Shown here: piece after piece, positions 1-64,000 of the stretch | How the letters are laid out: every line of letters begins with the position of its first letter | How positions within the stretch are numbered: position 1 is the first letter of the stretch | Source of the DNA: Vitrella brassicaformis CCMP3155 | Taxonomy: Eukaryota > Protista > Chromerida | Direction: 5' to 3' | Length of the DNA stretch: 64,000 bases | Assembly (NCBI GenBank): GCA_001179505.1 | Contig: CDMY01000307.1 | Location: 1-64,000, forward strand | Translations under genes and position numbers: made by a program | The notes under the pieces: generated by a model | Told to the model about the DNA's origin: nothing | Databases searched by the model: none | The model's input: only the letters and a program-made list of their open reading frames with translations

Positions 1-17
1 CGCTGTGTGTGTTGCAG

Positions 18-713
18 GTACGGTCATCGTGCGGGCGACAGCAGCAAGCGGCCCGAGCTGGCCTGGGTCTATGTCGGCAGCCACAATCTCAGCAAAGTGA
101 GTGAGCCGACAAACAGTGACACATCTGTGGTTCCTCTCTCACCATCCTCGTGTGTGTTGTGTGCCACACATATGCAGGCGGCGTGGGGCGAGCTGCAGGA
201 AAACGACTCGAAGCTGTCCATCCGGTCATATGAGCTGGGCATCCTCATCTCACCACACACACTCCGCGGCCGCACCCCGCCCCCACCACACACCACCCCC
301 CACACACAGCTGGCCGGCTCATCGTCATCCAGCAGCAGCAGCGGTGCCGCCACACAGATGCGGTCATTCATGTGGCGCAAACGCGATGACACAGGTCGGA
401 CGACACAGACAGACAGGACACATGCAGCCCATATCCACGCGTCTTGTGTGGGTGATGGGCTGTGTGCACTGCAGGGTCCTCTCCCCTGCCCCGCCTCTAC
501 GCGGCCACTTCTCGGTGCCCGAGCGGTCCACCTGATGTGCCGCTGATCGGTGTGCCTCTGCCCTATCCCCTGCCGCCGGTGCCCTACAGCAATCGTGACG
601 TGGTGTGGACGACAGACGGCATTCACGCTGGGCCGGACAGGCTTGGCAAGGAGGCAGGTGGTGACGGCGCGAGCAAGACTGTTCAGAGCAGTTCCTCGCG
701 GGCTGACTTCTGA
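18..713 (+). CDS. TDP1: Tyrosyl-DNA phosphodiesterase 1, 3' exons (gene starts before window)
   Basis: Spliced exons (18-96, 178-~394, ~475-713) give WVYVGSHNLSK|AAWGELQENDSKLSIRSYELGILISP...PLPYPLPPVPYSNRDVVWT, matching the TDP1 C-terminus (SxNLSKAAWG, IRSYELG, PYxLPPxxY..D..W). Confidence 0.9.
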
Positions 714-989
714 TGTGGTGTGAGTGGGAAGTCGGAGGTGTAGTCTGTGGATCGGTGTACATGCACTACACGATAGACGTCTCATCGATGCGTTGCGCAT
801 CGACTGGACCTCATACTGCACGCAAAGATACTGCTCGAATGATGTCAACAAACACGAAGGCGTGCACGATTGACAGAGATACCCAAGACTCATACACCTC
901 AGGATATGGGTGCCGCCCCACGCGGAATGGAAAGAATCCTGGTCGGCGATCTTAGCTCGCATGAGACCTTCCCGCGATAGATCAGCAGC

Positions 990-3612
990 GCCATGAACGG
1001 GATGAGGAAGCGGCAGAAAGGCCCGGTTGCGGCCTCAGCAGCTGCCTCCAGCGCTCCTGCCTCGGCCAATCAGCTGCCCCGTTTGTTCGACCTGCCCCAG
1101 TGCGTCGAGCGAGTCGTCTTGTTCCCTCTTTGTGGCGCTGACGGCCTCGCTCTCTTTCGGCACACATGCCCCCTCGGCGGCCAGCGTGTGTCGGAGGACT
1201 ACATCAAATCGCAAATCGACCGCCTGATGGTCACCAAGGCCATCAACAACATCGTCAGCTATCGGGTGCCGCGGCGGGTGCGGAGGGACCAGCTGCGGCC
1301 GATGGACTTCCTGCTGCGGCTGCTGGTACACACATGGACGCACTCCGACTCTCATTCCATCTCTTGCGTCTATCGCTCCTTGGCGTCTGTGTGTGTCGGC
1401 AGTATATCATCGAGAGGAGCGGCGAGTGGGCAGCGATGGTGCCAATAGTGAGGGTGGCGAAGCATCTGGGGCGGGTGGAGCGGCTGCCGATAGAGCTTAG
1501 CAGTGCTGATGTGGAGGCGGTGGGCAGCCGGGCGGTGTTTGAGGGGCGGTGTGAGGCGATGCGGCAGCTGTCACTCATCCAGCGCCATCTCATTATGAGG
1601 CTCGAGCGCGATGACAACGGTGAGGAGCGGCTGGATGGAGATCGGCTCACCGTCCGCACCCTGCAGACGCTGCCGGCCAACAGCCCCTTCCGCGATAGAT
1701 TCGACCCGAACGACCCCGTGTGTCAGTATGACGGTAAGGGCGGGAGGGATAGATGTGGAGAGACCTATGGGTGCCTGTGTGTATATGTGTGTTTGTAGAT
1801 GCCGACTATGCTTCAGTTCGCGACGCTGTGTTGTATGAGTGAGGAAAATGAGTAGAATGACACAAACGAACTCACATAAACAGATTGGCTGCGCCGCTGT
1901 GCCATGGTGTGTCTGACCAGGATGCGCTCGGGAGCGTCGCAGGTCGCGTTCCAGTATGTCCAGCGGCCCAACAATGCCACACGGTTCAGCCGACTCGTCA
2001 GTCACACACCCACACACACACACGATTGCCTCACCAGCTGTCCCACTCACTGATTTTTACCTCCCGTTCTCTTCAGCGGTACCTCGCCACTCAGCAGCCG
2101 CCCGTGTGAGACTGCCGCACCATCAGCACACGCCACTGGAGGGTGGGAGGAGGAATCCGCGAGCGCGTGATAGTGTTGCGTGGAGACCAGCAGGGTGACA
2201 CATTCGAGGCCCACATCACCATCGACAGCTACCCCACCATTGCCCGCACCCGGCTCTGGACGACGGAGCCTCCGGTGTCGGGCAGGATGGGAGCCGCCAG
2301 GTTCCCCGAGACAGTGAGGGTGGCGAGGCAGGTCATGGGGGACGACGCAGAGGTGGCGTTCGGCAACCCGCTAGCCGTAGCCGTACACTAATTCATTGAG
2401 CTCTCAACTCTCTCGTGTACAGAGAGGCTTCAGGTCTGCCTGTCTGTCTGTCTGGCCATCGCCACAGTAGCAGATGGCAGGCAGGCAGGCAGGTGTGTTC
2501 GAGAGACAGACAGATAAGTTGACGGATGCATTGTGTGTGGTGTGGCTGCCTGCACGGGGTGGGGAGGGGTACTTAGTTGAATGGATTGACAGACTGCCTT
2601 CCTGCCTGTGTGCCTGTGTGTGTGTGTGTGTGAGGCGGGTTTTTTCAATGGGGAGATGCAGCACGTGGGAATCCTCCTTCTCCACACGCAGATACATTCA
2701 CGAACACCAAAGACGCCTTGTCAGCCACCATCTACCATTCAAGTGCAGCACTGCATCTTCTGATATGGTACACACAAGCGAGAGCGACATTGCCAGTGTC
2801 CTCACTGCATCATCGATAGATTGACACATTGAACAAAACCACCCCCGCCCCGCCATGCTAGGCTCTTCACGAGTGTGTGACGTGCATTCGACTCTGCTCG
2901 ACCACTTGCAGCAAATCACCCAGACGCACGGGCTCCGCACACGCACCAACCTGCACACACACATGACCCATGTCAGGCCTCTCTCTGTGTCTGCGTACCA
3001 TCCTGACTGTCATGGCTCCCGCGGCGCAGCCGAGCTTCAAGCCGAGCTCCACAGAGCGGCCCCACACCCAGCCAAACAGAAAGCCCGCATCGAAGGCATC
3101 GCCCGCACCGGTGGCGTCCACAATCGCCTCACTCGGTAAGGACACAGCCGGGCACTGATACACACGATATGGCAAAGAACTGCACAGACAGACAGGCAGC
3201 ATAAAAGGGGAGACAGAGAGTGGCGGGGTGTGTGTGTGGATGTGTGTGCATCATCTTACCTGTCGTGTGTGTCTGGGTGTGTCTTTCGCTGTGCTGCGAT
3301 AGCGCCGCGGTCGCCCTGCTTCATGACCACCAGGGGGACGCGGCGCACGAGCCAATCGAGGGCGGCCATGCGGTCAGACACATCTGCACGCACTCATGGT
3401 GTGGCTGAGTGGTGGGTGGGATGTTGTTGTGTGTTGACTGACGGGCGTACTTGCGATGCGCGTGGCCTCGGTCTCGTTGGGGAGGAAGCAGTCGATCAGC
3501 GGCAGGACGTCATCCAGGCCGTCGAACCGATCTTAGCACACACACACACGCGCATCCATCTCTGTGTGTGTGCTCGTGTGTGTGTTGGTGTCTAGCTAAA
3601 GGCGCACCCACC
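990..3612. repeat. Direct segmental duplication, copy A (family X gene plus PfkB 3' exons); partner ~60420-62991
   Basis: Long near-identical stretches, e.g. 3075-3160 vs 62447-62532. Similarity stops at CTAAAGGCGCACCCACC (3612 / 62991). Confidence 0.9.
993..2391 (+). pseudogene. Lineage-specific family X, copy 1; in-frame TGA at a conserved Trp
   Basis: Five exons with consistent phases: MRKRQKGPVAAS...LFRHTCPLG...YIIERSGEW...RVIVLRGDQ...LWTTEPPVSGRMGAARFPETVRVARQVMG. QQPPV-TGA at 2107-2109 aligns with QQPPVW in the copies at 47 kb and 61 kb. Confidence 0.75.
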
Positions 3613-5933
3613 GTGGGGGTCGAATGCGGTGTCCATGCTGGTCGTCATCCCAAGAGCCTTCACCTGAGCTGCATAACATGACATAGCACAGCACAGCACA
3701 GCACAGAGATACACCCACCCACACACCGACACATGTGCAATTGACAGACTAACGTACCCAGGATGGTGGGCAGCTGTGGGCGTAGTGCGTGTAGGTTGTA
3801 GACGCCCGCCAGGTGCAGGTGCCCCACCCGGCCGCCGCTCACCAAGGACACCATGTCGACGTCACTCACATCCCACGCACCTGTCGCACCGTAGTCTGTC
3901 ACAAACCTGTTGGACACAGACACACACACACATGTGTGTTGGGGTGTGTGTGTGTGCGTGCGGCTTACGCGCGATCGCCGTCGGCTGCGAGGCAGAGGCA
4001 GACTCCGGTGCTCTTCTTCTTGTCGGTGGGGCCGCACACCTCCACATTCACCTGGGCGCACTTGTCGCGCAGAATCCGGGCGAACGCATCCTCACCAAAC
4101 GCACCCTGAACACATGCACACACATGGACGGATGGATGGGTGGGTGAGGATATGGACGCGCTTGTTGTGAGTCTGTGTCCCGTACCTGCAGGAGGACCGT
4201 GTGTGCATCACACCATTTGGGCAGCTCGTCCGCTGAAGGGAAAGGCGAGTCGGCCTGCACACACGCCGAGACGAACACGTGCGGGCAGTAAGAGACATGA
4301 ACGTGTATGGGTGTCCACGACTCGTACCGAGCGTATTTGCCCGAGTGGGTCGTTGTCGATGGCCGACGGCCGCGACGACTCGACGAGCGACGACAGATGC
4401 ACCGCTGTGTTGAGTGCTGAGCCTGTGTGAGGGTGTACAGCGGTCACACACATGGATACGTCTGCCTTTGTGTATGTCTGTGTGCTTCGCCCCTTACCGC
4501 CCGGGAGGATGCGCATTGGCTGTGTGCAGGCCGTGTCGGTGCCCAACACAGGTAGCCGGGGCAGCTGAGCACACCACACACACACATGGATACCGGGTGC
4601 GCCTTCGCGCCTGCCTGCCTGCCTGCCTGTCCACCTGTGCAGCCACAATGTCTGCGCACACACACAAACACACAACACACAAAGACACGTGTGCACCCCA
4701 CGCACATTGTGTATGTGCGTGTGTGTGTCTGAATGAGCATACCGACGAAGACATCTCCCAAGCACGCGATGGCGGTGCCCTTGCCGACGGTGCCGTTGGT
4801 CTCATCTCGCGAGTGGCGGCCCTCCGACTTGCGGCGAGACGACAGATTCAGACTGCTCAGCTGACATGTACACACACACACATACAGAGAGAGAGAGAGA
4901 GCCCATTCACTTCTCGTGTCTGTCTGTCTGTCTGTCTGTCTGTGTGTCTAGGTATACGCACCATCTGAGAGCATCTGGAGAGCAGGGCTTCGAGCTTGCG
5001 CGCCGTGGGCAGCTCCGAAGGCACCACGCCCATCAGATGACGCACCTGCATCATCCACCCGTTCGCCCAGCCACTCATTGATGCGCTGAGGGATGGATGG
5101 AAACACCCGTTTGTGTGCAGACCAAGCAGCGTACCACACTCAGCCATGCGGAGCAGTCCCTTTCGAGCAGGCCTTCCTCCTCCAACACACTTGAGCATAT
5201 GTCCTGTGCACTCACACAGACAGACAGGCACATAAGCAGCATGGCGATCTCTCATTCTGCCTGTGTGGCTTCCTGACTGCTCGGCTCACCACGACGGTTT
5301 CCATGCCCAGGACGGCCCCCACACAGAGAACGCCGCGCACATTCTCCGCACACACGCCACTCTGCAGCGATTGACACTCACACACACACGCATACACAGA
5401 CGAAGACTTACACACATATTCAGACACAGGCAGGCAGGCTTACCCGTTCTTCTGAAGAGCTCTCCAGCGCCGCATACCCCACGCCGATGGCAGCCTGCAA
5501 CGCGGTCTCGTCTGCGTATTTGGCCACTTGATCGAGCAGCGCTGTCAAGTCCATCTGATGCTGCTGTTGGTCCTGCTCCCGGAGCTTGTGCTCGAAGAGC
5601 GGGCTCAGTGCCGCCAGAATGACCCTGCACACAGCACACGTGCACCTGTGTTTCTTTCTGTCCGCATGAGCTCGAGTGCAGGACCGGCTGCACAGCGTAC
5701 CGATGGCAGGGCAGTGAGAGAGATCGGCACGTGATCGTGATGTCACACAAGATCCCTGTCACACACACACAGAGAGTTGTTCTCTCTCCGTGTGTCTGTC
5801 TGCCTGTCTGCCTGTCTGCCGTGTGTGTGTGTGTGTGTGTACCTTCTTGCTGGAACAGGGCCAGCTTGGCAGCTGGTGTCAGGGGCGACGGCCGCTGCGT
5901 CAGCGACCGACGGAGAGGCTGCGAGGTCGACAT
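2867..5933 (-). CDS. BTB/POZ (partial BACK) domain fused to a PfkB/ribokinase-family carbohydrate kinase
   Basis: In-phase splicing gives MSTSQ...EG|ILCDITITCRSLSLPCH|RVILAALSPLFEHKL...CAENVRGVLCVGAVLGMETVV|DICSSVLEE (BTB). Then IACLGDVFV|DIV, GGSALNTAVHL, GAFGEDAF, STGVC, LPNETEA, VMKQGDRGA and DATGAGDAFDAGF (PfkB signatures, catalytic Asp intact). Confidence 0.85.
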
Positions 5934-6050
5934 CTGACAGCGATGCTGTGACCCACCTGATGTGGACAGGGGAAGGAGATTAACGCGAGATCTTCAGCGT
6001 TTCTGGTCAACTGACGATGACCCTGCCCTGATGCGCGCAGCTCGAGAAAG

Positions 6051-7425
6051 ATGATCTTCCGCGAGCTTAGCAAGCGAGCCGCTTCCGTTGTTGGCCGCAC
6101 AGATCAGATGACAGATATGCAGCGCCTCTCCGCCGCCCCTATGGTTTCGGTGGTGTTCCTCTCCGTATTGGCGTCGTCGGCCATCGTGGCCCTGGCAGAA
6201 ACCGTCGGAAAAGATGGTCAGATGGATGGACGCACGTGGATGGGGAATGCCATGGATGGATGGATGGTGTGTGTATGCAGCTGGACAGCTCGAGATGGCG
6301 GCCACGTGCCCCGTCGATGTTGACCTCGAGCTCTGCACGGACAAGAAAGGCAGTAAGTAACCTGACTGGGAAAGTGCTGGTGCAACCTGACTGGGAGGGA
6401 TGGATGGATGGATGGCTGCAGAGTTCATGGCCGGCATTGTGTGCAGCATGGTGGACCCGGTGAGCAAACGCAGAGCAGCACAGCCCGCTACATCAGCGGA
6501 TGGATGGATGGATGGATGGATGTCTTTGCAGTGGGAGCGCCAGATCTGGAAGCAAGAGAAGGCCGAGAATCTCGAGAAGCAGGGCGACAAAGACGCTTAT
6601 TTCAAGTGGATAGAACGACGGGCCGTGATGAAGGACGGGTAAGGGGGAGTCAATCGAATTCGCTCACTCACGGCCTTGCGGCGGGCGTGTGTTGATGTGC
6701 GTGTGCTGCTGCATTCATCCAGCAAACCTGTGTTGCTCAAGGACAAGTACCCGAAGGAGGAGTGGCAGAAAATACCGGGTATCCGAATGAAGTGCATCCA
6801 CCGCACCTACCCATCCCCCACCGATTCGCCTGTATGTGTGTATGCAGGCCCTTTTGACTTTTCCGCAGAAGGCAAGCCGAAGAAAAGCTGCTGGTAAGCG
6901 CACTACGCCGCTCAACTCGGACATTGATATGTGCGTGTGTGTGTGTGTGTGCGCGCGTGTAGGTGCAAGGAGAAGAAAATCGGAGACAAGAAAGAGACAG
7001 TTTGCGAGGTCTGGCGCATCCCTCCAGATCTGTCGCCTGCATGGGCCACACACACGACGCAGAGAACCACACGCATACAGAGAGATGTGTGTATGCGTGT
7101 GTGCAGCCGGAGGGAGCCGTAGATCAAGCTGGGTCATTCGTGCAGACCGGTAGGCAGGCGACTGTATGTATTACAGTGCAGGTGAGTCAATGGATGGGTG
7201 GATGGATTGGTGGACAGAGGAATCAGAGGTGGAGCAGTCCATCGTGCGGCAGCGGCTTCAGGCCGAGGAGGGTAAGTGAGCGTGTGTAGATGATCTGTTC
7301 ATGTGTGTGTGTGTGTGTGTGTGCCGTCCAGAGGCCAACAAGCCCGCGGACACCAAGCACACCGGCAAGCCGACCAAGACCACCAAGACGAACAAGCAGA
7401 GCACCACGCTCGAGGGGGAGCTGTA
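6051..7425 (+). CDS. Hypothetical multi-exon protein with N-terminal signal/TM segment, divergent from BTB-PfkB
   Basis: In-phase exons: MVSVVFLSVLASSAIVALAE|AGQLEMAATCPVDVDLELC|KFMAGIVCSMVDP|WERQIWKQEKAE...|...KQSTTLEGEL*. No family recognised; start codon uncertain. Confidence 0.65.
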
Positions 7426-7854
7426 GACTGTAGAGAGAGACACACACGCATACCATACGCACCACACCAAACACATACTCCTAATCTAACCTTCTAGCTA
7501 GACGAACGCGTGGTGCACTTCAGGGTGCGTAGTAGGGACGGGTGTGCGCGTGTGCATGTGGTTTAAGTTCTTTTTGCCACCCATGAGCACACCTTGTACA
7601 GACAGTCTATCTCTTCTCTCTCTCTCCTTCTTTGGGTCTGTTTGGCTTTCTGTGAGGAGGACGGGGACTTTTTGAAGAAGAGAAGACGAAACAACAACAA
7701 GTCGGTGAAGGCAGTGTCGTCACAGCTGTCAACAAATGTAATGTTCCCACACAGTCTCCGCGTCGCATACACCCATCCACCCATCCGCACATGGACACAC
7801 ACACACGCCCACGCCCACGCCCATACACACACGCACACAGACCATTATTTTCAT

Positions 7855-9579
7855 TTAAGGCTGCTTGATCTTCACGTTCCTGCACAGGTTCACCGCCTCA
7901 CACGGCTGTAAACAGACCCTCACACAGACGAAGAGGGAGAGAAAGTGAGTGCATTGCTGCATTCATTGTCACCCGCCAGACCTTGTCGAAGAGGTGGAAC
8001 AGATTTGCATGGTGGTACTTGACGCACACGTAGTCGCAATCTGTATGTGTGTATCCAATCCACCACACACAGGGTCACAGACACGTATCCTCTCTTTCTC
8101 TCCCTGTGTGTGTGTATGGGGACCTCTGGGGGCGAATGAGGGGCTGTCCTCGTTGAGACACGTGCCAGCCGCCTGCACACACAACACCAGAAAGAGAGAG
8201 AGGGGTCGGTGGCGCGGGGTGTGCCACAGTGCATACGGGCTTCTGATCGGCGTTTCTCTGGCAGTAGCAGCACCGGAGCTTAACCGACTGCAGGTGCACC
8301 CATCAATCAAACACCCGGATGACAGCACTTTCATCGGTGTGTCCATGCAAAATGGATACCGGCGCGCGTGTGGTGGGCGAGAAGTCGGTCTGCGTCGCCT
8401 GCAGTGCAGTGCAGTGCAGTGCGCGCCACACACACACATATGCACGCAAGACCACGATGCAATGCAGCCCACACAGGCATGCCCTTACCTCATCTCGTGT
8501 CCCCTTCTGCACACAGAAAGACAGAGAGACAGACAGAGAGAGACGCCCATATGGATGGATGGATGGATGGATGGACATATAGACACACACACGGGGACGT
8601 ACTTGGTTCTCGTCATGCACGCCGAACTGGCCCGTCGCTTCGGTGTGGTGCCGCCCGTGCACCGACCTTTGCTGCAAGTCACCCTCCTGCACACAAAGAT
8701 CAGACAGACAGACATGCATGAGAGCCACATGGCGGATGAGTGTGTGTGCATATGCTCACGGATGTGTGAAGTGTTGCGTTGTACAGCCGGTGCCTGGGTG
8801 GTGGACGCCCATGCACATCGCCTACACACACGCGCGCATCCATCCATCTGTCTGTGTGTGTGCGCCTGATGAGTGTGTGTCTGCATAATGCGCACCCAGG
8901 TGCTCTTGCTTCGGCGATTTGGCCCGCCGATCGAGCTCGCCCCCTTCCTGTGTCCATCCATCCATCCCATGTCCGTATGTGCGTCGATGAGTGAGTGCGG
9001 CGGTCGGCCGTTCGTTGCGTACCGTCACTTTAGGGGCGGGCTGCTGGATCGGCTTCCCTTGTTCTTGTTGTTCTGTCTGCGTTGCTGCCGCTGCCTGCAC
9101 ACGGGACAATTGGATTGGTATAGACTCACCACTCGGAAAATGATGCAGCAGCGCAATGCCTACCATCTCGGGGTCCTTTGCTGTGATATCGTCTCCCGTC
9201 TGTGTGTGCTTGGTCTCCTGCACACACACCACACCCCCAAGCACACACACTGTCTTCTGTGTGTCTGTGAGTGAGTGAGTGAGTGAGTGGATACGTCTTA
9301 TCCACGTACCGCCTGTTTCGCGCTTGGCTTGGGTGCCTGGGGTGGCTCGTTTCCGCCTTCTTCGTCTTCTGTCTGGGTGGATGTCGATACCTGCGTTGCA
9401 TACGCACACACACACACACATGTTGCGCATCAGTGGTTTGGAGTGCTTGTACCCTCGGACGCACCTTTTTCTTCTTCTGCATACACAGCACGGCAAACAC
9501 ACCGGTCCATAGCGACCCCGCCCAATGGAGGGGTGTTATGGATCAGGCCGCAGTGAGTGCACATCTCTCCCTGACTCCC

Positions 9580-9616
<37 letters not shown>

Positions 9617-10702
9617 TGTGTAGGTGTGCATACCTTGCCGATTGAAATCCACTCAGAGGGGGCCTCTGTTGTCTCCCCTTCCTCCTCCCCTCCCGCCTCC
9701 CCTCCCGCCTCCCCTGTCTCTTTCCCTTGGTCGTTTCCCTTGTACGCAGGGGGCGAACTGCACTCATCGGCACATCACATGCCAGCACATGAACACAATC
9801 ACGTTGGTGAGGTGAGTGCTGGTTGATCACGGTGGCCATCCATCTACACACACACACTCGCTAACCTGCGCACGCACATTGGGGCAACCTGCCCTTGTGT
9901 GGACACCTGTGCGCCTGATGTGCGTGAATCGAGGGATGAGAATGCACCATGCAGGCAGCGCGGCACGTACCGACATATGCGCCGCAGAAGGCGTAGCACG
10001 TGTCTGCCGGACAGAGGCCGCTGTACATTGCACCTGACAGACAGACAGACGCACACACATGATTGCGATATCTGCTCATCTACTCGTGTGTGTGTGGTGT
10101 GTGGTGTGTACCAGCTGTTGGCTCTTTGGTCGCTGCGTAGGCGCACATGTCGCCTGATGGGCTGTGACAGCAGGCAGGCAGGCAATAGTGTTTGTGCCTG
10201 GGTGTGTGTATGTGTGTGTGTGTGTCTGCGCACCTCCTGCCCCCGCTGCTTTCTGTCTTGATCTCATTATCGGCTGTGAGCAGAGACATTCAGACGCACA
10301 GACGTGTGTGGCTGTGCTGTGTGTGGATGGACAACACCTCAGGGCTTGCCCACCGGCAGAGAGCTTGGCTGTTCCCTCTCCATCCTTCTGCACACACACA
10401 CACACACACTCATTGAGAAAGAGAGGGAGAGAGAGAGAGAGAGACAGACAGAAGTAAGGGCAGACAGACACCTTGTAGAGCACACATTGGCCCTTCGTAT
10501 ACGCAAGACAGCACTTTTCCCTGTCGGCCGGAGATACTGCACACACCGTCACACACACACACACACACGTAGAGATTCTCACACACACACACACACGCAC
10601 CCACATAGCAGTGTACCTGATGTGCAAACATAGGTCTTCACCAGGCCGTCTGTGTGCTCTTTGCACTGGCAGGCCTCCCCTGCACACGCCGCGACACATC
10701 TG

Positions 10703-10736
<34 letters not shown>

Positions 10737-11375
10737 CACCCAGATGCGCGTGTGCGTGTGTGTAGGGTGGGAGAGAGTACTTGTTGAGGTCGAAGAAGCT
10801 CTTCCCCGTCTGAGTGTGTATGCGGTTGTGGGCCATACGCATCATATCATATGGAGAGAACCGTCCGTATACACACATGCATCAGTGTCAGCCAGTCCCA
10901 GACTGACCCACCTCCGGCGAGCTGCACTGAGGCCCGTCAACCGTGGCTGTGCGACGCATATACACATACACACAACAGACAGAGGACAGCGACAGACATG
11001 CACAAGGCCATACTGATGCCTGCTGCCGGAGAGCATGCGGTGTGCGTCTACCTACCGGCATGGAGGGAGGTGCGCTGCAGAAGCTGCTGCTCGTCCAAGT
11101 CCCCCACCACTGCATCCAGTCAGTGCAGAACATCGAAACGTCAGACCTAGTGTATGTCTGTGCGCATACCGTCTTTCTTGAGCAGCACATTCCCAGAGAC
11201 CAACTGGCTCAGTGCCAAAAGCAGAGCGTACGCCCCAACCTGGCGCCCCCTGCACACACACATGATCAACGATGTCATTTTTTGTCAAATGCGTCCGGCA
11301 CGTGTCGGGATGGTCTCTTGGCGACCTCGTCATTGCAGAGCGGCCCCGCAGAGGCTTCTCAGGACAACACTGCAA
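7855..11375 (-). CDS. Hypothetical multi-exon protein with Cys-rich C-terminus (may be more than one gene)
   Basis: Terminal exons splice in phase to ...ATQTDFSPTTRAP|SVKLRCCYCQRNADQKPVCT|AAGTCLNEDSPSFAPR|DCDYVCVKYHHANLFHLFDKVWR|PCEAVNLCRNVKIKQP*. Upstream exons only partly resolved. Confidence 0.5.
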
Positions 11376-11429
11376 AAAGAGGCACGTACGTCACATGCAG
11401 AAGCCATCACTCAACGAATTGAATGAGAC

Positions 11430-14400
11430 AATGCCGTCTTTCTCATTTGGTTATGGATGTGATTTGCCGAGCTCACCTTGCTCTCCAGATGCGTATCGAT
11501 TTGGAGCCTGCGGATGAGAATCAGGAAGTGCAAGCTGCCATGCATGAGATTGGGGGCTATTTGGAACGCCCTCAGTCTCAGACTGCGAATGATTTCGGGC
11601 GGCTGATACCTTCCCAACTAACAGGATCATGATGATGCGGGGGCAAGGGGGCGATGTGCACACTCTCAGCCAGAACGCGGCACCGCCAGTCTCGCTGGCC
11701 ATGACCAGACCGACATTCCCTATCGAGCAGGAGGACGTACTCCCACACGCACACACGACAGGGGCACACCAGATGGGGAGATGTGTGTGCCTTTGTGTGG
11801 ACAGGTGAGCGATTTGTTGCCCGAGGGGACGAGCACCCGCTGCTGTGCGTCGCCGAGCAGCTGCTGCACTTGGGGTGAGTGAGCAAGGGCATGGAGCCCC
11901 GTACTTCAACATGGTGGATGAAGACGTGTGGCACTGTGTGTCGGATGTGCAGGCCAGCCGTCGTCATCGGATCAGCAGCCGCAGCCGGGAGGGGCCGGAG
12001 GGCTGAGGGGGATGATGCATGTGCCACTGCGCCAACAGCCAAGTACACACCCGTGGCTAAAGTAACGGCTAGATGGATGGATGTGTGTGTGTGTGTGTGG
12101 ATGGTACGCACAGACGACGACGGTCTATACGAGCTTCTCGGCTCGGGTATGTTTGCATGTGGGCATCGATCTGTGTTTGTGTGTGTGGACGAGAATGTGT
12201 TCGGCTGTGTGTGTGTGTGTGTGTGTGCAGGGTCATCGGCTCTCTCGTCGTTCAGGGAAGGACCACCTCCTCCAATGCACGTGGTCAGTAAGTACCTAAT
12301 ATGTAGCTGTGCATGGGCATGATGGACACATTTCCTTCTGTCTCTCCCTCCCTGTGTGTTTGTTGATGGCTGAGCAGAGGCCTCCTCGTGCTGCCGCTGT
12401 TCCTCCCCTTCCCCCTCAGATGCACCAAATGGTGCATCTTTACGGTCCGTCGGCACAATCAGCCGATAACTCAGAGCGACACACACGTGAAATCAATCGC
12501 ACGGTGCATTCGGTTGCAATGCAGGCCCGCCCCCCTCTCCCCTGCCCTTCCCACATCCGGTGCACGGACAGCTACTCACCCATTACGCCTCCACCCCTCC
12601 GCCCCATCCTCAGTTTCATCCGCCCATGAAGCGGAAAACCGGCGCACGTACGCATGTTAGCTCCACTAATGGCAGAGTGTGCGTGTGGGTGTGGTGTGGT
12701 GTGGGCAGCGCCATTGCCGCATCCCCGGGTGCGCAGGACGCAGAGCAGAGGAATGAGCGAGGAAGACACTAAGGGGGCGGACAAGGTGGGTGCTTCTGGG
12801 TATACGTACACAGAGAGAGACACACGGATAGCTATCCATCCATCTGTCTGTCTGTCTGTCTGTCTGTGTGTGTGTGTCTGTCTCTGTGTGTGTGTGTGTG
12901 TCCACAGGAGAGGAGAGACACTGCAGCTGTGATATCTGCAAGAGAAAGGCCGGAGAGAGAGGGGGAAGAAATGCAGGAGGAAGTCAGCCATATGCCTGCA
13001 CACGTACGGACACGGACACGGACACACCCAGACACACACTCACACCTTCACCGTGTCCGTACGCATGGCATGCATGGCATGCACATTTCTGCACCTGTAT
13101 GTGTATATGTGCAGCCCCCGCCTCCCAGCAGGAGGCTGTCGTCCATCGAGCACATGCGCGTCTCGTCCATCATACTCGACGCAATCGCACAGGAAGTACA
13201 CACACCCACCCACCCTCACCACCACCCCTCCACACACACACGTATGTGCGTGTGCACTCACTATACAGGTGGCCATCCCGCCTCCCATTTTGCGGCCAAC
13301 ACAGGAGCAGACACACGTATGTATCTTCTTGTGTGTGCAGAAAGTCCCTCAATACGTCAGTCCCTCGTGTTGCGTGCAGGCAGGAAAACGCGAAATAGAG
13401 GAGCAACAGGAGGAGCAGCAGCAGCCAGAACTGGTGCGTGTGTGTGCGTGTGTGTCTCGTGGAGAGACGGAGACCCTGTTTACGCGTGTGCAGAGAACGG
13501 AGCTTCCATTGCTGCCACCCTCTCCCGCCCCAAAACAGCCGCTCACACGTGTTTCCTACCACCCGTACACACACAAACAGATGGCCATGGTGACCATACA
13601 CACACCCCTACCTACACATAGACACAGATGTGTGTGTGTGTGTGTTCAGTCGAGGAGTTCCCCGTCTGTGCGTGTGTCTGAGTCTCGGTCGCGAGCTGAG
13701 CTTGAGCAGCGGCAGCTGCTGAGAGCAGCCAGCATGCCTTGCACCCCCAGGTCTGCACACCTCCCACCGCCCCCAACACACACTCACTCACTCACTCACA
13801 CACAAAGATGGCTCTGTGTGTCGATCGGCCTCTCTGTGTGCGTACGTGAATGTGCAGGGGGCCGCCGCTGTCGCGACCGGCAAGCCCACCCAGGTGATTG
13901 CGCGTGCGGTGATGGGGTAATTACACACATATGTGGGTTTGTGTGTCGTGTGCAGGGTTGCTGCAGAGGTCAGCAAGAAGAGCGCCCCCATGAGCGAACG
14001 CATTCAGGTACCTTTTTCGCATACACACTCTGTACCTACCGATGCCTCTCTGTCTGTCTGTCTGTCTGAATGACTGGAGGACTGGGGCGATCTGATGGAC
14101 CTCTTGCTCGACGGCAAGAGAGGACAAGGTGGGTCCGCCTGCCTGCACGTCTGTCTGTCTGTGTGTCGTGTGTCTGTCTGTATGCTTCCTTGTGCCTTCA
14201 TGTGTGTGTGCAGGTGTGTACCGTCAGTTCACTGCCAGTGGGGTGGGCAGGGGAGGGGGCGGCCCTGCCCTAAGCAGCCAGGTCAGTCAGCCGCTCTCTC
14301 CCACACCCTCACTCACGTCAACACACAGAGAGAGACATGGAGGGAGGTGTGGATGCGAGTCGAGTGCAGGTGTCTCAGCTGGCGAGGAAGCGCACCTTTG

Positions 14401-15982
14401 GCCTCCCTGCACACAAGGAAGAGTGCATCAACATGATTCTGGTTGGCACCTACACCCACACAAACAAGCCCATGCATGACGGCTGGCTGCAGCAGCCAGC
14501 CTTTATTGTGTCCTCGTTCACACGTGCAGGCTCTGCAGGCGCGAGTGCAGGCAGCCGAGATGCAGTCGGCCGAATGCGGCGAGAGAGAGGTAGATTGCCA
14601 CCCTTTAGCTCCACACAGACACAGACACAGACACTTATGCGCAGCCCTCGACGTGTGTGTGTGTGTGCGTAGGCGGCATTGCGGCGCAGCTACGCCTCTT
14701 TGCAAGTGAGCACACACCCTCGGACACACACATGAGTGCTGGGTCAGCCAATTTCTCCGTCTTGACGTTGGTGTGTGTCTGTCTGCCTTTGTGTGCCTTA
14801 GAACGAGCTGTTCAGCTTGCGAGTACAGATGGGGGGTCGCCCAGAGACAAAGGAAGAGCAGACGCAGTGCGAGTAGGGACAACGCATGTGTGTGTGCGTG
14901 TGTGTGTGTCTGTGTGTGTGTGGATGCTCACATAGGCTTCTGAGAGAGGGAGGGCTAGGGCTGTCTGTCTGTGTGTGTGTGTGTGCAGGTGTGTTGTGGA
15001 CACACGAGAGACGCAGACCTCTGAGGAGCAGACGATCCTCCCATTGACAACCACAGATGGGTACCCACACAGAGCCCTCACGCATCACAATGCGTGTGTG
15101 TATCCATGTGTGTGTGAGCATAGGTGCGCACAGACAGAAGGTGTCCCCGCCACCACACACGAGCAGAAGACACAGACCGACTCGTAAGGAAAGAACTGCC
15201 AATCTCCATCCATCCATCCATCCACTCGACAGAGTGGCGCGCATCGACGGACACGCGCAGACCCACACCACGTACGGCCAACCACCCTCCCTCCCTCCCT
15301 CCCTCCCTCCCACACACACACACATGGTGACATTGTGTGTGTGTATGTGTGTGTGCAGAGACACCTGTGCGCAAGACACGCAGACAGAGTTGTGTGCCAC
15401 ACACAAGAGGGAGACACAGACGATCCCAACACAGAAGAAGAGGTAGGTACGCTCACACACACACACACACACACACACATGTATATGCGTGTCTGTCTGT
15501 GTGTGTCATTGTCGTGTGTGCAGGCCGCCTTCTCTCGTGCACACGCACACACAGACAGCGACGTTACCAATACGACTGCCCATGTGTAAGCGAGTGACAG
15601 AAAAAGTTAATTAAAGCCAGCACACGAGAGAGAGCTGTGTCCTTGTGTGGACACGCAGCGAGCAGCGCATCGATGCGGCACGTGCACCGATGCTCGCAGA
15701 CGGACGACACACAGCAGACAGAGGGCCAGAGAAGGCCACCAGAACGGGCACACAGGCACGTCGGCACACACACATGATATGGACGCACACTCATACTTTT
15801 TTCGTATGTGCGTGTGCAGGTGTGTGCAGACAGACGAGCAGCAGCTGATGGCGCTCGCGTCAGTGGACAGGGCAGTCCGCGAGGCGTATGAGCGATACAG
15901 ACCCTTCTTCGACGCACTCACCACCCACACACAGCCGGACGGTACACTCTGACTTCTCCTGCACACCGACCGAATGCATGTG

Positions 15983-16015
<33 letters not shown>

Positions 16016-17114
16016 TGTAGACATCAGTACAGCCACACAGCTGGTCGACAGGCTGCAGAAAGAGGTCGCCCTCCGGCTCCCACCACACACGCATCCATGC
16101 CGTCACGTGTGCCTCCATCCATCCATCCATTAGGTGTGTCTGTCCCTCTGTGCAGGTGCGAAAACAGCGGCTGACGATCCAGCTGCTCAACGACCGCATC
16201 CGGCTGCGGGATGGACACACTTCTTTCGACAAAGTAAGCGAGCGACCTGACGCCACGCCCGGTGCTGTGTGTGCCTTAAGCTTGCGTGTCGATCGGCAAG
16301 AGAGAGAGGATGTGATGTGTGTGGTGTGCAAGCAGGTGCTGGAGGCCCGTCTGCACATGCAGGTACGCAATGGGCGGACGCAGGGCCCTGCTCAGCTGCT
16401 TCAAAGCTATCTGTGTGTTCGTGCGTGTGTGAAGGAGGAGAGAATCGCCGAGTTGACGCAGGAGCTGGCCGGCGCACTACCACCACCGTACCTTCACACA
16501 CACATGGAGAAAGACATCGATGATTTGTCACGTTTCTGTTTGTCGACACAAAGGCCTCTGGCCGCTGAGCAGCCGGCGGACAAGAGCGCTCTGCAGGTAC
16601 GCAGCGCAGGTGTCTCTCTCTGCTCTTTGGACGTGCCTGCCTGGTGTGTGTGTATTTCTTTCTGCGCATATGCTATGCAGCTGCGAAATGAGCTCTCAAT
16701 CGTGCAGTCCTCTCTGCTGGACGCGCAGCACAAGTAAGCTAAGCAACTTTCTGTCTGTCTGTCCGTGTCCTCTGTGTCTGCAGGAGTCATTCATTCACTC
16801 TCTCTCTCTCCCTGTGTGTGTGTGTGTGTCTCTTCAGGATATGCACACTAGAGCAGGAGAAACAGAGCCTGTCCACACAGCTGCGCAACAAGTGCACGCA
16901 GATGGCCAGAATGAAGAACCAATGCGCTCAGAAGGTGCACACGTTGCCTCTCACTCCACTCAAATCCATCCATCCATCCATCCGCGTGTGTGCAGATGCG
17001 TGAGCGGTCGCTCACACAGCAGGAGGGTCCGTACAGTCGCTGCAAGTGGGGGTGTGAGGATATGCACCGCATTCATTCCGTCCACACCATGCGTGAGTGC
17101 ACACTCATAGCCAT

Positions 17115-17150
<36 letters not shown>

Positions 17151-17481
17151 TTCTGCGTGCGTCTGTGAGTGTGTGTGTGTGCAGCGAATGTGATGCGATC
17201 GCTGCGGGCGTTCATGAGCGAGTACCGACCTGGTGAGCAAACATAAAGACAGCCAGTCGTCTTACTTTCTTTGTGTGTGTCTGTGTGCGGAAACAAACAG
17301 GTGTTGGAGACCACGTACGCCACCAAACACACACACATACACACACACACATTGCATGCGTGTCTCCATCTGACTGTGTCTCTGTCCGTCTGTGTGTGTG
17401 CGTTAGAAACCGGTGGCTTTGCACGCGCAGCGATGCACAGAAGACGTAAGTACGAGGACACATTCTATGGCATGGATAACA

Positions 17482-17515
<34 letters not shown>

Positions 17516-17640
17516 CGTCACATTTCCAAATGCCTGCAGGTGCCCCCGACCGCCAGGCCGTGTCATTCGACCGCTAGCCACCTGTCTGTCTGTCTACACC
17601 ACTAGACACCAAGAAGAGGAAGATGCGTCAATGCGTCAGT
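11430..17640 (+). CDS. Large hypothetical protein: disordered N-half with TQT motifs, coiled-coil C-half
   Basis: Many short GT-AG-bounded exons, e.g. VQALQARVQAAEMQ, LVDRLQKEVALR, LRNELSIVQSSLLDAQHK, LEQEKQSLSTQLRNKCTQMARMK (heptad-like). Both ends approximate. Confidence 0.55.
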
Positions 17641-17705
17641 GAGTCCATCCACGACATGAAGGTCCATGCAATGAGTCCACACATCTCTTTGTCCTATACC
17701 TCTCT

Positions 17706-17969
17706 CTACCATAAGACCAGCACACACGCCGCCACAGCAGCGGCGACCGACAAACTGAGCAGCAAGTGCATGCAGGCGCTCACCAGACCCCTCAGCCCAT
17801 TGCTGCCACGTGCATTGGCGTCTCTTGCGTCCATCAGCGAGGCCGCGTACTGCCCCACAGCACCCACAACCGACAGCAGCAGCACAGACAGCACCGCACC
17901 TCCGCGAAGATGCGCTGATCTCTCTGCGCGAGACGGCTCTGGTGTTGTTGCTGCTGGAGGCCTGCGACA

Positions 17970-18001
<32 letters not shown>

Positions 18002-20218
18002 AAGAGAGAGACATCCATCCACCAATCCACACACACACGCACACACGCCCGTCCATCAGACTCACCCATTGGGAGCAGCCACAAGCATAAAATCCCGTAT
18101 ATCAAGGTCGTCAGGCGACTCCAGACCCTCCAGCACCATTCGGTGTGCGCCGTCCTGGGTGCTGATGACGACACTGCCTGCTTGGATGTTGAGCTGGCTG
18201 AGCGACGAGATGTGGAAGGCCCGCATGTCCAGCTGATCCTCGCCGGGGGTGAAGTCGCTTATGGTGGATGTGCCGGCTTGGGTGGAGAGGACGAAGAGAT
18301 CGCTGCCCGCTCCCCCTGGTCGGGAGACACGCACACACAATATGTGCACCTGCATGTGTCTCTTCGTCTCTCTCTCTGTCTCTCTCTCTCTTTGTGTGTT
18401 TGTATACCGGTGAGCGTGTCATTGCCCCCTCCCCCATCTACACACACACACAAACAGAGAGAGAGAAACCGGAAGAGACACATGTCGACACACACACATA
18501 TGCTGTCTCTCTCAGATCACCAAGAATGTCGGTCCCGTCCCCTCCGTCCAGCACATTCGCCGCCGTGCTCCCCAAAATCTCGTCAGCCCTCCCTGTCCCC
18601 CTCACATTCTGCACTGCCGAAACAGCCGACAGCTTTATCAACTGCCCCTGCCCTCCACTGCCGCCACTGCCATTGTCTTCATCCTCCGTGTCACACACGA
18701 GCATGGATACCCCTGTCTCTGTGTCGGTTTCATTTCTGCATGTGGGTGGGATGTGCTCGGACTTTGTGCGCAAAGCCGCGAATGCGGCTTGTATGTCGTC
18801 CCATGGTGCGCGGGGGGGCGGGGGTGTGGGCGGGGTGTCGTCCTTGTCCGATGGTGGGGGGGATGTGCTGATTGTTGGAGGAGAGGTGTCGGTTTCAGAG
18901 TCAGGGAGGGGGGATGGGCTGCATGTCATGACACACACACATGCACGCCTGCAAGTATGGAAGAGACTCTCTGTGTATGTGCGAATGTGTGCTTACGTCA
19001 GAGAAGGAGACGGAGAGGGAGACACAGAGACACTGACGACATACAAAGAAGGAGACATACAGACACACACACACACGCGCATACGTACCTCTCGGTCTCA
19101 GTTGGCTCCTCTGTGCTGCTGGCTGCCTCGGTCTCTGATGAAGGTGGGATCGTGTCTCCTGTTGGAGGCGTCTTCCTGCCCATCGCACACGCACGCACCA
19201 GATGCAAGCAGGCACGTGTGGACGTACGTGGTGCTTGTGGTGGTGGTGGTGCTGGTTGCAGCTGAGAGAGACACACGGCCAGACCAGACATGAGACCGAA
19301 GGCGAGCTTTCCATTCTCCTCACTTGTTGGCGGCTGTTGGTTGGAGGGGTTGAATGACACCTGCACACACGTACACACTGACCTTGCGCCGCGTCGCGTC
19401 ATTCACATGGCCTATGACCATGCGCACGTACAGTGATAGTGCTCATCCTCTGCCAGTTCGACTTCGTCTGTGCTATCACGGCCTGCATACACACACACAC
19501 ACACACAGACGTCCACACACAGATTTCGCCGTGCGTATACACATGTCATGTCACGTGCCTCGAAAGTGACGCTGCCGGCAGTCTCCTCCACATTATACCA
19601 CTTGATGCCCTCCGGCATGTCCTTGTCCACGCTATCTGTCCAACGGGGAAGGCACTCAGAGGGGGAGAGAGAGAGAGTGTCGTGCCGGCATGAGTACCTC
19701 TGTGTGTCAAGAAAGGCCCCGATCCAGGGCCGCAGTTCATTTCCTGCAGAACACTGTTGCCAGGCCTTATCCACCCGCCCCTGCTTGCCTATCAACACAC
19801 ACGCATACCCACACTGTGTCTGCGTGTGCAACAGACGAATGCACGGCTGACCTTGAGGCTCATGCCCTGGAATTGATAGCCACTGAGCGTTACACTAGCC
19901 GTCATCTCATCGTCCTTCGTCACCGACCTGCACAGGCAGCGCCATACATACGGATGTCACTGACTCAATGCGGACGCGCCGAATTCTGCCGCGGCATTTC
20001 ATACCAGGAGTAACCTCTATTCGCGTTTGAACCGTGTCCAGGCGTCACTACGCCGCACTGCACGCGGCGTGGACATGCGCACGCAAAGCGCTGCTTGCTC
20101 TTACCTGTTCCTCCTACTCAGTGCTTACCGGTGCGCCAGAAGCCAATCCCTCACTCATGCGGCCGCCGAAGAGCACGCAGATGACCACAAGGAGCAGCAC
20201 CAAGCTGTCCACGCGCAT
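17706..20218 (-). CDS. Secreted/surface protein with RTX-type Ca-binding nonapeptide repeats, serralysin-like tail and hydrophobic C-terminus
   Basis: Signal peptide MRVDSLVLLLVVICVLFGG and a Pro/Ser/Thr-rich linker. Spliced repeats [45 protein letters not shown], then STISDFTPGEDQLDMRAF. Ends in hydrophobic LLLSLSVAAAVAACVLVLW*. Confidence 0.85.
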
Positions 20219-20889
20219 TTTTTTTCTGGGGGCCGGTGGGGGTGGTCGAGAAAACGACAAAACGACAAAAGCCAGTCTCATGTGTGGGATGTGTGCGGGA
20301 GAACCTTTGCGTCGTGCCCTCTTTCCCGCACGACTCGGCGGTATTCTGCCATGCACACGCCGGTTGCTGCTGCAGTGGATCTGAGCTCATGTGTACTTCA
20401 TTTCAGGGTCGTCAGTGTCTCCTCATCGTGATGTCAACGACACAGTTAACGGTACAAAAAGAGGACAAACACTTGTTCACGCGCTACTGCATGGGCATCC
20501 CCATCCCGCATCCGTGGCAAGACACTGATAAGCGAATGCACATATACATATAGGGAGGAGAAATGCCGGCCGACCCGCCACCCAGCCGCCCTGCGTCGAG
20601 TGATACATACATGTATTTTGCATGTACGCTGCGGCAAAACATACAAATTCCTGGTGCGCTACACATCTATAGAATGATCCCAAATAGAGCCAAGGAAATA
20701 GAGAGCTCAAGCACATCATCGCAACAGCGCAACACATAGAAAAAGAGACACCTTTTCGGACGCCTCCATCCTTCTACTCTTCCCACGTGCACACATGCCC
20801 AGGGCCATCTGTCTGGTGCTTGCTTTGGGCACCAGACACACAGGTAGGCAAGCGCTATCCACCCAACCACCGACCAGTGTATACGCTCA

Positions 20890-21454
20890 TCAGATGGTCC
20901 TGTCCTCGATTAGGAGGAGCAGAGCATTGAAGAATCCCTCGATCCGCACCAGCGTCTCCCTCTGCTCGGGGGTCAGCTCATCCAGTTGCAGTAGCTCATC
21001 CACACCAGCCAGTATGTCGGTGATGAACTCAGACACACTGTCCAGGACGCCCTCATCAGGCTCGCCGTCGCCCTGCTCCGGCGTGCTTTTTGCGTGCTGC
21101 TTCATGCGGGTCTCCTCCTCACCGACCGCCTTGTGGTCGCCCTTAAGGGCCTTGATCGTCGCGAAAGCATCCCTGAGGGCCGTGGCTGCCTTCACCGTCG
21201 GCTGCTCGAGCCCCGCTGATACACACAGAAAAAGGCGCACGAAACCCATGGCATCCGTGTGTGTGTGTCTGTGTGGGAGGGGAGGGGGGAGGGGAGAGGG
21301 GAGGCTTACCCTTGTCTGCTTTCTTTTCGATTTTCTCGAGGATTTCTCCCAGCTGCTGCTTCAGGGCGTCATGACGGGAGCCCGGCGCGGCGGCGACGAG
21401 TGGCGCCAGAACGAGGGTGGTAACCAGCGAAAGCGTGAAAATGACGCTCGTCAT
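20890..21454 (-). CDS. Small secreted amphipathic-helix protein A (2 exons)
   Basis: Signal peptide MTSVIFTLSLVTTLVLAPLVAAA; phase-1 intron after KIEKKADK; clean second exon ending ...IEGFFNALLLLIEDRTI*. Confidence 0.8.
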
Positions 21455-21471
21455 GGCTGTAAAAAAACTCG

Positions 21472-21527
21472 AAATGCGCCGTTTTCAGCCGTTGAAATCC
21501 AAATGCGCCGTTTTCAGCCGTTGAAAT
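21472..21527. promoter_or_regulatory. 27-bp direct repeat x2 (period 29) in a 213-bp bidirectional intergenic region
   Basis: AAATGCGCCGTTTTCAGCCGTTGAAAT at 21472-21498 and 21501-21527, between divergent ATGs at 21454 and 21668. Regulatory role is inferred. Confidence 0.55.
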
Positions 21528-21667
21528 TCTGTACGCCGTGCATCCGGCCGTTGGGTCACGTACACGTACAAGACAGAAGCAGACGGACCTGCCTATCCAT
21601 TTTCCAAAACAGGCCACCAGCTCCTCTCCCGTACTCCACATATATATATTTTCAGTACACGAACGCC

Positions 21668-22305
21668 ATGGCTGCCCTCCTCTTCCTTCTCGTCGCCTCC
21701 GCCCTCCTCCTCGCGCCGCCCTCTGCAGCCGGCGCGGATGTCACAGCCGCCCCGGAGGTCGCCGATTCCTCGTCGCCGGACCTTGCCGGGGCCCTGGGCG
21801 AGCAGCTGGAGAGCTTCCTCAACCGAATGGAGAAGAAGATCGGTACGGCAGGGACACGTGCACTTACGCAGATAAGCTTAAGATGAAGCGGCACCCTCTG
21901 TGTCTCTGTGTGTCTGTTTGTGTGCCGTCGTGTGTCTGTGTGTCTGTGTCTGCAGGAAATGTCTCTCCTATGGTTACTGATGACGGCAAGACGCCCGCCG
22001 AGAAGATCAAGGCGGCTCTGAAGCACATCGAGGCCGTCAAGACCACAGCCGCTGCCGCCACCGCACCGAAGAAGGCTGACGAGCCCCACAAGCCAATTGT
22101 GGAAGAAGCTGAGCTGACAGTCATCATCACCATGATTGAGCAGCTGATTAAAGAGATCGAATCCTTTCTGAACGCCCTATTTCTGAAGGCCGAGCGGGGT
22201 GAACGAGAGGGTCTCGAGGGTCTCGAGAGTCTCGGCGTCCTCTTCTACACTCTGCTCACGTATTTGGAGCCCTTCCTGGTCACCCTGGCTGACATCTTCC
22301 TCTGA
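21668..22305 (+). CDS. Small secreted amphipathic-helix protein B (2 exons), paralog of A
   Basis: Signal peptide MAALLFLLVASALLLAPPSAAG; phase-1 intron after RMEKKI; ends ...LGVLFYTLLTYLEPFLVTLADIFL*. Confidence 0.8.
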
Positions 22306-22749
22306 GTCTGAAGCCGCTGGCTGAAGCCGTGCTGTGTGTGTGAGCCGGGGGATAGGGGGAGAGAAATGGGGGGCGGGTCACAGTGCGTAGTACATGTGTG
22401 TGGATGGCGTAATATCAACTTTCAGCAGCGGTGCGATGGCGTCAAAATGGAGCGTCCATCCATGTAGTTTGTGCTGCCGTCTGTCTGTGCGTGCCTTGAT
22501 GCTGACGTACGTGAAAGAGTCTTCATCAGGTCCTCTCAGATGCGTGTTCGTGTGTGTGGGGAGGTTTTGTGTGGCTCCCTCTCCACGACCGCTGGCATTT
22601 GGTGTATACCGTCTCTTAGAACGATAGACGATGAGTAGAGGATGAGTAGCCAACAGCAGCCGACTCACTGACCCGCACGTACACGGACGAGGGGAAGGGA
22701 GAGAGAAGGGATGACTGCAGGCGTTGACTGATGAGTGTGTGGATGGACG

Positions 22750-24009
22750 GATTCATGGGATCGATACGTGAAGGTGTTGCAGTTGCGTGTTGGTCCCCCA
22801 AATGCGCAAATCAACTTCCCGCTCGATAAGAAAATGAGCCTTGGCATGCTGCTGGCCCTGTTGTGCATTTGCCTATGGCATCTGTGTGTGCTTTGCAGCA
22901 TGGGTACATCCACAAGGTGAGGGCCGGCAAGGTCGTCCCCCGCAGTGACTGCAGGTCACACACTGCACACTGGATGAATGGATGGATAAATGGAGTGGCG
23001 TGTCTGTCTGTCTGTCTATGTGTGTGTGTGTGCGTGTGTGTGTGTGCAGGCAGGTCACGTCGTTGTCTCCGAGAGGAACTTCGTCTCCAAGTGTGAAGCC
23101 TGGCGGACGCCTGCACCGCACATTCAGACATGAACACAGCAACGCACCGGCGATGGATGTGTGTGTGTGTCCATGTGTGGTCTGTCTGATCTGATCTTGT
23201 GCAGGGTTGTCTGGCGTTGGCCTTGTTCGAGGCACCTCCCCTCTCGCTCGCCACCCTCACCTCACCCGAGGCCCTCCAGAAATTCGACAGAATCCTCACA
23301 CAGCCGCTGCACCAACAGCAGCCATCGACAGCACCACCACTACCAGCGGCAGCAGCTGGGGACACCACTCAGCAGCAGCAGCAGCAGCAAGGTTCATCGG
23401 CAGACCAGCAGAGGGCGGCGCAGGGCCAGGCCGCTGCGGCCAAGCCGAAGCCGAAGCCAAAGGTTAAGACCAAGCTGAGGCGGTTCATCTGTGGCGGAGA
23501 GGACGGCATGATGCCATGCCGCCGTTGCCCACCAGCCTTAAGAAAGAGGTACGTGGGCGGCTGACTGGCTGGGTGCCACTAAATATAGAGTCATGTAGGG
23601 ACGGCATGAGTGTGTGGCGTATGTCTTGTGTGTGTGTGTGTGTATGTGGTTTCAGTCTGATAACGCTAGGGAGGTTGCGGAGCTTCAGCAGGCCAACGCC
23701 TCCCTCGACCAGCAGCTGCTGGTGCTTCAGCAATCTGCCGGTACGCTACGCGGGGTGGGCTGTCCAGCCAGCACAGCACAGCATAGCATAGTAGATAGAA
23801 ACTGTACCTCTCTTTCTCTCTGTGTCTGTGTTGTGTCGATGTGTGTGCTTGAAGGGGAGTTGCGTGACACCATTGAGTGCCGTCTTCGGTCGGCGGTGGG
23901 CGGGGAGCTGACGCGACAGGGGGCGGCGGTGGCGATGGGCGGAATGGGTCGTGGAGAGGGCCACGGGGGGGCAGATGACCAGGTCAGGCTGACGAATGGC
24001 GTCGGCTGA
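22750..24009 (+). CDS. Hypothetical protein (Q/A-rich, short coiled coil)
   Basis: GT-AG-bounded coding-like exons (LALALFEAPPLSLATL...QQQQQQQ...KPKPKPK; EVAELQQANASLDQQLLVLQQ). Start not resolved. Confidence 0.45.
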
Positions 24010-24793
24010 TCTACGTAATACATGCTGTGTGTGTGTGTGTGTGTGTGGAGGGAGAGACAGACCGCCCGACACACTCGATGAACGTGTGTGTGTGGGAGCA
24101 TGAAGGGTATAGGAACGTGTGCGCGTGTCGACTGTGAAAGCTACACACGTCATTGTGACGAGAATGTGAAGAGATTTTCACCCTGTGGTGAGGACTGACG
24201 TACATTTGTGTGGGTTTGTTTCTTTCGTTTAGTTGATCATCGTCCATCAGATCGGTCCGCCGATATAGACATGAAATGTGTGTGTGAATGTACAGACGCA
24301 CAGACAGCCAGACCGACACGACCGACACGACCGGCACGTATCACTCCGCTCCTCCCTCCCTCCCTCCCTCCCTCCCGCATCAGTCCACCCCTGGCCCTCT
24401 GTCATGCATACATCCAACCAGCCGGCCCCACCCGCCTCACCTCATCCGCACAAGCCATGGAAGTCTCTTAAAACACACACAACACCCCACACCACATCCA
24501 GTGGGCAAACCAAACGGCAAACATGGACAGCCAGACAGACAGACAGCCACAGCCAGGCGATGCCCCCCACTACCGGACAAACCGAACCTCGTATGGATGG
24601 TATCTCTCCGCCTGCAGACAGGACAGATAGCCACACACACACACACAGACACACAGACACACAGATACAAACAGGCAGAGACCCCATGCACCCACACACC
24701 CAGCAGATGGGTGTGCGGCCGTGTGTGTCCATCACGCATCGAACCACATACCTGCTAGCCCTAGTGGCCGTGCGGACACTGTCGTGACAGTGC

Positions 24794-25509
24794 TCAGTGA
24801 CCGCACGCCGCCCCCGCCTTGCAGACACCACCGCAGCAGTGCTGTCCTGCCGGACAGTCGGTGTCCTTGACGCACCCCGTAGTGATGAAAGAGTGGTGGT
24901 GGCCGTGGCAGACACCGTCGTGACAGTGCTCTCCTGGCCCACAGGGGGGGGTTGCACCTCTCCGGCTGGGCCCCGCTGATGAGGTGCATCTGTCGGTGGG
25001 CGCTGCGGATGGCGTCGAGGGCGGTGCTGGCCATCTCGTGGGCCGCCTCGCCCATCTTGTGGGCCTGTTCCATCATGGACTTGGCCTGGTACACCTGCTG
25101 CTGCACGAGCGACAACTGGACCTGATGGCCAGAGACACCTGCACAAACACATTGCACACACCATGCAGCAACACACATCCATCCATTTATCCATCCATCC
25201 ATGCCACCACGTGCGCAGTGCATTCATCTCGCATTTGTGTGTGCCGTGCATGTGTGTATGCCGCACACATTAGTTGCTGTGGGTGCCGGTCTGCAGGCGG
25301 GAGATCTCCTTAGTGCGGCCAACAAACGATGCATCTGCACACAGCGGACAAGTAGGACAGTCACATATGGCTCAGGAGTGATGTATACGCCATAGATCTG
25401 GTCAAATGCACCCACCAGTATCGCCGTAGTTGCTGTACGTGGCCGAGGCCACAGCTACGGAACAGACGGCCGCCAAGGCGATGAGGAGCGCATACGAGGG
25501 ACCCTTCAT
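24794..25509 (-). pseudogene. Secreted protein with Cys-rich tail, disrupted by an in-frame TAA and a homopolymer frameshift
   Basis: Signal peptide MKGPSYALLIALAAVCSVAVASA. Exon 2 is in phase but ends in TAA (25270-25272). A +1 shift in the G8 run (24944-24951) restores CNPPCGPGEHCHDGVC...CVKDTDCPAGQHCCGGVC. Confidence 0.65.
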
Positions 25510-25604
25510 CGCTGCCAACAACCAAATCGACAACCAAATCGCCGCGGAAAGCGAAAAACTTCCTTCCCTGGCGGCACGATATGTAGGGCACGGCAAATCC
25601 GATC

Positions 25605-25874
25605 GTGACGTGTGACGGCGTCTATGGGAGGGAGGCCGATCGCTTCATTCGCCGCTTGGCGGAGCTCATCAACAAGAGGGGCGGATGGGACAGATATGGT
25701 GTTGGCCGGGTCGAGCAATGGATTCGGGCGCGGCTGTCAGTGTGCCTGGCTCGTTCGGTGTCTGCGTGTCTGCGGCGGCCCAGGAGGAAGGGCCGGTGGC
25801 ATTGGTTGTATCAGAGGGGGCGTTGGGGTGATGGGGCAGGGATGTTCGTGCCTGGGGAGCCTCTCGTTTTCTGA
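25605..25874 (+). mobile_element. 5'-truncated fragment of a non-LTR retrotransposon: C-terminus of a restriction-like endonuclease (CRE/R2-group type)
   Basis: VTCDGVYGREADRFIRRLAELINKR...EQWIRARLSVCLARSVSACLRRPR fits the post-catalytic RLE pattern (DG..G.EA..F..RLA...W.R.RLS..L.R....CLR..R). Intron-free, with no upstream part of the element. Confidence 0.7.
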
Positions 25875-26729
25875 GGGTGCCCCCCTGTGAGTAGGCGTGT
25901 GGGGATAGTGTGTGTTGATTGGCCTGGTTGCCTGTCAGTCTGGTTGGTAGTCTGTCTGTCTATCTGTCTGTCAGTCCGCATGTCTGTCCACTGCATTCGC
26001 GTGTGCTGCTCATGAGCATTGTTTGTCCATTTGAGTGTCTGTAGCTCGTTATCATTGCATTGCGATCGACTGTTCATGTTTGTCCGTGCCGTGGACCAAC
26101 GCGTGTGTGGCCCCCGGCGCATCGTTACACATCAATCAATTCATTTTCAAATCCGATGCACATGCATTGAGGACATTTGGATTGAGGACATCGGAGCGGA
26201 TTGGTTGGTTAGTGTGTTGAGGACGTCCGGGGAGAGAGGCCACCGCTGCTGCTCAGGAAGGTAGGCACGCAGTGTGCAGCATCAGATGCAGCAGCAGCGA
26301 GATCTCACAAGAATGCACTGCTTTGTCCCCGTCAGAACAGATCTTCGTTGGACTCTTCAGTGATGTCTTCGCCGTCCTCTCTGCTGGTGCTCACTCTCGA
26401 GGAGGCCAGCGACCTCATTGTGGACGCCGAACGGTCGCTCTCATCTCATCTGCGGCACACGCTCGAGACCATACAGCGCGGCACACACGAGTCCATCCGG
26501 CGGCTCCACGGCCTCCTGCCGGCACTCATCGACAATGCTTCCATGCCGCTTGGCGTGTCGGTGGGGGCCGATGTGCTGATGCTGTGGATGAGTGCCTGGT
26601 GCGGGAGGTGCGGTGCATTCGGGCGTCTGCATCTCGAGCAAGAGGGCGAAGGCGATGAGAGAGGCGGATGAGGAGAAGGAGTCGGTCGGTATGCCTCTGC
26701 AAGGTCAGCGGCGAAGAGCTCATTTTTGG

Positions 26730-27029
26730 NNNNNNNNNNNNNNNNNNNNNNNNNNNNNNNNNNNNNNNNNNNNNNNNNNNNNNNNNNNNNNNNNNNNNNN
26801 NNNNNNNNNNNNNNNNNNNNNNNNNNNNNNNNNNNNNNNNNNNNNNNNNNNNNNNNNNNNNNNNNNNNNNNNNNNNNNNNNNNNNNNNNNNNNNNNNNNN
26901 NNNNNNNNNNNNNNNNNNNNNNNNNNNNNNNNNNNNNNNNNNNNNNNNNNNNNNNNNNNNNNNNNNNNNNNNNNNNNNNNNNNNNNNNNNNNNNNNNNNN
27001 NNNNNNNNNNNNNNNNNNNNNNNNNNNNN
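26730..27029. other. Assembly gap (300 N)
   Basis: Run of N. Confidence 1.
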
Positions 27030-28398
27030 AAGGGAGCGAAGTGACGGGGCTCTGTCTGTCTGTCTGTCTGTCTGTGTGGTCTATGGTTCAGTTGCCAATC
27101 GTCGCGTGTGTGCTGTCCGGGTGAGAGAGCGGCCATCAGACAGCAGTGACGCGGCGTCACCCGGGAGAAGGGACCTGCAGGTGAGCAGGGCGACAGGTCC
27201 ACGATTCTGCTGACACTACTGAGTGGTCGTTCTCTATTGCCGTTTGCCAGCCTCTGTCTGTCCGCGTGGCCCCTGTTTCCGCTGGTCACTCGCCTGACAG
27301 CGCGCAGCTTGATTCGCTCTCGTGCTTTGACGCGGGGCAGCTTCAGCCTGTGTGTATAGGTACTTTCCTACGCGCACGACGGAGGGCACGATGGAGCCAT
27401 ATTGCATTCTGTGCGGCTCCCCATCCGATGTGTCGTGCGGCTCCCGGACAACTTCTACACGGTTATGAAGTAGGCTGGGGGGGGCCTTGCGAACGGGGTC
27501 AAGTGGGAGAGAACGAGGCCAGGCGAATCGCCGAGGGCGCGCTGAAAGGGCTCAATCTGCTGCACACACGCGGGGTACGTTCGTGTGGATGGATGGAGGC
27601 GTGTGGGTGGACGGGACACACACGTGTGGGCGCGTGTGTGTGTGTGTGCAGATCACCCATGGGGACGTTTCGCTGAGGAACATTATGAAGGATAGACTAC
27701 GATAATATCCTCACCCCCGACAGCCCAAAGCTCACATAGCTCGCCGGCACCCCAAAGTTCCTCGTAAAGCTGACACACAGACTGACACATTCACACATCA
27801 GTTACGTCTGTGTTTCCCTGCAGGCGCCTGAGTGCTTCGAGTCGTTAGATTACAGTCCGGCCAGCGACCTATGGGCCATCGGAGTGGCCAGGTAGGCACA
27901 CACAGCACCACACCAACCACACACACACACACACACACACGTTCATTCTGTCTGTTGCCCTTTGGTGCGCCCCTCTTTCAGTTGCTACTTGTTGACGAGT
28001 CGGTTCCCCTTCAGTGTCCGCAGCGACGGTTGCATCTCCAAAGGCGTGCTGAGGGCCATCATGCAGGTCGGCCACTGCAGCGAGGGATGGAGGGAATGAG
28101 CTGTAGGATATCCATCCACTCATCCACCATGGTGTGGCGCGTGTGTGTGTGTGAAGGGGCCGCGTTTTCGCGAGACTGGCGAGTTGTCGCCGGAGGCTGC
28201 GGACATCGTACGTCGTTTGCTGACGGCCGACAAAGCCCGGCGCATCCAATCGGGTGGGTCAGTGATCAATAAAGGAAGAAACAGTGGGTGCATTCCATGT
28301 GTATCTACATGCCTTTGGTCAGCGGCTGATGCTTTTGCGCATCCCTGGTTTGCCATGGCGGCAGAGGAGTCGGGCGCCCCCCCCCCCCCCCCCACAAC

Positions 28399-28698
28399 NN
28401 NNNNNNNNNNNNNNNNNNNNNNNNNNNNNNNNNNNNNNNNNNNNNNNNNNNNNNNNNNNNNNNNNNNNNNNNNNNNNNNNNNNNNNNNNNNNNNNNNNNN
28501 NNNNNNNNNNNNNNNNNNNNNNNNNNNNNNNNNNNNNNNNNNNNNNNNNNNNNNNNNNNNNNNNNNNNNNNNNNNNNNNNNNNNNNNNNNNNNNNNNNNN
28601 NNNNNNNNNNNNNNNNNNNNNNNNNNNNNNNNNNNNNNNNNNNNNNNNNNNNNNNNNNNNNNNNNNNNNNNNNNNNNNNNNNNNNNNNNNNNNNNNNN
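28399..28698. other. Assembly gap (300 N), probably a false gap at a poly-C run
   Basis: Both flanks read C(n)ACAAC. Confidence 0.95.
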
Positions 28699-29766
28699 CC
28701 CCCCCCACAACCCCACCCACACATAGGTGGCCCGCCATCATCGCCCGCCCTCAGCCAGACATCCAACTCGTCCGGCACATCAGAACGGTCTACAAACTCG
28801 ACCGAGCAGTGAATAACGTCACTCCGTCCATCGCGTAGCATCGCCCCGGACAGCATAGCCCAGCCGGCCTCTTTGCTTCGCCGCCACACACATGGCTGGC
28901 CGCCCAGCACATCGGATGCACCACACGACAGACAGACAGACGCCGACCGGCCGTCTGTGCGTTGATTCGCAAAGTGGCCATAGAGGGCTTGCGAGTGACT
29001 GAGTGACGAGGGCCGGCAGGGAGGGAGGCCGTTTGTTGATTGGGGGATGGCGCGTGTGGCCCGCGGGTAGACGTGGAGGCTGCTGGCTGAGTGTGAGAGA
29101 GGAATCGGCCTGCCGCGTGTCGGTCGGCAAGATAGCCGGCCATCCATCGATGGCTTCCTTGTTGCTTATTGTGGGTGTACATACAGCAGACAGTGTTCGT
29201 AGACTGACTGACAGGCTCGAGTACGTTCCCGGTGATGGATCATGCGTGTCATGTCAATGAATCCTACAAATATCTCATCTTTGATGGACATTGGATCCCC
29301 TCCATTAAATGAAAGAGACCGAGACACATGACGTCACTCAATATTAAACGCACCAGACCATGTAACAGGCACTTTCCTGTTTCCTCTCTTTCATCCATCA
29401 TGCATTGCCACACACACACACACACACACACACATGCCATGCATCCATCTGTCTATATCATTTGCGGAAGGACAGACAGAGCTACTCAGTCTTAAGCCCG
29501 TTTACCACGAGGCACACTGATATGTACTGGAACCACCAGTCGGCCGCACCGTTGCCGCCCCATAGCATAAATGGTCGCCGCACAAATGCATGCCGTCCAG
29601 GCCTCCGCCCCGAAAATACATAATCAACATTACTTGCTTTGCCCTCAATGCAATTCAGTAGCTCAAGCGAATCGCCCTCATCGTACTGGTCATAATACTA
29701 TCACAGCCACAGACAAACAGACAAAGAAAGGCCTCGATAGCTGTGCTGATGTTATAAGAGGCTAAC

Positions 29767-31063
29767 TTACCCGAGGGCTCCGCGCGTCATCAAGAAAACT
29801 ACGCCAGTTGCCAACGACTTCATCTCTTTTCTCAGAGATGACTTCTCCGTGCATCTCAGGCTTGACCCTCTCCTTGCCATCACCAATTTCCTCCCAGTAA
29901 TGATCACTTTCAAGCATACCAGAGAAGTAGTCGTACGCGTACTCGTCTTCTAGGTATTCCCTGGCTGTTTTAAGAACTCATCATCCCAAAACTCCTTCAA
30001 CGTCGCCTTTTTCTCCTCATCGGTGACATTAGCTGTTCCAATCCGCAGGACTTCCATGGCCTTCTCGTTGTCAATTAGCGAATACGACGCAGGGTCGTCA
30101 TAGGAGATGCCCTCGTTCAGCATCTCGAAGCTCACGTTAAAGAGCTCCGTTAGAAGATAACACAATGCTGCATCGGTGCCCTTGAGGAAGTCAGGGCCCA
30201 CAGTCGAGGGCGTATAGTAATGCTCAAGTTGAAAGACAAAGCGCCTGGCCCTCAATTTCTCGAAGGACAAGCACAGCACGCAAAATAAGGCATCTCATTC
30301 ACCCATTTACGTACGGTGAAGCCCCTCTACTTACGTCTTTGTCCTCTTGTGTCGACTGGAAATGTTCCTTGAGCATGTCGACCAAGTCCTGCAGTGGCGT
30401 CGCCAGCGGACTAGGCCTCGCTTTTGGCTCCACTGCCACTCTCTCCCGTCGCAGATTGTACGCCAGCACAAGCCGATGGCCCGACTCGACAGGCATCACT
30501 CGATGAGGTATGTCAGCCAAGAAGGCCACCCACCGACACTGACCGCTCTCCAGAGCGGCTCGCGTCTCGTTGTTGAACCTCTCGCCATCGAACTCATCCC
30601 CATCGTAGAGCAGGAAATCTCCCCCAGAGTACTCAGTCGGAAGGAAGACCAGCAGCGAGGTAAACATCTCTTTGTTCCGCTGTGTGTCTCTGTGGATCCG
30701 AAAGTGGTCACTCTGAGCATAGATCAGCGCCTTGTAGAACTCTGCAGTCACCCGATAGCCCGGCGTCATCTCCTCCTCGACCGCACGGCAGATGCCGTCT
30801 ACGACGTTCTCCCATCGCCCACTCTGAGCGTTCACATTCACTTGCTCAGCAGGCACCTCGCGGCTGATGCGGACGTCGGGATCGACAATCGTCTTGTCTT
30901 TCACGCCAAAGGGTGACTCGTTGGCGTGCCTCCCATAGACATTCTGCAGGTCGGCGGCCGAGAAGCCAGCCCCCCGCAGCTTGAAGTTTGGCCGAAGGGA
31001 CCGTTGGACAGACGCGTTTCTGCGAGAGATGAGGGATGGGACCAGATCACTGGTACCTGCCAT
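29767..31063 (-). CDS. 2OG-Fe(II) oxygenase (prolyl-4-hydroxylase-like fold) with a C-terminal frameshift
   Basis: FYKALIYAQSDHFRIHRDTQRNKEMFTSLLVFLPTEYSGGDF...AFLADIPHRVMPVESGHRLVLAYNL gives the HxD...H triad and the 2OG-binding Arg. An A4 run at 29968-29971 separates ...DDEFLK from TAREYLEDEY... in the -1 frame. Confidence 0.8.
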
Positions 31064-31480
31064 AGTCACCACACCAACGGAACACCACCAACACAATGGT
31101 CGCTGACATGCCAGGCTGTCGTATCCCTCACACCTGAATCGCCCATGGATTTGCCTTCCTGGTATGCATGCGTACCCGAAATTAAGGGCCTCGGCGCTTC
31201 GTGTTGCTTGAGGTAGCCGAGTGCGGCATCCACCACTCTGCCGGCCTTCTCAGGGCTCACTTGCATCGACACAGACAGGCCGGTGCGTCGCCTCCTGTCA
31301 GCGGGGATGAGTCGGAGGGAGGGATGCCGCGTCGCTTGTGTGGGGATGAATGCTCCACGAGTGGATGGCAGGCTCACCGCGAGAAGAATCCACTGGAGAA
31401 GAATGAACCACATGGCGACACTGGCAGAGAAGACCTCAGCATGACCGGAGGACACGGATGAGGGAGATCACGAGAGATCC

Positions 31481-33450
31481 TTGTCGCTGCATCGTTGCAG
31501 GAAAAGGGGGATGCTTGAAAAAAGTGTGCTCAAGCGCTTCGTCAGGCCGCCCAGGGTGCTCCCTGAAACCGCTGCGCAAGCTCGGAGGAAATTCGTAGCA
31601 TCCTGTGCACATGGGTGTGGATCATCTCTCTCGATGAAGATCTTCGGCGTTTCCGCCAAGTTATCCCTCACCGACAGCTCATCATCCCTTCCGGGCCCTG
31701 TTCCACCGCCTCCCCGGCCGCACCCGCCTCCCCACCATCGCGACACACACGGCCCGCCATCCGAGGATGACGCAGACGCCAGGATTCGCCAGCTGGTTCA
31801 TCGCGTCGTGCGCGACAGGCGCTGTGAGCTTCACCTGGAGGGCGAGCGGTTCCGTGCGTTGGAGATGGGGCGCATCTTTCGGTGCCTGCGGGACATAAGA
31901 GTGGGCGGCGAGGGGCACTGCGTTGTGAGCCTTCGGCTGTCGGGGTTTATCAATGACGGCGAGATGGCGCTTCAGGCGCTCACACATGCAGGTGGGAGAG
32001 GAGAGAGGCAGCCAAGGCATCGGGGTTCGCCATCGTTGTTAATTGTGGCTGCTGTTTGTTTGTTTGTTGTGGCTGGTGTGTCACTCAGATCTGTCATCTC
32101 TGCCACTGAAGGTCTTCGAGTTCTCCGAGTCGCCGGCCCTCAAGCGCCCCACGGCCGTCGCCTGTCTGTCCTCGCTGGTGGCCGCCCACCTGCCGCCATC
32201 CATCCAGAGCATCCTGCTCCAGAGCTGCAGCCTCGGCGCACTCAAGAAGATGGCGAATGATGGCAGTGGCGGAATAGACGAGTGGAGGCATTTCGTCACC
32301 ACACTGGCCGGCAAGGGGACCGTCAGGCTGCTCAACGTGTCCGCCAATCGGCTGGACAAAACGATGCTGCGGCCGTTGGCAGAGTGGGTGGCCATGGGTG
32401 AGGCCTGCACACTGGAGGAGCTCAATCTGGTGAGTGAAATAGGTGGGCAGAGCCTGAATGAGATGAGTCGCTGTCAGTGTATGTATGTGTTGCATGTCTG
32501 TCTGCAGGCCCAGAACGCCTTGGTCGATGGGAGCGTGGGAGTGCTGCTGGACGCACTGCAAGCAGCACAGCACAACCGACTTACCATACTCGGTAGGTGC
32601 GCACCGCACCGCATGCCAAGGACAGCGGCAGACAGACAGACATGGACCACTGTCTGTCTGCCTCTGTGCGCTGCGCGTGTGTTGGTGTGTCCGGGCATTG
32701 TAACAGAGCTGAGTGAGAACCATCTGGCGTCCGAGGGCGCCCAGCGGCTCGCGGCCTTCCTCTCATCGCCATCCTGCCATCTACAGGTCAGCCAGTCGGC
32801 AGCCAAGCCACTCCGTATCCCTCACTCACCGACACAACGGCCGTCCATGCGCACCTGCCATCTGTATGTCGTCCGTGTGGTGCCATGTCAGACGTTGAAA
32901 CTGTATCGGTGCGGCATTGACGCTGACGGGCTGGCGGCCATCGCGCGGGCGGTCGAGAGAAACACATCCCTGGAATCACTGACGGCAACTGGTTGGTACA
33001 CGGGGTCGCACACATGGATGGCCAAACAGATGCCGCATGTTTGTGCCTTTGTTTGGCCGTGTCTGCAGCAAACGGGCATCTGTCCCCACTGTGGATCGAC
33101 CGCGTTGGCCGCAAGTTCCTCCAGGTACCTAAGCGGGCGTAACTCGTTTGTCATGTCAGTCAAATGCCCATTGTGTGTCCCCTGCTCTCCGTGGGTTAAA
33201 CAGGCGCTCATGCGGCGATGTGAGGCGGGCTGCCCTCTGCGTGTGTTGGCCCTGTCAGTGCCAGAGGACCAGCTCAAGGAGGCACAAGAGCTCTTCAAGC
33301 AACAGACACACACGCAGGTCAGCAAGAGAGCCGGCCGCCCACTGCAGACAGACATGCCCCTGAATGTGTGTGTGTGTGTGTGTGTGTAAAGGCGATATTG
33401 GTGCCGCCGACTCAGCACCACATCAACAACCCCACGCTCGTCGACTGCGA
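31481..33450 (+). CDS. RNI/NLRC3-type leucine-rich repeat protein
   Basis: VRLLNVSANRLD, LEELNL|AQNALVDGSV, ELSENHLASEGAQRLAAFL, TLKLYRCGIDADGLAAIARAVERNTSLESL. Confidence 0.8.
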
Positions 33451-33676
33451 CTGACTGACTGACTGGTTTACAATTAGCCAAGCCTTCCTCCGCAGCGTAG
33501 CCTTTTTTTGTGTGTGTCTAGCTAGCTATACATTCACGACGAGCTGACGATGGATCGGATGGGCCCATGCGATGAATTGATATCTATCGGCCGTTGCAGT
33601 CAGTCAGTGGTCTGGTCTGCCACGATACGACGCACATGCTCACCCACCTCCCATGGCAAAACCAAGCGCCATTCAC

Positions 33677-34730
33677 TCACTCACTGACAGAGAATTGTAG
33701 TCCATACCAGACAGCCAGCCTCTCTTTGTAGTAGCTCTGGCCTATGTACAGCCGCGTCTCAGGGTTGACCAACCGCATCTCGTCTACACAGCGCCTTACA
33801 AAGCCTGACCCAAAGGCGTTGCCCTCCACCGTCGAGAAGTCCAGCAGCACCACTGGCCGACCGTCACCAGCGCGGCTCTTCTCACACATGTATACTCGCG
33901 CCCTGAGCCGAAGCAAGCAAGCCATACTCATATATTCAATCCGCCAATAAACACACACATCTCTCTGCTGACCTGAACACTCGTCTACCCCCCAAGACGA
34001 CATTGGTGAAGGTGATTTCCTCCCCATTGCCCACCTCCGTCTTCGAGAACTCTTTGCCCTTCCACAGTGCCCCACAGATGCCGTTGACCATCCGTGCCCA
34101 GATCGACCTGCCGGGCACAGCGATGGGCAGGCCCTTCGCGAGGGCCTTGCTGCCTGGTGTGGCAAGGGGGAGGCCCGCCGAGCCGTCACCATTAAGGAAC
34201 AGCTCCTCGAGAGCACGCCGGTCGAGGCCTCTGAGATCCGCCAAAGTGCGCGGCACTGTCGCAGTCTCGGCTGTGGCTGAGCAATCAATGACAACCATGG
34301 AGAGAAGAAGGTGTATGTGCGAAAGCTGGCTTCTCTCGGCGTGTGCGTGTGTGTCTGTCTGACTGACCTGCACTGTTAAGCTTCTGCATTCGCAGAGGTC
34401 GAGTCTGTGGACTCCTCACAAATGCCTTCTCGAAGCGGATCAGACGACCCTCGCAGAAGAACACAGTAAGAACGCAGAGCAGCCAGCCAAAGCCAAAGTC
34501 GATGTCGTGCATCAGCCGTAGCTGAATCCGCAGATGCCGTAACTGCCGGAGGACAAACCTGCAGAGAACATACACCGCAGATCACGAGTTTGTTGATCAG
34601 ATCTTCGCCGGCATCGGTGTCTGCAGCCTCCCTGAACACACCTGCTCTTCGCGGGGGCGAGCAGGATCCAACAGTGCTCAGCAGCAGCGGTTTCAGGGAG
34701 CACCCTAGACGGCCTGTCCAATGAAAACAT
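33677..34730 (-). CDS. Uncharacterised protein with WxGKxF ... LDF ... DEMRLV...LYIG motifs (bacterial-type beta-barrel family, tentative)
   Basis: Exons LADLRGLDRRALEELFLNG...GALWKGKEFSK...GGRRVFR and SRAGDGRPVVLLDFS...RCVDEMRLVNPETRLYIGQSY. 5' exons uncertain. Confidence 0.55.
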
Positions 34731-35199
34731 GCACCCTAACATGCAACACACACCCCCAAAGGTGTCCAACATGAAAACACCACCCCAACATGCAACATGG
34801 ACGCAACACGCAGCACTACTCGAGGGGCATGCGATGTTACGATGTGATTGATGATGTGACGCGAGCTCACGCGCACTGTTTCAGCTGTGGACCTTCTCGC
34901 CATGGGGTCTGTCGTCGTATCATCGAATGTCCACACAATGGCCAAACACGCATGGAACCATGCGATCGATCGTGTGTAAAAAGGTACACACACATCGACA
35001 CCTACACCTACACGCTACGACTGCAGGTATACAGCTCTGGCCGAAAAACCTACCACAGAGACACCAAAAGGCACTCAAAACACAAACACGACACAAGCGA
35101 CACGAGATAGATAAAAGCGAGATAAGACGAGTGCCTGCGGCTCGCCCGCTCCCTGAATAAAAAACCCAAAACTCGCCTTTTTCCTCCCACACCCCACTC

Positions 35200-38100
35200 T
35201 CATGAAAAGGACGTCGATAGGGCCCTCTGCAGGCCCACGGCGATAAGCGTCCCAACTGTGTACAGAATTCTCCCCTGTACAGTGGACGTCATCTTCACAC
35301 CATACACCCGCCACGATGTATCTACACAACACACATACCCAGAGACACATACGTGGAGTCACACAGTCGAACGCTCGGTCGAACTTACTTGATGCTTGCA
35401 GGTATTGCACGAGCAATATTTGTTGCATCGCCTCAGACAAGTTGCCGGTGGGAGTGTCGGCTTGCGTTCGCGCCTTCTGCACAGGAGCGCCCACCTCCTC
35501 CACCAAATGCACACGGCTGCCGAGAGTGTCCTCTCTGTCGAGGCCCGCCTCCAAGTCTCCCTCCCTCCTCTCACTGTGCTCCTTCTTTACTCGCCGCCAC
35601 ACACGTAGGAGACGTCTCGTGAATCGACCGATATCTGGCCGCTTGTTCTTGTCTGTTGTGACTTCCCGTGTTGTGGCGGAACAAGCTCCTTTGGAGATCG
35701 ATTCTGCGACCGCTCTTGACATGGTGCGGTCGCTGACAAGGCCTTGCAAGCGGGTGCGTGCGTATTGGGGGGAATTGGGGGGAGGATGTTCGCCATACAG
35801 TTGATAGTGCCTGCATGCGGACATGACAGAGACAGACAGACAGATCGTTTCTTTATGTGTGGGCTTCGTTCCGGGGTTGGTGGGTGTGGGTGTGCGTGTC
35901 GTTGACCGTGAAGCAAACGAGGCGATTTCGGCAAGCCGCGCACACTTGGCGGTGACTTTCGCGGTGTCGGAAAGTATCATGCTCATGCATACGCCAATGC
36001 AGAAGAAGATTGCCACCTGCAGGCACACGACACACAGAAACATATGACACGTGTGTGTGTGTGTGTGTGTGTGTGGGTGTGTGTGTGTGATGCGTGTGCA
36101 CTGACTATGACGAAGAACAGGTCCAGCTGGCCGGTCTCGCCCACTGGTGGGCGGAAAAGCAGCAGATACAGACAGCTCAGGAAGGATATGCAGTACAACG
36201 TGCCCATCGCCGTAATAGGCAACTGTTACATACATACACACACACACATACATATACACACATCCATGAGCCAACACGAGAGAACCGACAATGCTCTCTC
36301 TGTGTGTGCCACTGACCTCCAGGATGTGCGACGACTTGTTGAGCATTCCGTCAAGGAAACGGTGCATCTCAATCAGTTGCGGCACCGAAAGGGGCGTGTC
36401 CACGTCGTCGTCCCCGGTAGTGCCATTGCGGTGTATGCGTCGGTCTCGTTTGAGCATGTGATACCTGCGATAATCAGGAGAATGATATAATGCAGGGTCG
36501 AGTGCATCGTGCTGCCTGCGTGATCCACACATGAGGACGTTGAAAGACGATCGGTGAATTGTGCATATGATGCCCGTCTGGGCGGCCACAGTCTGAAGGC
36601 ACATAATGAGATGAATGAAGTAAGATACACAACAGAGGGAGAAAAAGGAGAGGTGAGTGTTCTTGCCCTGGGGATGGGATGTCATACCATGCCGATGAAT
36701 GGTTCAAAGAGCGTGGACGCGACGTCGAGGACGTACGAGTTGATCTCGCGAAAGATCGGCCAGGTGTGCAGACCGGGAAACGCACCCCAATACTTCTTCT
36801 GTCTGTCCGTCGCAAAGGCAACTCGATATATCACGCCCTGAAACACACACAGATATATGCACACATATCTGCGTGTTCGTGCGTGTGTGTGCGTGTAGGC
36901 GTACGTACAATGTAGAAGAAGTACCCCCAGAAAAGGAGCGTGAAAACCATCGTCCACGTGAATTTGCTCCTGACGTCCCTCGTGAGCCTATTAAGGAGGT
37001 TCTTCTCGTCCTTGCACTCGCGGCGGATGAAGTCCAACGCATACAGGAAGGCGTTCCCGCGGCAGATCTTATTCGTCAAGCGGAAACGTACACACACGGT
37101 TCACAGAGTGTTCGTCTCTCTCTGTCTCTCTCTCTCTCTCTGCATATCATGTGTGCTCGCTCGCTCACCCACTGCACCCGCAAGACGGTGTATGCGACCG
37201 CGACGGCCAGCGCGATTGACCAGAACATGAATAAGAGCAGGAGGTCCTCTCTGCCGCCGCACCACTCGGGGCTGTAGCTCCTGTCACACCACTCTGGGTC
37301 GACCGCAGAGTAGAAGAAGATGATCCCATTGCAAATCGCACCGTACCTGTGTGGACGGACCCACAGTGGACCCACCCGCCCATGCACACACAAAGCATGT
37401 ATGTTGGTCCCGTCCGTGCCCTCCCTGAGTGTGGGTGCGGTGCGTGGTGCGTACCAGAGAACGATGTGAATGATAATCGGCCATATTTGTCGCACGAGGC
37501 GGCTGTCGGAAGAGGAGGGGCTCAGCCCGGCCACACGCACCCACCAGGTCTCCAAAGGCGTCCCCTGATGCATGAACTGCACTGTCTGCAAACAGCAAAC
37601 AAACAAACACGAAAGAAAGAGGCAACACACAAAGTAACAGATCAAATCAGTCAGTAATCAGTGAATGGAACACACTAAGAAACATTGCCGGGCGTACCCA
37701 CGTGTGTGTCTGCGTACGTCTGTGTGTGTGCGTACCTCGTCCAGTTCCGGTGCGTGGCACTCGTAGTGTTTCGGATGCATGAAGATCATCGCACACCACT
37801 GCAACCATCCCACACTGTCGCGCGACGACACCTGAGAGATCTCGGGCTTCAGCATCGTGCTTGTGGCAGCCACACACAGCGGTGCCTCGTAGTTCGGCGA
37901 GGGCGCTCTGGTGCTGGCACTGCCCCTCACCCTCAACTCGCTTTCATGCGGCTCGGGCATTGGTTCACATGAACTGGTGCTTATTGCCTGCCGACCCTGC
38001 TGCCGATGCTGCTGTGTTCCCCTGCGCCCGGCGTCGTCATGGTCACTGGCCGAGGTACCCGGCAGCTGCATGTCGTTGCGGAAAGCGTCGAGGGCTTGCT

Positions 38101-38299
38101 TCGCGCGGTGCCAAGTGTGTTGATCGATGCCGCCGTTGGTGTGCTGGAGGTCGGCATAGAGGGAGAGGGATGCGATGTGGATGGCCGCTGACTGCCGCAA
38201 CGCATCGGATTGACATTCCCTGCCGCAGGGGACGCTGCCCAAAGGCGGCCGATCAGCTGTGTCGTCCTGCTTCTCTCTCTCCACACTCGCTAATGTCAT
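35200..38299 (-). CDS. Gustatory-receptor-like 7TM ion channel (GRL / 7TMIC superfamily, DUF3537-like)
   Basis: Long N-terminus, then six hydrophobic segments (IWPIIIHIVLWY, LLLLFMFWSIALAVAVAY, MVFTLLFWGYFFYI, FIGMYLTSFISLCAF, AMGTLYCISFLSCLYLLLF, VAIFFCIGVCMSMIL). In-phase C-terminus QQILLVQYLQAS|NTSWRVYGVKMTSTVQGRILYTVGTLIAVGLQRALSTSFS* fits the TM7a/7b pattern. Start may lie further upstream. Confidence 0.75.
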
Positions 38300-38699
38300 C
38301 GTGTTCGCCGTGGTCTCACTGCTGCTCCTCCCGCTAGCAAGGTTGACTCATCGGGAAGGACCCGTCGTGGAGCTCGCATAATAGCTCGCGCTCTCCCTTG
38401 CCTTCGAGTTCGCCACAGCGTCAGGTTTTGCCTGTTTTCAAGGCCCTTGGCTGCCCGCCAAAGAGCTCCCGCTGCAAAAGCTTCAATTGCGGACGCTATT
38501 GAAGATGCGGCGCGCAAGATCCGGCACATCCAGGACGCAACTCGCCCGCAGGAGGCGCCGCACGATCCGCGCGCCCCTTTGGCATCAACAGAAGGAGGGA
38601 TCTTTGGGTAGTCTTCCGTCAGCTGAGGGCGCCTCCTCAGATGTCGGCAATGATGCAGAAGGCGCATCTCGGCACAGCCCTCACGCATTCTTCGTCTGG

Positions 38700-39219
38700 A
38701 TGGCGGCTATGTGGAGTCCGAGCCTCATAGATGCCCTCCCTGCCGCAGCCGCACATGGGCCGGCGCAACAGCGTTCTCTCCCTCAGCAGCAGCAGCAGCA
38801 GCAGGCGTCTAAAGGCGAAAGAAGCGTGTTCAGGCCTGTTGTCTCAGCAGCCGTCGTCAGCTGCCCCCTGAAGTGTGCTGGAGGAGGTGTCGGAGCTGGT
38901 GCAGCAGCACTACTGGGACACGTCGCCCAACGGCGCAGCAGAGGAGTGGGAGGGCATCGTGCAGAAGTACCGCAGCAAGGCGCGTGACATGGACAACCGG
39001 CGGAGCGGCTCAGAGGACTACCGCTATTACACGGCGCTGCAGGAGATTGTCGACGAGCTCGACGACCGGTACTCCCGCGTGCCAGCCCCGCCGGCCGCCG
39101 CGGAGGTGCTGAGGGCGTACGATGTGTTGGGGGTCGGCATACACTTCAAGAGCGAAATGGACGGCCGGCGGCACCAGGCAAATCAAGGCGGTTCCGCGAG
39201 TACCTGGATGGGCGGCTGA
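38700..39219 (+). CDS. Hypothetical protein
   Basis: Coding-like ORF LEEVSELVQQHYWDT...YRYYTALQEIVDELDDRY; the link to the upstream poly-Q segment is not resolved. Confidence 0.4.
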
Positions 39220-39744
39220 GACAGCAGGGCGGGTCTGATGAATGGGGGCAGATGGAGATGGATCCGTTGGTTGGTCTGTGTCTAGTGGCTAGAATGGGCT
39301 CGCCGACGGTGTCGAGCACGGCCGTGAGGTTATGCGACTCGTGCAGTACAGTACTGCATGAGTCGGATTAGCTGGCGGACGTGTTTGAGGCCGTCGTCGG
39401 CCCCCTTGGCGATCGATGAGAATGCTCATGCTCTGATCTCTTCTTACGTGTGTGTGCGTCCTTCCTTCGATATGACTGCAGGTGGGCAATGGATAGCGAT
39501 GGTGTTTTGTTTCATGTGTGTCGCTCCATGGACGAGTGTGTGCAGTGCCCTCGCTCTTGTTGATAGACTGCTGGATGCAATGCATGGCAGGGATCGATGC
39601 GTGAGTGCTCCAATACCGTGACTGACTCGCATGCTATCTATATAAATGTCATCTCACTCAGGTACCTCATAAAACGTCACATAACTTACACTGTCACCGA
39701 GCCACAGCTCTCCCTCCCACAATTGCCCTCTCGCACTGCACTCA

Positions 39745-41133
39745 TTATTCTGCCTTCTCCCTGCCCCCGGTAGGAGAAGGCCTGGTCTCTTCCACCATGC
39801 ACCTTGTGAACTCGCCGCGTTTAGGCAGGACATAAAACGCGAGCAGCTCGACCATCCAGGCAGCGAGCGTGAACAGCCCCACCCCACTCACAATTCGCAG
39901 CACCACTGCTCTGCTCGACACATAGCCGATGCGCCCAGACTGCGAGCAGACCACTCGCAGGCCATATCGCTTCCGAAGATGCCGTGTGTGGGTGTGGGGG
40001 TGACTGTGGGTGTGGGTGGTGTTGCCGTTGCCGTTGGTTGACGAGAGGCGCTGAGCGACGTGGTAGTCGGAATGGGCAATGTGGGCGCAATCATACCTAC
40101 ACACACAAGACGGTACAGCACAGCACAGCCCACAGCTGGTGGGTGCAGTGCACCCCGTCGGTGTGTGTGCACCGACAAATGTGTCAATCTTTCACCTGTA
40201 AGTGGGCTGCGCGAGCACGCCGAACAGCCCCGTGTTTGCGTACGTGATGCGCACGAGCAGGACCACGCCTCTCTGCCGCACAGTCTGGTTCTTGGCGTTG
40301 TGGGCGTCGCTCGCCCCATCCAGAGAGACACCACACGCAGACACAAGGTCACGCACAGTCACCTGTGTGAGCATTCCATTCAGCAACCGACACACACAGA
40401 AATAGGGGGCTGCACGCATGTGTGTGTGTCGTGCGTGTGTGTCTGTGTCTTGGAGAAACGACGTGCCTTGTCAGGGCCTGACTCGTCCAAGACGAAGGGG
40501 TGGAACGGTGCCCGGCCCTTCATTGCCCTCTGAGAGTAGCCCTCATCATGCCGATCGGTATGGAACGAATGCTCGATCTTCAACACCTAAGCAAGACAAC
40601 AACAACAATTTCCCGCCAACATGGCTCTCTCTCTCTGTAGCTTGCTTGAGGCGTACCGACCAGGTCGTCCACGCCCGCCACAAAGAACATCCGCTCCGAC
40701 AGTTCGGTGTAGTCGTCATCGGTCTCATTCCGCCCCTCTCGTGTGTCCTTGACGAAGGTCGTCACGAAGATGCTCGAGTCGTGAGAGCCGACGTCGGTCA
40801 TGTCGTACTCGTCCCAGTGGTGCTCACACGCGGCTGGGGGCATGCAGAAGGGGGGAGAGGCGTCTGGCTGCTGCTGGGTGTAGTGATAGCGCTTCGGCTT
40901 CACTCTATATGACAGACACACGAACAGATGGATGGATGGATGGATGCTCGATGGGCTCAGCTGCTCCTTCACCTGAGAGTGCCAGTGATGCCGTCCATGT
41001 CAAGATAACCCTTCAACAGCACCACATCGATGAGCAGGTAGATGCTCACCAGGACATAGCTGCCGATGTACAGCAGCCCCAGTGTGCGGTCGTAGATCTG
41101 CACATACTTGTAAGTGCAGAACGAGTTGCCCAT
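39745..41133 (-). CDS. P2X: P2X purinergic receptor-like ATP-gated channel
   Basis: N-terminal CTYKYVQIYDRTLG (TxK site), TM1 ending KGY, then GTLRVKPK, VRDLVSACGVSLD and RQRGVVLLVRITYAN. C-terminus RHLRKRYGLR...GRIG...SGVGLFTLAAWMVELLAFYVLP (TM2). Confidence 0.85.
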
Positions 41134-41496
41134 CTCCAGATGACAGACAAATGAAGGAAGGAAACCTGCCTGCACACGCCCAACACACACACTCACAGAG
41201 ATGCGTCAAAGCATTTCTTTCGCCTTTTCTTTTTGCTGCCTACTGCTCTTGACTCTTCACCAATGCCTTCCTAACGCCTCGGCTCCCGCGGTCACTCCAT
41301 TCAATCCTCAAACTTTTGCGAGCTCAAGGGAGATCCGCAGTTCCGAAAAAGCGTCGAAAAGGCCTGCAGGAGCCATCACAAGACTACTGGGTTCATCCCC
41401 AGTGAAGACGCGGCGTCAAATCGCCGCAGCCTGAGCCTCATCAATGGTGATCTGACCTCGTTGCTATCCATCCATCTCATCCTTTGTCTGGTAGTC

Positions 41497-46008
<4,512 letters not shown>

Positions 46009-46690
46009 TGAAGTGACTTCAGGGGACCATCGGCACACAATCCAACCCCCCGCCGGCATCTCTGGCCACACATACTCAGTTACATAGCGCTCATTCATTC
46101 GTTCATCTGAGATGACTGCCGTCCGCCTGTCTGTCTGTGAAGCGTTTGTCTCGTCATGTCATGTGGGTCGCACGTGTGTGTACGCTAGAGGGATGGATGG
46201 GGGGACGAATGGATGCATTTGTGTGTGGGCAGGCAGACAGGTGTGACTCACTGGTGGATGGGGTGCATGGGACACTGACTGACATTGACATCCGTCGTGT
46301 TTGTGTGTCTGTGATGAACGTTTCTCGGTGTCCATCCGTCACACTCTGTTTCATGGTTGCAGGCAGAGTGTCCCAATTGATTGCATCTTTTCATTTAGAA
46401 AACGCGTCACACACACAGAGAGGCAAGCAGACAGACAGTGTGTCAATCCATTCGAGTCCTCCCCCCGTACTCCCCCACCGCCCCCCAACTCGATGCATTG
46501 ATACGGAAAACACCTCATGCAGGCAGCCACACCATCCATGATGCATCCGCCAACTCATCTGTCTGTCTGTCTGTCTGTCGAATAGCCAGCCTGGCCTGCC
46601 TCCCATCTGCTGCCGTGGTCAGCCAGACAGACACAAAGACAGACGGAGAGGGAGGCTGTCTGTTCAGTCGAGAGTTGAGAAATGAGTCAG

Positions 46691-48456
46691 TCAGTCTACG
46701 GCTACGTCTAGGTGGTCTCCGAACGCCACCTGTGTATCGGCCCCCATCACCTGCCGCGCCACCCTCACTGTGGGAACTTCGCGGCTCCCTCCTTGCCAGC
46801 CACCGGCGGCTCCGTCGTCCAGAGGTGGGCGGTGGCAACGTCGGGGCAGCTGCTGATGATGATGGTTGCCTCGAATTGGTGGTCGGGCTGGTCTCCGTGC
46901 AGCACTATCACACGGCCGAAGAGTTCTGGCGGCCGGTGAATCGTGCTGACAGTGTGGCAGTTCCACACGGGCGGCTGCTGAGTGGTCAGCTCCCGCTGAA
47001 GAGAAAAGGATAGATATGACAATGAGTGAGTGGGGCGGCCGGTGAGGCTGTCGTGTGTGTGTGTGGCTGACTTGACTGACCAGTCGGTTGTAGCGTGGGG
47101 CATTGTTGTGCTGATGGACAGTCTGGTCCGCAACCACCGACGTTCCCGAACGCACCCTGATCAGACACATCATGGCAGAGCGGTGCAGCCAATGTGTATA
47201 TGTCTTCGTTTGTATCACTCTACTAATCCTGCTCACCGATGCAACACAGCGTCGCGAATTGAAGCGTAGTCGGCACCTGCAAACGGACAGACACACACAG
47301 GCACCAATAGCTCTCTCCGTCATGCCCTCCCTCCCTCTCCCACTGTCAATCTCACACACGGGGTTGTTTGGGTCGAATATGTTGTGGAAGGGGCTGTTGG
47401 CCGGCAGCGTCTGCAGTGAGCGGATGGTCAGTAGATGCCCATTCAGCCGCTCCTCGCCGTTGTCGTCGCGCTCGAGAGTCATGCCGATGTGCCAGCCGAT
47501 GAGTGAGAGCTGCCGCAGCGCCTCACACCGCCCGTCGAAGACCGCCCGGCTGCCCACACCCTCCACATCAGCACTGCCCACCTCTATCGGCAGCCGCCCC
47601 ACCCGCCGCCGACGCTCCGCCATCCTCACTATGGGCTCCCACCCCGCCCACTCGCCGCTCTTCTCGATGACATACTGCCACACACACAGGCATGACAACA
47701 GACACACAAAATGTGAGAGTCGGAGTGCGTCGATGTGTGTACCAGCAGCCGCAGCAAGAAGTCCATCGGCCGCATCCGCGCCCGCCGCGGCACCCGATAG
47801 CTGAATGGATGGCCTTGGCGACCAGCAGGCGGTCGATTTGCGATTTGATGTAGTCCTCCGACACACGGCGGCTGCCGAGGGGGCATGTGTGCCGAAAGAG
47901 AGCCAGGCCGTCAGCCCCGCACGGAGGGAAAAACATACCCCCTGGACACGAAACGGTGTGCATGTCTGTTTTTTTGAAAATGTGCGGCGGGCAACCGCCC
48001 GGAATGAAAAGATGAGGTGGAGGCAGCGAATATTGAAAACGTGCAGTGGGAGACAGCGAGACATTTGAAAAGAAGCGGTGGAGAGACATGTAGATGTAAA
48101 AGTACAGGGTGATCAGACACTTTTTCAAGCTCCAGCACACTGTGTGCTCCTCAGGATGCCCTTGAGAGCTGCCTCGACAGTGAAAATGTGCGGTCTTGTC
48201 GAGGAAATAGGATGAAAAATTGCATCGGGCGACCAAACGAATGAAAATGTTCGGTAAGACTGCCGAGGATGAATTTGTGCGGTGGAGAGCGGCGATGTTG
48301 AAAAAATGCACTTTGAAACCGTTGCGTGTCAAGGGGGTAGAAAAACAGCTGTTCGACGTCCTGGGGCAGGCGGAACAAACGGGGCGGCTGGTTGGCCGAA
48401 CCAGCAGCGCTGGAGGCGGCTGCTGAGGCCACCACCGGGCCCTTCTGCCGCTTCAT
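46691..48456 (-). pseudogene. Family X, copy 2; MITE insertion in exon 1 and a 4-bp deletion in the last exon
   Basis: MKRQKGPVVASAAASS...QDVEQLFF [insertion] PPCGADGLALFRHTCPLG. TTCCCACAG-TGAGG vs TTCCCACAGACTGTGAGG in copy 3 gives a frameshift near 46768. Confidence 0.85.
47936..48339. mobile_element. 404-bp non-autonomous DNA transposon (MITE) with 22-bp TIRs and an 8-bp TSD
   Basis: TIRs TACCCCCTGGACACGAAACGGT (47936-47957) and ACCGTTGCGTGTCAAGGGGGTA (48318-48339) match 20/22. GAAAAACA is duplicated at 47928-47935 and 48340-48347; the paralog at ~60525 shows the empty site with one copy. Confidence 0.95.
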
Positions 48457-48810
48457 CCCATTTCCTCTGACTGCTCCTTCCGTTTACGCTGCGAGCTCCC
48501 GAAGGGGGAGCGATGCACTTGAGGCGATTGACGTATCGCAGAGAAGGATGTATGTCGGTGGAATGCAGGCCGATGTTTTGATCACTGTCATCTCATCTGA
48601 GCGGCGCTGACCATCAGCCAAACTGACAGACAGGCAAGCAAACAGACAGGCAGAGGAAGGCAGACACTGTAAGCGGGCAGCAGGGCAGACGAGATGCAGA
48701 GAAACAAACAAAGAGAACGACGTTTGGAACTGCGGCTGTGTTCGTGTTGGTGTGTTTGTCAGTGGTGGTGAGCTGTGAGGTTTTGTAGCGACTTAGTAGC
48801 GACAGCTCAG

Positions 48811-51800
48811 ATGGCTGACGGCGGGTTGATGGACTTAGACAAACATGACGGCCCGGCCGCCTCTGCTGCTGCAGGTCACACACACCACCTCCACACACAC
48901 GCACCGGTGTGACTGACCGGCCGCACACTGTGCTCAGGTGGGCAGGGCGGCGGGCCGAACGGCGGCGGTAGCTCTCGTGATATTCTGCAGAAGATACGTT
49001 TGATGCGTTCGGTAAGGAGGAGAGAGAAGAGGTCTACACATGACATGCAGCAAGGAGTGCCATTCGCTGTGTTTGCATTTGCTTGCAGTTCGTGCCTCAG
49101 TTTGCGTCTGATCTTGAGCGGGCAGAGAACATCATAGCCACACACACCGACAATAAATCACAGGTCCACACGGAACACCACACACAGCCGAACAGCGGCA
49201 CTCAGTTGTCATTCACCGGGCTGTCTGTGGCCTGCAGGATGGTGCCTTGCTGGCCGGCAGCCTGTCGTCCATTCTGGACGTCCTCACTGACGCTCAATCG
49301 GCCCTCAACAAGCAGCTGACAGAGACGTCGACTGACCACATAACCCATAAAACACATGTACGATTGGGACGACAAGTGGAGGGCTCACACAGGGCGATCG
49401 TTCCCTGGCCTGTCTGTCTGTCTGTCTGTGTCAGGGCAATGCGACTGACAGTGGGGCGTTCGAGTCTGAGGGTCTGGATCAGACCGATGATGGCGCACAG
49501 CACAGCAAGGCGGTATCACCAACAGGCCGAACCACACATATGGGTGGACACCGTTACGTCACGTGTTCAGGTGGCTGTTGGTGACGATGGCAAGCGTAGC
49601 CGTGTAGACACGCCGGCTGCTGCTGCGAGTAGTGGAGGTACCCACACACACTGATGGGGTGCAAACACGTGACAACGTCCGTGTATGGCGGTGCTGTGTG
49701 GTGCCTTCAGCAGGTTCGGTTGGTGGGTGTGTTGGTGCAGCAGCGACACAGCAGCAGGGCGCCCGCTCAGAGGTGACACACACGCACGCGAAAGCTTATA
49801 TGGCGGTCGCTGCTCTCACGTTTCTCAACCTATGTGTCAGAAGGACCACGGCCGTCCGTGTCTGTCGGGTCTGCCTGCAGCCGTCATGGGCCACATGGGT
49901 TCCTTCTTGACCACCATCGACAACATCCGCCGCCTCTCGCGCGTCAACAGGGAGACCTACATGAAGGCCACCGACCAGACGTAGGGCGTCTTCCGCATCT
50001 TCACCATGACGCCTGACGAGGAAGACAGCTACCGCAAGCTCAAGAAAGTGCAGCACGTTCTTGGCCTCTTCGGCAAGTTCGTTGACATCTCTGTGGCAGA
50101 TGATGCCTGCATAGTCAAGAAGGTGCCGCACATATAGCGGTAAGAGGCCTCACACGGGGACATGGCGGGAGCGTGTCTGTGTGTACGCAGCGCTCTGTCG
50201 ATGTGTGTGTGTGCAGGGCATGATGCAGACGGCCTTTGTGGACGCCCGAGAGGTGCCGCCTGTGCTGTCGGAGCTGCTGGAGGCCAACAAGGACTCACTC
50301 AAGAAGATCACCCTGGACATCAACTACTGCTCACGGACGTCGGCTGCCGGGCCCATCGTGTTCTCATCCGCCACACACCTTCACATCCGTGGCCTTGCAG
50401 GTCGTGCCTACATCAGGTACTTTTGTCAGGGGAGTCAGCGTTGACGCCATAGCGTAGTCATTCATCTCTTAGGACGACGTCTGTGTGTCTGCAGTGATCT
50501 CGGGTGGAGGTTCCCGGCACTCACCACGCTCCAAGTCGGCCACATCATCAGTGTGGATGCTGACTCCTTGGTGCGTCTGCTCGACAAGTCGCCCAAGATC
50601 GAGCGGCTGGGTTTCCGGGTCCGCTTTGAGCAGCTCGGCCGCATCATCAGCCAGCTCAAGGACACCCTCAGCCAACACTGGAGCAAAGCAGACAAGAGAC
50701 GTACGGGACCAGAAGCACCCAAGCATTTCATTCAGGGCGGCGAGTGATCTGTCTGTCTCACCCCTTGCAGAGGTGCCGAAGAAGCTGGGGATCGTGGTTG
50801 AGGACATTTCGTCGATCGGTGTGAGATACGGGCGGGGGAAGGGGGCGGCAGTCGTAGCGGGCGTCAGCGAATGGGCGGCGGACGTCAACTGCCAAATTGA
50901 GTGCTGGCCAGTCTGCTTGGGCAAGCTGACCATCTACTGCAGCACGACGGCTGCCACTGCCCCTCCGGCGCCCGACGGCCTATACGGACAGATCGCCACG
51001 TGGCTGGCGGCCAATGCGACACATGTCAGGAATGGGCCAGACAAGGGAGGGAGACCATCTGACAGGACCACACCTGCGTGTCTGCTGTGTGTGTCAGGTG
51101 AGGGTCAAGTTTGGTGGCACTCCGCTGGACGAGTCGTGGCGTCACAAGCTCATCTTCCACAAGGCCAAGAAGCTCACTTTCAACATCAAGCCTGGCGCAA
51201 GCGCATCAGAAGTGGTCGACAGCATCCCCACATGGCTGACCGAGAGGCAGGGAGAGGGGCAGCAGTCGACCAGCCGACACTTCCCCGCTGTCGAGCACAT
51301 GACGGTTTTCCCTGCCTCGCTGTCCCTGGCTGACGTGCATGCCGCCCGCAGCAAGCTCAGCCCGCTTTTGGGCGGGCTGACGACTCTCAAGCGTGTCGAC
51401 ATCACTGATGTGTCTAGCTTCGCTGCTGCGCATGAGCTTCTCTGCTGCCTGTCCGTAGATCAGCTAGACGAGGTCACGGTTGGTGGTCAGTGGGATGGGC
51501 CTGTGGTGTGCGAGTGGCCGGAGGATGCTCCTGACACACTCTCAGGGAGTGGTCGCTGCCCTCTCATCCACCACCTGACCTCTGGAAGTTTCGGGTTGAG
51601 CAGCAAGGCCGGCGTGAGGGAATTCATCAAGCTAGCGTTAGCTCTGCGGCCAGTGAGTGTCCGCTTGGTTGCTGACTTGAATGATAGTGAGTTGACGGGG
51701 GACAGTTGCACCTCTAGACTGGCGGGCCTCCGCTCGTTCATGGAGGACTGCCTCAGGCAGGTCGCAGCACACTACACTTTCGACTCAGCAGATACCAAGT

Positions 51801-51841
51801 GTGAGTGGTATCGCCTGACATTGAAATTGAGGGCCAAGTGA
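48811..51841 (+). pseudogene. Family Y (F-box-like motif plus LRR-like repeats), left copy with a premature stop
   Basis: RPCLSGLPAAVMGHMGSFLTTIDNIRRLSRVNR (F-box-like). KATDQT-TAG-GVFR at 49982-49984 where the right copy reads KATDKTFGVFR; it also lacks the segment ITFDNDDDQWAGFIPALAGCPHLTTL present in the right copy. Confidence 0.7.
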
Positions 51842-52439
51842 GGTGCAGGGAGGGCAGGGTAGACAGACTATCTATCTGCTATCCTTTCACATACCTTATG
51901 TGCGTGCACAGGGGGCAAAGGCACAGGGACCAGTGTGTGTCCGTGTGCGTATGTGCCTCTGGCCTCGACACTTTTAGCGGATTTGCCCATGACCGTGCAT
52001 CTGATGTCATTGCATCGGGCGCTCTTGCCTCTTTCGGTCTCTTTCCGTTGTTCTCTGTCCTCGGCCTCTCCCCCTCCCTCGACTGATCAGCCGACAAACC
52101 CCAGCAGCAGTGAGGCTCAGTGAGTCGGTTGTTTTCGGTCGGTTGGGTGAGGGAGGGCAGAAGGCGAAGACGAGAGAGAGCGGCACATGACATAGTAAGC
52201 AGACTGACATGGTATGGATGGATGGATGGATGAAGTGTGTTCGCCTGAGCATGGTGGTGGACTCTGACCCTGGAGATGAATGTGACTGTCTAGCTTTCTT
52301 CAAGCGCTCAACGAACACATCGACAGTCAGTGCATTCGATGGACAATTCATTCACACACCTCTGTCTGTCCACACACACCGACAGTCTGTCGCCACACTG
52401 AGTCCCTCACTTCCACGCACACATCCTCATCCCGCCCCA

Positions 52440-53913
52440 CTAACACAGCTCACTCAGCGGCCCACCACACCCCCGCCCCTCTGTCTGATTGACATGGGTC
52501 CAGAATTCCGCTGCCATATTGAGGTCGAAGAAGTCAGCACACGAGCCACTCGACCAGTGGGGCGACTGCCGCAGCAGAGAGTGCCCCTCGGCCACCTCCC
52601 ACGAGCTCATCGACGTCTGTTTGCCCTCCCGCATCTCGGCGTCCAGCAGCGCCACCACGACGCCCTCGAGCGTCGACCTCGCCACCCATCCGCTGGCAGC
52701 CGGCCGATTGCACTCCTGGGACGCCGAATTGTGGGCACGGCCCGTCCACTCGTTTGGGGCGACCAAGACGGGCCGCACACCTGCACACACACGCAACACA
52801 AAGCCGCCCACACACCACATGCCGCTGTCTGTGTGTGTGTGTGTCTGCCTGCCTGTCTTGACGGCGGCCAGAGCATCCTCCAGCGGCCGGTCGCCCACAT
52901 GGGCCATGACGTGCCTCATCGGCGGCTGGTGCAGACCCCTCAACACACGCTCCTTGAAGCGGCCCGCCTTAAAGCCCTTGGGGCGGTGGAATATGACGCC
53001 GTGAGGGAAGCTATGGGCCGCCAGCCACTGTGAGGTCTGCACCTCTGTGCCTGTCCGACGGCCCGAGAGATAGACAATGGTGATGGGCAAAGAGGGAGGG
53101 TCATCCTCGGGCGGTGGGGAGGGACTAGCTGGGTGGTGCCTGGTCAAACGCTGGACGAGCTGCTGCAGGAAAGCTGAACGAACAAGAGAGAGCACAGCAG
53201 CGGACTCAGCCATGGGTGGATCGATCATTGGCCGGGCTGTTCGTACCATGGGCTTCAGGAATCGGCTGCCGTGTCGATGACGCAGCACCAGAGCGACAGA
53301 TGACAGCACACGAGGCAGGCATGCGTGTGATGCGACTGGAGAGTCTCTCTCGTGTGCCCATGAGTGAGTCACTGACTGACTGACCTCATCGAGGTGGTAG
53401 TTGTCGCCACTCAGTATCACATCCCAATCCGCCTGGCTGCGATGGACCTGATTGACCACACACACAGGCACACACACACAAACGCGTACGCATGTACGAA
53501 ACGCCACAGGACGTCCCGTGTTTCCTTCTGTCCTGTCTGTCCAGACGTACCAATCCATCGCTGCCCCTTCTGCCCGGTCTGAGTGCCAGTCGCCTCTCGA
53601 TCTTCGCCAGCGTCCCGTCGATATCAAACGACAACACTACAGAGCCGAGCACCGCATCGCTGCTGGCCTCGCCGCTCTGGCTGATCTCGCCGTAGAGTGA
53701 GGGGTCATCCGGGCTGTCATCTCTGACGTAGCGGTAGTATCGCAAGGACGAGAGGCTCTCGGCGCGTGAGCTGCTCGCCGTGGCCATGAGTGACCACTGC
53801 TGCTGCTGCTGCCACTGGTGCGGCGGGCGGTATGGATGAGAGAAACGGCGCGGCGGCGGACGGGCCATCGTCATGAACGGATGCCACGCATGGTGAGATG
53901 AAAGCATCCACAA
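52440..53913 (-). CDS. HAD-superfamily phosphatase resembling the T4 polynucleotide kinase 3'-phosphatase / LNS2-like domain
   Basis: Motif I SFDIDGTLA, motif II IVYLSGRRTGTEVQTSQWL, motif III K in RFKERVL, motif IV HVGDRPLED. Both ends uncertain (gap upstream). Confidence 0.75.
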
Positions 53914-53946
53914 AAGCGGACCTTTGCAGATTCTTGAGCTCGCAGC

Positions 53947-54246
53947 NNNNNNNNNNNNNNNNNNNNNNNNNNNNNNNNNNNNNNNNNNNNNNNNNNNNNN
54001 NNNNNNNNNNNNNNNNNNNNNNNNNNNNNNNNNNNNNNNNNNNNNNNNNNNNNNNNNNNNNNNNNNNNNNNNNNNNNNNNNNNNNNNNNNNNNNNNNNNN
54101 NNNNNNNNNNNNNNNNNNNNNNNNNNNNNNNNNNNNNNNNNNNNNNNNNNNNNNNNNNNNNNNNNNNNNNNNNNNNNNNNNNNNNNNNNNNNNNNNNNNN
54201 NNNNNNNNNNNNNNNNNNNNNNNNNNNNNNNNNNNNNNNNNNNNNN
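53947..54246. other. Assembly gap (300 N)
   Basis: Run of N; poly-C on the right flank. Confidence 1.
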
Positions 54247-54255
54247 CCCCCCCCC

Positions 54256-54678
54256 GTCTCACCAAGATGGTTTTCCTCGATTCGGCAGAGCTTCGTCCTC
54301 CCCCTCTGCCTCTTGCAGCAGCCAATCAGTGAGAAACGGCCACGCCGAGCGAAAACTGTGCACCCATCTTTGCCCTTTGCCCGTTGCATGTAGAGTCGTG
54401 GAGTTGCTGGACCACACGGCAGCGAAGATCTTGTACGATGGCCGGCTGTTCTTGTTGCTTTCCCCGACCCAGGACGGCGGGAGCTGGGGAGCCTTCAAGG
54501 CATCCATTCGTTCCTCCTTCTTGCTCCTCTATGCCGACGAGCCGTCGCCACACGCATCTCCTGTCTTCCCTACTGACAATCAGCAGCAGCAACAGCACCA
54601 GCAAATCGACAGGTGGGCAGACCACTGATCTCTTCATCTTTGCAATGAGGAGTCGAGAATTGTCGCTTGTCCGTGCTG

Positions 54679-54709
<31 letters not shown>

Positions 54710-56292
54710 AGCAGTGTGGAGACCGCCATCCTTCTCGATGGCTGCCACGCTGACCTCGCTGAATTGGGGCCTGAATTCGAGGACTCAGACCACCAGATCG
54801 CTCTGCAAACCAACCCCCAATGGACCAGCCGCTTCGTTGCCTCCGTGTCAGGACCCTTCTTCCCCTTCTATGTGTCTCTCGTCAAGGAGGACTCTCCTCG
54901 TGGCTCATCTGGGTATCTGTTTCTGGCCCGCTCATCTGCCGAGAGAGACAACTGGCTGCGGCTGATCAACGACCCCTTCTCTCGCGTGACGCTGAGCCAC
55001 GCGCAGTCGTCTGTTGTCGCCATCGGCCGCAAGCCGCCGCTTCGCCTGGTGGATGGCGGCAGACGGGCTGATGCCGCCTGCTGGGACGTCACTCGGCTGG
55101 AGCGGGAGGTGGCCGGCCTGCAGAGGAGCCTGGGCAAGCGCAACACAGAGGCGGCGTCCTGCCAGGCGGCGATGCAAGAGCTGCTGAATGAGAAGACGGC
55201 CCACATTGAGAGACTGCGAAGGGAATACGGGGCGATGAAGGAGAGGCTCACAGATCTAATGCGGGCCGACGAGCAGCGGCTGGCAACGGTGCAGAGGTAC
55301 GACACGCGCATCGCTGCGCTAGAGGAGGACAACCGGCGGCTGAGGCATGTCATCAGCCAAGTGGAGGAGGAGAACTCCCGCGTCAAGGATGACATCGAGT
55401 GGTCCTGGGACGATGACCAGGGAGAGCAGACGACAGCGGCTGTTGGGCAGCCAGAGGGGAGAGACAGCCAGGTGCCGACGTCCACCGCCGCGCGCATCGT
55501 CAAGCTCAGGACGGCAAACGCCGAGCTGAGGGCCGAGAACAATCGGCTGAGGTGAGTGAGACACGAACACACACACCTTGATCAGACTTCTTTGTGTCTG
55601 GTCTGTTGGCAGGAGTGTCCTGTCTGATAAGCGACACGACGAGAAGGACTGCCTGGCCCACATTGAGAGTTTCCTGGACGAGCGGCAGGGGCTGTCGCTG
55701 CTGCGGCTGCTGATGGACAAGAGTGCCCTCCTCGTGAGACACACAAGGACGCCAGAGACAGACAGACGGTTTGTCCGTGTGTGTGTCTGTCTGTAGGGAC
55801 GGCTCACTCAGCGAGGCCTGACGGCCATTCAGAAGGAACACACCCACAGAAGGCATTCAAGAGACACAGAGGAAACGAAACACACATGTGCACGATGCGG
55901 CATGATGTGTGTGCGTGTTCGTGTGTGTGTGAATGCAGGTTGGCAGCGGTTTCGGCTGAGTAGGATGTGTGTGTCAAGGAGGTCGAGTCGAGACATTTGC
56001 AGCTCCGGACACTCTTGCTGGAGACGGAACTGAGGTAGCCTACTTGCGTGTGACAGTGGCTCACTCCTGCACCCGCCTCTTGTCTATCAGCCACTGGGAA
56101 GACTCGGTGCCGCCTGCACTGCACAAGGGACATCCGCCGCATTTGTCCATCGTCGAACAGGTCGGCACCGCTCATTTGTGCCGCACATCTTTGGTGTGTG
56201 TTGTAGGCTGTGTGTGTGTGTGTTGTGATTGGCAGGTGGTCAAGTATCAGCAAGAGATGCTTCGAATTGCGACTGGAGAAGCGCACGGGTGA
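54256..56292 (+). CDS. PH-domain plus coiled-coil protein
   Basis: KILYDGRLFLL...SFLLLYADE and YLFLARSSAERDNWLRLIN (PH C-terminal helix with Trp), followed by long heptads (VTRLEREVAGLQRSL...IAALEEDNRRLRH). May start in the gap. Confidence 0.7.
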
Positions 56293-56638
56293 AACAGTTG
56301 CATTGAGACGTTATAGCGTCGGTTTGTGCAATGCGATTTGCCGTGTGACTTGTGAGATTGGCCATTTTTGACATGAAAATGCACCCGTACGTGCGAGGCA
56401 GACAGGCCAACGCGCACTTCGTCCATCCATCCATCCATGTCCATGTCAGTCTGCACTCACTGCTGCTGGGCTGTGGCGGCTCGATGGCTGAAGGGCAACA
56501 GAGAGAGAGAGAGAGAGACAGGAGGCAAGAGCGACCGATGCAACGCCGCATGGACAGTCATAGCTACGTCACAGTCGGCAGAGTGTCGATAGGCAGAGGC
56601 ACACACACGCGGTCTATCGTCCCTCCCTCACTGCAAAT

Positions 56639-59200
56639 TCACTTGAACATCAATTTGAGTGTGAATATGAACCCATACCAACCACACTCACACTCACTCT
56701 TCTTGACGGTGTAGTGCGGTGCGGTCTGCCTGGCGCACTCATCCGCAAACGAGCGGAGGTCGGCCAGCTTATCGGCCTCGCTGTCTCCCTCCAGCCCACT
56801 CTCCTCCAGCCGTGCCTCCAACTCGACACTCACTGGCCGCAGAGCCAAAGCTAGCTTGATGAACTCTCTCACGCCGGCCTTGCTGCATAGGGATGAAGAG
56901 GTCAGGCGATCGATGGAAGGGCGGCGGTCGCCCCATGAGGCAGGGGCGTCCGCCGGCCACTCGCACACCACACGCCAGCCCGACTCACTGATCCTGACCT
57001 CATCTAGCTGACCTACGGACAAGTAGGACAGAAACTCACAGGCGGCAGCGAAGCTAGACACGCCATAGAGCCGGACACCCTTGAGTGTCCCCAGTCCGCC
57101 CACAAGCGGCCTCAGTTTGCTACTGGCGGCGCGCACGTCAGCCAGGGACAGCGAGAAAGAGAACACCAGCAACTCCTTGACAGCAGGGAAGCATCGGCTG
57201 GTCGACCGCCTTCCCTCTCCGTCTCCCTGCCTCTCGGCCAGCCACTCGGGGATGCTGTCTTCCACCGCTCCCGATGCACTCACGCCCTGCTTTGTCGTGA
57301 ACTTGATCTCGAGCTTCTTGGCCTTGGTGAAGATGAGCTTCTGGCGCCACGACTCGTGCAGCGGAGTGCCACCGAGCTTCAACCTCAGCTGCACACAGCA
57401 GAAACGCACTTGTGGTCCTGTCAGATGGTCTCCCTCCCTTGTCTGCCACATTCCTGACATGTGTCGCATTGGCCGCCAGCCGCGTGGCGATCTCTTCGTA
57501 GAGGCCGTCGGGCGCCGGAGGGGCAGTGGCAGCCGTCGTGCTGCAGTCGATGGTCATGGGACCCGACTCTGGCAGCCAATCGAGCTGGCAGTGGCCATCC
57601 GCCACCCACTCGCTGATGCCCTCCATGTCGGCCACCCGGAGTCCGTAGTCCACACCGATCTCAGCATCAACCACCACGAATCCCAGCCTCTTCGGCGCAC
57701 CTGCATGAAACATAGGAGGGGACAAGCCAGGATAAGCCACCCTTGTGCCCCGATGCACTTCTTGTTGAGCGCACATTTCGGCTCTTGTGTGTTGCAGTGT
57801 TTGCTGAGGGTGTCCTTGAGCTGATTGATGCGGCCGAACTGGTCCATCTTGATCTGCAGGCCGGTGAGGGTGGTGAGGTGGGGGCAGCCGGCGAGGGCGG
57901 GGATGAAGCCGGCCCACTGGTCGTCGTCGTTGTCGAATGTGATGCTGTCGGCCTCCAGGCGCCTTATCATGGGGGATGTCTCGAGGAGGCGCACGAGGTG
58001 GGGCGTATGATCGGTGTGGAGGGTGCCGACTCGCAGTGTTGTGAGGGCCGGGAAGATCCATCGACGCCTCCTGCAGACACACACACGTCGAAGCAAGAGA
58101 TCAATGGCTGTGCGGTTGGCGCGCCAACGCTGACTCCCCTGACGAACGTACCTGAGGTAGTCAAGACCTGCAAGGCCACGGACGTCCAAGTCGGTCAATG
58201 ATGAGAACACGATGGGCCCGGCATCCGGCGTCCGTGACCAGCTCTCGACGTTCAGGGTGATCTTCTTGAGTGAGTCCTTGTTGGCCTCCAACAGCTTCGA
58301 CGCCACAGGCGGGACCACTCGGGCGTCGACAAAGGCCGTCTGGATCTTGCCCTGTACGCACACACACCAACAGGTCGCATCGCACCATGTGTGTGTCGCT
58401 TCTGTCATGACCCACCCAGCCCTCTCACCATGTGCTTCAAGTGCTGTAGCGTCTTGATCTTGTCGTAGATGCGCTCCTCGCCACGCGTCATGGTGAAGTT
58501 GCGGAACACGCCAAACGTCTTGTCGGTGGCCTTCTCGTGAGTCACTCTGTTGACGCGCGAGAGGCGGATGTTGTCGATGGTGCTCAGGAAGGAGCCCAGG
58601 GGGCTGAAGACTTCCTCGGGCAGTCCAGACAGACTCGGACGGCCGTATGGCTTCTGACATACACACACACATACACAGGTGCACAGCACACTGGTAAAGG
58701 CTGTCACGGTGGCTGCCACTTCTCTGTGCCAGTCACCTTGGGCGTGTTCATCGGCCTTGATGTCCCCTCTGCAGGACCACACACATCCACCGACCCACCT
58801 GAAGGTACCACACACACAACACAACACAAGTCAACAACCAAGGCATAGAGCAGTCATGCCGGCGCGGTGCGGTGCAGAAGATCCGATCCATCATCGGGTG
58901 GGGAGTGGGGTTGGTGTACCTCCAGCAGCGGCAGCAGCCGATTCAAGAGCTACACGTCTACGCTTGCTCTCGCCCTCATCACAAGCAGACACCTGGATGA
59001 ACACAGCTCAAAGAAGCAGCACGGATGCCATCGCCATGAGCCGAGCTGGTCCACCGGTGTGCGCTGTAGGTTTGTCTGTCCTTACCGCTGCGGATTTCTG
59101 TGGTTTGGTGGTGGTCCCAACCACTGCACCGCCCTCGCGCTGGTCACTCTTCTTGCCCCACCGGAACGTCTTACCGCCCATTCGCTGACGTGGACACACA

Positions 59201-59234
<34 letters not shown>

Positions 59235-60094
59235 TCTGCACTAGAGGTCAACGCACGTGTGACTGTCCTGTAGATGGTTACCAGGTCTTGGTTGTACTGG
59301 GGTGGTGGCTTGGTCCGGTGCGGCACCGTGACCGGCTTGAGCTCCTCCTCCCTCCCCTCCACCTCCCGCATGAACACCACAGTGCCGCCATTGGTCTCCT
59401 GGGTGTCGTACACGACGGCCGTCACCCACACAGACTCCCCCGTCTGCTGCTCGGCCGCCACCGACACACGAGTGCCGACCTCGTAACGAGGCGCCCGCAG
59501 TGTCTGACCACAGACACACACACAAATGGCAACACGCATAGGGATGGCCGTACCTACCTGATCGTGAGAGGTCATGCCGTCCTTACGAGAGTGTCGTAGT
59601 CAGTCGTGATCTGTGTCAACTCTTTGGCAGAGGCCGAGCGGACGGCGGCGGGATTGCCCGGGATGGCCGACAGCGATGCACCATCCTGCAGGCAACAGAC
59701 AGGAAGATGGTTGACAAGTGAGTCTTGCAGCTCGGCTGTGTGGTGTCTTCTGCGGACAGACCTGTGTGGTGCTGTCGGTGTGTGTGGCTGTGATGTGGTC
59801 TGCCCGCTCAGCTGCATCAGAGGCAATCTGAGAGGCGACCTGTACAGCGAGATGACTCTTGCTGTGTGTCATGTGAGCGGCCTTCTCCCTCCCTTAAGGA
59901 CCGAGTGTATCTGTTGCAGAAGATCACGAGAAGAGCTGCCGCCGCTATCATCGCCACTCGGTCCGCCTGCAGCACACAACCACCACGCCAGCCAGCCACA
60001 TCACATAAAGATGAAGCGTGTGGTGGCGTGTGTGACCTGCAGAGGCGGCCGGGGCGTCATCTCTGTCTATGTTCATCATTTCGCTGTCAGCCAT
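56639..60094 (-). CDS. Family Y (F-box-like plus LRR-like), right copy, apparently intact
   Basis: MADSEMMNIDRDDAPAASA...KPYGRPSLSGLPEEVFSPLGSFLSTIDNIRLSRVNR...WIFPALTTLRVG...LAGCPHLTTLTGL...FTLKLMFK*. No stops seen in the exons checked. Confidence 0.7.
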
Positions 60095-60400
60095 CTGCAC
60101 TGAGTGTGAGCGCCTCTCAGTCGGCTTCCCGAACCTCACAGTACCATTACCTACAAACACACCAACACAAACACAATCGCTTCCAAACGTCGTTCTCTTC
60201 GTTTGTTTCTCTGCATCTCGTCTGCCCTGCTGGCTGCCTGACTGCCTGAGGGTGTCTGCCTTCCTCAGCCTTTCTGTTGGCTTGCCTGTCTGACTGGTAG
60301 TCAGCGCCGCTCAGATGTGACTGTGATCAAAACATCGCCCATAATTCCCCCCGGGGTTCCTCCTCTTGTTCTTGAGCTCGCAGCGTAAACGGAAGAAGCA

Positions 60401-61792
60401 GTGAGGGAATGCGATAGGAAGCGGCAGAAGGGCCCGGTGGCGGCCTCAGCAGCCGCCTCCAGCGCTGCTGATTCGGCCAACCAGCCGCCCCGTTTGTTCC
60501 GCCTGCCCCAGGACGTCGAACAGCTGTTTTTCCCTCTCTGTGGCGCTGACGGCCTGGCTCTCTTTCGGCACACATGCCCCCTCGGCAGCCGCCGTGTGTC
60601 GGAGGACTACATCAAATCGCAAATCGACCGCCTGATGGTCGCCAAGGGCATCCAGAATGTCGTCAGCTATCGGGTGCCGTGGAGGGCGCGGAGGGACCAG
60701 CTGCGGCCGATGGACTTCCTCCTGCGGCTGCTGGTACATGGACGCACTCCATCTATCACATACTGTGTGTCTGTTGTCATGTCTGTGTATGTGGCAGTAT
60801 GTCATCGAGAAGAGCGGCGACTGGGCGGGGTGGGAGGCCATCGTCAGGATGGCGAAGCATCGGGGGCTGATGGGGCGGTTGCCGATAGAGCTGACCAGTG
60901 CTGATGTGGAGGGTGTGGGCAGCCGGGCGGTAGTCGACGGGCGGTGTGAGGCGCTGCGCCAGCTGTCCCTCATCGGCCGCCACCTCGGTGTGGCGCTGCA
61001 GCGCGACAACAAGGGCGAGGAGCGGCTGAATGGGCGTCTGCTGACCATCCACACACTGCACACGCTGCCGGCCGACCACCCCTTCCGCGATAGATATGAC
61101 CCGGCAAACCCCGTGTGTGAGTTTGACGGTGAGGGAGGGAGGGAGGGAGGGAGGGAGGGAGAGCTATGGGCAATGGACCATTTGCTTGCGTGTGTGTATG
61201 TGTCTTTGCAGGCTTTGCGTTTGCTTCAATTCGCGACGCTGTGTTGTATGAGTGAGAAATATGAGCAGAATGATACACATAAACACATTAGCACATTGGC
61301 TGCGTCGCTCTGCCATGATGTGTCTGGTCAGGATGCGTTATAGGGGGTCGGAGGTCGCGGACCAGTATGTCTACCAGCACCTAGATGCCCCACGCCACAA
61401 CCGACTGGTCAGCCGCATACAGACACCCACGATTGCCTCACCAGCTGCCCCATTAGCTCATTGTCTTATCCTTTTCGCTTCAGCGGGAGCTCGCCCATCA
61501 GCAGCCTCCCGTCTGGAAGTGCGGCACCATCAGCACCAACCACTATGCGGCAGGAGACCGCGCGCGCGTGATAGTGCTGCACGGCGACCAGCCCCAGCAC
61601 ACATTCGAGGCTCACCTCTACATCTTCGGCGGCTCCACCTTTTCCCACGCCAGACTCTACACGACGGAGCGTCCGGTGGCGGGCAGGATGGGAGCCGCCA
61701 GATTCCCACAGACTGTGAGGGTGGTGCGGGAGGTCATGGGGGCCGACGCACAGGGGGCGTTTGGCAATCAGCTAGCCGTAGCCGTAGACTAA
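60401..61792 (+). CDS. Family X, copy 3; exons in frame but the homologous start ATG appears lost
   Basis: GCGATAGGAAGCGG vs GGGATGAGGAAGCGG in copy 1 (1-bp loss in the ATG), with an in-frame TAA at 60386. Downstream exons splice in phase to ...AFGNQLAVAVD*. Confidence 0.65.
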
Positions 61793-62241
61793 TCTGTTGA
61801 TCTTTCAACTCTCGAGTGTACAGACAGCCTTCTTGTCGGCCTGTTGGCCACGCCAACAGGCGGCAGGCAGACAGGCAGGTGTGTGTTCGAGAGACTGACT
61901 GACAGACAAGTTGACGGATGCATTATGTGTGGTGTGGCTGCCTGCATGGGGTGGGGAGGGGTACTTATTTGAATGGATTGACAGACTGCCTTCCTGCCTG
62001 TGTGTGGGTGTCTGACGGATTTTTTCAATGGGAGGATGCAGTACGTGGGAATCCTTTTTCTCACCACACACAGATTCATTCACCAACACCGAACACGCAT
62101 TGTCAGCCACCATCCACCATTCTGCAAGTGCAGCACTGCATCTTACAAGCGACAGCGACATTGCCAGTGTCCTCACTGCAGTCATCGATAGATTGACACA
62201 TTGAACAAAACCACCCCGGCACCGCCCCACTAAGCTCTTCA

Positions 62242-62991
62242 CGAGTGTGTGACGTCCATTCGGCTCTGCTCGACCACCTGCAGCACATCACCCAGACGCA
62301 CCGGCTCCGCACACGCACCAACCTGCACACACACATGACCCATGTCAGGCCTCTCTCTGCGTCTGCGTACCATCTTGACTGTCATGGCTCCCGCAGCGCA
62401 GCCGAGCTTCAGACCGAGCTCCACAGAGCGGCCCCACACCCAGCCGAACAGAAAGCCCGCATCGAAGGCATCGCCCGCACCGGTGGCGTCCACAATGGCC
62501 TCACTCGGTAAGGACACAGCCGGGCACCGATACACACGATATGGCAAAGAACTGCACAGACAGACAGGCAGCATGAGAGGGCAGACAGAGAGTGGCGGGG
62601 CGGGATGGGTGTGTGTGGATGTGTGTGCATCATCTTACCTGTCCTGTGTGTCTGGGTGTGTCTTTCGCTGTGCTGCGATAGCGCCGCGGTCGCCCTGCTT
62701 CATGACCACCAGGGGGACGCGGCGCACGAGCCAATCGAGGGCGGCCATGCGGTCAGACACATCTGCACGCACTCATGGTGTGGCTGAGTGGTGGATGGGA
62801 TGTTGTTGTGTGTTGACTGACTGGCGTACTCGCGATGCGCGTGGCCTCGGTCTCGTTGGGGAGGAAGCAGTCGATCAGCGGCAGGACGTCACCCATGCCG
62901 TCGAACCGATCTGAACACACACACACACACCCATCCATCTCTGTGTGTGTGTGTGTGTGTGTGTTGGTGTCTAGCTAAAGGCGCACCCACC
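62242..62991 (-). pseudogene. Duplicated 3' fragment of the PfkB gene (last exons only)
   Basis: FLPNETEATRIAS, VMKQGDRGA and DATGAGDAFDAGF are present; homology to 2867-3612 ends at the donor GGTGG|GTGCGCC. Confidence 0.85.
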
Positions 62992-63411
62992 ACCAGTACA
63001 TGTATGTGTCTTGCCGTTCTCTGTATGTTTCTGTGTGAGTGGCGCGAGTGCAGTGTGACAGAGACGCCTGGGACACAAATCATTCGAATGCTTCGGTTGT
63101 CCGCATTGGCTTTGACGACGATCCCTTCACACAGTCTGGCAATGACGACGGGCATTACGGGATGTCCCATGCCATCTGTCTCTGTACACACACAAATGTG
63201 TCCACGGATGGATCCATTGTCATTGTCATGCCCACATGCAGCCAATGCACACACCACCACACACCCAGTCCACTAAACAGTCAGCTACTTGTGTGTCTTC
63301 CTTGACGCCATCCAGCCGCCCTGCAGAACACACACCAACACACACAGACACACACAATGCACACACAGATCAGGTCCTCTGCATCATGTGTGTGGCCCTC
63401 ACCTTCATGGT

Positions 63412-64000
63412 CTACGGTGCCTGGCCGTCGAGGACGATGGGGGCGATGGGGCCGAGGACGCGGCGGGCCTTGCCGGCCGTCAGGGGGAATCGCTGGGCGA
63501 AGGGCGCGTCATGGGCCACACCTGCTGCTGACGCCTCGGTGGTATAGACGGTGACGCTCACTGCACGCAAACGATAGCGGATGATCAGACAACATGACAG
63601 CAATGAGTACCGTCCTGGTTGTCGCCTGGAGGGGTGCCCAAGGCAATGTATGCGATGAAGGGGTCATCCGACGATGTCAAAACATGCAGCCGCACACACA
63701 GCCCATCGACCGCCTCGTAGTCCATCACGTGTGAGCAGTCGTCGAATGGCGTGTGTGGCGGTCGGGTCAGCATACGATCCAGATGGCCGCCACGCTCACT
63801 CCTGACACACACATCCATGTTTGAAACAGACTACGAGCGACCTGCTCTCTTCATCCACTTACCGGTCTACCGCCACCATCGGCGACTCAGAGGTGCCGCC
63901 CACAGCCATCCTTCGATGAAGCACCATCAGGCCCTTCAGCAGGCAACTCGCCGACGGATTGACGCCCCCTCGTTGGCGGCGACAGCCGCCCAGCCCACAA
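63412..64000 (-). CDS. 3' exons of a distant family-X-like gene (runs off window)
   Basis: ...PFIAYIALGTPPGDNQD|VSVTVYTTEASAAGVAHDAPFAQRFPLTAGKARRVLGPIAPIVLDGQAP* resembles X's LWTTEPP..G...ARFPETVRVARQVMG. Confidence 0.55.

Follow-up and report, generated by a model that had tools for sequence, protein, structure and literature searches.

In the BTB-Kelch and BTB-MATH adaptors, such as KLHL3, KLHL11, SPOP and the poxvirus kelch-like proteins, an N-terminal BTB/POZ domain of the PF00651 type is followed by a different C-terminal domain, Kelch or MATH, which is a binding domain. To our knowledge, the usual fusion partners of BTB domains are binding modules and not metabolic enzymes. Among the BTB proteins of Apicomplexa, K13 is of medical importance. 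The main contact with CUL3 in the SPOP, KLHL3 and KLHL11 complexes is the phi-x-E motif, which provides the largest buried surface in the known BTB-CUL3 structures and is found in the alpha3/beta4 loop, four residues past the end of alpha3 (M83-S84-E85 in KLHL3) (PMC3616122).

The relatives of the kinase described here within the PfkB/ribokinase family are stand-alone proteins of about 300–430 aa lacking a BTB domain. They include the PfkB protein of Aphanomyces astaci (RHY90530.1, hereafter P0009), a group represented by P0012 to which the haptophytes Prymnesium parvum and Diacronema lutheri contribute, Escherichia coli YdjH (PDB 3h49), ribokinase and the bacterial adenosine-kinase-like proteins 4e3a and 3ubo. 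Other PfkB fusions encountered in this analysis are PfkB+SIS (P0114), tandem PfkB (P0024) and those covered by the NCBIfam kinase/aldolase models NF047869 and NF041633, and in them the partner is a metabolic enzyme of the same pathway or a sugar-binding domain.

The locus studied here belongs to Vitrella brassicaformis CCMP3155, a free-living, photosynthetic relative of Apicomplexa, and lies in the window, i.e., the whole stretch of 64,000 nucleotides that was analysed (contig CDMY01000307.1). It encodes a protein with an N-terminal BTB/POZ domain whose C-terminal partner, unlike Kelch or MATH, is an enzyme, namely a PfkB kinase. Conversely, this kinase is fused to a protein-protein interaction domain instead of being stand-alone or joined to a metabolic or sugar-binding partner. 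The BTB and PfkB domains are each well known; the searches made here returned no paper or database protein in which they are joined.

Gene structure and transcription

The coding sequence modelled from the window comprises 1731 nt distributed in 18 exons of the minus strand that are read in one frame (Table 1). It encodes 576 aa without any internal stop, from the ATG at 5933 to the TGA at 2869–2867, and all its introns are of the GT-AG type and measure 48–101 nt. The transcript evidence consists of spliced RNA contigs, and not of raw reads, from public runs of two different studies (X1 and X8). X1 record 2 has 2068 nt and spans 6037 to 2682, while X8 record 21 and X8 record 20 have 1440 and 703 nt, respectively. 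The exon model was matched exactly by the spliced contigs of both runs. The contig spacing from exon 3 to exon 7 is 225 nt, which is the sum of exons 4, 5 and 6, and a further spacing of 249 nt equals the sum of exons 8–11 plus 1. As the spacing of the listed pieces corresponds to the exon sums, the contigs of both studies cross the BTB-to-PfkB junction, from exon 6 (ending at 4962) to exon 7 (starting at 4860). The intron at this junction, of 101 nt, GT-AG and phase 0, was spliced out in the contigs of the two studies. In addition, no methionine follows the junction until aa 246. This residue lies C-terminal to the GDVFVD motif (aa 219), so that translation starting within the kinase part could not yield the whole PfkB domain. 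The BTB and PfkB regions are thus confirmed to belong to a single gene with a single spliced mRNA.

An earlier note, made from the DNA sequence alone, had described these exons as joining without a stop and had named RNA reads spanning 5933 to 2867 as a check. The joining holds, since the contigs continue from the BTB part into the exons of the kinase, and the translated mRNA contains all four peptides quoted in that note: GILCDITITCRSLSLPCHRVILAALSPLFEHKL (aa 31), ENVRGVLCVGAVLGMETVVDICSSVL (aa 115), GGSALNTA (aa 251) and DATGAGDAF (aa 510). An alternative exon 6 (5085–5046, RINEWLGERVDDAG) was discarded because exon 7 would no longer follow it in frame; it is also contradicted by the 225 nt found in the RNA contigs between exons 3 and 7.

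Table 1. Positions of the BTB-PfkB gene and its features in the window.
Feature	Position	Strand	Evidence or remark
BTB-PfkB coding region	2867..5933	-	Sequence model and spliced RNA contigs
Exons 1–6	5933-5843, 5755-5701, 5624-5444, 5361-5290, 5203-5135, 5045-4962	-	Model
Exons 7–12	4860-4743, 4651-4635, 4564-4498, 4422-4328, 4254-4186, 4105-3969	-	Model
Exons 13–18	3906-3758, 3668-3612, 3531-3451, 3383-3260, 3179-2999, 2950-2867	-	Model
5' UTR, minimum extent	5934..6063	-	X8 record 21 up to 6063, X1 record 2 up to 6037
3' UTR, minimum extent	2646..2866	-	X8 record 20 to 2646, X1 record 2 to 2682
Last intron, 48 nt, in frame, stop-free	2951..2998	-	Retained in one RNA contig, spliced in another
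BTB/POZ domain, aa 22–138	5189..5870	-	End of exon 1, exons 2–4, start of exon 5
Post-BTB region and linker, aa 139–214	4771..5188	-	End of exon 5, exon 6, start of exon 7
PfkB (ribokinase-family) domain, aa 215–569	2891..4770	-	Exons 7–18; Pfam, blastp, motif alignment

The last intron was kept in X1 record 2, which is colinear with 2682–3179, and X8 record 20 skips 2949–2996. Its retention would add 16 aa within a conserved C-terminal strand (between VRM and VGAC), and the alignment indicated that the homologues match the spliced form. At the other end of the transcript, no ATG was seen by eye in the 5' UTR, which has an in-frame stop at 5996–5994.

BTB/POZ domain

When the BTB exons were taken singly, no match was obtained in Pfam, NCBIfam or the PDB. 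This was not a fair test, since five small exons share the domain between them, and for this reason a local HMM/HH profile built from 19 domains, all of them passing Pfam PF00651, was compared with the joined protein. In this comparison hmmsearch gave 28.5 bits (E 7e-11) over aa 22–138, and the top score among 5000 shuffles with the same profile was 4.9 bits. Likewise, hhalign aligned 102 columns over the same residues (96.4%, E 1.2e-9). The alignment is colinear, also in the columns where D, H, L, S, F, Y and C are conserved. The core positions of BTB domains are an Asp in the first strand, the H-x-x-L-A-A-x-S-x-x-F helix, a Tyr and a hydrophobic C-terminal helix with a Cys; CDITI, CHRVILAALSPLF, GVGY and VLGMETVVDIC occupy invariant or consensus columns of the 19-domain alignment. 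The sequences of the profile were collected through the motif H[KR]x[IV]L...SxYF, partly common to the Vitrella protein, and masking it cut the score to 4.6 bits (E 0.0017); the hhalign alignment, however, covers the whole domain. These comparisons support the N-terminal part of the protein as a divergent BTB/POZ domain, as the earlier note had put forward. With respect to the BTB-Kelch and BTB-MATH proteins, it is enlarged by a long stretch inserted after the Y column and ahead of the last helices.

Further searches started from parts of this region. The exon 3 query had no usable match in the ESM Atlas, the reading frame containing exon 3 gave 12 candidates by protein word index, none of them scoring, and a genome-locus search by the first BTB alignment found again only the same viruses. 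Behind the domain, the second half of the linker appeared by eye to be Ser/Arg-rich and of low complexity.

PfkB kinase domain

Exon 17 alone matched Pfam PF00294 with 42.7 bits (cut-off 25.8) at profile positions 242–291 of 302, and exon 12 gave a weak match of 15.4 bits, yet at the correct profile position (57–102). By local blastp, aa 215–569 aligned with residues 2–308 of the 316-aa P0009 (35% identity, E 2e-58). The kinase is colinear over its full length with its family relatives, at 31–35% identity and with the same catalytic motifs. The motifs GDVFVD (aa 219), GGSALNTA (251), DRAF (350), PNETE (NxxE, 438) and DATGAGDAF (510) were all conserved when the domain was aligned by MAFFT to 10 relatives, so that the N-terminal substrate Asp, the GG switch, the NxxE motif and the GAGD anion hole with the catalytic Asp are intact. 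In the same alignment, 33 aa are inserted behind the GG motif, and a second, short insertion precedes the GAGD motif. The data support a full-length PfkB kinase in the C-terminal part, and the claim of the earlier note that this domain is intact was in agreement with them.

Regarding its substrate, the single-exon scan matched exon 17 to 21 NCBIfam models, all far under their cut-offs, and the relatives used as stand-ins (P0009, P0012, P0205 and P0058) did not reach any NCBIfam equivalog cut-off. The nearest named relatives are YdjH, ribokinase and adenosine-kinase-like enzymes, and the best PDB matches of P0009, which is the closest relative of full length, were YdjH and ribokinases. The kinase is probably active and ATP-dependent, acting on a sugar, sugar acid or nucleoside.

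Possible role of the fusion

From the sequence we infer both kinase activity and BTB-based assembly. The 576-aa protein would consist of a short N-terminal extension, the BTB/POZ domain, a linker of ~75 aa, helical and of low complexity, and a complete PfkB kinase. The BTB module would self-associate or bind a partner, as BTB domains do, and would in this way keep kinase units assembled or anchor them to a second protein, a role other than that of a canonical CUL3 substrate adaptor. An active kinase brought together or tethered by its BTB module is the likeliest reading, and we hold it to be somewhat probable. PfkB enzymes commonly dimerise unaided, which makes the contribution of an added oligomerisation domain less obvious. 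If the BTB domain gathers kinase units, or links the enzyme with a partner or with a cullin, a new mode of PfkB regulation would result.

The earlier note had also suggested a link with CUL3 ubiquitination. In that case the protein would be a substrate adaptor of a CUL3-RING ligase, its BTB domain binding CUL3 and its PfkB domain serving as a substrate-recognition or metabolite-sensing module, with ubiquitination gated by a sugar or nucleoside. An N-terminal BTB with a C-terminal partner is indeed the layout of the BTB-Kelch and BTB-MATH adaptors, and the Vitrella domain is of the PF00651 type, which includes known adaptors. However, unlike in those proteins, the phi-x-E motif is absent at the aligned position, where L-R-E-Q-D-Q-Q is found with D-Q-Q at the place of the motif, although the alignment of this loop is uncertain; of F-K-E, the viral consensus, the f-k columns are deleted in the HMM alignment. 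Nor was any 3-box/BACK similarity detectable after the BTB core, the hhalign comparison with 20 BTB(-Kelch) segments extended by 75 aa ending at aa 138; the 46 residues that follow the core could form a helical hairpin invisible to sequence comparison. Moreover, a fully intact PfkB active site is more in keeping with an enzyme than with a module that only binds. Neither the motif nor the 3-box/BACK comparison sustains the suggested link, and we consider such an adaptor unlikely. KCTD-type BTB domains bind CUL3 by another mode, and therefore the loss of phi-x-E is no exclusion; a literature search combining Vitrella and cullin returned nothing relevant, and binding of CUL3 by this protein is a speculation. 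The more specific proposal of a metabolite-gated ubiquitin-ligase adaptor, in which a sugar or nucleoside, on being bound or turned over by the PfkB domain, would alter the targets ubiquitinated by a BTB-bound cullin or else how stable the kinase is, seems to us very unlikely. Were it true, a small-molecule pool would be wired directly to proteolysis in a relative of apicomplexan parasites.

The remaining explanations concern the gene itself. Exon shuffling or gene duplication could have produced it by accident, recently and in this lineage alone, so that it is transcribed with a BTB domain devoid of selected function or is decaying into a pseudogene. This would fit the failure to find an orthologue with the BTB+PfkB architecture, the divergence of the BTB domain, whose single exons have no Pfam or PDB match, and a locus prone to duplication, a 2.6-kb copy of its 3' end being present elsewhere in the genome with 84% identity. 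Against it, the open frame and the canonical splice sites are preserved in 18 of the 18 exons, the kinase motifs and the BTB core residues have all been retained and the mRNA was found in runs of two studies, which leaves an accident of this kind quite unlikely. That the locus holds two separate genes, the contigs being read-through products or assembly chimeras, is far less credible still. The evidence consists of contigs and not of raw reads, and a contig spanning two genes does not by itself prove a single transcript, but the contigs of two independent studies reproduce the splicing of a phase-0 intron at the junction, the BTB exons end without a stop and there is no start codon ahead of the essential N-terminal PfkB motif.

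Paralogues and annotation

No BTB-PfkB protein was recovered from the public protein libraries searched, and the papers found for BTB together with PfkB or ribokinase were coincidental co-mentions. The architecture, which the author of the earlier note had found unfamiliar, was accordingly not seen in any protein or paper within the searches run. When the last 103 aa of the protein were compared by phmmer with 1.84 billion representatives, only the paralogue fragment P0001 and ordinary PfkB proteins came back. A search via the neighbouring gene yielded only paralogues of 63–77% identity and did not reach an annotated locus. Among the relatives, P0017, a protein of 480 aa that shares the VY.CPA stretch, was rejected: no BTB domain lies upstream on its contig, L002.

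As an intact protein, the product of this gene seems to be missing from the public set of Vitrella proteins, in which only a truncated paralogue is annotated, so that the present finding also corrects the annotation. This paralogue, CEM01661.1 (A0A0G4ETM2), is a 187-aa "PfkB domain-containing protein" 82% identical to aa 395–576. It carries only the C-terminal third of the PfkB domain behind an unrelated N-terminus of 32 aa and has neither the BTB domain nor the N-terminal half of the kinase. It originated from the 2.6-kb duplicate, which comprises exons 15–18 and the downstream gene. The homology between contig L001, which carries P0001, and the window is confined to positions 3612..995.

Gene structure and transcript

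Three-frame translation resolved a gene of 18 exons on the minus strand. Its introns, of 48-101 nt, all start with GT and end with AG, and the only stop in the joined frame of 1731 nt (576 aa) is the terminal one. All four peptides that the earlier note quotes occur in the translation, at aa 31, 115, 251 and 510.

Features of the BTB-PfkB gene, its kinase motifs and its flanks
Feature	Position	Strand	Basis or remark
Exons 1-6	5933-5843, 5755-5701, 5624-5444, 5361-5290, 5203-5135, 5045-4962	minus	Three-frame translation of 6500..2500
Exons 7-12	4860-4743, 4651-4635, 4564-4498, 4422-4328, 4254-4186, 4105-3969	minus	Three-frame translation
Exons 13-18	3906-3758, 3668-3612, 3531-3451, 3383-3260, 3179-2999, 2950-2867	minus	Three-frame translation
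5' UTR	6063-5934	minus	Searched by eye for ATG
Intron at domain junction	4961-4861	minus	101 nt
Last intron	2998-2951	minus	48 nt
Microsatellites	2434-2454, 4609-4629, 6398-6415		GCCT/CAGG-type, CCAT-type
Downstream gene	993-2391	plus	Spliced
GDVFVD			Substrate Asp; kept in MAFFT alignment
GGSALNTA			GG switch; kept in MAFFT alignment
DRAF			Kept in MAFFT alignment
PNETE			NxxE; kept in MAFFT alignment
DATGAGDAF			Anion hole and catalytic Asp; kept in MAFFT alignment

The window sequence is present in eight public sequencing runs. Sampled words were covered at 87-96% in three of them, as for DNA, and at 34-41% in the other five, which is about what exons alone would give. Four runs were aligned to 2300-6500. 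In run X1 (study P1), one contig of 2068 nt follows 6037-5852, 5623-5444, 4860-4743, 4104-3967, 3904-3758, 3383-3260 and 3179-2682 in colinear order; run X8 (study P4) has two contigs, one spanning 6063 to 3758 and further and the other 3383 to 2646. Measured along the contigs, the distances between matched pieces agree exactly with the exon sums: exons 1 and 3 lie 65 nt apart, exons 3 and 7 lie 225 nt apart (exons 4, 5 and 6), exons 7 and 12 lie 249 nt apart and exons 13 and 16 lie 138 nt apart. Therefore, transcript contigs of two studies join the BTB exons to the PfkB exons by direct splicing over the junction intron, and the single transcript proposed in the earlier note was confirmed. The introns are kept in the DNA-like run X3.

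The last intron is in frame and stop-free; it is retained in the X1 contig and removed in the X8 contig, and homologues match the spliced form in a MAFFT alignment. Its retention would add 16 aa within a conserved kinase strand. No ATG was seen by eye in the 5' UTR. The first Met past the domain junction, aa 246, lies beyond the N-terminal kinase motif, so that translation lacking the BTB part could not yield a complete kinase domain.

The introns are mostly (CA)n/(TG)n and (CAGA)n tracts. The microsatellites, which are short and located in introns and flanks, draw hundreds of unrelated contigs at depths in the thousands, and many joints in the read layout are false as a result.

The BTB domain

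Five small exons, separated by frame-shifting introns, make up the BTB domain, and single exons gave no BTB match in Pfam, NCBIfam, PDB, ESM Atlas or a word-index protein search. A reference set was built from intronless BTB genes of giant-virus and poxvirus contigs, retrieved with nucleotide patterns that encode the BTB helix motif. The resulting alignment (A2) holds 19 segments with mutual identity below 60%, all of which pass Pfam PF00651. Its HMM matched the joined protein at aa 23-76 (envelope aa 18-143) with 28.5 bits (E 7e-11); as controls, 5000 shuffled versions of the N-terminal 190 aa scored no more than 4.9 bits and 266 unrelated proteins no more than 3.4 bits. The fishing motif overlaps HRVILAALSPLF of the Vitrella protein; with HRVILAALSPLF masked, the preceding stretch KLALFQQEGILCDITI scored 4.6 bits (E 0.0017). 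In addition, hmmalign and MAFFT --add placed the whole region colinear with A2, including the conserved Tyr and the Cys-bearing last helix, and hhalign against the BTB profile gave 96.4% probability (E 1.2e-9, 102 columns) over aa 22-138. By these profile matches the N-terminal region is a genuine, if divergent, BTB/POZ domain, as the earlier note had read it.

The PfkB kinase domain

Exon 17 on its own exceeded the Pfam threshold for PfkB, with 42.7 bits (E 5.8e-11) at positions 242-291 of the 302 in the profile, and exon 12 gave a weak match at the correct profile place. In the PDB, the nearest to exon 17 were the bacterial adenosine-kinase-like sugar kinases 4e3a and 3ubo, followed by adenosine kinases, KDG kinase, YdjH and ketohexokinase. 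In the joined protein, aa 215-569 align to residues 2-308 of P0009, a PfkB protein of 316 aa from the oomycete Aphanomyces astaci (35% identity, E 2e-58), and identity is about 31-35% to a PfkB group with the haptophyte Prymnesium parvum among its sources. When aligned by MAFFT with ten relatives, the domain proved complete; unlike them, it carries a 33-aa insert following the GG motif. The kinase part is thus intact, as had been claimed, and its active site speaks for a functioning kinase of small molecules. The nearest PDB entries to P0009 are E. coli YdjH and ribokinases. None of P0009, P0012 (of the haptophyte-containing group), P0205 or P0058 reached an NCBIfam equivalog cut-off and, consequently, no substrate can be named for the Vitrella kinase.

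Relatives of the fused protein

When 1.84 billion cluster representatives were searched by phmmer with the C-terminal 103 aa, 495 matches were obtained. Among the 150 listed, the only close one was P0001 (CEM01661.1, 187 aa), from the same Vitrella brassicaformis CCMP3155, and those of at least 450 aa (P0002, P0017, P0024 and P0114) contain PfkB and no BTB. There is no BTB upstream on the P0017 contig, nor in any of the best 120 relatives of P0012; the Vitrella protein, whose expected score there is about 140 bits, was absent from these 120. The literature search returned no description of a BTB plus PfkB architecture, so that an arrangement unfamiliar to the earlier note was found neither among the protein matches listed nor in the literature searched. 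In P0002 (KAJ9442468.1), a 599-aa 'pseudouridine kinase' of Diplonema papillatum, the C-terminal PfkB segment occurs in three near-identical tandem copies, which suggests an artefact of the assembly or gene model.

Possible role of the BTB domain

To our knowledge, self-association or partner binding is the sole property common to all BTB domains. The reading that we favour, on balance, from sequence is that of a PfkB kinase in which the N-terminal BTB domain would set the assembly, the location or the partner. That two genes were artefactually joined is very improbable, given the direct splicing in contigs of two studies and a first post-junction Met lying past the N-terminal kinase motif. 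A young fusion whose BTB part has no selected function is rather improbable.

The earlier note had suggested that the architecture could connect metabolite sensing with CUL3 ubiquitination, which would make the protein a CUL3 adaptor or metabolite sensor. In all three known BTB-CUL3 complexes the phi-x-E motif of the alpha3/beta4 loop (KLHL3 M83-S84-E85) buries the most surface, E85A abolishes binding, and the 3-box hairpin of the BACK domain contributes to it (PMC3616122). However, in alignments to A2 the corresponding place of the Vitrella domain, where the loop alignment is uncertain, has neither a hydrophobic residue nor Glu (L-R-E-Q-D-Q-Q-Q-H-Q versus F-s-s-n-F-K-E in the reference set). 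Moreover, when BTB-Kelch references were lengthened by 75 residues to take in the 3-box, the hhalign match still stopped at aa 138. The CUL3 link thus loses its sequence-level support, and we consider it unlikely, although KCTD-type BTBs bind CUL3 in a different mode.

Truncated paralogue and neighbouring gene

P0001 was rejected as being the same gene, as the match of its contig (L001, CDMY01000307.1; L001 positions 10180-12764) to the window covers only 3612..995, with 84% DNA identity, and the protein match is limited to aa 421-576. Both restrictions indicate a truncated paralogue derived from a 2.6-kb duplication of exons 15-18 and the downstream gene. This duplicate, on another Vitrella contig, is annotated as a PfkB fragment whose 32-aa N-terminus is unrelated. 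Searches of two large protein libraries, in which other Vitrella proteins, including the truncated paralogue, are present, did not recover the intact protein of 576 aa. This suggests that in the public Vitrella annotation the locus is absent, unannotated or wrongly annotated.

The downstream gene has no Pfam domain and belongs to a multi-copy family. Ten relatives were found (63-77% identity), the window's own copy not being among them; all organism-named ones are from Vitrella brassicaformis and the rest are MMETSP or ENA entries. A second copy, 75% identical, lies at 1369-2374 of L001.

What the first reader, a model, noticed from the sequence alone, without database searches (positions are those of the whole stretch)
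17706..20218. Bacterial-type RTX Ca-binding module in a spliced, signal-peptide, C-terminally anchored eukaryotic protein
Seen: five tandem nonapeptides (GGxGxDxLx-like), then TISDFTPGEDQLDMRAF, an N-terminal signal peptide and a hydrophobic tail. Established: RTX repeats with a 'TITDF..G.D.IDL' tail mark Gram-negative type I secretion substrates such as serralysins and adhesins. Inference: a horizontally acquired beta-roll re-routed to the ER pathway as a GPI/TM surface protein, perhaps a Ca-dependent adhesin or cyst-wall component.
Basis: partly seen in the sequence, partly recalled or inferred. Interest (0 to 1): 0.75.

Follow-up and report, generated by a model that had tools for sequence, protein, structure and literature searches.

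The report
RTX beta-roll in algal membrane protein
A spliced, expressed gene of the coral-associated alga Vitrella brassicaformis encodes a membrane-anchored secretory-pathway protein with a genuine bacterial-type calcium-binding RTX beta-roll, and it belongs to a family of at least 14 such genes rather than being a lone recent import.

Summary
On the minus strand, 20218..17706, lies a 14-exon gene of 521 aa. Spliced RNA contigs from 4 runs in 3 studies support it, and it is identical to the public record CEM01638.1 / A0A0G4ET73 of Vitrella brassicaformis CCMP3155.

Five nonapeptides stand in exact 9-residue register across two exon junctions, one of them a 30-nt mini-exon.
- The spliced product passes Pfam HemolysinCabind (34-40 bits, cut-off 23).
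- It matches the CyaA RTX domain, serralysin C-domains and AlgE R-modules by sequence.
- With a 122-sequence alignment it folds as a beta-roll plus cap (pLDDT 89.9). Structural neighbours are serralysin C-domains.

The rest of the protein is a signal peptide, a Reeler-like N-domain (a lead only), a Ser/Thr/Pro-rich stalk and two C-terminal hydrophobic helices. A hairpin or type I anchor is more likely than GPI.

New here: the RTX+cap module recurs in at least 14 Vitrella genes on 14 scaffolds. In the 10 open frames or gene models read, it lies just before the membrane anchor, under varied ectodomains. Intron positions are shared among three paralogs. The 10 Vitrella modules sampled form one group against 85 non-Vitrella, bacterial-type modules. 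Every named non-Vitrella relative is bacterial.

A bacterial origin of the domain is likely, but it is old, with later expansion. Distribution in other eukaryotes could not be tested, and function is inferred. UniProt already auto-names the domain, and I found no paper on it. The scan noted an RTX module on another piece of this genome (s1-201997).

The parts
17706..20218 (-). Whole coding region: 14 exons, 521 codons plus TAG. Equals public protein CEM01638.1 / UniRef100_A0A0G4ET73 (P0151).
   Evidence: Junctions from RNA contigs. Per-exon phases leave every exon open. P0151 is identical to the per-exon translations.
20129..20218 (-). Exon 1: start codon and signal-peptide-like segment (aa 1-30). 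RNA contigs start at about 20227.
   Evidence: KD19 maximum 2.22 at aa 1-27. AF2 helix at aa 3-25.
19324..20057 (-). Exons 2-7: 20057..20005, 19927..19852, 19788..19698, 19635..19559 (GC donor), 19482..19432, 19360..19324. They encode the N-terminal beta-rich domain (aa ~28-165), which is Reeler-like in the Atlas comparison.
   Evidence: Atlas features 0.89 and structure TM 0.70-0.76 to Reeler clusters. A paralogous domain lies on scaffold C371. No Pfam hit.
18800..19360 (-). Exons 7-11, first part (19261..19228, 19175..19089, 19032..18997, start of 18918..18521): Ser/Thr/Pro-rich stalk, aa ~156-250.
   Evidence: Composition is S 18%, T 24%, P 25%. Mucin-like O-glycosylated proteins are reported for chromerids (PMC4501334 Appendix 5).
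18521..18918 (-). Exon 11. Its end carries the pre-RTX lead-in ([16 protein letters not shown]...) and nonapeptides 1-3.
   Evidence: The lead-in aligns with the block starts of the CyaA RTX domain.
18408..18437 (-). Exon 12: 30-nt mini-exon that encodes nonapeptide 4 (GGGGNDTLT) plus parts of two split codons.
   Evidence: A 29-letter insert between 18316 and 18521 in an RNA contig (table 5c).. The same mini-exon is present in paralog C699.
18290..18599 (-). RTX block, aa 318-362: five nonapeptides spread over exons 11-13, with two introns inside this span.
   Evidence: PF00353 above cut-off. Predicted strands every 9 residues.
18066..18315 (-). Exon 13: nonapeptide 5 and the cap (TISDFTPGEDQLDMRAF ... 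DFMLVAAPN), aa 354-437.
   Evidence: Peptidase_M10_C scores 18.4-21.1 bits against a cut-off of 20.7. Serralysin alignments reach E~2e-12. Fold matches.
17706..17961 (-). Exon 14: Pro/Thr linker, hydrophobic helix 1 (aa ~457-479, 17903..17835), 16-residue polar loop, hydrophobic helix 2 (aa 495-521, 17789..17709), TAG at 17708..17706.
   Evidence: Splice 18066|17961 seen in four runs. KD19 maxima 1.91 and 2.56. AF2 helices at 448-487 and 492-520.
17540..17705 (-). 3' untranslated region. It is covered by the same contigs that run into the 3' end of a convergent plus-strand gene (intron 17446..17539).
   Evidence: tables 5 and 8.

Best explanation
This is a real nuclear gene of Vitrella brassicaformis (CEM01638.1) that encodes a secretory-pathway membrane protein. 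Its order is: cleavable signal peptide, Reeler-like beta-sandwich ectodomain, Ser/Thr/Pro-rich (probably O-glycosylated) stalk, a complete bacterial-type RTX unit, a short linker, and a hydrophobic anchor. The RTX unit comprises a lead-in motif, five Ca-binding nonapeptides that form a parallel beta-roll, and a serralysin/AlgE-R-like cap. In bacteria such a unit stays unfolded in the Ca-poor cytoplasm and folds outside the cell after type I secretion. Here type I secretion is replaced by the ER route, and the C-terminal secretion signal by a membrane anchor. The roll would load Ca2+ in the ER lumen or in seawater and form a rigid pedestal next to the membrane, which holds the stalk and the recognition domain outwards. 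The gene is one of at least 14 Vitrella genes with this RTX+cap module. In the 10 open frames or gene models I read, the module lies just before the membrane anchor, under different ectodomains: FG-GAP/Kelch-like propeller, a domain UniProt names bacterial Ig-like, a Cys-rich domain, a helical region in a protein UniProt names EF-hand domain-containing, and the Reeler-like domain here. The module most likely entered the lineage once from bacteria, gained introns, and was then duplicated and shuffled. Shown: gene structure, expression, RTX homology, predicted fold, family size, shared introns. Inferred: Ca-dependent folding, surface location, adhesion or recognition role, single bacterial origin.
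For: - Gene model and expression: GT..AG junctions in spliced contigs of 4 runs from 3 studies. All exons are open at their phases, totalling 521 codons. The model is identical to public P0151, and P0057 is a transcript-derived ORF.
- Genome identity: 72,700,666 bp in 1064 scaffolds matches the published Vitrella assembly.
- RTX by sequence: PF00353 scores 34.3-39.8 bits against a 23-bit cut-off. PDB sequence hits are CyaA RTX at 1.7e-26, serralysins at ~2e-12 and AlgE R-modules at 4e-10 across roll and cap.
- RTX by fold: the AF2 model of residues 290-440 has pLDDT 89.9 and pTM 0.85, with strands every 9 residues. Foldseek finds serralysin-family C-domains at TMq 0.57-0.66 and probability 1.0. 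Atlas neighbours have TM 0.71-0.81 and rmsd 2.0-2.7 A, and nine of the ten listed clusters are 100% Bacteria, the tenth 96%.
- Family: 28 PF00353 hits on about 20 scaffolds and 17 cap-profile hits on 14 scaffolds. Paralog open frames and gene models show RTX+cap, then a short linker, then a TM helix.
- Shared introns: the phase-1 intron after DTL(T/M) is present in the C307, C699 and C1064 genes, and the 30-nt mini-exon in C307 and C699.
- Grouping: 10 Vitrella modules lie on one side of a branch (SH-aLRT 94) against 85 non-Vitrella modules.
- Composition: GC does not differ from the neighbouring sequence.
- Ca logic of RTX folding: PMC3034196.
Against: - No experiment shows Ca binding, surface location or adhesion.
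- No SignalP, GPI or topology predictor was available, so the signal peptide and anchor rest on hydropathy and on paralogs.
- The Reeler assignment has no HMM support. It rests on one Atlas comparison of a mediocre model (whole-protein pTM 0.39).
- The tree has only 86 columns. Its non-Vitrella rows were fished with a Vitrella-built profile, and the key branch is not starred.
- Other eukaryotes, Chromera included, could not be searched specifically. Only the best 150 of 2146 profile hits were visible.
- Peptidase_M10_C is borderline: 18.4-21.1 bits against 20.7.
Confidence: 0.65

Rival explanations
1. Recent single-gene horizontal transfer: one bacterial RTX gene landed here and was fitted with a signal peptide and an anchor.
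For: All named non-Vitrella relatives are bacterial, as are nearly all members of the nearest Atlas clusters. The lead-in motif and the cap are both conserved with bacterial RTX blocks.
Against: There are 13 introns, two of them inside the repeat block. GC equals that of the neighbours. At least 14 paralogous modules lie on 14 scaffolds. Intron positions are shared among three paralogs. Identity to the best bacterial modules is only 24-38%.
Confidence: 0.05
2. The RTX+cap module is an old eukaryotic or alveolate extracellular domain inherited vertically, or it came with the plastid from a cyanobacterial ancestor. On this view the bacterial look reflects only database bias.
For: The family is large, rich in introns and compositionally native. 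Cyanobacterial clusters are among the nearest Atlas neighbours. Other eukaryotes could not be searched.
Against: Among the best 150 cluster representatives out of 1.84 billion proteins, the only eukaryotic records identified are Vitrella's own. Nine of the ten nearest Atlas clusters are 100% Bacteria and the tenth 96%. The chromerid genome paper and its supplements list no such domain among shared alveolate extracellular proteins.
Confidence: 0.2
3. GPI-anchored protein: the extreme C-terminal hydrophobic run is a GPI attachment signal that is cleaved at a small residue in ...ARGSNG..., and the protein sits on the outer leaflet.
For: A 27-residue hydrophobic C-terminus follows small residues S-N-G. 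The closest paralog, P0046, ends in a typical short GPI-like tail.
Against: A 21-23-residue, strongly hydrophobic helix lies 16 residues upstream (KD 1.91). It should stop transfer and leave the candidate attachment site in the cytosol. The other paralogs are single-pass TM proteins with cytoplasmic tails. The genome paper saw no amplified GPI-linked families in chromerids.
Confidence: 0.2
4. Artefact: bacterial contamination or a chimeric assembly, or a Gly/Asp-rich low-complexity stretch that only mimics RTX.
For: The Vitrella assembly needed removal of 620 bacterial scaffolds. Single exons score below the Pfam cut-off.
Against: Spliced transcripts join the RTX exons to the signal-peptide and anchor exons. 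DNA runs from several studies hold 80-95% of the stretch. The HMM, the PDB sequence matches and a confident beta-roll model all agree. No sigma-70-like promoter was found.
Confidence: 0.01

Closest known systems
Serralysin-family C-terminal domain (Serratia, Pseudomonas and Erwinia alkaline proteases; PF08548 + PF00353)
   Same: Same parallel beta-roll of GGxGxDxUx turns, closed by a non-repeat cap with the ...DF..G.D.(I/L)D(L/M) motif. Sequence E~2e-12 over query residues 7-91. Foldseek TMq 0.57-0.66.
   Different: There is no M10 protease domain and no type I secretion. The module is internal, followed by a linker and membrane helices. An ER signal peptide is present and the gene has introns.
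R-modules of Azotobacter vinelandii mannuronan C5-epimerases AlgE4/AlgE6
   Same: A self-contained module of about 150 aa, with 4-6 nonapeptides plus a beta-roll extension. The alignment spans roll and cap (query 16-126 against 17-132, E 4e-10).
   Different: No epimerase A-module. Structural superposition on the NMR models is poor (rmsd above 10 A). The context is a eukaryotic membrane protein.
RTX blocks of Bordetella CyaA and other RTX proteins secreted by type I systems (Linhartova et al. 2010, PMC3034196)
   Same: Nonapeptide repeats plus the block lead-in motif (hydrophobic-x-x-hydrophobic-(E/Q)N-hydrophobic-x-G(T/S)...D.I.G). Best sequence hit, E 1.7e-26.
   Different: Only five repeats. 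No pore-forming, acylated or enzymatic toxin part and no C-terminal secretion signal. Nothing suggests toxicity.
Bacterial multi-module RTX proteins from metagenomes (for example MCY4488575.1, Deltaproteobacteria MAG; P0001-P0010)
   Same: Best profile matches to the cap module, and the same RTX+cap unit.
   Different: They carry 5-13 tandem units, have no N-terminal signal peptide and end at the last cap, which is the type I substrate layout. Vitrella proteins carry one unit followed by a TM helix.
Vitrella paralogs CEM30632.1 (P0046), CEM40077.1 (P0032), CEL94344.1 (P0290), CEM18028.1 (P0289)
   Same: Same RTX+cap unit next to the anchor.
   Different: Different ectodomains and different anchors: a GPI-like tail in P0046, and a single TM with a conserved RKRSxSDTRDSR cytoplasmic motif in P0290, P0014 and the related open frames on C499, C349, C1045 and C217.

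Membership tests
RTX nonapeptide repeat / HemolysinCabind (PF00353) | Profile match above Pfam's gathering score | tested here: met
   36.0 bits on P0057, 34.3 on P0151 and 39.8 on residues 255-440, against a cut-off of 23. Single exons score only 15-17 bits.
RTX nonapeptide repeat / HemolysinCabind (PF00353) | Tandem 9-residue periodicity with the GGxGxDxUx pattern | tested here: met
   Five units at aa 318, 327, 336, 345 and 354. Units 3-5 are canonical and units 1-2 degenerate.
RTX nonapeptide repeat / HemolysinCabind (PF00353) | Parallel beta-roll fold | tested here: met
   Prediction only. pLDDT 89.9, strands every 9 residues. Neighbours are serralysin and RTX structures.
RTX nonapeptide repeat / HemolysinCabind (PF00353) | Ca2+ binding and Ca2+-dependent folding | not testable with these tools
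   Needs the purified module measured with and without Ca2+.
RTX proteins in the strict sense (type I secretion substrates of Gram-negative bacteria) | Uncleaved C-terminal secretion signal, no N-terminal signal peptide, export by an ABC/MFP/OMP system | tested here: not met
   N-terminal hydrophobic signal-like segment, and the module is followed by a linker and two hydrophobic helices. It is a eukaryotic spliced gene. It works like an RTX module but is not an RTX exoprotein.
Serralysin C-terminal domain (PF08548) | Profile match above the gathering score | tested here: inconclusive
   18.4 bits (whole protein), 20.2 (P0057) and 21.1 (residues 255-440), against a cut-off of 20.7. Only profile positions 86-136 of 193 are matched.
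Serralysin (M10B metalloprotease) | N-terminal zinc protease domain (Peptidase_M10) | tested here: not met
   No Peptidase_M10 hit at E<=1.
GPI-anchored surface protein | C-terminal hydrophobic signal after a small-residue attachment site and a polar spacer, with the site in the ER lumen | tested here: inconclusive
   The tail fits in outline, but an upstream TM-like helix should place the site in the cytosol. No GPI predictor was available.
Reeler domain (PF02014) | Profile match or a clear fold match | tested here: inconclusive
   No Pfam hit at E<=1 and no PDB sequence hit. The Atlas gives features 0.89 and structure TM 0.70-0.76 over about 130 residues. This is a lead only.
Vitrella RTX+cap membrane-protein family (defined here) | One RTX+cap unit within about 20-70 residues of a C-terminal membrane anchor, in a spliced nuclear gene | tested here: met

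The most novel reading that the evidence does not exclude
Vitrella may hold the first recognised eukaryotic family of RTX membrane proteins. On this reading, a bacterial type I secretion folding module was captured once, detached from type I secretion, and reused as a Ca2+-switched membrane-proximal unit under many ectodomains. Surface adhesion or recognition would then respond to external Ca2+, for example during attachment to coral or to other cells, or at life-stage transitions. The family would be specific to this lineage.
Probability: 0.25. Interest if true: 0.65.

Novelty: new variant of a known kind. Interest (0 to 1): 0.5.

Why it matters
RTX beta-rolls are textbook markers of bacterial type I secretion, because their Ca-gated folding is thought to drive export. 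A eukaryotic family that keeps the whole unit (lead-in, roll and cap) but routes it through the ER and ties it to the membrane shows that the module works without that secretion system. It also gives a natural test of what the roll does by itself: act as a rigid pedestal, a Ca switch or an oligomerisation surface. For chromerid and apicomplexan biology it adds a lineage-specific, expanded surface-protein family that the genome paper's survey of extracellular proteins did not mention. For studies of gene transfer it is a clear case of a bacterial domain that gained introns (one exon equals one repeat) and was shuffled with eukaryote-type domains. The finding is modest because databases already auto-label the domain, and bacterial domains in protist surface proteins are a known theme.

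Tried and rejected
- Pfam on single exons: only sub-threshold hits. This reflects the split repeats and is not evidence against RTX.
- Full-length AF2 without an alignment: pLDDT 42, unusable except for the terminal helices.
- The search for homologous proteins, residues 255-440: swamped by long bacterial multi-repeat proteins, so it says nothing about eukaryotes.
- The search for homologous proteins, residues 362-521: blank. The blank is unreliable, because paralog P0046 scores 77 bits by BLASTP yet was not returned.
- The search for homologous proteins, residues 28-165: blank at E<=10.
- tblastn of single exons against the C699 paralog's upstream region: noise only, so the two genes have different N-domains.
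- PDB sequence search with the N-domain: only Ig-like noise.
- Literature: no paper in the library links RTX or hemolysin-type repeats with Vitrella, Chromera, algae or dinoflagellates as eukaryotic genes.
- Bacterial promoter and terminator scan: nothing above shuffles.
- Contamination, chance low complexity and recent single-gene transfer were considered and rejected (see rivals).
- A donor lineage was not resolved, because the tree has too few columns.
Full report
**What is there.** The region lies in a GC-even (0.56-0.57) stretch with (CA)n and (GA)n runs. I laid contigs of four public runs from three studies on window 17300-20700. They gave ten listed joints whose skipped parts end CT..AC on the plus strand, which is GT..AG on the minus strand, plus further piece boundaries. 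From these I set 14 minus-strand exons: 20218..20129, 20057..20005, 19927..19852, 19788..19698, 19635..19559, 19482..19432, 19360..19324, 19261..19228, 19175..19089, 19032..18997, 18918..18521, 18437..18408, 18315..18066 and 17961..17706. Translated exon by exon at the running phase, every exon is open and the sum is 521 codons plus TAG. All introns are GT..AG except 19558..19483, which is GC..AG.

**Public records.** A profile search returned P0057, a 239-aa transcript-derived ORF. Its cluster also holds P0151, which is 521 aa and corresponds to CEM01638.1 / UniRef100_A0A0G4ET73. Both are letter-for-letter the per-exon translations, so I used those records for whole-protein work.

**Organism.** The window's assembly has 72,700,666 bases in 1064 contigs. 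These are exactly the figures published for Vitrella brassicaformis CCMP3155 (PMC4501334). The cluster record names the same organism.

**Check of the observation.** After splicing, residues 318-362 read [36 protein letters not shown] and GGAGSDLFV.
- These are five nonapeptides in exact register across the exon 11/12 and 12/13 junctions.
- Exon 12 is a 30-nt mini-exon that encodes precisely one repeat. An RNA contig shows it as a 29-letter insert (table 5c).
- TISDFTPGEDQLDMRAF follows directly.
- The final exon is joined in all four runs.

Single exons score below Pfam's cut-off, but the spliced records pass:
- HemolysinCabind scores 36.0 bits on P0057, 34.3 on P0151 and 39.8 on residues 255-440, against a cut-off of 23.
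- Peptidase_M10_C is borderline at 18.4-21.1 bits against 20.7.

**Homology and fold.** Against PDB sequences, residues 300-440 hit three groups:
- the CyaA RTX domain at E 1.7e-26;
- serralysins at about 2e-12, query 7-91 against residues 321-410;
- AlgE R-modules at 4e-10, across both roll and cap.

The stretch before the repeats ([20 protein letters not shown]) aligns with the lead-in of CyaA repeat blocks. The whole unit is therefore conserved, not only the Gly/Asp repeats.

I built a 122-row alignment of Vitrella and bacterial-type modules (A2). With it, AF2 gave pLDDT 89.9 and pTM 0.85 for residues 290-440, with short strands every nine residues.
- Foldseek's best PDB matches are serralysin-family C-domains (TMq 0.57-0.66, probability 1.0), followed by AlgE R-modules, RTX lipases and CyaA block V.
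- The nearest ESM Atlas clusters have TM 0.71-0.81 at rmsd 2.0-2.7 A. Nine of the ten listed are 100% Bacteria and the tenth 96%.

**The rest of the protein.**
- *Signal peptide.* Residues 1-27 are a hydrophobic signal-like segment (KD19 2.22) that ends ...ASGAP.
- *N-domain.* Residues ~28-165 have no Pfam or PDB sequence match and no word-search relatives. A collinear paralog with 38-43% identity lies behind its own signal peptide on scaffold C371. The Atlas places the domain among Reeler-domain clusters (features 0.89, structure TM 0.70-0.76). I treat this as a lead.
- *Stalk.* Residues ~156-250 are 67% Ser, Thr and Pro. This fits the mucin-like O-glycosylated proteins reported for chromerids.
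- *Anchor.* After the cap come a short Pro/Thr linker and two hydrophobic helices (aa ~457-479 and 495-521) separated by 16 polar residues.

**A family, not a singleton.**
- PF00353 hits 28 places on about 20 scaffolds of the genome, most above the cut-off. A profile of the cap (A1) hits 17 places on 14 scaffolds.
- The open frames and gene models I read show one plan: ectodomain, often a Ser/Thr/Pro stretch, four or five nonapeptides, cap, short linker, one TM helix, cytoplasmic tail.
- Ectodomains differ. They include FG-GAP/Kelch-like repeats, a domain UniProt names bacterial Ig-like, a Cys-rich domain in P0032, and a helical region in P0046, which UniProt names an EF-hand domain-containing protein.
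It has the same two introns around the same 30-nt mini-exon and ends in a GPI-like tail.
- The phase-1 intron after DTL(T/M) is also present in the C1064 gene. Duplication therefore followed intron gain.

**Origin.** The cap profile finds 2146 cluster representatives (E<=1e-3) among 1.84 billion.
- Among the best 150, proteins with a single unit followed by a TM helix are all Vitrella's own. The exceptions, each with more than one unit, are a Rickettsiales MAG protein and one unnamed ENA protein.
- The rest look like type I substrates. They have no signal peptide, 2-13 tandem units, and most end at or near the last cap. Those with names or long contigs are bacterial.
- In a quick tree of 95 cap modules, the 10 Vitrella rows lie on one side of a branch with SH-aLRT 94. 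This fits one entry followed by expansion.
- The tree has only 86 columns, and its non-Vitrella rows were fished with a Vitrella-built profile. It does not identify a donor.
- I could not search Chromera or other eukaryotes.

**Mechanism.** In bacteria the RTX domain stays unfolded at under 100 nM cytoplasmic Ca2+ and folds at millimolar Ca2+ outside the cell (PMC3034196). In this alga the signal peptide would deliver the chain to the Ca-rich ER lumen and then to seawater, where the roll should be Ca-loaded and rigid. In the family members I read, the unit lies next to the membrane. I therefore read it as a Ca-stabilised pedestal that carries the stalk and the recognition domain. This is inference.

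For the anchor I favour helix 1 as a stop-transfer segment, as in the paralogs, with helix 2 re-inserting to form a hairpin. GPI anchoring is the main alternative.

**Known or new.** UniProt already auto-names the protein 'Peptidase M10 serralysin C-terminal domain-containing protein'. Neither the genome paper and its supplements nor any other paper in the library describes RTX modules in chromerid or other algal nuclear genes. Another first-stage note flags an RTX module in a different intron-split membrane protein of this genome (s1-201997), which agrees with the family picture.

I class this as a new variant of a known kind: an RTX beta-roll unit freed from type I secretion and built into eukaryotic membrane proteins.

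**Rules.** Read laying was given 3401 letters.

Noticed in passing
window 18408-18437 (-); L002 1296-1325 (+): A 30-nt mini-exon encodes exactly one RTX nonapeptide. Both flanking introns are phase 1. The exon is conserved in size and phase in the paralog on scaffold C699.
   Followed up: yes
window 19483-19558 (-): The intron between exons 5 and 6 is GC..AG, the only non-GT donor in the gene. The RNA contig and the public protein both require it.
   Followed up: partly
window 19176-19227 (-): The transcript-derived ORFs P0152 and P0057 come from a contig that retains the exon 8/9 intron and so splits the reading frame. This is an intron-retention isoform or an unspliced precursor.
   Followed up: partly
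window 17407-17700 (+/-): A convergent plus-strand gene (intron 17446..17539, GT..AG) ends about 130-170 nt from this gene's stop codon. Unstranded contigs run through both genes, so the 3' ends abut or overlap.
   Followed up: no
window 20380-20700: A transcript just upstream is covered by contigs with word depths of 166-1639 in three of the four runs (58 in the fourth), far above this gene's. The gene was not identified.
   Followed up: no
G000:C371:23473-24047 (-) = L026 2977-3551: A second gene carries a paralog of the N-terminal (Reeler-like) domain directly behind its own signal peptide. No RTX hit was found on that scaffold.
   Followed up: partly
L004, L005, L006, L007, L010, L016 (scaffolds C499 twice, C349, C218, C1045, C217): In one subfamily, six intronless RTX+cap+TM open frames share a conserved ECGWF.Y..PEC motif before the TM helix and an RKRSxSDTRDSR motif in the cytoplasmic tail. 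The tail motif could be a sorting or phosphorylation signal.
   Followed up: no
L011, L013, L018, L020 (scaffolds C395, C916, C212, C256): A third group of RTX genes has the repeats chopped into many very small exons and a different tail (GDDLIIDLDGDFGDTMMGGPGADxFILR...). These genes were not analysed.
   Followed up: no
window 17969-18040, 18330-18400, 18440-18470, 19060-19080, 19485-19510: The introns of this gene are largely (CA)n/(TG)n and (GA)n/(TC)n microsatellites, as another first-stage note says of this window (s1-205648).
   Followed up: no

What the first reader, a model, noticed from the sequence alone, without database searches (positions are those of the whole stretch)
35200..38299. 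Gustatory/odorant-receptor-like 7TM ion channel in a unicellular eukaryote
Seen: cytosolic-type N-terminus, six TM segments, and a final exon visible only after phase-1 splicing (LLVQYLQASNTSWRVYGVKMT...LYTVGTLIAVGLQRAL). Established: this L..YL......++YG...TM7 pattern marks plant DUF3537 and protist GR-like proteins related to insect Gr/Or tetrameric channels; such proteins have been reported in a few protists. An unusually long (~120 aa) TM6-TM7 loop is present. Inference: a chemosensory channel, e.g. for zoospores.
Basis: partly seen in the sequence, partly recalled or inferred. Interest (0 to 1): 0.8.

Follow-up and report, generated by a model that had tools for sequence, protein, structure and literature searches.

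The report
Published Vitrella gustatory-receptor-like gene VbraGRL4
This stretch is a real, expressed 11-exon gene for a seven-helix membrane protein with the fold of insect smell and taste receptor channels. It is letter for letter the Vitrella brassicaformis protein already published as VbraGRL4, so the finding is correct but not new.

Summary

Spliced contigs in three sequencing runs and one JGI transcript contig carry the intron joints, including the phase-1 joint into the last exon. A DNA run carries none of them.

My own tests agree with the papers:
- There are seven hydrophobic segments, and K+R residues lie mostly on the N-terminal side.
- The paralogue VbraGRL3 passes Pfam 7tm_7's gathering score. 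VbraGRL4 itself does not.

The TM6-TM7 loop is about 180 aa between the hydrophobic cores, of which about 115 aa is unstructured.

Channel activity and a chemosensory role in zoospores remain untested inference. Verdict: already known, low interest.

The parts
35200..38299 (-). Coding span of the VbraGRL4 gene, from the ATG at 38299 to the TGA at 35202-35200. It has 11 exons and 10 GT..AG introns of 66-150 nt.
   Evidence: The spliced translation is identical to P0003 = CEM01650.1. The intron joints appear in spliced contigs.
37736..38299 (-). Exon 1 (aa 1-188): predicted cytosolic, mostly low-confidence N-terminal tail.
   Evidence: The joint 37736|37585 is present in runs X7 and X8 and in L001.
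37455..37585 (-). Exon 2 (aa 189-231, ends in phase 2): first half of TM1.
37169..37346 (-). Exon 3 (aa 232-291): second half of TM1, the Cys-containing loop EL1, and TM2.
36909..37067 (-). Exon 4 (aa 292-344): basic loop IL1 and most of TM3. It is preceded by an unusual AATAAG acceptor.
   Evidence: The joint 37169|37067 is present in X7, X8 and L001.
36688..36837 (-). Exon 5 (aa 345-394): end of TM3, loop EL2 and the start of TM4.
36531..36592 (-). Exon 6 (aa 395-414): end of TM4.
   Evidence: P0001 and P0002 read ...FNVLMYHM... across this point. The joint is present in X1, X7 and X8.
36317..36464 (-). Exon 7 (aa 415-464): intracellular loop 2.
36106..36222 (-). Exon 8 (aa 465-503): TM5, the short loop EL3 and the start of TM6.
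35907..36016 (-). Exon 9 (aa 504-539, ends in phase 2): the rest of TM6 and its cytosolic helical extension.
35389..35810 (-). Exon 10 (aa 540-680, ends in phase 1): the long intracellular loop 3 and the start of the conserved pre-TM7 helix (...QQILLVQYLQAS).
35200..35321 (-). Exon 11 (aa 681-720 plus the stop codon): NTSWRVYG..., then TM7 (aa 699-717 = 35268..35212) with T705 and Q712 at the Gr TM7-motif positions.
   Evidence: The joint 35389|35321 is present in X1, X7, X8 and L001 and absent from the DNA run X3.
38300..38364 (-). 5' UTR, at least this far.
   Evidence: The spliced contig of run X7 reaches 38364.
34710..35199 (-). 3' UTR, about 490 nt.
   Evidence: Transcript contig L001 runs to 34710. 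The X7 and X8 contigs continue more than 400 nt past 35100.

Best explanation
Shown. The stretch is the expressed 11-exon gene for Vitrella brassicaformis CCMP3155 protein CEM01650.1 (A0A0G4EU86), published as VbraGRL4. The protein has 720 aa. It has a predicted cytosolic N-terminal tail of about 220 aa, seven transmembrane helices in N-in/C-out orientation, and a long intracellular TM6-TM7 loop. Its 7TM core folds like the subunits of insect odorant and gustatory receptor channels (the 7TMIC superfamily: Or, Gr, GRL, DUF3537). Within Vitrella it belongs with VbraGRL3, 5 and 6, a group whose pre-TM7 helix motif resembles plant DUF3537 proteins.

Inferred by analogy with Orco, MhOR5 and BmGr9. 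Four subunits would assemble around a central pore lined by TM7b. The cytosolic extensions of TM4-6 plus TM7a would form the anchor domain. A ligand binding in the extracellular-side pocket of the helix bundle would open a cation pore. I put the family and fold assignment at about 0.9. I put 'it is an ion channel' at about 0.5 and 'it serves chemosensing in zoospores' at about 0.25.
For: - Identity: my spliced translation equals P0003 = CEM01650.1, which is listed as VbraGRL4 in PMC7746228 Table 1.
- Expression and splicing: full-length spliced contigs in runs X7 and X8, partial ones in X1, and JGI transcript L001 carry the GT..AG joints. DNA run X3 has none.
- Topology: seven hydropathy peaks. 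K+R count is 10+8+30 in IL1-3 against 2+5+1+0 in EL1-3 and the C-terminus. Published TOPCONS gives N-in with 7 TM.
- ESM Atlas: the nearest clusters by language-model features are arthropod odorant receptors (0.96) and DUF3537 (0.95). By structure the nearest are DUF3537, Gr64a-like and Gr28a clusters, with TM by row 0.70-0.76.
- Sequence bridge: paralogue VbraGRL3 (P0004) matches VbraGRL5 at E 1.4e-44 and passes Pfam 7tm_7 at 29.7-33.5 bits against a cut-off of 26.6. VbraGRL4 hits the same profile region below threshold.
Against: - VbraGRL4 itself does not reach any Pfam gathering score. It scores 9.6-14.8 bits against 7tm_7 and has no DUF3537 hit.
- A profile search of PDB sequences finds no OR or GR.
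- Only two of the four Gr TM7-motif positions are kept: T705 and Q712, with Y replaced by L and F replaced by R.
- The intron before TM7 is phase 1, not the phase-0 intron typical of animal Gr genes.
- The models have only middling confidence. The full-length model was poor at pLDDT 39.8 and gave no clear match. The trimmed model has pLDDT 53.4.
- No tetramer model, ligand, conductance or localisation data exist. Some 7TMIC-fold proteins, such as PHTF, have no known channel role.
Confidence: 0.9

Rival explanations
1. It is a true 7TMIC-fold protein but not a chemosensory ligand-gated channel. It could instead be an intracellular or organellar channel, a constitutively open leak or ion-homeostasis channel, or a non-conducting scaffold, as is possible for plant DUF3537 and PHTF proteins of unknown function.
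For: The pre-TM7 motif and the long IL3 resemble plant DUF3537 proteins, whose function is unknown. The Gr TM7 motif is only half kept. The N-terminal tail of about 220 aa and the 180-aa IL3 are unlike insect receptors. The authors themselves say that in most cases it is not known whether 7TMICs are channels.
Against: All solved members of the fold are tetrameric ligand-gated cation channels (entries). The helices that form the anchor and pore (TM4-7) are the best conserved part among VbraGRL3-6.
Confidence: 0.4
2. It is an unrelated 7TM protein whose similarity to Or/Gr comes from convergence or from the modelling, rather than from common descent.
For: Sequence identity to solved receptors is only 8-13%. 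There is no significant direct sequence hit to Pfam or PDB for this protein. Model confidence is moderate.
Confidence: 0.05
3. It is a GPCR-type receptor with an N-out topology.
For: It has seven TM helices.
Confidence: 0.01

Closest known systems
VbraGRL4 (GenBank CEM01650.1, UniProt A0A0G4EU86), Vitrella brassicaformis CCMP3155; Benton, Dessimoz & Moi 2020 and Benton & Himmel 2023
   Same: It is identical over all 720 residues. It is the same gene.
   Different: Nothing differs in sequence. It also adds a fold match to the OR/GR structures solved in 2021-2024, using a model made without animal sequences.
VbraGRL5 (CEM10760.1), VbraGRL3 (CEM19221.1) and VbraGRL6 (CEM25255.1)
   Same: These are paralogues with the same architecture. 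They share the conserved TM2, TM4-6 and pre-TM7/TM7 blocks (WRVY, Q712, R713).
   Different: Identity to VbraGRL4 is 57%, 23% and 28% respectively. They sit at other loci; only one copy lies in this window. Loop lengths differ.
Plant and green-algal DUF3537 proteins (Pfam PF12056)
   Same: They have 7 TM with N-in topology, a long IL3, and the pre-TM7 pattern L(V)xYL.....G.x.YG in the same alignment columns. ESM Atlas structure TM by row is 0.70 and the feature score is 0.95.
   Different: There is no Pfam PF12056 hit at E<=10. The long N-terminal tail also differs, and the organism is an alveolate.
Insect Orco/OR/GR channels (e.g. Orco 6C70, MhOR5 7LIC, BmGr9 8VC2, DmGr43a 8JM9; Pfam 7tm_6 and 7tm_7)
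   Different: Identity is 8-13%. The Y and F of the motif are lost. The protein has a 220-aa N-tail and a 180-aa IL3. The intron before TM7 is phase 1 rather than phase 0. Tetramer formation and conductance have not been shown.

Membership tests
7TMIC superfamily (insect Or/Gr, animal and protist GRL, DUF3537) | Seven transmembrane helices | tested here: met
   There are seven hydropathy peaks, at residues 225-243, 268-286, 329-347, 380-398, 469-487, 499-517 and 699-717. The model shows matching long helices. Published TOPCONS gives 7 TM.
7TMIC superfamily (insect Or/Gr, animal and protist GRL, DUF3537) | Intracellular N-terminus and extracellular C-terminus (the inverse of GPCRs) | tested here: met
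   This is prediction only. K+R count is 48 in IL1-3 against 8 in EL1-3 plus the C-terminus. Published TOPCONS, Philius and PolyPhobius give N-in, C-out; OCTOPUS gives N-in but predicts only six TM, missing TM7, so its C-terminus is inside.
7TMIC superfamily (insect Or/Gr, animal and protist GRL, DUF3537) | Tertiary fold of Orco/OR/GR subunits | tested here: met
7TMIC superfamily (insect Or/Gr, animal and protist GRL, DUF3537) | Homotetramer or heterotetramer with a central cation pore lined by TM7b; ligand gating | not testable with these tools
   No multimer prediction or electrophysiology is available here, and none is reported in the papers read.
Gustatory receptor family proper (Pfam 7tm_7, PF08395) | Score at or above the Pfam gathering threshold (26.6 bits) | tested here: not met
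   VbraGRL4 scores 9.6-10.2 bits, and its fragment P0001 scores 14.8 bits. Paralogue VbraGRL3 does pass at 29.7-33.5 bits, which gives only a transitive link.
Gustatory receptor family proper (Pfam 7tm_7, PF08395) | TM7 motif TYhhhhhQF | tested here: not met
   In the published alignment columns the motif reads T705-L-IAVGL-Q712-R, so two of the four positions are kept. This agrees with the paper's statement that most Vitrella GRLs keep two positions.
Gustatory receptor family proper (Pfam 7tm_7, PF08395) | [quoted passage not shown] | tested here: not met
   An intron does precede the TM7 exon, but it is phase 1 (35388..35322). The paper found intron positions not conserved between kingdoms.
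DUF3537 (Pfam PF12056) | Match to the Pfam profile | tested here: not met
   No PF12056 hit at E<=10 for P0003, its parts, or the paralogues.
DUF3537 (Pfam PF12056) | Long IL3 and the conserved pre-TM7 helix motif (..L.YL.....G...YG..) | tested here: met
   IL3 is 181 aa. The motif columns are shared with the AthaAT2G21080, AthaAT4G03820, CpriGRL1 and MpusGRL1 rows of the published trimmed alignment.
G-protein-coupled receptors | N-out topology and the GPCR helix bundle | tested here: not met

The most novel reading that the evidence does not exclude
VbraGRL4, with its paralogues VbraGRL3, 5 and 6, could be a Vitrella-restricted, DUF3537-like branch of the 7TMIC superfamily. No sequence relative turned up outside this species among 1.84 billion cluster representatives. 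On this reading it forms a ligand-gated cation channel used by the flagellated zoospore for chemosensing. That would be the first functional protist member of the insect chemoreceptor superfamily.
Probability: 0.2. Interest if true: 0.55.

Novelty: already known. Interest (0 to 1): 0.12.

Why it matters
The protist GRLs are the basis for the claim that insect odorant and gustatory receptor channels go back to the last common eukaryotic ancestor. This gene is one of the six Vitrella examples on which that claim rests, so the finding rediscovers published work rather than adding a new member.

- Direct transcript support for the whole exon structure, including the TM7 exon.
- A fold match to the many OR/GR structures solved since 2021, from a model that used no animal sequences. 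This removes a caveat the 2020 authors raised for their own models.

The open question of whether any protist 7TMIC conducts ions or senses chemicals is not touched by sequence analysis.

Tried and rejected
1. Exon-by-exon Pfam scan of my gene model gave no meaningful hit.
2. A profile of the four paralogues against PDB sequences returned only chance hits at E>1.
3. The full-length AlphaFold2 model with a 4-sequence alignment was poor (pLDDT 39.8, pTM 0.27). Foldseek on it was uninformative, with BmGr9 at probability 0.57 only. Trimming the N-terminal 185 residues solved this.
4. I tried to deepen the alignment three ways. phmmer against 1.84 billion representatives returned only Vitrella proteins. 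The word-index search with the family profile returned only Vitrella. The metagenome DNA scan with the WRVY[GD].. pattern gave 14 pattern hits, none confirmed.
5. My first 10-exon, 742-aa model was rejected once P0001 and P0002 showed the extra 66-nt intron.
6. I looked for a second GRL copy in the window by tblastn. There is none.
7. I considered a GPCR-type reading and a pseudogene or unused-last-exon reading. Both were rejected.
8. Exons were joined only inside the sandbox, for a hydropathy plot and for the equality test with P0003. After that I used the identical database protein P0003 by id.

Full report
**What is in the sequence**

Reading the minus strand of 38400..35000 shows a start codon at 38299 and a series of short GT..AG introns. 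My first hand-built model had 10 exons and gave 742 aa with seven hydrophobic segments.

A word-index protein search with the stop-free frame-0 stretch 36703..35078 returned two proteins. P0001 has 449 aa and comes from a 2072-nt JGI contig. P0002 has 774 aa and comes from Vitrella brassicaformis CCMP3155. Both read ...FNVLMYHM... where my model had 22 extra residues. This exposed one more intron of 66 nt (36530..36465, GTGTGG...CGCAG).

The corrected 11-exon model has these exons: 38299-37736, 37585-37455, 37346-37169, 37067-36909, 36837-36688, 36592-36531, 36464-36317, 36222-36106, 36016-35907, 35810-35389 and 35321-35200. It translates to 720 aa and is letter for letter P0003.

**Identity**

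P0003 is GenBank CEM01650.1 / UniRef100_A0A0G4EU86 of Vitrella brassicaformis CCMP3155. Table 1 of Benton, Dessimoz & Moi 2020 (eLife 9:e62507, PMC7746228) lists CEM01650.1 as VbraGRL4, one of six Gustatory Receptor-Like proteins of this chromerid alga. Its sequence is in their supplementary files.

The relatives found here are the other published members:
- P0002 is CEM10760.1, VbraGRL5.
- P0004 is CEM19221.1, VbraGRL3.
- P0006 is CEM25255.1, VbraGRL6.

So the window comes from the V. brassicaformis genome, and the finding rediscovers a published gene.

**Expression and splicing**

JGI contig L001 (sample 3300017148) aligns to the window only at the exons. Its junctions fall at my exon boundaries, including the odd AATAAG acceptor of intron 3 and the last intron. 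It has a 25-N assembly gap at the exon 2/3 junction, which explains why its called protein starts inside TM2.

Laying public runs on 35100-38400 gave the following:
- Full-length spliced contigs of 2741 and 2666 nt in runs X7 and X8, and shorter spliced contigs in X1.
- Eight intron joints listed with CT..AC ends on the + strand, which is GT..AG on the gene's strand.
- The other two introns follow from the contigs' own coordinates.
- DNA run X3 carries none of the joined forms.

The runs' libraries are not on record as RNA. The evidence is therefore the presence of intron-less contigs, not a label. On that basis the gene is transcribed and the TM7 exon is used. The 5' UTR reaches at least 38364 and the 3' UTR reaches about 34710.

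**Topology**

Hydropathy gives seven segments. The loops on the N-terminal side (IL1, IL2, IL3) hold 10, 8 and 30 K+R residues. The opposite loops and the 3-residue C-terminus hold 2, 5, 1 and 0. This crude count favours N-in, C-out.

The published TOPCONS run for this same sequence gives N-in, 7 TM, C-out in the consensus and in Philius and PolyPhobius. OCTOPUS misses TM7.

The TM6-TM7 interval is 181 residues between hydrophobic cores.

**Sequence evidence for the family**

Pfam finds nothing for single exons. For the whole protein it finds only sub-threshold 7tm_7 matches, at 9.6-14.8 bits against a cut-off of 26.6. A family profile finds no OR or GR among PDB sequences.

The paralogue VbraGRL3, however, passes the 7tm_7 gathering score at 29.7 bits, or 33.5 bits without its N-terminus. 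The match covers the TM5-TM6 region, and VbraGRL3 is related to VbraGRL5 at E 1.4e-44. This is a transitive link to the Gr family.

In the paper's trimmed alignment the region before TM7 of VbraGRL3-6 lines up with plant and green-algal DUF3537 proteins. For example, LLVQYLQASNTSWRVYG aligns with ALVEYLRHNNKGITLYG.

At the Gr TM7 motif TYhhhhhQF, VbraGRL4 keeps T705 and Q712 but has L and R at the Y and F positions. That matches the paper's statement of 'two conserved positions'.

**Structure**

The ESM Atlas holds this sequence. Its nearest clusters by language-model features are arthropod odorant receptors (0.96) and DUF3537 (0.95). By structure its nearest clusters are DUF3537, Gr64a-like and Gr28a, with TM by row 0.70-0.76.

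My full-length AlphaFold2 model was poor (pLDDT 39.8) and gave no clear match.

A model of residues 186-720 was built with an alignment of VbraGRL3, 4, 5 and 6 only. It reached pTM 0.53, with TM helices at pLDDT 60-76. It shows the long cytosolic extensions of TM4, TM5 and TM6 and a split TM7a/TM7b, as in Orco.

The search results with this model were:
- Foldseek against the PDB put 18 insect OR/GR/Orco chains first, with probability 0.99-1.00 and TM by target 0.41-0.60. BmGr9 8vc2 scored 0.60 at rmsd 5.4. Unrelated chains followed at probability about 0.1.

No animal sequence entered the alignment, so this result does not depend on covariation within animal GRLs. The 2020 authors raised that caveat for their own models. 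Their trRosetta runs for VbraGRL3-6 had failed for lack of sequences.

**How it most likely works**

The shown parts are the gene structure, expression, topology prediction and fold.

The mechanism is inferred by analogy with the solved channels. It would be a tetramer with TM7b lining a central cation pore. An anchor domain would be formed by TM7a and the cytosolic ends of TM4-6, with gating by a ligand bound within the helix bundle.

Nothing here or in the papers read tests conductance, ligands, localisation or a zoospore role. The authors themselves note that for most 7TMICs channel function is unknown.

**Distribution**

The VbraGRL3-6 group has no detectable sequence relative outside Vitrella:
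- phmmer with VbraGRL5 over 1.84 billion cluster representatives returned four proteins, all Vitrella.
- The profile word search returned only Vitrella.
- A metagenome scan found nothing.
- Only one copy lies in this window.

The neighbours are functionally unrelated: a 2OG-Fe(II) oxygenase ORF, a Tricorn_C1-like ORF and a PI3K C2-domain ORF.

**Verdict**

Novelty is 'already known', because the sequence, name, topology prediction and structural comparison are all published. Interest is low.

It was used only inside the sandbox and was then replaced by the identical database protein.

Noticed in passing
window 35322-37735 (the ten introns of this gene, minus strand): In 9 of 10 introns the 5' half is richer in CA dinucleotides, and in 9 of 10 the 3' half is richer in TG. 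Intron 8 is an example, with CA 17 vs 7 and TG 1 vs 8. Four introns fold more stably than mononucleotide shuffles (z -2.1 to -4.2).
   Followed up: partly
window 37068-37168 (intron 3, minus strand): The acceptor is CGAATAAG, with no pyrimidine tract and AAG rather than the CAG or TAG of the other nine introns. Spliced contigs nevertheless use it.
   Followed up: yes
L001:153-177 and window 34710-34763: The JGI transcript contig has a 25-N gap at the exon 2/3 junction. It also has a few single-base differences from the window (99.1-99.8% in three blocks), and a short stretch of the 3' UTR matches the window at two places 15 nt out of register. This suggests a strain difference or an assembly error. 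The protein is unchanged.
   Followed up: no
window 30299-31096 (-), 38875-39219 (+), 41461-42834 (+): Neighbouring ORFs hit Pfam 2OG-FeII_Oxy_3 (E 1.3e-08), Tricorn_C1 (E 3e-04, below cut-off) and PI3K_C2 (E 4.9e-12). There is no functional link to the GRL gene and no gene cluster.
   Followed up: partly
P0004 (VbraGRL3, another locus of the same genome): Of the four paralogues, only VbraGRL3 passes Pfam 7tm_7's gathering score, through its TM5-TM6 region. Yet the 2020 paper places VbraGRL3-6 as the group more distant from animal GRLs.
   Followed up: partly
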